A stretch of DNA of 32,000 bases from Candidatus Saccharimonadota bacterium. GTDB taxonomy: Bacteria; Patescibacteriota; Saccharimonadia; Saccharimonadales; UBA4665. The stretch is taken from positions 570,001 through 602,000 of the forward strand of contig CP064993.1 in assembly GCA_016699955.1 (NCBI GenBank), read 5' to 3'. Shown here in pieces: positions 1 to 32,000 of the stretch (position 1 is the stretch's first letter; each line of letters starts with the position of its first letter). Under the pieces are notes generated by a model, which worked only from the letters and a program-made list of their open reading frames with translations, made no database searches and had not been told where the DNA came from. Position numbers and translations under genes: made by a program.

Positions 1-49
1 AGCTAAATTTACCATACGTTTTGATGGTGGATTTAGAAAAAGTTTCTTC

Positions 50-125
50 TGGTCGGGGTGACAGGACTTGAACCTGCGACCTCACGGCCCCCAGCCGTAC
101 GCGCTACCAACTGCGCCACACCCCG
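50..125 (-). tRNA. tRNA-Pro (anticodon GGG), 3' CCA encoded
   Basis: The reverse complement folds as a cloverleaf. Acceptor CGGGGTG/CACCCCG; D arm GCGC-AGTTGGTA-GCGC; anticodon stem TACGG/CCGTG with loop CTGGGGG; T arm GCAGG-TTCAAGT-CCTGT; then ACCA. Confidence 0.9.
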
Positions 126-247
126 ATAGTGTGCGTTTGTATTGTATCAAATGTGCTGTGATTTTGGCCGTTCGTTCCTCACGGTCACCTACGGCGACCC
201 CGAAACTTGCAGACTGCTCAGTAGAGGTTACGTGGTACCATAGGTTC

Positions 248-943
248 ATGTGGACTGAAACAAAACACGGCCTATACAAGCAATTTGTATTTTCTGACTT
301 CCGCCTAGCGTGGTCGTTTATGGAGCAAGTGAGTGCGGTTGTGAATAGGCTAGGGCATCATCCGCGCTGGCAGAACGAATGGAACGTTGTGGAGTTTTGG
401 CTGAGTACACACGAACCGACGCAGTGTATTTCAGACAAAGATTGGGAGCTTGCGCGTGCAATTGATAGGCTCGCCGATGGAAGTCATGAATCGGGGGTGG
501 CAGGGGATGATGACAAAACAACAACACATGTAACAGAGGTGCAGCTGTATGCCGATGGTGGGTCTCGTGGTAATCCGGGGCCTTCGGCAAGTGGTTATGT
601 TGTGCTCGATATGAGCGGAAGGGTGCTTTTTTCGCAGGGCATTTTTCTTGGAATTACAACAAACAATCAAGCCGAATACCTTGCACTCAAGCACGGGCTG
701 GAAGCAGCGCTTCAGAAATGCCAGGCTCGCGAGGTGCATGTGTACATGGATAGCTTGCTGGTAGTAAATCAAATGAAACGGATTTTTAAAGTAAAAAACC
801 GCGACCTGTGGCCGATACATGACGCCATCCAGCAGATTTTGCCCAAGTTTGAAAAAGTGACGTTTGACCATGTCCCGCGGGAGCTTAACAAACTAGCAGA
901 CGCCGAGGTCAACAAAGCGCTTGACGTCGAGCTACAGTCTTAA
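248..943 (+). CDS. Fusion protein: N-terminal pterin-4a-carbinolamine dehydratase (PCD/DCoH)-like domain plus C-terminal RNase H (type 1) domain
   Basis: The first 60 codons of ORF 68..943 overlap tRNA-Pro, so the start is taken at ATG 248 (MWTETKHG). The N-terminal part carries the PCD signature LGHHPRWQNEW-(9 aa)-H. The C-terminal part carries RNase H acidic residues in YADGGSRGNPG, NNQAEYLAL, VYMDSLLV and LADAEVN. Confidence 0.8.
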   Translation: MWTETKHGLYKQFVFSDFRLAWSFMEQVSAVVNRLGHHPRWQNEWNVVEFWLSTHEPTQCISDKDWELARAIDRLADGSHESGVAGDDDKTTTHVTEVQLYADGGSRGNPGPSASGYVVLDMSGRVLFSQGIFLGITTNNQAEYLALKHGLEAALQKCQAREVHVYMDSLLVVNQMKRIFKVKNRDLWPIHDAIQQILPKFEKVTFDHVPRELNKLADAEVNKALDVELQS

Positions 944-985
944 GTATCCCCTGGGAGTACAAGAGGGGCATAGTCTGGTAGAATA

Positions 986-1372
986 GTGGTTATGATAAGT
1001 GCATTAGTTGTATGGTGGTATGGGCTTGGATGGCGGTTGCAGCTGCAGGCGGTATCTCGACGCTGGCTTCGCTGGGTAGATTATTTTTCCTTTAGTATTT
1101 TAATTCGAACACTTTTTGCCCCTTTTCGTCAGATAGGGAACGAGGCTCATGGTGGGTCGCTTGCCGTACAGTTTCGGCAGTGGAGTGATCGGACGTTTTC
1201 GCGAGTTGTCGGCTTTTTTGTACGCGTAGTGACGCTCGTTTTCGGTACAGGTTGCATGGTGCTCATAGGGTTGCTTAGTCTGCTGCAACTTACGCTCTGG
1301 ATAGTCGTACCCTTACTCCCAGTTATTGGGGGAGTGGTAAGCATTGTGGGGTGGGTACCGTGGCAGAGATAA
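986..1372 (+). CDS. Small integral membrane protein, unknown function
   Basis: 128-aa ORF with hydrophobic segments (ISALVVWWYGLGW, VVTLVFGTGCMVLIGLLSLL, IVVPLLPVIGGVVSIVGWV). GTG 986 or ATG 992 could be the start. Its 3' end overlaps the next ORF by 22 nt. Confidence 0.55.
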   Translation: MVMISALVVWWYGLGWRLQLQAVSRRWLRWVDYFSFSILIRTLFAPFRQIGNEAHGGSLAVQFRQWSDRTFSRVVGFFVRVVTLVFGTGCMVLIGLLSLLQLTLWIVVPLLPVIGGVVSIVGWVPWQR

Positions 1373-3744
1373 CATTACATGCAACTAGAGCCCGCAAAGC
1401 TCGGCTTGGTGCATCTATCAGTCCTGTGTTCGTCATGGTTTTGTTTGCTGCAGGGGTACTACTTGTTCTGTGCGGTCTGGCGCTGCTCTTTAGTAATATT
1501 GCAGTCGGTTGGTTATTTGTTGGGCTTGCAGCGATCCCCGTTATGTGCGGAGTATGGGATACGTATGACCTTAACGATATTCCTGCAGGGACTGGGGCGG
1601 GCATTGATCAGATTTTAGAGAGCAGTGTGCTTGGCAAATTGCCACAGGATGTGACGCCAAAGGCTATTGCGTTGGCTGCACCGCACTCGGCGGCGGCGCG
1701 GTTTATGATTGTACGGTTTGAGCTTTCTGCTAAAGTACTCAGCGATCTTGCCTCAGATAAACCCGCAGATGCTGAAGCAGTCTGGCAGCTAGCCGAACAG
1801 TATAGGGTGCAGCTGAAGAGTGATATTTTGCGGGGCGATATGCTCGTAGCAGCTTTGTGCGTGACACAGCCGGGTCTCGCGCAGTTGCTGCCGCACCTCC
1901 AGCTAGAGCCTGCCGATTTAATTCTTGGTATGCGGTGGTATAGTCGCATCCAGGAAATTATCAAACAGGCTCATATGCCACGCCAAAATGGTGGTATTGC
2001 TCGCGACTGGAACTTCGGATACGCAAATTTACTCGAACGATTTGGGGTTAACATGAGTCAGCAGGGAGCACATGGCGGCATGTTTAACGCAAATCTGGAG
2101 TCGCACCACGCTGTAACCGCACAGCTTCAGTCTGTTTTTGCCGGGGAAGGGCGTCAGAATGCAGCAATTGTTGGCAAGCTGGGGGTAGGCAAGACGACTA
2201 TTGCACAGGCATTTGCCACAAATGTTATGACGGGTGGCGGTAATGTCCCTGGAAACCTACGGTACAGCCAGGTTATTCGACTCGACGCCGGTACGCTTAT
2301 TCGATTTGCGCGCAATCGTACTGAGCTTGAGGACATTGTGCAACGTTTGTTTGTAGAGGCATTTCGTGCCAAAAACATCATTTTGTTTCTTGATGATGCG
2401 CAGTTGTTTTTTGAAGAAAGCAATGGTTCGGTTGATCTTAGCTCGGCGCTCATGCCGATTATAGAGAGCGGGCGACTAAGAATATTTATGGCTATGGACG
2501 AACAGGCGTATTTACGGATTTCACAGCGTAATCCTGCGCTCGTGAGTGCGCTTAACCGTATAAACGTGACCTCGGGCAATGAGGCCGACACCATGTCCGT
2601 TTTGCAGGAACAGATTATTCGTCTAGAGAGCGAACACAAGGTTACGTTTACTCACCAGGGTTTGAAGGAAGGTTATCGGCTGAGCGAGCGGTACATGTAT
2701 GACCTTGCTCAGCCAGGGCGCGCTGTCCGCTTGCTCGAACAAGCAGCGCGACAAGCCAATAATGGTTTTGTGACGGCAGAGTCTGTGGCCGCAGCCATTG
2801 AACTATCAAGCGGTGTGAAAGTTGCTCCACCCGCCAATGACACTGCAGAGCGCGACAGATTACTGAACATGGAAGATCTGATTCACCAGCGGATGGTCAA
2901 CCAGTCGCGGGCCGTTACGGCGGTGAGTAATGCACTTAGGCGGGCTCGGGCAGGGGTAAGAAATGAAAAGCGACCGATAGGTACGTTTCTGTTTCTGGGC
3001 CCGACAGGTGTTGGCAAAACAGAGCTCGCCAAAGCTTTGGCGGCGGTGTATTTCGGCGGGGAAGATAGAATTGTGCGCATTGACCTCAATGAATTTGTTA
3101 GGCTCGAAGACGTTTCGCGCTTAATTGCGGATGGCGCAAACGAACCGCATGGCCTAACAGCGAGCATATTGAAACAGCCGTTTTCAGTAGTGTTGCTAGA
3201 TGAAGTCGAAAAAGCCCATCCACAGGTTTTGACAACGCTTCTGCAGCTCCTTGATGAAGGTGTGCTTAGGGATGTGAACAACCGCGAGGTCAGCTTCCGC
3301 GACGCAATAGTGATTGCGACGAGCAATGCCGGAGCAGAGCAGATTCGCCAGCTTATAGACGAGGGTAAAAAACTTGAAGAATTTGAAGACAGCATTGTAG
3401 ATGAGCTTATAGACAGGCAGCAGTTTCGGCCAGAATTTCTCAACAGATTTGACGAAATTGTCGTGTTTCGCCCATTGACAGAGGAGGAGCTTGGGCAGGT
3501 GGTTGAGCGCATGATAACAGAGGTAAATAGTACGTTGAAAACCCAAAAAATCCAGGTGCAACTCACGCCCGAGGCGGTTCAGCGCCTTGCTGCGATTGGC
3601 TACGATCCAAGGCTCGGCGCTCGCCCAATGCGCCGCGTTGTGCAGCGCAGTGTCGAGGACTTAGTTGCTAAACGGATACTGGAAGGCACAGCCCAGCCTG
3701 GTCAGACTGTCACTATTACCGATTCCGATATTTTAACTCGATAA
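1351..3744 (+). CDS. Clp/Hsp100-family AAA+ ATPase with two nucleotide-binding rings and N-terminal transmembrane helices (ClpA-like layout, no M-domain)
   Basis: D1 has Walker A GKLGVGKT and Walker B ILFLDDAQ. D2 has Walker A GPTGVGKT, Walker B VVLLDEVEKAHP, sensor-1 ATSNAG and sensor-2 GARPMRR. The N-terminus (aa ~20-70) has two hydrophobic helices. The GTG 1351 start is uncertain. Confidence 0.85.
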   Translation: MGTVAEITLHATRARKARLGASISPVFVMVLFAAGVLLVLCGLALLFSNIAVGWLFVGLAAIPVMCGVWDTYDLNDIPAGTGAGIDQILESSVLGKLPQDVTPKAIALAAPHSAAARFMIVRFELSAKVLSDLASDKPADAEAVWQLAEQYRVQLKSDILRGDMLVAALCVTQPGLAQLLPHLQLEPADLILGMRWYSRIQEIIKQAHMPRQNGGIARDWNFGYANLLERFGVNMSQQGAHGGMFNANLESHHAVTAQLQSVFAGEGRQNAAIVGKLGVGKTTIAQAFATNVMTGGGNVPGNLRYSQVIRLDAGTLIRFARNRTELEDIVQRLFVEAFRAKNIILFLDDAQLFFEESNGSVDLSSALMPIIESGRLRIFMAMDEQAYLRISQRNPALVSALNRINVTSGNEADTMSVLQEQIIRLESEHKVTFTHQGLKEGYRLSERYMYDLAQPGRAVRLLEQAARQANNGFVTAESVAAAIELSSGVKVAPPANDTAERDRLLNMEDLIHQRMVNQSRAVTAVSNALRRARAGVRNEKRPIGTFLFLGPTGVGKTELAKALAAVYFGGEDRIVRIDLNEFVRLEDVSRLIADGANEPHGLTASILKQPFSVVLLDEVEKAHPQVLTTLLQLLDEGVLRDVNNREVSFRDAIVIATSNAGAEQIRQLIDEGKKLEEFEDSIVDELIDRQQFRPEFLNRFDEIVVFRPLTEEELGQVVERMITEVNSTLKTQKIQVQLTPEAVQRLAAIGYDPRLGARPMRRVVQRSVEDLVAKRILEGTAQPGQTVTITDSDILTR

Positions 3745-3812
3745 ATAACCCCTGAGCCTGTTCTTTGCTGAAAAGGTTGTCTTTGAACATAACAGAGGTG
3801 GTATACTATAGG

Positions 3813-4162
3813 GGTTAGATTGCTAGCTAATCGCTTGTACATTTATGTGCCAGAGGAAAGTCCGGGCAGCATAGGGAATGACAGCCGCTAACGGCGGCCG
3901 GGGGTGACCCTAGGGAAAGTGCCACAGAAACGATACTTCCTGGTTTTACCAGGTAAAGGTGAAACGCGCGAGGTAAGAGCTCGTAGTCGCGCATGGTAAC
4001 ATGCGAGAGAGGTAAACCCTGTCTGCTGCAAGGAGTGAGCTAAATACGTTCCCGCGATGCTCACGTTTGACCCCGCTTGAGCCTGCAAGCAATTGCAGGC
4101 CTAGATAGATGATTAGCGCTTTCGTAAGAAAGACACAAAACCCGGCTTACCGGTAATCTACC
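3813..4162 (+). ncRNA. rnpB: RNase P RNA (bacterial type A)
   Basis: Conserved P4 halves GAGGAAAGTCCGGGC (~3853) and ACAAAACCCGGCTTAC (~4135). P1 pairs GTTAGATT with AATCTAC. P2 pairs GCTAATC with GATTAGC. Length is about 350 nt. An extended -10-like TGGTATACT lies just upstream. Confidence 0.9.
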
Positions 4163-4170
4163 AGTTATAA

Positions 4171-4200
4171 AAACACCTCGCTCGAGTAGCGGGGTGTTTT
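4171..4200 (+). terminator. Intrinsic terminator after rnpB
   Basis: AAACACCTCGC-tcgagta-GCGGGGTGTTT hairpin followed by a T run. Confidence 0.7.
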
Positions 4201-4224
4201 GCTAAACCTAGCTAATACTATTTC

Positions 4225-4668
4225 TTATGATGTCCGTTCCGTAGGGATTAATTCGCCACTATCTAGCTTTGCATGCAGAGTGGGCAGAGCAACGTTGTTG
4301 ACGCCCGGCAGACCTTCGATACATACACCGACAATAGGTTTACCTTTTGGGGTTTCATGTATTGTTACCACCAGTCGCCGCCTTTCCATATCGTCTCGTG
4401 AATCGAATAGCATGCCAGGCGTAACTCTGTCAGAAGGGTCGGTGTATTCGGTCAAGCCGGTGGCTCCGGTGGCTATTGATGCTACTCGTTTATCGATTTG
4501 TACCACCGTTTCGGGTGGCAGAACAAAATCCTTAGGTACGAGGGGCTTTTTTTTAGACGTAGTTTCTCCGAGCGCAGCTTCACCCGCCAAAGCTAAACCC
4601 TTACCAGACAACCTCGAGAGAGGGTTTGCAGGTACAAGATCGGGACTTATGCGTAAACGATCGGGCAT
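4225..4668 (-). CDS. Hypothetical protein (147 aa)
   Basis: Preferred over the antisense ORF 4199..4720, whose product is Ser/Arg-rich and low-complexity. It has the same orientation as the neighbouring operon. TATAAT lies about 11 nt upstream of the ATG. No family was recognised. Confidence 0.5.
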   Translation of the reverse strand: MPDRLRISPDLVPANPLSRLSGKGLALAGEAALGETTSKKKPLVPKDFVLPPETVVQIDKRVASIATGATGLTEYTDPSDRVTPGMLFDSRDDMERRRLVVTIHETPKGKPIVGVCIEGLPGVNNVALPTLHAKLDSGELIPTERTS

Positions 4669-4719
4669 AATTTATCATATTATACAAAACATTAGCATAT
4701 CAGTCAATATTTACGTATA

Positions 4720-4747
4720 AAAAATACCCCAAGATAGGGGTATTTTT
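4720..4747 (-). terminator. Intrinsic terminator downstream of rplT (symmetric, potentially bidirectional)
   Basis: AAAAATACCCC-aagata-GGGGTATTTTT: a perfect hairpin flanked by A and T runs. Confidence 0.75.
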
Positions 4748-4761
4748 AACCAAGCAAAAGG

Positions 4762-5112
4762 TTATTTTTCGAGTTTGGCGGCTTTGACGACTGCGGTGAA
4801 AGCCTTTGGTTCGTTGACTGCTAGCTCGGCTAGAACCTTACGGTCTAGCTCGATATTAGCTGCCTTCAGACCAGAGATAAGACGGCTGTATGTCGTACCG
4901 TTCTCGCGGGCAGCGGCATTGATACGGACGTTCCACAGGGAGCGGAAGGTGCGCTTACGATTGCGGCGATCGCGGTAGGCAAATTGCAAGGCACGAGTTG
5001 TGGCCTGCTTGCCCCGCTTTACGCTTACCCTGTTTGGGTGACTCATGCCCTTTGTAGCTTTGCGGATTTTGACGTGTTTTGCGTGACCTGGCACGCCTCG
5101 TTTGACTCGCAT
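4762..5112 (-). CDS. rplT: 50S ribosomal protein L20
   Basis: MRVKRGV...HAKHVKIRK...FAYRDRRNRKR.FRSLWNVRINAAAR is the typical L20 sequence. It lies in the infC-rpmI-rplT order. Confidence 0.95.
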   Translation of the reverse strand: MRVKRGVPGHAKHVKIRKATKGMSHPNRVSVKRGKQATTRALQFAYRDRRNRKRTFRSLWNVRINAAARENGTTYSRLISGLKAANIELDRKVLAELAVNEPKAFTAVVKAAKLEK

Positions 5113-5114
5113 GG

Positions 5115-5309
5115 CTAGACCCCCAGCTTCTTACGTATTATTTTGCTGTTGGTTGCGTTCAATGTCTCCAAACCAGCCAGCTTGCGCTTGCGTGCGCCGC
5201 TTTTCTTCTGCAAGAAGTGGCTAGCGTGTGAGTGACGGACACGAACACGTCCGTTCTTGGTTACTCGTACGCGGTCTTTAGTGCCGCTATGAGACTTGAG
5301 TTTTGGCAT
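5115..5309 (-). CDS. rpmI: 50S ribosomal protein L35
   Basis: MPKLKSHSGTKDRVRVTKNGRV..R..ASHFLQKKS is the typical L35 sequence. Confidence 0.95.
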   Translation of the reverse strand: MPKLKSHSGTKDRVRVTKNGRVRVRHSHASHFLQKKSGARKRKLAGLETLNATNSKIIRKKLGV

Positions 5310-5328
5310 ATTATCTCCCTAGACTCGT

Positions 5329-5919
5329 TTAATTTAATAATGATTTATCAGTTGGGTCGCTTGCAGGCTTTGGAGCCTTCACGGCGACGCCGCGGATAAC
5401 AAATGAAAGTTGTTTACCTGTGAGCTGCGGTTGTTGGTCGACGGCAATAGTGTCGCCAAAGCTGTCGATGACTCGTTCGGCAAGTTTGAAGCCAATATCT
5501 TTGTGTGCTAGCTCGCGTCCACGGAAAAAAAGTGTGATTTTCACTTTGTGTCCGGCTTCGAGAAAACCGGTAACTTTTTTCATTTTGACACCAAGGTCAT
5601 GGTCGCCAATTTTGAGTCCGAAACGCATTTGCTTCATGTCAAGAATTTTGTTGTTCAGGCGGTTTTTTTGTGCCTGCTTGGTCTTCTGGTAATTGAACTT
5701 ACCCCAGTCGACTATTTTGCAGACGGGCGGATTTGCTGCTGGCGATATCTCGACGAGGTCGAGTTCCTGTTCCTGCGCAAGCGTATACGCTTCGCGCGAG
5801 CTCATCACGCCGAGCTGTTTGCCATCTGCATCGATGACCCTGACTTCTGGTGCCCGAATCTGTCCATTCAGGCGTGTACTTGTGCCGATACTAGCTTCTC
5901 CTTGATTACTTCCGTGCAA
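5329..5919 (-). CDS. infC: Translation initiation factor IF-3 (maximal ORF; the true start is probably the AUC codon at 5889)
   Basis: LNGQIRAPEVRVIDADGKQLGV...LDLVEISP.ANPPVCKIVDWGKF.YQ matches IF-3. The TTG at 5919 lies only 3 nt from a -10 box. AAGGAG (5903-5898) sits 8 nt upstream of ATC 5889. Confidence 0.9.
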   Translation of the reverse strand: MHGSNQGEASIGTSTRLNGQIRAPEVRVIDADGKQLGVMSSREAYTLAQEQELDLVEISPAANPPVCKIVDWGKFNYQKTKQAQKNRLNNKILDMKQMRFGLKIGDHDLGVKMKKVTGFLEAGHKVKITLFFRGRELAHKDIGFKLAERVIDSFGDTIAVDQQPQLTGKQLSFVIRGVAVKAPKPASDPTDKSLLN

Positions 5920-5922
5920 GTG

Positions 5923-5951
5923 ATTGTAACAGATGCAGAAACAGAGGTCAA
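5923..5951 (-). promoter_or_regulatory. Sigma70-like promoter of the infC operon
   Basis: The minus strand reads TTGACC-17 nt-TACAAT. Confidence 0.55.
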
Positions 5952-6008
5952 TTTTTTTGAGGAGCTTACTCGCTGTATTCTTGGTACGCTGTTTCTGTTG
6001 ACTTTGAT

Positions 6009-7535
6009 TTAAGCGTCGTGGAACTGGTGGGGGCGGTACTGGAGTGCTTCGGCGATGTGTTTTTGCTGGATGACATCACTTCCGTCTAGGTCGGCAATGG
6101 TGCGCGCGAGCTTGACACTTCGCATATAGGCTCGTGCGGAGAGGCTAAATTATTTCTGCTGCCGCGTCTAGCATGTCTTTTGCGGACGCTTCTAGGTTCG
6201 CCAGTGCTTTGACTTCACGGTTTGTCATGTCGGCGTTGAGCTTAGCAGTTTTACCAAAGCGCTTTGACTGTTTGGCTCGCGCTGTGGCAACTTTTGCTCG
6301 CATTTCCTTTGAACTGGGGCCATCAGTTTTGCCGCTATTGAGTAAACGACCGTTGCCAATTTCATGCACATCAACGCAAATATCAATTCGGTCAAGGATT
6401 GGTCCAGGTAGTTTACGACGATATTGGACGGTGCGGTGTGGAAGGCAACGCTAAGGTTTACTTGTGCCGTAATGTCCGCAAGGGCAGGGGTTAGCAGTTG
6501 CGATGAATATGAATAGGCAGGATATTCTGCTGTTTCTTTTGCTTGAGCTATAGTAACGGTTCGGGTCTCAAGCGGTTGGCGCAGGGCTTCGATGGTGACC
6601 CGGCCAAATTTGGGCAATTCGTCAAATAACAAAACGACGCGGTGCGCGAGACTCATTGCGCACACTGTTGCCGCCACCTATCACAGCAACAGTACTGGCA
6701 CTGTGGTGTGGAGAGCGAAATGGTCGCAGCGTCACAAGTCGACTGAAATCGTTACGGGCAAGGCTATGAAGGTGTGTGACCTCAAGCATTTCAGTGCGAG
6801 TCATGGCGGGCAGAAGGCTGGAAGTATTTTTGCAAGCATGCTTTTGCCGGTTCCTGGTGGCCCACCAAGTAGGACATTGTGACCACCTGCAGCACTGATT
6901 TCGACGGCTCGCTTACCGAGCGCCTGGCCAACAACGTCTTCAAGAGTAAGACTATCCTCGTCCGTCACATGCTCAGTAGGCGCAGAAACTGGGCTATCAG
7001 ACGTAGCAATGACGTATGGTTCATGGTTATTGTTCAGGAAGCCGTAGAGCTGTGTTAGCGATGAGACTGGAACGAGCTTGATATCTGGTACTCGTGACGC
7101 CTGGTCGAGGTCATCGACAGGAATGATGAAAGTGCGTATATTATGATGCTTTCCGGCGAGTAACCTACCAATTATGCCGCGTACGGGACGAACTGAGCCT
7201 TCAAGGCCAAGCTCGCCGATAATTGCTGTATGCTCTGGCACGAATCTGCATTGGCCTGAGGCGCGTAGAATTGCCGCCACAATTGCCAGATCAAAACCAG
7301 TGTTTTCCTTGGGAATATCGGCAGGGGCAAGATTCACAGTAATACGCTCAATAGGCAGCTCAAGCCGTGAGCTGGCAAATGCATTGCGTATGCGCTCCTT
7401 GGCCTCGTCGACAGCCTTTGTTGCGTAGCCGATAATAATGATCGCCGGCAGACCCTTCGTAAGCTGACACTCAATATCGACAACCAAACCATGTTGGCCG
7501 TTTTTCACCACCGCCTGGATAGACTGTGACTTCAT
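6009..7535 (-). pseudogene. comM: comM/yifB (Mg-chelatase-like AAA+ competence protein) disrupted by about 4 frameshifts and 1 in-frame stop
   Basis: ComM motifs are spread over alternating frames. GFDLAIVAAIL and GGPPGTGKSMLAK lie in the frame of the ORF ending at 7535. TRTEMLEVTHLHS...RPFRSPHHSAS..AVIGGG is in a different frame. SLAHRVVLLFDELPKF...EALRQPLE.RTVTI returns to the first frame. ATANPCPCGHYGTSKP*RC...LPGPILDRIDI is in the second frame with a TAG at 6451-6453. The tail [22 protein letters not shown] is in the first frame again. Confidence 0.8.
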
Positions 7536-7564
7536 ATTCCGTTACGTTCGGATTATTCAAGTAT

Positions 7565-7603
7565 TCAAAAAGAACGCAACCCACCTGTAGGATGGTGGGT
7601 TGC
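7565..7603 (-). terminator. Terminator-like hairpin in the comM leader (minus-strand sense)
   Basis: GCAACCCACC-8 nt-GGTGGGTTGC. On the minus strand it is followed by GTTCTTTTT. Confidence 0.45.
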
Positions 7604-7641
7604 GGTTACAATGTCTTTTGTTGTTTGTGTATTCGTTTTAT

Positions 7642-7677
7642 AAAACGACGGCTTGCGAGAGGCCGTCGTTTTTTTGG
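7642..7677 (+). terminator. Terminator-like hairpin (strong T run on the plus strand, weaker on the minus)
   Basis: AAAACGACGGC-ttgcgagag-GCCGTCGTTTTTTT. Confidence 0.45.
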
Positions 7678-7721
7678 TCGTTTTTATTTTTGAGCACTTT
7701 TTTTATTCAGTGCTACCTCTA

Positions 7722-7750
7722 ATAATAGTGAGCAAATAGTCAGTTGTCAA
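7722..7750 (-). promoter_or_regulatory. Near-consensus sigma70-like promoter pointing toward comM
   Basis: The minus strand reads TTGACA-17 nt-TATTAT. Its -35 overlaps a plus-strand TTGTCA-17-ATAAAT (7744-7772). Confidence 0.5.
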
Positions 7751-7828
7751 TACCAAAATGCTTGTGATAAATACTGCAACTTTGCATGTGCTTAGCTAGA
7801 GGTTGCTAGCCGGGCAAGCAAAAGCGTA

Positions 7829-7857
7829 TTGACAAACCATACCTGATGTAGTAGTAT
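7829..7857 (+). promoter_or_regulatory. Sigma70-like promoter
   Basis: TTGACA-17 nt-TAGTAT. Confidence 0.45.
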
Positions 7858-7863
7858 AGAACT

Positions 7864-8039
7864 TGGCTCAGCCAAAACAAAAATCCAATTCATTTTCGCT
7901 CGAGTTGCCTTACCGGCAGCGAGAGCGGTCAGTCACGTCGAAGGCGATAAGCGCTATAAATTAATTTATATTGAGCGGATTTATCGCCTTTCGACCCATG
8001 TATTTTCCACGCCTAGGTGTTATGCTTATGGCGTGTTTT
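7864..8039 (+). ncRNA. Candidate ~175-nt structured RNA (independent sRNA or cis-leader of the 8054 gene); class not recognised
   Basis: A promoter lies at 7829-7857. Three hairpins follow: TTGGC-tca-GCCAA, the ~15-bp stem 7937-7995 (GTCGAAGGCGATAA...TTATCGCCTTTCGAC), and the terminator-like CACGCC...GGCGTGTTTT (8008-8039). Confidence 0.3.
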
Positions 8040-8053
8040 AATTAGTATAGGTT

Positions 8054-8404
8054 ATGAAGTACAAAGAACTCATAAAGCTCGGTGGCATCTGGTTTCTTTT
8101 GTTTGTCTTCATGGGCGCAACAATGCCTTATAATATGCCTGTTTTTTTACTGATTGTTCCATTCGTTCTCCTCGGTATCGCGCTATTTACAACCTGGCAG
8201 GTGCTTTCACGGGCGTACTATTTGCACATAGGCAAAACCCAGACACGTCAGTCTAAACTACTTGGAGTGGTGATAAGCCTTGTCGCTGTACTGAGCCTTG
8301 GGCTTGAATCTATCGGCGAACTAACCCCCAGAGATTTCTTTACGCTGCTAATTTTCGGCATTGTCGGGTATTTCTACACGGTACGATCGTCCTACAGGGA
8401 GTAG
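8054..8404 (+). CDS. Small integral membrane protein (116 aa, ~4 hydrophobic segments)
   Basis: The ORF has long hydrophobic stretches (IWFLLFVFMGA, VFLLIVPFVLLGIALF, LLGVVISLVAVLSLGL, FFTLLIFGIVGYFY). No family was recognised. Confidence 0.6.
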   Translation: MKYKELIKLGGIWFLLFVFMGATMPYNMPVFLLIVPFVLLGIALFTTWQVLSRAYYLHIGKTQTRQSKLLGVVISLVAVLSLGLESIGELTPRDFFTLLIFGIVGYFYTVRSSYRE

Positions 8405-8456
8405 CTAGGCAAATTGCCACTATTATTGATGTCCGCTATCGTTATATACTATATAC

Positions 8457-8711
8457 ATGAACGAGTTGCCTCAACCAGCGCCACCTACCCCCAGTAGTAC
8501 TGCATATTCGCAACAGAACGCAGTCGCCCAGCCTATTTCGCCGCAGGCTGTTGATGATAAAATTCTTCAGGAGCGTGCGACTGAACAAATCGAGAGTGTT
8601 GTGCTGCAAACTGCCACAAATCCAGTCGAACGAGCAGACAATATCCATGCTATTAAAGAGGCCTATCTAAAAGCGCGTTTTGGAATTGATTTGAAGGAAA
8701 AAGCGCAGTAA
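8457..8711 (+). CDS. Small hypothetical protein (84 aa, Pro/Gln-rich N-terminus)
   Basis: ORF directly preceded by TATACT/TATATA (possibly leaderless). It is co-directional with and 46 nt upstream of the large ATPase gene. Confidence 0.45.
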   Translation: MNELPQPAPPTPSSTAYSQQNAVAQPISPQAVDDKILQERATEQIESVVLQTATNPVERADNIHAIKEAYLKARFGIDLKEKAQ

Positions 8712-8757
8712 TACCATGACAGTACTTAGTAAGCAGAGCCCAGGATGTAAATAAACG

Positions 8758-11706
8758 ATGTTATTAAGTCTACAAAAATTAAATCAAAAGAAGTTCAAAT
8801 ATGAACGTGGTCTATCTATGGTTCCGATGCTCATACATCTGCCTCCTCCGAGTGAAGATACGGAGTTAAATGGCCGTGACGTACGAGATCTTGTTGACGA
8901 AAATATTTCCAAAGCACAAATTATTTACAACATTATAGCGAGCACAATAGAGCAAAGTTTTAAAAACCGGTTTCATGGGCAGCGTCATTTCTGTTTTGAA
9001 ATCGTCGGCATAAAAGGCTTTGTACGTTTATATACTGCAGTGCCGGCTGACTACGTTAGTGTTATGCAGCAGGCTATCGTAAGCGCCTACCCAGCAGCTC
9101 GTTTGGAAATTACGCCCGAGTACAACATTTTTAGTCAGGTTGGCGGCATGAATGCGGTTATGGGCGGGCAACTAAATCTAAAAGAAAAGTACGCATACCC
9201 AATCGCTACTTACCAAGATTTGAAGCGCGACGCGTTTCAGTCGATACTTAACGCTCTTTCGACTGTGGAAAATGAGGATGGCGCTGCAATCCAGCTATTA
9301 TTCCGTCCGGCTGAAACTTCATGGCGAAAGACGGCGACAGATTTTGCATCTGCAAAGAAGAAAGGGACAGACAAGGGGCTGACTGTCGGCTCGTTTGCAA
9401 AGGACATGATGACGGCTTTTGTTAAGCCGCCAGAGCCTAAAGAGGAACGGGACAAGCCTAAAGATATTTCGTCGCTGGAGCAGTCGATTATTGATGCCAT
9501 AGAAGACAAAACGCGTCATCCTGGTTTTGAGGTTGCAATAAGGATCGTTGCATCTTCAAATGTATCTCAGCGTTCGCAGGCGATATTAAATAACATCATC
9601 GCAAGTTTTTCGTTGTTTGATGCACCTGGCAGGAATGGCTTTGACTATCACTCGGCTCACGATCCATCAGAACTCGTCACAAACTTCTTGCTTAGGGCGT
9701 TTCCTATGCATAAGAAAAAAAATATACTCAATTCTGTTGAGCTAGCCACAATATTTCACTTCCCAGATCAGCGCAGCATACCAACTTCACAGTTGGAGCG
9801 ACAGGACTCAAAGCAAGTAGATGGTCCACGCAATATGCCGCAGGAAGGCTTGTTGCTGGGCTTCAATGTATTTCGAGGAGTGAAAAAGCCGGTTCGATTG
9901 GGGCTGGGCGATAGGCAACGTCATATGTACGTGGTGGGCCAAACGGGTACAGGTAAATCAACCTTTCTCGAAAACCTGGCACTCCAAGATATGTTGCGCG
10001 GAGATGGTTTTGCGTTTGTCGATCCTCATGGTGATACGGCAGAAAAGTTGCTTTCCATGGTGCCTAAGGAACGAGCTGAAGATGTTATATATTTCTGTCC
10101 CTCAGATATGACCTATCCTATGGGATTGAATCTGTTTGAGTTTCATAATGCCGACCAGAAGGACTTCATCATCCAAGAGGTCATTGGTATGCTTTATAAA
10201 CTATATGACCCGCAGCACCAGGGAATTATGGGGCCACGGTATGAAAGTATATTTCGTAACTGCGCGCTTGCGGTCATGGCAGACCCGGCTGGCAGCAGTT
10301 TTGTAGATATTCCCAAACTTTTCCGAGACCCAGAGTATTTAAAACATAAACTTACGTACGTAAAAGATCCTAACGTGCTTGATTATTGGCAAAAAGAATA
10401 TCCGGCAAGTCAGCGATCAAACGACTCAGGTGAGGTCATCAGTTGGTTTGTTAGTAAATTTGGAGCTTTCCTTAGTAATGAAATGATGCGGAATATCATT
10501 GGCCAAACCAAGAGTGCCTTTGACCTGCGCGATGTGATGGACAATAAAAAAATCCTACTGGTTAACCTAAGCAAGGGTCGCACCGGGGAACTCAATAGCA
10601 AACTGCTTGGTATGGTGTTTATCATGAAATTCCAGGCAGCAGCTATGAGTCGATCCGATGTGCCAGAAAACGAACGTACAGACTTTGCGCTTTACGTTGA
10701 CGAGTTCCAGAACTTCTCAACCGATAGCTTTGCGACCATCATGAGTGAAGCGCGCAAATACCACCTGAATCTTATTGTTGCCAACCAGTTTACGACGCAG
10801 CTTACTGAGGAAATCCGTGATGCTGTTTTTGGTAACATTGGTACAATCGTAGCGTTTCGTATTGGGCAAAATGATGTCGAGAGCCTCGGTCGGTACTTTC
10901 AGCCGCACTTCGATGGAGATGATTTGTTGCGTGTGCCGAACGCAAATACGATTGTTCGAACACTCATAAACGGTGTGCCGACTCAGCCATTTAGTATGGC
11001 GACACTGCCACCGCTAGGAAACCCAAATCCGGGTCTTTCCGATGCACTCAAGCAACTTTCGGCTGCAAAGTTTGGCAAACCGCGTGCGGTTGTTGAAAAA
11101 GCAATATTTGAGCGTCTTGCAACGAGGACGCCAGAGCCTACGCCATTTTCTAACCCATTTTCAGCTCAGGCACCTGTAGGCGGGCAGCCAGCGGCGCTTA
11201 CTCCGCCCGCCGTGACGCCAGCGCCTAGTTCAGGCTCGTTTCTCGATGAATGGCTTTCAAAGCAGAAAGCTATGCCAGCATCTGCAAGGCCAACAGCTCA
11301 GCCCAGCAGTGCGACTATGCCAAGCGCCACGCCGTTACCACCCCAGTCTCAAATCGCTACGGATGTTGCCAGTGTTGAGCTAGACGTTGGTACACAGGAG
11401 TCTGTGACTCAGCAGGAAATCAAACCGCTCACGACCGAACCAACAACCGACTTGTACGAAGCGGGTAACGTTTCGAGTGCTGAACTTGACGAGCAAGAAG
11501 TGAAGGGTATTGCCGCGGAGCTAAAGAAGGGCTTAAACTCAGAGCAAGCCGCCCAAGGTACGACGCAGGTGACCCCCCAAGTGCCGACTGATGGCCAGCT
11601 TTTATCCCTCAAATCAGCAGAAAGCCAGGCTCTGGCAAACGGTGATACTATTGCAATCGATAATGATGGCACAATCCACCTAAATAATTCATCTGCCGAG
11701 GACTAA
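8758..11706 (+). CDS. TraD/TraG/VirD4-like (type IV coupling-protein family) P-loop ATPase with a large unknown N-terminal domain and a disordered C-terminal tail
   Basis: Walker A VVGQTGTGKST followed by FAFVDPHGD. Walker B ALYVDEFQNF, then ARKYHLNLIVANQFTTQL. The last ~240 aa are Pro/Ala/Gln/Thr/Ser-rich. An alternative start is ATG 8818. Confidence 0.75.
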   Translation: MLLSLQKLNQKKFKYERGLSMVPMLIHLPPPSEDTELNGRDVRDLVDENISKAQIIYNIIASTIEQSFKNRFHGQRHFCFEIVGIKGFVRLYTAVPADYVSVMQQAIVSAYPAARLEITPEYNIFSQVGGMNAVMGGQLNLKEKYAYPIATYQDLKRDAFQSILNALSTVENEDGAAIQLLFRPAETSWRKTATDFASAKKKGTDKGLTVGSFAKDMMTAFVKPPEPKEERDKPKDISSLEQSIIDAIEDKTRHPGFEVAIRIVASSNVSQRSQAILNNIIASFSLFDAPGRNGFDYHSAHDPSELVTNFLLRAFPMHKKKNILNSVELATIFHFPDQRSIPTSQLERQDSKQVDGPRNMPQEGLLLGFNVFRGVKKPVRLGLGDRQRHMYVVGQTGTGKSTFLENLALQDMLRGDGFAFVDPHGDTAEKLLSMVPKERAEDVIYFCPSDMTYPMGLNLFEFHNADQKDFIIQEVIGMLYKLYDPQHQGIMGPRYESIFRNCALAVMADPAGSSFVDIPKLFRDPEYLKHKLTYVKDPNVLDYWQKEYPASQRSNDSGEVISWFVSKFGAFLSNEMMRNIIGQTKSAFDLRDVMDNKKILLVNLSKGRTGELNSKLLGMVFIMKFQAAAMSRSDVPENERTDFALYVDEFQNFSTDSFATIMSEARKYHLNLIVANQFTTQLTEEIRDAVFGNIGTIVAFRIGQNDVESLGRYFQPHFDGDDLLRVPNANTIVRTLINGVPTQPFSMATLPPLGNPNPGLSDALKQLSAAKFGKPRAVVEKAIFERLATRTPEPTPFSNPFSAQAPVGGQPAALTPPAVTPAPSSGSFLDEWLSKQKAMPASARPTAQPSSATMPSATPLPPQSQIATDVASVELDVGTQESVTQQEIKPLTTEPTTDLYEAGNVSSAELDEQEVKGIAAELKKGLNSEQAAQGTTQVTPQVPTDGQLLSLKSAESQALANGDTIAIDNDGTIHLNNSSAED

Positions 11707-11723
11707 TAACAGCTATTCTCATC

Positions 11724-11752
11724 TTGTAGAAACGTCAAATACAAGATATACT
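11724..11752 (+). promoter_or_regulatory. Sigma70-like promoter upstream of gyrB
   Basis: TTGTAG-17 nt-TATACT. Confidence 0.45.
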
Positions 11753-11788
11753 AGAATGCGAGTACAAAGGTGTAGAACCAAAACGTAG

Positions 11789-13774
<1,986 letters not shown>

Positions 13775-13775
13775 T

Positions 13776-16400
13776 ATGGCAGACCAACCGCAAGCACCCA
13801 ACCCTGAACCGATCGAAGATGCTCTTTTGTCAGCAGCCAATGCTACTACATATACAGATGATGATCTGATTGACCGTCATGCTGTTGAAATCGTAGAAGG
13901 TATGAGCCACTCTCGCCTAGTAGAACGGCGGAGTGTTGAAAATGTCATGGAAGACAGCTATCTGCGGTACTCCATGAGTGTTATCATTGACCGCGCGTTG
14001 CCGGATGTACGAGACGGCATGAAGCCAGTTCACCGACGAATTATGTACTCAATGCACGAAGAGGGCTTAAGAAGCTCTGCCCGTCATCGTAAAAGCGCCA
14101 ATGTAGTCGGTGCAGTCATGGGTAAATATCACCCGCATGGTGATTCATCAATCTATGATGCAATGGTACGCCTTGCTCAGCCATGGTCTACGAGGTATAT
14201 GCTGGTAAATGGGCAGGGTAACTTCGGCTCTATGGACGGAGACCCGCCAGCCGCAATGCGTTACACTGAGGCCAAAATGCATCGAGTAGCCGACGAGCTA
14301 CTCGCCGACATAGACAAAGATACAGTAGATTTTCGTGATAACTACGACGGTACGACACAGGAGCCAACAGTTTTGCCCGCCAAGTTGCCCAACTTGCTGC
14401 TCAATGGCCAGCTTGGCATTGCTGTCGGTATGGCTACAAATATCCCACCACATAACTTAGGGGAAGTTGTGGATGCGACTGTATACAAAATTGATCATCC
14501 GGATGCATCACTGGAAAAGCTTCTTGAGTTTATACAGGGGCCAGATTTTCCAACAGGTGGAATTGTTTACGGCGCAGGCTCGATCCGGCAGGCATATGCA
14601 ACTGGCCGTGGCGGTGTAGTTGTACGCGGTGTCGCCGAAATCATCGAAGGGAACAAGGGTAGGCACCAGATAGTTATTAGCGAAATCCCATACTCGCTCA
14701 ATAAAGAGAGCCTGGTTATAAAAATAGCCGATCTCGTCAAAGATAAGAAAATCGCTGGCATAAGTGACCTCCGCGACGAGAGCGCCCGTGGAAAGGTACG
14801 CATCGTCATAGACCTCAAAAGAGATGCATATCCTAAGAAGCTGCTCAACCAGCTGTACAAGCTTACGCCGCTTCAAACAAGTTTTCATTACAACATGATG
14901 GCTCTCATAGACGGCATACAGCCGCGTGTATTGGGTCTGCAAGATATTTTGAATGAGCATATCAAACATCGGCAACAAGTTGTGCGGCGCCGAACAGAAT
15001 TTGAACTACGTAAGGCAAAAGATCGCGCTCACATTCTTGAAGGGCTTAAAGTTGCCCTTGATAATATAGATGAAGTTATTAGAACAATTCGGGCTAGTGA
15101 AACGACCGAAGAAGCTCAAGCCAACTTGATCAAAAAATTTGCTTTCAGTGAAATTCAAGCAAAAGCAATCCTTGCCATGCAGCTCAGGACATTGGCTGGC
15201 TTGGAAAGAAAGAAAATTGAGGATGAACTTGCTGAGCTCATAAAACTAATCTCAGAACTTGAGGCAATCTTGGCCGATGAAAAAAGAATACTCAGCATAA
15301 TAAAAGACGAGCTTAAACAGCTCAAGAAACAGTATGGTGACGAGCGTCGCACCATGGTTGTGCCGAGTGAACTCAATAGACTAAGTGACGAGGATCTTGT
15401 CCCAGACGAACAGGTAGTTGTAACGCTTACATCGGCTAACTATGTAAAACGGAGCACTTTGGTTGAATACAAGCGCCAAGGCCGAGGTGGTAAAGGTCGT
15501 CGTGGCATGGCTACGCGTGAGGAAGATGTCATCGAACACGTTGTAAATGCGTCTACGCACGACTATCTGCTTTTCTTCACAAACAAAGGACGCGTGTTCC
15601 GCCTTAAGACGTACGAAGTGCCCGCCACCTCCTTAAACGCCAAGGGTGTAGCTATTGTGAACTTGCTGCAGTTGCAACCAGAGGAAACCGTTAGTGCCGT
15701 TATAAATGTTTCGAAAAGCGATAGTGAGCAGACTGCAAATCTGATCATGTGTACGAAAAAAGGTGTTGTTAAGAAAACACCATTTGAACAATACAAAAAT
15801 GTGCGTACCTCGGGTCTTATTGCCATCAACCTAGACGATGGTGATGAGCTGAAATGGATAAGACAGACAAGTGGCGACAACGAAGTCGTCATTAGCACTA
15901 AGCAAGGCCAAGCTATTCGGTTCCATGAACGCGATGCGCGACCAATGGGTCGAGTAAGTCGTGGTGTTCGTGGCATACGGCTTCGTAGCGACGACTATGT
16001 CATTGGCATGGACGTTGTAGACGAGCACAGCAGTATATTTGTCATTAGTCGCTACGGCTATGGTAAGCGCACAAAAGTTGCTCAGTTTACGCCACATGCA
16101 CGTGGTGGGGTCGGTATACGATCGGCGGTAGTCAATAGTAAAACTGGTGAGCTTGTTGGGGTGAATACATTAAGTGATAGTGCCGACCAGGAGGTCATAA
16201 TTATCAGCCAAAACGGACAAACCATTCGCTTGGGGCTCAAAGACATACCCGCACTCGGCCGCGCGACGCAGGGAGTACGTATCATGCGCCTCAATGACGG
16301 GGATCAAGTAGTTTCGCTAGCCCTTGTAGACAAATCAGAGCTATTAGATGAAGACGATGAAGACGTTGTCATTGAGTCAGCAGAAAAGCCAACAAAGTAG
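13776..16400 (+). CDS. gyrA: DNA gyrase subunit A
   Basis: [20 protein letters not shown] (QRDR) and the [10 protein letters not shown] catalytic Tyr. C-terminal beta-pinwheel repeats are present. The start lies 1 nt after the gyrB stop. Confidence 0.97.
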
Positions 16401-16674
16401 AACTTCACATTTAGTAGACGGCGGAATATGTATGATTCGAAAAATACCGGAGGGGGCTTTTACATGCCAGACGGTTTCTTCCTACGCACACATGCGCACA
16501 GATCGGGGTTTGTTCCAATCATTGATGGTGGTAGCAATGAAATGGGTGATGGCTTGGCGGGAACAATGCTGCCAACCAGACAGCGAACACCCAACCCAAG
16601 CATTGCATTGGGGTAGAAAACTCAAACTAATTAGCTAGATGTATCAAATACAACACATTCGGGCAAATATATCC

Positions 16675-16703
16675 TTGACTTGGGCTGAAATGGTCTATAC
16701 AAT
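16675..16703 (+). promoter_or_regulatory. 16S rRNA promoter
   Basis: TTGACT-17 nt-TACAAT, about 210 nt upstream of mature 16S. Confidence 0.55.
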
Positions 16704-16913
16704 AGCCAGCTAGTGCTTTTGAGGTCTCTATTTTGTGTCTCTCAAACTTGGACGTTAAAAATTGAGTAGTGCAACGTCCCCTTTATAACGAGGGGGACAA
16801 TCAACGTCAGTTCACACTGCTAGGTAAAACTAGCGTGAATTGTTTTAGAAATTTCGAATCTGTACTAGATTCAAAAGTAAGTCAGTTTTATAACTGATGC
16901 TAAGACAAATTCT

Positions 16914-18384
<1,471 letters not shown>

Positions 18385-18652
18385 CTAGGGAGAAACTAAC
18401 CTGCAAACGAGTAATCAATGCAGAGTTAGGTCGATGTCGATGGATTGTAAATCAGTACTGACAATTCAATTTCCGGTTTTTATCGGACGGCACATTCAGT
18501 TTCTGAACCTTGTGAACTTGACGTTGATAATGCAGTTCGTAGGTACATAATGATGCTTGCATCAATATGTACCGAAAACAGCATTTTCTCTCCGCAAGGA
18601 GAGGTTGCACTACTCAGTTTTTAACAGTCACAGCACGGCTAGTCTGAATTAT

Positions 18653-18690
18653 AAGGAGCCCCACACTTGCGAGAGGGCTCCTTTTTATTT
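18653..18690 (+). terminator. Intrinsic terminator after the 16S 3' processing stems
   Basis: AAGGAGCCC-13 nt-GGGCTCCTT followed by TTTATTTT. It abuts the stop of the convergent ORF 18685..19179. Confidence 0.6.
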
Positions 18691-19179
18691 TCTCAATCTA
18701 AAGTACGCCCAACAGAGACAAGCGGACATAATTACGCTCGCCACTGAAATCATGATAAGTGTATCAACCATGGATACGGTGCTTCCACCAAAATATTGAC
18801 CACGACCAGAATTAACTGCAATTTCATTTGCAGCGAATAGAGCAAAAATTATCGCAACCAAAATGAATGTAATTGCGCCAATAAGGTAGTTTTTTCTGCT
18901 CGGTGAGTATATTGAAGCATTCGAACGGATGGGACTGTGTGGCGTTTCTGTTTTTCGAAGTTTAAGATAACTTGTTATGCTTACATATACACCCGCTACT
19001 AGAACCGGAACATACGTAATCAAGCCAAAACTTAGTAGGATGCCGCTAAGGCCAATTTTATCGTAAGTACCGAAGTAAACCCAATCGGTGTACATGCCGA
19101 ACAGAAACACTAGTGCAATAATTGAGACTAACACAGATCCTATGAAGCGGACTATTAATGGTGTACGTTTATCATTCAT
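18685..19179 (-). CDS. Integral membrane protein (164 aa, ~4 TM)
   Basis: Hydrophobic ORF 15 nt downstream of the GNAT gene on the same strand. No family was recognised. Confidence 0.6.
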   Translation of the reverse strand: MNDKRTPLIVRFIGSVLVSIIALVFLFGMYTDWVYFGTYDKIGLSGILLSFGLITYVPVLVAGVYVSITSYLKLRKTETPHSPIRSNASIYSPSRKNYLIGAITFILVAIIFALFAANEIAVNSGRGQYFGGSTVSMVDTLIMISVASVIMSACLCWAYFRLRK

Positions 19180-19194
19180 ATTACGATTTTATAT

Positions 19195-19770
19195 TCATTC
19201 ATATCGTTGGGTGAAGGGGAAGCGGAACTTTTTTTTGGCGTCCTGGCTAGCCAACGAAGGCTGTTCGGTAGTGCCACTAACATGTCGTTCAAAGTAGGCC
19301 ATGGGTTGTGGCAGGTGGCTAGAAACAGCCTTGCTGTCTGCGCGGACAAAGCCATGTGATAGATGGTAGGATTGGAGCTTTTCGTTGTCAGACGGGCAGG
19401 TCAGTCGAAGATACTGGCGGCCTTGTTTGGCAACTTCTGCACAAATGAGGTCTATGATTTGGCTGCCAACATGTTGACCACGTAGGCCAGGCGCAACGAC
19501 GAAACGGTGCAGGTAACCGGCTATGGGTGGTTGTTTGCCCCACCGCGCCAAGTCATCCCAGAAAAGCATAAATACGCCGACAATCTCCTCGTCGGTGTGG
19601 GCAACGTACATATTGCCGCCAGCCACAATAGCCTTCAAATTGGTCTCATCTGTTGTCGTTTCGCCCCATGCCAAATCACCCCGGTACATTTTGCTGCGTA
19701 TGCCGTGTGACAGTATAGATTGTATGTCTGGTATGTCTTCTTCTATGGCTGGCGCAATCTCAATGTTCAT
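19195..19770 (-). CDS. GNAT-family N-acetyltransferase
   Basis: Motif A HRFVVAPGLRGQHVGSQIIDLI. Start taken at MNIEIAPAIEED (ATG 19770, with TATACT 8 nt upstream). The longer ORF to 19830 would run into the IS inverted repeat. Confidence 0.8.
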   Translation of the reverse strand: MNIEIAPAIEEDIPDIQSILSHGIRSKMYRGDLAWGETTTDETNLKAIVAGGNMYVAHTDEEIVGVFMLFWDDLARWGKQPPIAGYLHRFVVAPGLRGQHVGSQIIDLICAEVAKQGRQYLRLTCPSDNEKLQSYHLSHGFVRADSKAVSSHLPQPMAYFERHVSGTTEQPSLASQDAKKKFRFPFTQRYE

Positions 19771-19807
19771 ATATTTAGTATAGCAACACAAACTATATTT
19801 GGCCTTT

Positions 19808-21106
19808 AATTCGACCTCCAAGTGCAACAAACCAAAACTATCCTCTAAAAAAGTAGGACATTAGCTTCTCGTCTGCCTTGTCTCTAGAATTAGGTGTGTT
19901 CAGCAACTAATAATCGATGAAAGGAGACAGCTAATGTCCTATCGTCATCTTATCTCAGATGACCGTGTTGTCATAGCAACACTACTGCAAGAACACAGAA
20001 ACCAAAGCTATATCGCCAGTAGGATTGGCGTCAATCGTTCGGCCATCAGTCGTGAGCTGGCTCGCAACAAAACACGAGACAAACCAGTCCAGATACCACT
20101 GCCCAAACGCCCGACCATTCTCGACAAAGACTGCCGCCATGCCCGAGGTAGCGGTCTCGCCCAGGACAAATACGAAGCAGGAGAGAATTACTGCAGCGCA
20201 GTACGCGAAGTTCATCTTGCCAACCGTTTCTATGAACCGCGCAGTGCCCAGCGTGCTGCAACCACACGACGTTTGAATGCAAACCAAAGCCGGCTGCGGT
20301 TGGCATACCAGTCTGGCGACTGGCTCGAACAGTACGTCAGACATCGTCTACTCAAAAATGAGTGGTCACCCGAGCAGATTGCCGGTGGCTTAAGACGAAA
20401 CTACGGTATTGTACTTCACTGGCAAACCATTTACGACTATATCGATCTTTGCTCCAACAAAACAGATAAGAAACAGCTTCAAAAGCACCTTCGGCGCGGC
20501 GGCAGACCGTACCGTCATCACGGTACGAACGAACGCATCAAGGCTAGGCAGAAAGCTCTGCCGCCAATTCAGAGCCGTGACGCAGTGATTGAACAGCGAA
20601 CTCGTCTAGGTGACTTCGAAGGCGACACAATTGTTGGGTTGGACACTAAAGACCGAATCGCCACCCACGTTGATCGAACAAGTGGGGAGTGTCTGCTCGG
20701 GTTAGTACTTGGCTATGACGCACGTAAGATAGCTGACGACACCGCTAAGCGGCTGAAACAATATGCACAGTCCGGGCTCCCCATCCGGACTGTTACATAT
20801 GACCGTGGTACCGAGTTTGCCGAGTATGAGCGTCTGCGAAACAATGCTGCCATAGCTGTGTACTTTGCTGATGCCTATACGCCATCACAGCGTGGCAGTA
20901 ATGAAAATCTAAACAGCCTTGTCCGCCAATACTACCCAAAACGATTCGACTTTAAGACGATTACCCCAAGACAACTCAAAGTCGTAGAAACCAAGCTTAA
21001 CAACCGTCCAAGAAAACGATACAATTTCCGCACGCCTATTCAGCAGAGATACTACGTACAGGCAAGACAGTTAGCCGGTTTTGTTGCACTTCGGGATAGA
21101 ATGTAG
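19808..21106 (+). mobile_element. IS30-family insertion sequence (~1.3 kb; ends approximate)
   Basis: Single transposase ORF. Imperfect terminal inverted repeats: ATTCGACCTCCAAGTGCAACAAACC (19808-19833) versus the reverse complement of GGTTTTGTTGCACTTCGGGATAGAAT (21077-21102). Confidence 0.6.
19934..21106 (+). CDS. IS30-family DDE transposase
   Basis: N-terminal HTH (SYIASRIGVNRSAISRELARN). DDE region FEGDTIVG...TYDRGTEFAEY...SQRGSNENLNSLVRQYYPK. RBS AAAGGAG. Confidence 0.9.
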   Translation: MSYRHLISDDRVVIATLLQEHRNQSYIASRIGVNRSAISRELARNKTRDKPVQIPLPKRPTILDKDCRHARGSGLAQDKYEAGENYCSAVREVHLANRFYEPRSAQRAATTRRLNANQSRLRLAYQSGDWLEQYVRHRLLKNEWSPEQIAGGLRRNYGIVLHWQTIYDYIDLCSNKTDKKQLQKHLRRGGRPYRHHGTNERIKARQKALPPIQSRDAVIEQRTRLGDFEGDTIVGLDTKDRIATHVDRTSGECLLGLVLGYDARKIADDTAKRLKQYAQSGLPIRTVTYDRGTEFAEYERLRNNAAIAVYFADAYTPSQRGSNENLNSLVRQYYPKRFDFKTITPRQLKVVETKLNNRPRKRYNFRTPIQQRYYVQARQLAGFVALRDRM

Positions 21107-21116
21107 GGGCCCAAAC

Positions 21117-21145
21117 TTGTTTTTAAGGGTGCATTCCGGTAAAAT
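21117..21145 (+). promoter_or_regulatory. Candidate promoter for the tRNA-Ala/tRNA-Ile pair
   Basis: TTGTTT-17 nt-TAAAAT, ending about 11 nt before tRNA-Ala and beginning about 10 nt after the IS end. Confidence 0.4.
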
Positions 21146-21156
21146 ACTGCGGTCGA

Positions 21157-21233
21157 GGGGTGATAGCTCAGTTGGCTAGAGCACCTGCTTTGCAAGCAGG
21201 GGGTCCGGGGTTCGAGTCCCCGTCACTCCACCA
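21157..21233 (+). tRNA. tRNA-Ala (anticodon UGC), CCA encoded
   Basis: GGGGTGATAGCTCAGTTGGCTAGAGCACCTGCTTTGCAAGCAGGGGGTCCGGGGTTCGAGTCCCCGTCACTCCACCA. The G3:U70 identity pair is present. Confidence 0.95.
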
Positions 21234-21458
21234 AATATTTTGAGACAAACGTTAAGTTTTTCTCATCCAAACAGGGGAACGGAATGAATCCGTTTGATCG
21301 TCTGCTCACCCTAGCAAATTAGGGAAAATTCATGGGGGCGCAGTGCCTAAAGCACAGCGTCTCCACCAAAACGAATTTACCAGACGCGTCAAAAGCGTCG
21401 CCACAATCGTTGGTAGATTGGGCAAGACTAGTTAACAATTCAATTAGATCTGACCGAT

Positions 21459-21535
21459 GGGCGATTAGCTCAGCTGGTTAGAGCGCGTCACTGATAATGA
21501 CGAGGTCGGAGGTTCGAGTCCCTCATCGCCCACCA
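21459..21535 (+). tRNA. tRNA-Ile (anticodon GAU), CCA encoded
   Basis: GGGCGATTAGCTCAGCTGGTTAGAGCGCGTCACTGATAATGACGAGGTCGGAGGTTCGAGTCCCTCATCGCCCACCA. Confidence 0.95.
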
Positions 21536-21610
21536 GTCAGATCTAATTAAAATTTTATAACAATGTCTAGGCTAGAATTACGAAACGCTCGTCGCCTATC
21601 AAAAAGTTTC

Positions 21611-21637
21611 AAAAATCCGCAGGCAGCGGATTTTTTT
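21611..21637 (+). terminator. Terminator-like hairpin after tRNA-Ile
   Basis: AAAAATCCGC-aggca-GCGGATTTTTTT. Confidence 0.5.
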
Positions 21638-21708
21638 GTGATATATATTACAAAACTGAAGAACGTTTTCAGGGGCGAGGGTGTTGCAAAAATGACTACG
21701 GCATATGC

Positions 21709-21737
21709 TTGACCGCCCCTGTAAAAAAGAGTAGAAT
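21709..21737 (+). promoter_or_regulatory. 23S-5S promoter
   Basis: TTGACC-17 nt-TAGAAT, about 460 nt upstream of mature 23S. A boxA-like TTCTTTTTACAAG lies at ~21846. Confidence 0.5.
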
Positions 21738-22479
21738 TGTACGGATGCTTGAGTTTAGACAGTGAAGCTTCGGTAACGAAGCCAAAACGGAGATAAACCG
21801 CCAAGCTTTAAGCTTAAACTCAAGCTAAAAACGCATCGACGTCTATTCTTTTTACAAGAAACAGGCTGCGGTGAAGTGTCTTGGGTAGCAACTTAACAAG
21901 TTGAATATGTAAGAGAAGAGAATTTGTTCGCTCGACATCGCCCGAGATAATCCTTGGGAGTTACAGCGAACAAAAAAGCAATTCGTATGTGTCTTTGTAA
22001 ACACATACGTCTTAATTTAAGACAAACGGCTATTGATGTGCGATCACACTGGTTTTCAAATTGCCAGATGTGGTACATACCAATAACTAGTCAACACGAG
22101 CATTTATTTTTACGAGTAAGTGTTCGTGATTTAGCTCGACTACCTTCGGGTAATCGAGCAAATTGCACAAAACAGATGAGATTTCGATCTCATCTTTCGT
22201 AAAAAGTTACTCAAGCGCACACAAAGGATGCCTTGACATGCAATACCGAAGAAGGACGTGATGAGCTGCGAAAAGCTCCGGGGAACAGCCAAATATGTTT
22301 TGATCCGGAGATGTCCGAATGGGGAAACCCGGTTAGAGTAATGTCTAATCACCGCTATCTGAATATATAGGATAGTGAGTAGGTAACCGCCTGAACTGAA
22401 ACATCTTAGTAGGGCGAGGAAGAGAAAGTAAACAACGATTCCGGTAGTAGTGGCGAGCGAATCCGGAACAGCCCAAACC

Positions 22480-22655
22480 TATTTTGCTTTTGCCTGGTAA
22501 TTTATTACTGGCAAATAAGTTGGTAGACGAATGTAAATTAGGGGTTGTGACATTGCAAACATCCTTGTGTGGGAGTCCGCTTCGGCGGGAGTCCACACGA
22601 GGCAGCTAGATCTACCAGTGTCTAGCATAAGGTCAAAAATTGATGAGGCGAGCAG
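22480..22655 (+). other. 23S domain I expansion (~145 nt extra relative to my recollection of E. coli ~270-300)
   Basis: It lies between conserved GGAACAGCCCAAACC and GTTGGAAAGCTGCGCC. It contains a GTGTGGGAGTCCGC-TTCG-GCGGGAGTCCACAC hairpin. Confidence 0.55.
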
Positions 22656-22952
22656 AAGCAGTTGGAAAGCTGCGCCATAGACGGTGATAGCCCGGTACGC
22701 CAAGTTTCATCAACCTTATATTTGCAAAGAGCTTGCTGTCGGTTACGTAGCTTCGGCTGTGTATCTAGAGCAAACTCGGTTGTCGAGTAAGTCGGGACAC
22801 GTGAAACCCTGACTGAATCTGGGGGGTCCACCCTCCAAGGCTAAATATATTGCATGATCGATAGAGAACAAGTACCGCGAGGGAAAGGTTAAAAGAACCC
22901 CGGGAGGGGAGTGAAATAGAACCTGAAATTGTGTGCGTACAAGGAGTCGGAG

Positions 22953-23128
22953 CCCGCTCTTCATAGATGAAGAGTATTTGGCAGAAAACAGTTAACAGAT
23001 GACATAAATTTAGCATAAAACATGTAACAGGTATCAGACTTCAGTGTCTGCGATCTAAAACTGGCTAAATTTCTGCTCAACGATATCTGCTACTTGCTAA
23101 ATGGAGCTCATCATTTGTGATGAGCGGG
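22953..23128 (+). other. 23S helix-25-region insertion (~150 nt extra), closed by CCCGCTC/GAGCGGG
   Basis: An AT-rich segment replaces the short hairpin between GTACAAGGAGTCGGAG and GTGACGGCGTGC. No ORF is present. Confidence 0.6.
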
Positions 23129-24245
23129 TGACGGCGTGCTTTTTGTAGAACGATCCAACGAGTTATTTGGCATGGCAAGCTTAAGTCATATGACGTAAGC
23201 CAAGCGAAAGCGAGTCTGAATAGGGCGCATAGTCATGTTGAATAGACCCGAAACCAGGTGACCTAACCATGGGCAGGTTGAAGCGTCGGTAAAACGACGT
23301 GGAGGACCGAACCGTAGCGAGTTGCAACACGCCCGGATGACCTGTGGTTAGCGGTGAAATGCCAATCGAACCTGGAGATAGCTGGTTCTCCTCGAAATAG
23401 CTTTAGGGCTAGCGTTGTACGGTAACATGTGGGGGTAGAGCTCTGTTTTGGACTGGGGGTCGTAAGATTACCCACCCTTGACAAACTACGAATACCACAT
23501 GCGGAACTACAGCAGTCAGAACGGCGGGGCTAAGCTCGTCGCTCGAAAGGGAAACAGCCCAGATCACCATCTAAGGTCCCCAAGTCTATGCTAAGTGGGA
23601 AACGAGGTGGGGTTTCTTAAACAACTAGGATGTTGGCTTAGAAGCAGCCATTCATTTAAAGAGTGCGTAACAGCTCACTAGTCAAGAGACCCTGCGCGGA
23701 AAATGTAACGGGGCTAAGCATAGCACCGAAGATGTGAATTTCTAGATTTATCTAGGAGTGGTAGAGGAGCGTTCCTCTCTGCGTTGAAGCTTGACCGCGA
23801 GGTCTGAGTGGAGCGTGAGGAAGTGAGAATGTTGGAATGAGTAACCATAAGGCAGGTGAGAATCCTGCCCACCGAAAGAGCAAGGTTTCCTGGGCCACGG
23901 TAATCGTCCCAGGGTTAGTCGGTCCTAAGCCGAGGCGCGTAGCGTAGGCGATGGACAACAGGTTAATATTCCTGTACTGGCATGTATTTGTTATATGTGC
24001 GCGGCATAGTAGTAGGAGCGGATTCATGGTTATATCCGTCTAAGTACGAGAAACACGTACGAATGAAACGACCATCAGGTTGAATTCCTATGAAAGTGCT
24101 GACTAGAAAAGCAATATAACGCGTGGTACATGCCATCCGTACCGCAAACCGACACAGGTGCTCAGGTCGAGAAGACCAAGGTGTACGAGTGATTCTTCGT
24201 TAAGGAACTCGGCAAACAAGCGACCGTAACTTCGGGATAAGGTCT

Positions 24246-24480
24246 GCCCCCTCACTCTGTCTATGACAGGTGAGTATGCCAGTTTTCTTTTTGAAAACTA
24301 TGATTGCTACTGCAAGTTTATAACTTCTTGCAGCTAGCATGTCTACCAAGATCTTTTGAGACATATCAGAAAGAAAGCTGTCCCAAACACACTATTTACA
24401 AAGCTGCTTCAGGACCCGAAAGGGAAAAGAGCAGCCCGAGAAAAACCGCAAGGTTTGTCTCATAGGTAGAGTGAGGGGGC
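24246..24480 (+). other. 23S helix-63-region insertion (~190 nt extra), closed by a perfect 13-bp stem
   Basis: GCCCCCTCACTCT (24246-24258) pairs with AGAGTGAGGGGGC (24468-24480). It is flanked by conserved CTTCGGGATAAGG and GCAACTGTTTACCAAAAACACAG. Confidence 0.65.
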
Positions 24481-25358
24481 CGCAGCTAAGGAACCCATGC
24501 AACTGTTTACCAAAAACACAGGTCTGTGCTAACACGAAAGTGGATGTATACGGGCTGACTCCTGCCCAGTGCTGGAAGGTTAAGGGGAGTTGTGTATGCA
24601 GCGAACTGAAGCCCCAGTGAACGGCGGCGGTAACTATAACCGTCCTAAGGTAGCGAAATTCCTTGTCAGGTAAGTTCTGACCCGCACGAATGGAGTAATG
24701 ATATGGGTACTGTCTCAACGAAGAGCTCGGTGAAAGTGCATTGACGGTAAAGATGCCGTCTGTCCGCAGCAGGACGAAAAGACCCCGTGCAGCTTTACTA
24801 TAGCTTGACATTGAGCCGGGTTATAACATGTGTAGTATAGGTGAGAGGCTTTGAAGCAGAGACGCTAGTCTCGGTGGAGCCACCAGTGAAATATCACCCT
24901 TGTTATGATCTTGTTCTTACGGGAGCCACAAATTGGTAATGAGACAAAACTACATAATGTTTTGAGTTCCTCGTTATTAGTTTCTGGCTTCCGGACCGTG
25001 TCTGGTGGGTAGTTTAACTGGGGCGGTTGCCTCCTAAAGAGTATCGGAGGCGTTCAAAGGTTAGCTAACTACGGATGGAAATCGTAGTGATAGTGTATAC
25101 GCATAAGCTAGCTTGACTGTGAGGCCTACAAGCCGAGCAGGGACGAAAGTCGGAGTAAGTTTTCCGCTGTCAGTACATTTGTACAAGAGTGTGGTATCGG
25201 CAGCGCTTTCGGATAAAAGTTACGCCGGGGATAACAGGCTTATAGCATCCAATAGTTCACATAGACGATGCTGTTTGGCACCTCGATGTCGGCTCATCTC
25301 ATCCTGGGGCTGAAGCAGGTCCCAAGGGTCCGGCTGTTCGCCGGTTAAAGAGGTACGT

Positions 25359-25392
<34 letters not shown>

Positions 25393-25935
25393 TTATATCC
25401 GCTGTGGACGCAAGGAAATTTGAGAGGATCTACCCCTAGTACGAGAGGACCGGGGCGGACGCACCGCTGGTGTATCAGTTGTTCTACCAAGGGCATTGCT
25501 GAGTAGCTATCGTGCGGAATAGATAAGCGCTGAAAGCATATTAAGCGCGAAACTAGCCTCAAGATTAGATTTCCCTATGAGGGTCGTGAAAGACTATCAC
25601 GTTGATAGGCGCAAGGTGTAAGTGCAGTAATGTATTCAGCCGAAGCGTACTAATCGCCCCATTGACTTTTTACGACCTATGAATCGTGCATTTTACGTGC
25701 ATGGTTCATAGGCAAAAAAGTGCATTGACTAGTTATTGGTGTGGTTTTACCATGCTGGTAGCAACGTTTGTTTTAACATTGCTTGCTCTTTTTTACATAC
25801 TATCGTCTAATTGTAATGGACATCGACACCGACTGTGACTATTCCTTGTACCAAGGGAAAAGAGCAGCCGAAGCCAGCGGATTTATTCCGCGACTCCGCG
25901 CGACCGAGAAAAACCGTAGGTTTGTCTCAGTTATG

Positions 25936-26048
25936 TCGGTGCCCATAGCGAGAGGGTCACACCTGTTCCCATACCGAACACAGCAGTTAAGCCTCTCAGC
26001 GGTTACAATACTTGGGTCTTCTAGCCCTGGGAAAATAGCACGGTGCCG
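25936..26048 (+). rRNA. rrf: 5S ribosomal RNA
   Basis: GTTCCCATACCGAACACAGCAGTTAAGC core. Helix I pairs CGGTGCC with GGTGCCG (with G-U pairs). Confidence 0.85.
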
Positions 26049-26058
26049 TTTTATGACT

Positions 26059-26086
26059 AAGCCCTCCATTCGTGGAGGGCTTTTTC
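26059..26086 (+). terminator. Intrinsic terminator of the 23S-5S unit
   Basis: AAGCCCTCCA-ttcg-TGGAGGGCTTTTT. Confidence 0.8.
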
Positions 26087-26119
26087 TATTGGTAAAACTT
26101 TATTATGCATCTAACCGAC

Positions 26120-26139
26120 GCACCGTGCTATTTTCCCAG
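26120..26139 (+). repeat. 20-nt perfect inverted copy of the 5S 3' segment (partner 26027-26046)
   Basis: GCACCGTGCTATTTTCCCAG is the exact reverse complement of CTGGGAAAATAGCACGGTGC. Confidence 0.8.
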
Positions 26140-26398
26140 AAAATATATATCCAAAATAGCAAGAGCAACATTTTTGCATTGCAATAATGTTGGCGAGTTG
26201 AGGTTAAGCGATTGTCAACGAAATGCTTATTAGTAACATGTATGTAAAAAAACGTTGTACAAAATAAATTATACAGATGTAATCGATGTAATTTAGCGTT
26301 GTAAATATTACGTTATAATTATCACTACACTATTGATTAACTACTTCGCTCCGCCTATTATAAGTGTGTACAGACCTAGTCCCATAGGTTCTTACAAA

Positions 26399-26423
26399 CA
26401 AAAAACAAAACAAAACAAAACAA
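26399..26423 (+). repeat. (CAAAA)n pentanucleotide tract in the 5' UTR just upstream of the RBS
   Basis: CAAAAAACAAAACAAAACAAAACAAAGGAG. The ATG follows about 10 nt after the AAGGAG. Confidence 0.8.
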
Positions 26424-26436
26424 AGGAGTTACGCAT

Positions 26437-27048
26437 ATGCGTAAAAAGCTTAGTGCACTTGTAGCTCTATTTGCAGTAGCTGGACTGTTACTTCCCGTAG
26501 CCGTTTCTGCCGCCACAAATACGAGCCTTTCACAAGTAATTAACCCTGGCACCTTGACGTATGATATCGTCGACGGTGCCGGTTCACCGGTAGCAAGCCC
26601 AGCTGTGGCTTTCCCGGCAACAACATTTAGTTTCTCGTGTCAGACACAGAACGCCACGTTCGGTACTGCTTCACAGAAAGTCAAAGTGAACAACCCAGTT
26701 CTTTCAGGCGTTAAGCTTGATATCAATGCTCAGACACCAGCATCAGATAACTGGACAACAGGCAGCGAGAGCTACAGCTACAAAGATGCTGCAGGCGCTG
26801 GTTGTACAGGTGGTCAAATGACCGTTAGCGGTGGTAGCTTTAACCAAACCGCTGGTGCAAACGTACCTACCTTTACGCTTCCTGGCGGAGCATTTACTAG
26901 CACTTCCCCTGTGACGCTCATGAACAACACGAGCACTACTGCATGGGAAGGCGAATTGACAGGTTACACACTTAGCCAGAAGGTTCCTGCAGAGCAGGCC
27001 GATGGTACATATAGCTTGAGTATGGTTATTTCTGCTATTGCGCAGTAA
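26437..27048 (+). CDS. Secreted small surface protein, paralogous to the C-terminal domain of the 824-aa protein (WxL-like domain, tentative)
   Basis: Signal peptide MRKKLSALVALFAVAGLLLPVAVSA|AT. LTYDIVDGAGSPVASPAVAFP...NATFGTASQKVKVNN aligns with LSVDIVDSGGATVGSPSVGFG...NATLGATEQRIRVTN of gene 3. Both end with the shared terminus VPAEQADGTYSLSMVISAIAQ. Confidence 0.85.
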   Translation: MRKKLSALVALFAVAGLLLPVAVSAATNTSLSQVINPGTLTYDIVDGAGSPVASPAVAFPATTFSFSCQTQNATFGTASQKVKVNNPVLSGVKLDINAQTPASDNWTTGSESYSYKDAAGAGCTGGQMTVSGGSFNQTAGANVPTFTLPGGAFTSTSPVTLMNNTSTTAWEGELTGYTLSQKVPAEQADGTYSLSMVISAIAQ

Positions 27049-27105
27049 AAAACCATAAACGAGTTCTAGTCAAAAAGGCGCAAACAATGTACAGTAAAGA
27101 GCAAG

Positions 27106-28653
27106 ATGAGAAAACGACTGCAAAAAATGGGACTATTGCTTGTTGTTGCCCTCCTGCTCTTTACTGCCGCGCCCCAGGTTCTCGCGGAAACCGGCTCCAT
27201 TGGAATAGCGCCGGCGTTTCCGAAGCCCAATAATGCGCGCAGCCGTAGCATATTTATACTGACGCTCAAAGGCGGGGAAGTGGTTGAGGATGGAGTTCGG
27301 GTGTACAACTACACAAGTGAGTCGCGCACGGTTTTAGTCGACGTAGTGGATTCAATCTCAGCCACCGACGGCTCGTTCTCTTGTAAACAAAATAGTGAAA
27401 ATAAAACGGCGGTTGGCAAATGGATTAAACTAGCCGCAAAAGAAGTCACCGTTTCTCCAAAATCCAATGAGCTCGTCACGTTTACTGTTTCGGTTCCCGA
27501 CAAAGTGGCGCCTGGCGAACATGGCGCGTGCATTACTGCGCAGGACACAAAAAATGTTGCTGCAAAAAGCGGAGCGGGGGTTCTGCTGGGTTTCCGCAAC
27601 GCCATCCGGGTAGCAATAACTGTACCCGGAAAAATTGTTAAAGACTTGCGAATTGAGAAGGTTGACGTTGCCCGGAATGAAAAAGGCAACTATACTGTCT
27701 CGCCTATATCAAAGAACACCGGTAATGTCTCGCTCGATGTAAAAGCGCGAGCCCAGCTCAAAAGCTTCTTTGGAGAACAAACTGAAGTAAAAGCCGCTGA
27801 TTATCCAGTTATTGCGGGCGCTACAACCGGCTGGGCGTTTGAGTTCAAGCAGCCGTTTTGGGGTGGTTTTTACCGAGCATATACCTCGCTTAGCTACAAT
27901 GCTAACCCCGCGACAGGGCTTGGCGACCAGGTAAACGGAGAACAAAAAAAGATTCGGCGTGACACGGGCTATTTCTTTATGATGCCGAAACCACAGGCGC
28001 TTGCTGTCGAGCTAAGCCTTCCACTACTTGCCCTAGGGGCACTCATTAGTACACTGCGCCGAAAGCACATCCGACGCACTGCGTACAAAAAGCTAGAAAG
28101 CTACACCGTGCAAGCTGGAGACACAATTGTATCTATTGCCGCCGCACACGCCTGTAAATGGAAAAAACTTGCAAAGTTAAATGGCTTACGTCCACCGTAT
28201 ATGCTTCAGAGCGGGCAAATAGTGCTTCTTCCAAAGACGGCGGCTAAACACCGTAAGAAACGTTCTGACTGGCAAGAAGTAGCAGATGATACAGTAGAAA
28301 AAGCCCTTGAGACGCCAGAGCCTGTTCAGCCTGTCACGCCAGTAGCTCAGCCCGCGCCACAAGATTGGGAATTACCAGCTGCTACGGCGCCTGCTCAGTC
28401 TCAGCCAACAGTGTCGCAGCCTCACGTAGCCTTGCAGCAACCGAGGGTTGTCGTTATCCGCTCGCAAGCAAAACCGAAACGGAGTAGCAGAAAGAGCAAG
28501 CGCTATTCATGGGCGTCACCAAGCACTGAATGGTCGCCACTGCAGGCCACGCAAGAGCCATCCCCAATACAGGCGGCTTCTGCTAAGCGTAAAACATCGA
28601 CACGAAAAAAAACGTCAAACAAAAGGGTCAAAAAAAGTGACACAAAGCGATGA
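27106..28653 (+). CDS. Membrane-anchored surface protein: signal peptide, DUF916/DUF3324-like ectodomain (tentative), TM helix, LysM domain, Pro/Gln linker, polybasic tail
   Basis: Signal peptide ...APQVLA|ETG. Ectodomain pattern SIFILTLKGGEVVEDGVRVYNYTSESRTVLVDVVDSISATDGSF...VTVSPKSNELVTFTVSVPDKVAPGEHG. TM ALAVELSLPLLALGALISTL then RRKHIRR. LysM YTVQAGDTIVSIAAAHACKWKKLAKLNGLRPPYMLQSGQIVLLP. Lys/Arg/Ser-rich end. Confidence 0.85.
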   Translation: MRKRLQKMGLLLVVALLLFTAAPQVLAETGSIGIAPAFPKPNNARSRSIFILTLKGGEVVEDGVRVYNYTSESRTVLVDVVDSISATDGSFSCKQNSENKTAVGKWIKLAAKEVTVSPKSNELVTFTVSVPDKVAPGEHGACITAQDTKNVAAKSGAGVLLGFRNAIRVAITVPGKIVKDLRIEKVDVARNEKGNYTVSPISKNTGNVSLDVKARAQLKSFFGEQTEVKAADYPVIAGATTGWAFEFKQPFWGGFYRAYTSLSYNANPATGLGDQVNGEQKKIRRDTGYFFMMPKPQALAVELSLPLLALGALISTLRRKHIRRTAYKKLESYTVQAGDTIVSIAAAHACKWKKLAKLNGLRPPYMLQSGQIVLLPKTAAKHRKKRSDWQEVADDTVEKALETPEPVQPVTPVAQPAPQDWELPAATAPAQSQPTVSQPHVALQQPRVVVIRSQAKPKRSSRKSKRYSWASPSTEWSPLQATQEPSPIQAASAKRKTSTRKKTSNKRVKKSDTKR

Positions 28654-28730
28654 ACGTGATCGGCATGGGGACAGTAAGCAACAGTTGTGTGTGCTCTTGC
28701 AAGAGATGTGTAAAAACTTCGTAAGGGTCA

Positions 28731-31205
28731 ATGATGGCTGCAGCCTTATTGCGTCGTAACTGGCGCTTCGGGACAACTAGACTGACCGCATATATTTGCG
28801 CGGCCGAGCTGATGTTGGCTGTAGTATTCCCAATCTTTCATGCGTCGCCCGCAAATGCCGCAAATTTTAGCATGCGCGTTGGCTACTACCTAGGCACGGG
28901 CGCCACAAAAACCATAAGCGGGCTTGGCTTCCAGCCGCAACTGGTGATTATCCGCGCTTCGACGACTGCTGGAGTTTCCGTCTTTAAGACCAGCGCAATG
29001 CCAGCTGCCAACGTGGCGTATTTTAACGGAACGGTCGACAACACGGCAAATAACATTACACTGAACGCCGATGGTTTTAGTGTTGCTACACTTGCCAATG
29101 TCAATACGGCAAATGTACTGTACCGCTGGTATGCGTTTACTGGCTCAGATTGCTCATCGACGGGTTATTTTTGTATGGGCACATATACCGGAAACGGTGC
29201 TGCGAGCCGAGCAATTACGACCGGGTTTCAGCCAGACATGGTAACCGTGAAGCGCTCTACAAATGTTGGAGCTCATTTTCGCACAGCGGCAATGGCTGCA
29301 AATCGGACTGAGTTTTTCACGACGACCGCTGCAGATACGGCAGGGAATTACATTGCAAGCTTTGCTGCAACCAGTTTTACGGTTGGGGCAACAGATAATG
29401 TAAACGGCGGTGTTTATAACTTTTTTGCCTTCCGGGGCGGAGCTGGTAGCTTTGCTCAAGGAACATATAGCGGCAACGCTACTGACAACCAAGATATCAC
29501 CGGCGTTGGTTTCCAGCCAGACCTTGTTGTCGTAAAAAACAGCACAAGCGCAACGGCAAATAACCGACGCTCTATCATGTCAGGCGATAAGCATTTTGGA
29601 GACCTTTCAAGCTATCTGAGTGATGTAGTAGTAGATGGGGTCAATATGGTACAGGCTATGCAGAGCGATGGATTTCAGGTTGGGGCGGGAGTCAATGTCA
29701 ATCAGACAGGTACAACAATGTATTGGTTTGCTTTCGGCGGGGCACCAAGCCCAGCAGGTACCGGTACATTTAGTATGGCACAAGGGTCATATACTGGTAA
29801 CGGCGCAGCACGTTCAATAAGCGCCATAGGTTTTGCTCCCGACCTAGTTATCGTAAAGGACAACGCCGCAAACTTTGCCGTTTTTCGCATAAAACAGATG
29901 GCAGGGGACACTACAGCATATTTTGCATCTGCAACGGCAGATTTTGCTGGAGGGATAACATCACTCGGTAGCGACGATTTTAGCCTGGGAACAAGCACTG
30001 TTACAAATACCAACGGAAATACCTACCACTGGCAAGCCTTTGGCAATGCGTATACATCAGACACGAGCAGCGGTTCGGCAGATTTTGCAACGGGAGTATA
30101 CCATGGGAATGGTATAGGTAGCCGAGGGATAGCGGACATACCGTTTCAGCCAGATTTAGTTGCCATGAAAAGAAACTCAACCACAGCGGCAACGTTTCGC
30201 ACAAGTGCGCATAGCGGTGATATAAGCAGTTTTTTTGCTGCCACCGCTGATGCCGCAAATACTGTGCAAAGCTTGTTGGCAAATGGCTTTCAGGCCGGTA
30301 CTAATGCAGCCGTCAATAGCAGTGGCTCTTTATACCGATGGTTTGCTTTCAAATCTGGTACGAACTTTAGCGTCGGCTCCTACACTGGTAATGGCGTAAA
30401 CGGTAGGCAAGTGGCAGCACCATTTTGGTCTGATGCCATTTGGGTTAAGCGTTCTACGGCGGTTGCGGGGGTACTGCGCCCATCAACTCTCGCCGGTACG
30501 GCTACTCAATTATTTCCAAATACAGCCAACACCGCTACCGCAATCACCGCAATTAATGCAAGTGGATTTACCGTAGGAACCAATACGGCAACTAACACGA
30601 ACGGTGGTTTGTACCGTTACGCGGTCTGGAGAGTGCCCCCGACGGGAGGTCTTAGTGTCGATATTGTCGACAGTGGGGGTGCGACCGTCGGTTCTCCTTC
30701 AGTTGGATTTGGTAGTCTCGGCCTGGTTTTTAACTGCGCTGAAAGCAACGCAACACTGGGTGCTACCGAACAAAGAATCCGCGTAACGAATATGTCTGCC
30801 AATGCGAGCTGGGTGCTGTCAATTGCTCCGACGGGCGGAGTTAATGCGTTGTGGGATAATGTTGGTAATACGGCGCAGTACGACTTCAATGACATTACTG
30901 GTTCGCCAGCGGGGTGTAGCGACGGATCTGATAGTGATTCTGTTGCAGGTAAACTGCGTGTCGAACCGGCGCTCAGTACGATTACGCCGCAACTAGGATG
31001 TTCGGTTTCCAATGTGACCCGCGGAAGTGACGAAGACTACGATGATGGAACCGTCGATGCAATCAATCTCATGACTGCTGCCTCGGGTTCAAACACGGAA
31101 TGCTACTGGGAATTAACAGGGGTCACGCTGCGCCAAAACATCCCAGCCGAGCAGTTGCCTGGTACTTATAGCGTTGGACTTACCATAACCATTATCGCGC
31201 AATGA
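28731..31205 (+). CDS. Large secreted surface protein: six tandem ~99-aa repeats plus a 184-aa C-terminal WxL-like domain (tentative)
   Basis: N-terminal hydrophobic signal ending ASPANA|AN. Repeats share GxYxGNG...GFQPDLVxVK...FRT...GFxVG...VNxxGxxYxWxAF. The C-terminal domain carries SWVLSI and YWELTG and ends IPAEQLPGTYSVGLTITIIAQ. Confidence 0.85.
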   Translation: MMAAALLRRNWRFGTTRLTAYICAAELMLAVVFPIFHASPANAANFSMRVGYYLGTGATKTISGLGFQPQLVIIRASTTAGVSVFKTSAMPAANVAYFNGTVDNTANNITLNADGFSVATLANVNTANVLYRWYAFTGSDCSSTGYFCMGTYTGNGAASRAITTGFQPDMVTVKRSTNVGAHFRTAAMAANRTEFFTTTAADTAGNYIASFAATSFTVGATDNVNGGVYNFFAFRGGAGSFAQGTYSGNATDNQDITGVGFQPDLVVVKNSTSATANNRRSIMSGDKHFGDLSSYLSDVVVDGVNMVQAMQSDGFQVGAGVNVNQTGTTMYWFAFGGAPSPAGTGTFSMAQGSYTGNGAARSISAIGFAPDLVIVKDNAANFAVFRIKQMAGDTTAYFASATADFAGGITSLGSDDFSLGTSTVTNTNGNTYHWQAFGNAYTSDTSSGSADFATGVYHGNGIGSRGIADIPFQPDLVAMKRNSTTAATFRTSAHSGDISSFFAATADAANTVQSLLANGFQAGTNAAVNSSGSLYRWFAFKSGTNFSVGSYTGNGVNGRQVAAPFWSDAIWVKRSTAVAGVLRPSTLAGTATQLFPNTANTATAITAINASGFTVGTNTATNTNGGLYRYAVWRVPPTGGLSVDIVDSGGATVGSPSVGFGSLGLVFNCAESNATLGATEQRIRVTNMSANASWVLSIAPTGGVNALWDNVGNTAQYDFNDITGSPAGCSDGSDSDSVAGKLRVEPALSTITPQLGCSVSNVTRGSDEDYDDGTVDAINLMTAASGSNTECYWELTGVTLRQNIPAEQLPGTYSVGLTITIIAQ

Positions 31206-31987
31206 AAAAGGTATTGATTTGTGCTCTGCTGGCTGGCGTGTGGATCGCTGCGTTGCCTCCGCAGAGGGGCAGTGCACTACCGATTGTTTCTTTGCGACAG
31301 AACATCACACAGATTAGTTGCGTGCTGACAACGGTGGTTCGTGATGATGGTAGTCTCAGGTACGTTATTGTGCCGGGTTGTGGTGCTTTAGTTGTACCAG
31401 AGCTTTACGCAAAGCAGCCACAACTTATTACGCACCAGCTGTCTCAGTTCGCCGTTCCAACCCAAGGTGAAGCAGCAAAACTGTTTCTGCGAACAAAACC
31501 AATCTACCTTGACACCAGCGCAGAAAACCAACCTGCGGGTGGCTATGTGCTGCTTGTGTATAAGGATATCAAATATGCTTTCCTGTTGCCGGGAGAACGG
31601 TTCCGTTTGCATGATCGTACGTTTGAAATAATTAGTATTAAAAATGGTACGCTAAATATACGATTTTTGCCCGAGGGCAAGGAGACAGCCGTGAAGCTGG
31701 GAGAAACCATTCGTCTGCAGCTTGCCTACGATGGTACTCCGGATGTCTCACTTACATTTATCCAACAGAATATCGATGGTAGTGTGCTCGTTCGCGTGCG
31801 ATTTCCCGTACAACAAGAGGTAATGCAGCTTGTGGAAGAGCAGCGCACCGCCGACATCGCGACGATGCTGTTGCTGGTTTTTGGGGGGAGTTTACTAGTA
31901 CTGTTCCTACAAAGTAAGACGTTAGCCCGTCGTGGCATACCCAGCGCAACGTGGTGGAATACTCATACGCATCAACCACTTGGCTAG
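31202..31987 (+). CDS. Signal-peptide protein with a C-terminal TM anchor (261 aa), unknown family
   Basis: The start overlaps the upstream stop (ATGA). Signal MKKVLICALLAGVWIAALP. C-terminal helix IATMLLLVFGGSLLVLFL followed by KTLARRG. Confidence 0.75.
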   Translation: MKKVLICALLAGVWIAALPPQRGSALPIVSLRQNITQISCVLTTVVRDDGSLRYVIVPGCGALVVPELYAKQPQLITHQLSQFAVPTQGEAAKLFLRTKPIYLDTSAENQPAGGYVLLVYKDIKYAFLLPGERFRLHDRTFEIISIKNGTLNIRFLPEGKETAVKLGETIRLQLAYDGTPDVSLTFIQQNIDGSVLVRVRFPVQQEVMQLVEEQRTADIATMLLLVFGGSLLVLFLQSKTLARRGIPSATWWNTHTHQPLG

Positions 31988-32000
31988 GGGGATGACTTAT

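What the first reader, a model, noticed from the sequence alone, without database searches (positions are those of the whole stretch)
18385..22200. rRNA operon split into three transcription units with protein-coding genes and an IS inside a 3.8-kb 16S-23S gap
Seen in sequence:
- 16S has its own promoter (TTGACT-17-TACAAT).
- 16S has two long-range flanking stems: 16754-16775 pairs with 18604-18625, and 16799-16815 pairs with 18512-18528.
- 16S is followed by an intrinsic terminator (18653-18690).
- Next come a convergent two-gene unit (GNAT acetyltransferase plus membrane protein, minus strand) and an intact IS30-family element.
- tRNA-Ala and tRNA-Ile follow, then a terminator-like hairpin (21611-21637).
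- 23S-5S has a separate TTGACC-17-TAGAAT promoter (21709-21737) and its own flanking processing stem.

The canonical 16S-Ile-Ala-23S-5S co-transcription is therefore broken, leaving 16S and 23S unlinked. Stoichiometric rRNA synthesis would have to rely on promoter matching.

This is apparently the only rRNA locus in the window of a small genome, so an accessory insertion here is notable.
Basis: partly seen in the sequence, partly recalled or inferred. Interest (0 to 1): 0.65.

Follow-up and report, generated by a model that had tools for sequence, protein, structure and literature searches.

The report
Split rRNA locus of a Saccharibacterium
The 16S and 23S ribosomal RNA genes of this small-genome Saccharibacteria (CPR) bacterium are separate, self-contained transcription units with ordinary genes and a jumping gene between them; this layout is inherited across the lineage and already known for the group, not a recent accident.

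Summary
The window comes from a Saccharibacteria (Saccharimonadales) genome.

Comparison with about ten related genomes changes the interpretation:
- **The split is ancestral.** All ten genomes have the covarying 16S flanking stem followed by a hairpin and T-run terminator. The 16S, tRNA-Ala and 23S promoters are conserved in the close relatives.
- **The tRNA pair behaves as its own unit.** It is inverted relative to the rRNA genes in four relatives.
- **The gap size is typical.** 16S-23S distances in the lineage range from 1 to more than 9 kb.
- **The GNAT gene is not accessory.** It sits convergent to 16S in at least three related genomes.

Only two parts are specific to this genome. One is a four-helix membrane ORF with no homologues. 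The other is an intact 1304-bp IS30-family element with a 3-bp target duplication, inserted in the GNAT/tRNA-Ala divergent promoter region. A close relative carries a different IS at the same spot.

Unlinked rRNA genes are already documented for CPR bacteria, so this is a new member of a known kind.

One thing found in passing deserves follow-up. A 35-nt hairpin ending in ACCA mimics the acceptor end of tRNA-Ala. It lies between the two tRNAs and recurs in 47 distinct forms in related metagenome contigs.

The parts
16675..16703 (+). 16S promoter, TTGACT-17-TACAAT
   Evidence: Consensus scan. The -35 hexamer is invariant and the -10 is TACAAT or TATAGT in L081, L082 and L085 (alignment A1).
16713..16728 (+). 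boxA-like leader motif GTGCTTTTGAGGTCTC (candidate antitermination box)
   Evidence: Largely invariant in the four aligned genomes. The resemblance to boxA is from memory and was not tested.
16754..16815 (+). 5' strands of the two 16S flanking stems (16754-16775 and 16799-16815), with a small hairpin between them
   Evidence: Inverted repeat I2. For the outer stem across 10 genomes, 19 pairs are 94% paired, 9 pairs changed on both sides, and 0 of 500 shuffles did as well.
16914..18384 (+). 16S rRNA gene
   Evidence: Rfam RF00177, 1483.6 bits, full length.
18512..18625 (+). 3' strands of the 16S flanking stems (18512-18528 and 18604-18625), separated here by about 75 nt that the relatives lack
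18653..18691 (.). Bidirectional intrinsic terminator shared by 16S (+) and the GNAT/membrane unit (-)
   Evidence: Folds on both strands. An equivalent hairpin plus T-run lies 150-310 nt after 16S in all 10 genomes. The loop CTTGCGAGAG is conserved and the stem shows compensatory changes.
18685..19179 (-). 164-aa ORF with four hydrophobic segments; no homologues
   Evidence: No homologue among 5.8 billion proteins. GC is 39.6% against 48% for the window, with four predicted membrane segments. Absent from relatives.
19195..19770 (-). GNAT acetyltransferase gene, conserved at this position in the clade
   Evidence: Pfam hit. Homologues at 58-77% identity (one distant hit at 41%) sit convergent to 16S in CP064992.1, PDRS01000007.1, JAEUQV010000098.1 and short Logan contigs.
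19804..21107 (+). IS30-family insertion sequence, 1304 bp (transposase 19934-21106), with about 28-bp imperfect inverted repeats and a 3-bp GGC target duplication at 19801-19803 and 21108-21110
   Evidence: NCBIfam IS30 hit. Catalytic residues D231, D290 and E324 with spacing 59 and 34. Ends defined by alignment with a relative at 83% amino-acid identity (L089/L090). Inverted repeats seen. A second, frameshifted copy at 98% identity is in the same 1.21-Mb contig.
21117..21145 (+). tRNA-Ala promoter, TTGTTT-17-TAAAAT
   Evidence: CTTGTTTT...GGTAAAATAC is conserved directly upstream of tRNA-Ala in L085 and L081; L082 keeps the -10. It is below the scan threshold.
21157..21233 (+). tRNA-Ala (TGC)
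   Evidence: ARAGORN and Rfam.
21334..21368 (+). 35-nt tRNA-Ala-like minihelix ending in ACCA (G1-C, G2-C, G3.U, G4-C, then A73-CCA), with no anticodon arm
   Evidence: Folds at -20.5 kcal/mol, z = -4.9. Weak Rfam hit to the paired ends of tmRNA, E = 0.0019. Homologous elements occur in relatives and as 47 distinct forms in related loci, mostly metagenome contigs.
21442..21548 (+). tRNA-Ile (GAT) 21459-21535, enclosed by a perfect 13-bp stem (21442-21454 with 21536-21548)
   Evidence: I1; z = -5.45. L082 and L023 have the same stem built from different sequence.
21611..21637 (+). Terminator-like hairpin plus T-run at the end of the tRNA unit
   Evidence: L081 has an equivalent hairpin with changed stem bases.
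21637..21652 (.). Near-palindrome TGTGATATATATTACA upstream of the 23S promoter (candidate operator)
   Evidence: Conserved across window, L081 and L082, and partly in L085 (11 of 16 bases), whatever lies upstream (alignment A3). No function was tested.
21709..21737 (+). 23S-5S promoter, TTGACC-17-TAGAAT
   Evidence: Consensus scan. TTGAC and TA..AT are invariant in four genomes with three different upstream contexts.
22076..22094 (+). 5' strand of the 23S flanking stem (pairs with 25725-25743)
   Evidence: 19 nt at 95% complementarity. Equivalent stems with compensatory changes in L082, L015 and L018.
22200..26082 (+). 23S rRNA (22200-25674), 260-nt spacer, 5S rRNA (25935-26051) and terminator (26059-26082)
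   Evidence: Rfam. Terminator -19.3 kcal/mol, z = -4.2.

Best explanation
This is the normal, inherited rRNA locus of a Saccharimonadales (Saccharibacteria, CPR) bacterium. The rRNA genes are arranged as independent, self-contained transcription units rather than one operon.

**The units**
1. Promoter, boxA-like leader, long flanking stem, 16S, then a bidirectional terminator.
2. On the opposite strand and ending at the same terminator, a conserved GNAT gene. In this genome an orphan membrane ORF follows it.
3. A promoter immediately upstream of tRNA-Ala, then a minihelix, tRNA-Ile and a hairpin terminator.
4. Promoter, flanking stem, 23S, 5S and a terminator.

**Consequence.** Because each unit carries its own start, processing and stop signals, the DNA between units is a permissive zone. 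Across the lineage it has accumulated different genes, inversions of the tRNA module and insertion sequences. In this genome an intact IS30-family element landed, with a 3-bp duplication, in the divergent GNAT/tRNA-Ala promoter region. It left the tRNA promoter intact.

**Shown:** gene content, conserved signals, covariation and synteny. **Inferred:** actual transcription start and stop points, RNase III cleavage at the stems, and that 16S:23S stoichiometry is set by matched promoters.
For: **Identity.** GyrA is 80-84% identical to Saccharibacteria MAGs, and gyrA followed by 16S is conserved.

**16S unit.** The promoter is conserved in A1. The outer stem has 9 of 19 pairs with changes on both sides and beat all 500 shuffles. 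A hairpin plus T-run follows 16S in 10 of 10 genomes, including those with only 1.4-1.6 kb gaps.

**tRNA unit.** Its own conserved promoter is seen. The module lies on the opposite strand to 16S and 23S in L003, L015, L016 and L082, which rules out co-transcription with the rRNAs there.

**23S unit.** The promoter is invariant in four genomes although the upstream neighbour differs: tRNA terminator, inverted tRNA promoter, or protein-coding genes. The flanking stem is present in four of the five genomes checked (not found within 200 nt in L081).

**Gap content in relatives.** It varies: RRM protein plus ATP-grasp ligase, PadR, peptidase, metalloprotease, surface proteins. Gap lengths run from 964 to 9147 bp and beyond.

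**GNAT.** It is conserved in place.

**IS.**. A different, degenerate IS481-family element sits at the same intergenic spot in CP064992.1.

**Literature.** Unlinked rRNA genes are reported for Patescibacteria (10.1101/705046), for 27 of 34 circularised CPR genomes including the class with opposite-strand genes between 16S and 23S (PMC8172020), and for TM7x, which has pyrD between 16S and 23S (PMC12424978).
Against: - No transcript data exist. Promoters and terminators are inferred from consensus plus conservation only.
- The number of consensus promoter and terminator matches in the region is not above shuffles.
- rRNA antitermination complexes could let some polymerases read through the post-16S terminator.
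- The strict 23S promoter pattern was not found upstream of 23S in the four more distant relatives. Independence of the 23S unit is therefore shown only for the close clade.
- The two Saccharimonadia genomes in PMC8172020 were classed as operonic, so the trait is not universal in the class.
- The metagenome loci used for the gap distribution were ascertained through the minihelix pattern.
Confidence: 0.8

Rival explanations
1. A canonical 16S-tRNA-23S-5S operon was recently broken in this strain by insertion of an accessory block (GNAT, membrane protein, IS30), leaving 16S and 23S newly unlinked.
For: The IS is intact with a target duplication, and a second copy in the genome points to recent activity. 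The membrane ORF has no homologues and is AT-rich. None of the first 80 GyrA-anchored relatives has the block.
Against: GNAT homologues sit in the same convergent position after 16S in three independent related genomes. The post-16S terminator and the flanking stems are present in all ten genomes. The tRNA and 23S promoters are conserved. Removing the IS and the ORF would still leave a convergent GNAT gene and a terminator between 16S and 23S.
Confidence: 0.05
2. The locus still works as one operon. Polymerases starting at the 16S promoter, modified by a boxA/Nus antitermination complex, read through the terminator, the antisense genes, the IS and the tRNAs into 23S-5S. The internal promoters are minor.
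For: A boxA-like motif is conserved in the 16S leader. All RNA genes and the transposase are on the same strand. Intrinsic terminators are never fully efficient.
Against: A strong, conserved bidirectional terminator lies directly after the processing stem in every genome. A convergent two-gene unit would collide with read-through. The 23S unit has its own conserved consensus promoter and boxA-like leader. In four relatives the tRNAs are antisense to any such transcript, and in several no 23S lies within 6-14 kb.
Confidence: 0.1
3. The 3.8-kb block is an assembly chimera or a collapsed repeat placed wrongly between 16S and 23S.
For: rRNA genes and IS copies are classic break points. Many related MAG contigs end inside 16S, and a second IS copy exists in the genome.
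Against: The same order, 16S-GNAT-tRNA-Ala-tRNA-Ile-23S, is found in independent assemblies, including a complete chromosome (CP064992.1) and short single-sample contigs that span 16S-GNAT-tRNA-Ala. The IS is flanked by a 3-bp duplication. Its flanks join to give sequence homologous to the uninterrupted intergenic region of relatives. The source contig is 1.21 Mb.
Confidence: 0.02

Closest known systems
Unlinked rRNA genes of CPR/Patescibacteria (Brewer et al. 2019/2020, 10.1101/705046; Lui et al. 2021, PMC8172020; TM7x with pyrD between 16S and 23S, PMC12424978)
   Same: Same phylum-level group. The 16S-23S distance exceeds both published thresholds. Protein genes, some on the opposite strand, lie between 16S and 23S, and 23S-5S stay together. 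There is a single rRNA copy in a small genome.
   Different: Those papers classify by distance and strand only. Here the unit structure (promoters, covarying stems, terminators) is traced and shown to be conserved. The gene content of the gap differs: GNAT, an orphan ORF and IS30, instead of pyrD.
Classical split rRNA loci such as Thermus thermophilus, Helicobacter pylori, Borrelia, Rickettsia and Buchnera (from memory and as cited in PMC8172020)
   Same: 16S is transcribed apart from 23S-5S, each with its own promoter and its own flanking processing stem.
   Different: In those organisms the genes are usually far apart on the chromosome. Here they remain neighbours 3.8 kb apart on the same strand, with the spacer tRNAs as a third unit.
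Canonical bacterial rrn operon (E. coli type: P-16S-tRNA-Ile/Ala-23S-5S, with RNase III stems and boxA)
   Same: Same gene set and strand, long flanking stems around 16S and 23S, a boxA-like leader, and tRNA-Ile and tRNA-Ala in the spacer.
   Different: There is a terminator after 16S, antisense genes and an IS in the spacer, separate promoters for the tRNAs and for 23S, and the tRNA order is Ala-Ile.
IS30 family insertion sequences
   Same: Single transposase with an N-terminal HTH and a DDE core with 34 residues between the second D and the E. It has imperfect terminal inverted repeats, a 3-bp target duplication, and the right repeat overlaps the end of the gene.
   Different: At 1304 bp it is slightly longer than the about 1.0-1.25 kb I recall as typical. 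The nearest full-length relative is only 83% identical and known only from unnamed metagenome contigs.
Synthetic alanine minihelices (Francklyn and Schimmel 1989, as cited in PMC4033280) and the tRNA-like domain of tmRNA
   Same: The 35-nt element at 21334-21368 has a 12-13-bp helix with G3.U70, A73 and CCA. That is the feature set known to suffice for charging by AlaRS. Rfam aligns it weakly to the paired ends of tmRNA.
   Different: It is encoded in a genome and conserved. It has no T-loop (stable tetraloops or pentaloops instead), no mRNA-like domain and no anticodon arm. Charging was not tested.

Membership tests
Unlinked rRNA genes (Brewer et al. criterion) | 16S and 23S more than 1500 bp apart | tested here: met
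   The gap is 3815 bp. I recalled the 1500-bp threshold from memory. A full-text search of the preprint (10.1101/705046) for '1500 bp' found no occurrence, so I could not confirm it from the text.
Unlinked rRNA genes (Lui et al. type D, PMC8172020) | [quoted passage not shown] | tested here: met
   The gap is 3815 bp. The GNAT gene and the membrane ORF are on the minus strand.
Independent transcription units | Primary 5' ends at each promoter and 3' ends at each terminator | not testable with these tools
   Only consensus plus conservation is available. No transcript data.
RNase III-type rRNA processing stems | Long duplex formed by sequences flanking the mature rRNA, maintained by compensatory change | tested here: met
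   16S: 19 pairs, 94% paired, 9 pairs with changes on both sides, 0 of 500 shuffles. 23S: stems in four genomes. Cleavage itself is not testable.
Intrinsic terminator | GC-rich hairpin followed directly by a U-run, at a conserved position | tested here: met
   (10 of 10 genomes). Termination efficiency is not testable.
IS30 family | Transposase matching the family model above its cut-off | tested here: met
   NF033563, 220.4 bits against a cut-off of 80, E = 3.5e-65.
IS30 family | Intact DDE triad with about 33-34 residues between the second D and the E | tested here: met
   D231, D290 and E324, with spacing 59 and 34. The family spacing is from memory.
IS30 family | Terminal inverted repeats and a 2-3-bp target duplication | tested here: met
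   Inverted repeats match at 21 of 28 positions, with a perfect 12-nt core. GGC flanks both ends. The chance of a 3-bp match is about 1 in 64 per frame, so this is suggestive rather than proof.
GNAT acetyltransferases | Pfam Acetyltransf_1/7/10 domain above the gathering score | tested here: met
   40.4 bits against a cut-off of 20.7. The substrate is unknown: RimI scores only 19 bits against a cut-off of 86, and the nearest solved structures are generic.
tRNA (cloverleaf) - for the 21334-21368 element | D arm, anticodon arm and T arm | tested here: not met
   Not called by ARAGORN or by the Rfam tRNA model. It is a single hairpin.
Alanine-acceptor identity (AlaRS substrates) - for the 21334-21368 element | G3.U70 pair in the acceptor helix, A73, 3' CCA | tested here: met
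   The sequence shows G1-C, G2-C, G3.U, G4-C, then ACCA. In the metagenome set these positions were fixed by the search pattern. In the six genomes found without that constraint they are also present. Aminoacylation is not testable here.

The most novel reading that the evidence does not exclude
The tRNA unit inside the gap encodes a previously undescribed small RNA family: a 35-37-nt, anticodon-less top half of tRNA-Ala. It has a 12-13-bp helix with G3.U70, A73-CCA at the 3' end and U at position -1.

On this reading RNase P releases it from the tRNA-Ala/tRNA-Ile transcript and AlaRS charges it. That would give Saccharibacteria a natural alanyl-minihelix that cannot enter translation. It could serve as an alanine donor for cell-wall or lipid modification, or as a decoy or regulator.

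The element is conserved in at least 47 sequence-distinct forms. It evolves independently of the neighbouring tRNA-Ala.
Probability: 0.3. Interest if true: 0.75.

Novelty: new member of a known kind. Interest (0 to 1): 0.3.

Why it matters
**The finding itself.** It adds one more documented case of unlinked rRNA genes in a CPR bacterium. The modest added value is the mechanistic picture. In this lineage each rRNA gene and the spacer tRNAs carry their own promoter, processing stem and terminator. This explains why the spacer tolerates protein genes, inversions and different IS elements.

It has practical consequences:
- 16S-ITS-23S long amplicons will miss or mis-size these organisms.
- Metagenome assemblies break here.

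**The minihelix.** If it proves to be a processed and charged RNA, it would be a natural counterpart of the laboratory alanine minihelix. That would bear on how anticodon-independent aminoacylation is used in cells.

Tried and rejected
- **Exact-protein look-ups.** The window's transposase, its GyrA and P0024 were not on record, so the source record and the second IS copy could not be read directly.
- **Block proteins in GyrA-anchored relatives.** tblastn of the GNAT, membrane and transposase proteins against the first 80 relatives found nothing. This first suggested a strain-specific block. The GNAT homologue search and context look-ups overturned that.
- **Membrane ORF.** No Pfam or NCBIfam family and no homologue. 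Whether it is a real gene remains open.
- **GNAT function.** The RimI match is far below cut-off and the nearest solved structures are generic. I rejected any specific ribosome-related or aminoglycoside-related role as unsupported.
- **Whole-flank duplex folding.** It gave uninformative global pairings (one search timed out) and was replaced by a focused stem alignment.
- **RNAalifold on the MAFFT alignment of minihelices.** It recovered only the acceptor stem, because the inner stem was misaligned. It was replaced by counting pairs on the 36-nt class.
- **Strict 23S promoter and palindrome patterns.** Neither was found in the four distant relatives.
- **Minihelix as a fresh partial copy of tRNA-Ala.** Rejected, because positions 5-7 differ from the neighbouring tRNA-Ala in 33 of 33 loci.
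- **Minihelix as a degenerate tmRNA.** Rejected, because only the paired ends match.
- **Literature searches.** Minihelix or tRNA-like together with Saccharibacteria or Patescibacteria found nothing. One search failed on syntax.

Full report
**What is in the window.** Rfam and ARAGORN place the RNA genes as follows, all on the + strand: 16S at 16914-18384, tRNA-Ala(TGC) at 21157-21233, tRNA-Ile(GAT) at 21459-21535, 23S at 22200-25674 and 5S at 25935-26051. There is no other rRNA in the 32 kb. The 16S-23S gap is 3815 bp. gyrB and gyrA lie directly upstream. GyrA is 80-84% identical to proteins of Candidatus Saccharibacteria/Saccharimonadales MAGs. The window's own GNAT protein is recorded on a contig of 1,211,496 bp. 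The source is therefore a small CPR genome.

| Feature | Coordinates | Evidence |
|---|---|---|
| 16S promoter TTGACT-17-TACAAT | 16675-16703 | |
| 16S outer flanking stem | 16754-16783 with 18596-18625, 30 nt, 90% | |
| 16S inner flanking stem | 16799-16815 with 18512-18528, one bulge | read |
| Post-16S terminator | hairpin 18653-18683 plus TTTTTATTTT | |
| GNAT gene | 19195-19770 (-) | Pfam E = 4e-10, |
| Membrane ORF | 18685-19179 (-) | |
| IS30 transposase | 19934-21106 | 220 bits, cut-off 80, |
| tRNA-unit hairpin plus T-run | 21611-21637 | |
| 23S promoter TTGACC-17-TAGAAT | 21709-21737 | |
| 23S flanking stem | 22076-22094 with 25725-25743, 19 nt, 95% | |
| Terminator after 5S | 26059-26082 | |

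The post-16S hairpin folds at -16.6 kcal/mol on the + strand and -17.9 on the - strand. The stop codon of the convergent ORF lies inside it, so it is a shared bidirectional terminator. The consensus scan missed it only because its loop is 13 nt. The GNAT gene starts at the ATG at 19770. The 164-aa ORF that follows it has four hydrophobic segments.

One caution applies. The counts of promoter-like and terminator-like sites in the region are no higher than in shuffles. The consensus matches carry weight only because of what follows.

**Relatives show the split is inherited, not recent.** GyrA-anchored loci from one genome per species show that gyrA followed by 16S is conserved. What lies after 16S is very variable:
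- Gaps of 1.4-1.6 kb with the tRNAs in Ile-Ala or Ala-Ile order (L021, L023).
- Gaps of 4.0-4.5 kb containing an RRM protein and an ATP-grasp ligase (L015, L018).
- No 23S within 6-8 kb, only surface-protein genes (L003, L016).

None of these loci has the window's gap proteins. However, homologues of the GNAT protein (58-77% identity, plus one distant hit at 41%) led to closer relatives with 16S identity of 94.7-96.5%. These share the order gyrB-gyrA-16S-GNAT(opposite strand)-tRNA-Ala-tRNA-Ile-23S-5S:
- CP064992.1 (L081), a complete 1.23-Mb chromosome.
- PDRS01000007.1 (L082). Here the tRNA pair is inverted, and PadR and a 149-aa gene lie in the gap.
- JAEUQV010000098.1 (L085). Here the gap exceeds 7 kb and holds five protein genes.
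- Several short single-sample contigs that span 16S-GNAT-tRNA-Ala.

The GNAT gene is therefore an old resident of the spacer. The arrangement is not an assembly chimera.

**The signals are conserved.** In alignments with L081, L082 and L085:
- The 16S -35 hexamer is invariant, the -10 is TACAAT or TATAGT, and much of the leader is largely invariant.
- The 23S promoter (TTGAC., TA..AT) and its leader are invariant. This holds although the sequence upstream is a tRNA terminator, an inverted tRNA promoter or a protein-coding gene, depending on the genome.
- A third promoter, CTTGTTT-17-TAAAAT, sits directly upstream of tRNA-Ala in the window (21117-21145), L085 and L081.

The outer 16S flanking stem can be drawn in all ten genomes. 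Over 19 pairs, 94% of cells are paired and 9 pairs carry changes on both sides. No shuffle out of 500 reached the observed values, and sliding the partner strand drops pairing to 34-46%.

A hairpin plus T-run follows that stem, 150-310 nt after the 16S 3' end, in ten of ten genomes. This includes the two with short gaps. The loop motif CTTGCGAGAG is conserved and the stem bases are compensated.

23S flanking stems with compensatory differences are present in the window, L082, L015 and L018. In four relatives (L003, L015, L016, L082) the tRNA module lies on the strand opposite to 16S and 23S, so it must be transcribed on its own there.

Across 25 Saccharibacteria-like loci with both gene ends, the 16S-23S distance is 964-9147 bp, and 19 of the 25 exceed 1500 bp. 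Fifteen more loci have no 23S start within 3-14 kb. The metagenome part of that sample was ascertained by an unrelated pattern.

**Best explanation.** The locus is a set of autonomous units:
1. Promoter, leader stem, 16S, trailer stem, terminator.
2. The convergent GNAT unit, ending at the same terminator.
3. Promoter, tRNA-Ala, minihelix, tRNA-Ile, hairpin.
4. Promoter, stem, 23S, 5S, terminator.

Autonomy of the units came first. It made the inter-unit DNA a tolerant landing zone, which the lineage has filled in different ways. The inference of separate transcription units stands, pending transcript mapping.

**What is specific to this genome.**
- *The membrane ORF.* It has no homologue in 5.8 billion proteins. 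Its GC is 39.6% against 48% for the window, and it is absent from relatives. It may be a young or acquired gene, or not a gene at all.
- *The IS.* Alignment with a related element (83% amino-acid identity; L089, L090) defines it as 19804-21107, 1304 bp. It has about 28-bp imperfect terminal repeats and GGC on both flanks. The DDE residues are D231, D290 and E324. A 256-aa frameshifted copy, 98% identical, is recorded from the same 1.21-Mb contig, so the element has been active in this genome.
- *Where the IS sits.* It lies 34 bp upstream of the GNAT start and about 10 bp upstream of the tRNA-Ala -35, inside the divergent promoter region. In L085 that region is only 76 bp long and uninterrupted.
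- *A possible hot spot.* CP064992.1 carries a different, degenerate IS481-family element at the same spot, together with a 44-nt partial copy of tRNA-Ala. That makes this intergenic region a recurrent IS target or safe site.

**Comparison with what is known.**
- Unlinked rRNA genes are documented as a clade-level trait of Patescibacteria (10.1101/705046).
- 27 of 34 circularised CPR genomes were unlinked. One defined class is separated by more than 2 kb with opposite-strand genes between 16S and 23S. The two Saccharimonadia genomes in that study were counted as operonic (PMC8172020).
- The cultivated Saccharibacterium TM7x has pyrD and a hypothetical gene between 16S and 23S (PMC12424978).

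The window meets both published criteria. It is a new member of a known kind. The only increment is the conserved unit architecture, which those distance-based surveys did not examine.

**Noticed in passing: the alanine minihelix.** Between tRNA-Ala and tRNA-Ile lies GGGGGCGCAGTGCCTAAAGCACAGCGTCTCCACCA (21334-21368).
- *Structure.* It is a single hairpin of 12 pairs around one mismatch, ending in single-stranded ACCA. It folds at -20.5 kcal/mol with z = -4.9.
- *Resemblance to tRNA-Ala.* Its first four pairs are G-C, G-C, G.U, G-C, followed by A73-CCA. That is the acceptor end of tRNA-Ala, including the G3.U70 pair that AlaRS reads (established knowledge). It is 35 nt long, the size of a tRNA top half.
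- *Database matches.* Rfam aligns it only weakly, to the paired ends of tmRNA (E = 0.0019). tRNA finders do not call it.
- *In relatives.* Equivalent elements with different stem sequences occur in L081, L082, L085, L021 and L023.
Of 122 matches, 69 fold as full hairpins, giving 47 distinct sequences in all, counting the window and its genomic relatives. The typical form is GGGGUGA-A-NNNGGC-GAAA-GUCNNN-R-UCACUCC-ACCA. They lie 1-10 nt after a tRNA gene (the pattern allowed no more) in tRNA-Ala/Ile(/Val) clusters. Where an rRNA gene is also on the contig, its 16S is 81-97% identical to the window's over segments of very different length.
- *Covariation.* On the 26 distinct 36-nt members, 7 of 13 pairs show changes on both sides, in 51 cells. 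Members were selected for folding, so the percentage paired is biased.
- *Independence from tRNA-Ala.* In 33 of 33 loci, positions 5-7 differ from those of the neighbouring tRNA-Ala. It is therefore not a fresh partial duplicate.
- *Literature.* I found no description of such an element in the searchable papers.
- *Function.* Whether it is an RNase P substrate, a charged alanine carrier or merely a processing punctuation mark is untested.

**Other observations** are listed separately:
- A covarying stem enclosing tRNA-Ile.
- A near-palindrome upstream of the 23S promoter, conserved in window, L081 and L082 and partly in L085.
- boxA-like leader motifs.
- A 175-nt extra hairpin in the window's 23S.
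- An inverted copy of the 5S 3' end.

**Verdict.** The phenomenon is known for the group and ancestral in this clade. Interest is low to moderate, with one side observation that merits its own follow-up.

Noticed in passing
window 21334-21368 (+); also L081, L082/L083/L130, L085, L021, L023 and about 60 metagenome loci (L092-L210): A 35-37-nt hairpin ending in ACCA mimics the acceptor end of tRNA-Ala (G3.U70, A73, CCA, U at -1) but has no anticodon arm. There are 47 distinct covarying sequences, most from metagenome contigs plus six from the window and its genomic relatives, usually 1-10 nt after tRNA-Ala in Saccharibacteria-like tRNA clusters. Positions 5-7 always differ from the neighbouring tRNA-Ala. 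No description was found in the searchable literature.
   Followed up: partly
window 21442-21454 with 21536-21548: A perfect 13-bp stem encloses tRNA-Ile (fold z = -5.45). L082 and L023 have the same kind of stem built from different sequence, so it covaries. It is possibly an RNase III-type processing stem around a tRNA.
   Followed up: partly
window 21637-21652 and 16640-16655: The near-palindrome TGTGATATATATTACA lies about 60 bp upstream of the 23S -35. It is conserved in window, L081 and L082 and partly in L085 (11 of 16 bases), whatever lies upstream. A weaker TGTATCAAATACAACA sits about 60 bp upstream of the 16S transcription start. This could be a shared operator coordinating the two promoters.
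   Followed up: no
window 16713-16728 and 21745-21760: boxA-like motifs lie just downstream of the 16S and 23S promoters (GTGCTTTTGAGGTCTC and ATGCTTGAGTTTAGAC). Both are largely invariant in relatives.
   Followed up: no
window 22953-23128 (inside 23S): An extra hairpin of about 175 nt (-71 kcal/mol, z = -6.9) is absent from the 23S of all relatives compared. It could be an intervening sequence or an expansion segment. It helps make this 23S 3475 nt long against a 2925-nt model.
   Followed up: partly
window 26027-26046 and 26120-26139: The last 20 nt of 5S have a perfect inverted copy 73 nt downstream, beyond the terminator. A 17-nt version exists in L081 but none in L082.
   Followed up: partly
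L081 (CP064992.1) 8815-9885: The closest relative has a degenerate IS481-family element in the same GNAT/tRNA-Ala intergenic region, plus a 44-nt partial duplicate of tRNA-Ala carrying the conserved tRNA promoter. L085 and L015 carry partial 5' copies of tRNA-Ile. L003 has a 16-nt copy of the tRNA-Ile 3' end after its terminator. The region is rearrangement-prone.
   Followed up: partly
L003, L006, L007, L017, L019 (16S genes): Several related 16S genes have insertions of 60-160 nt near position 80 that the window's 16S lacks.
   Followed up: no
window 8758-11706 (+): A 982-aa ORF has weak TraD/VirD4-type coupling-ATPase matches. It lies directly upstream of gyrB and is conserved at that position in L081, L082 and L085, where it is annotated DUF8128 plus AAA_22.
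   Followed up: no
window 18529-18603: About 75 nt separate the 3' strands of the inner and outer 16S stems in the window. In all close relatives these two strands are contiguous.
   Followed up: no
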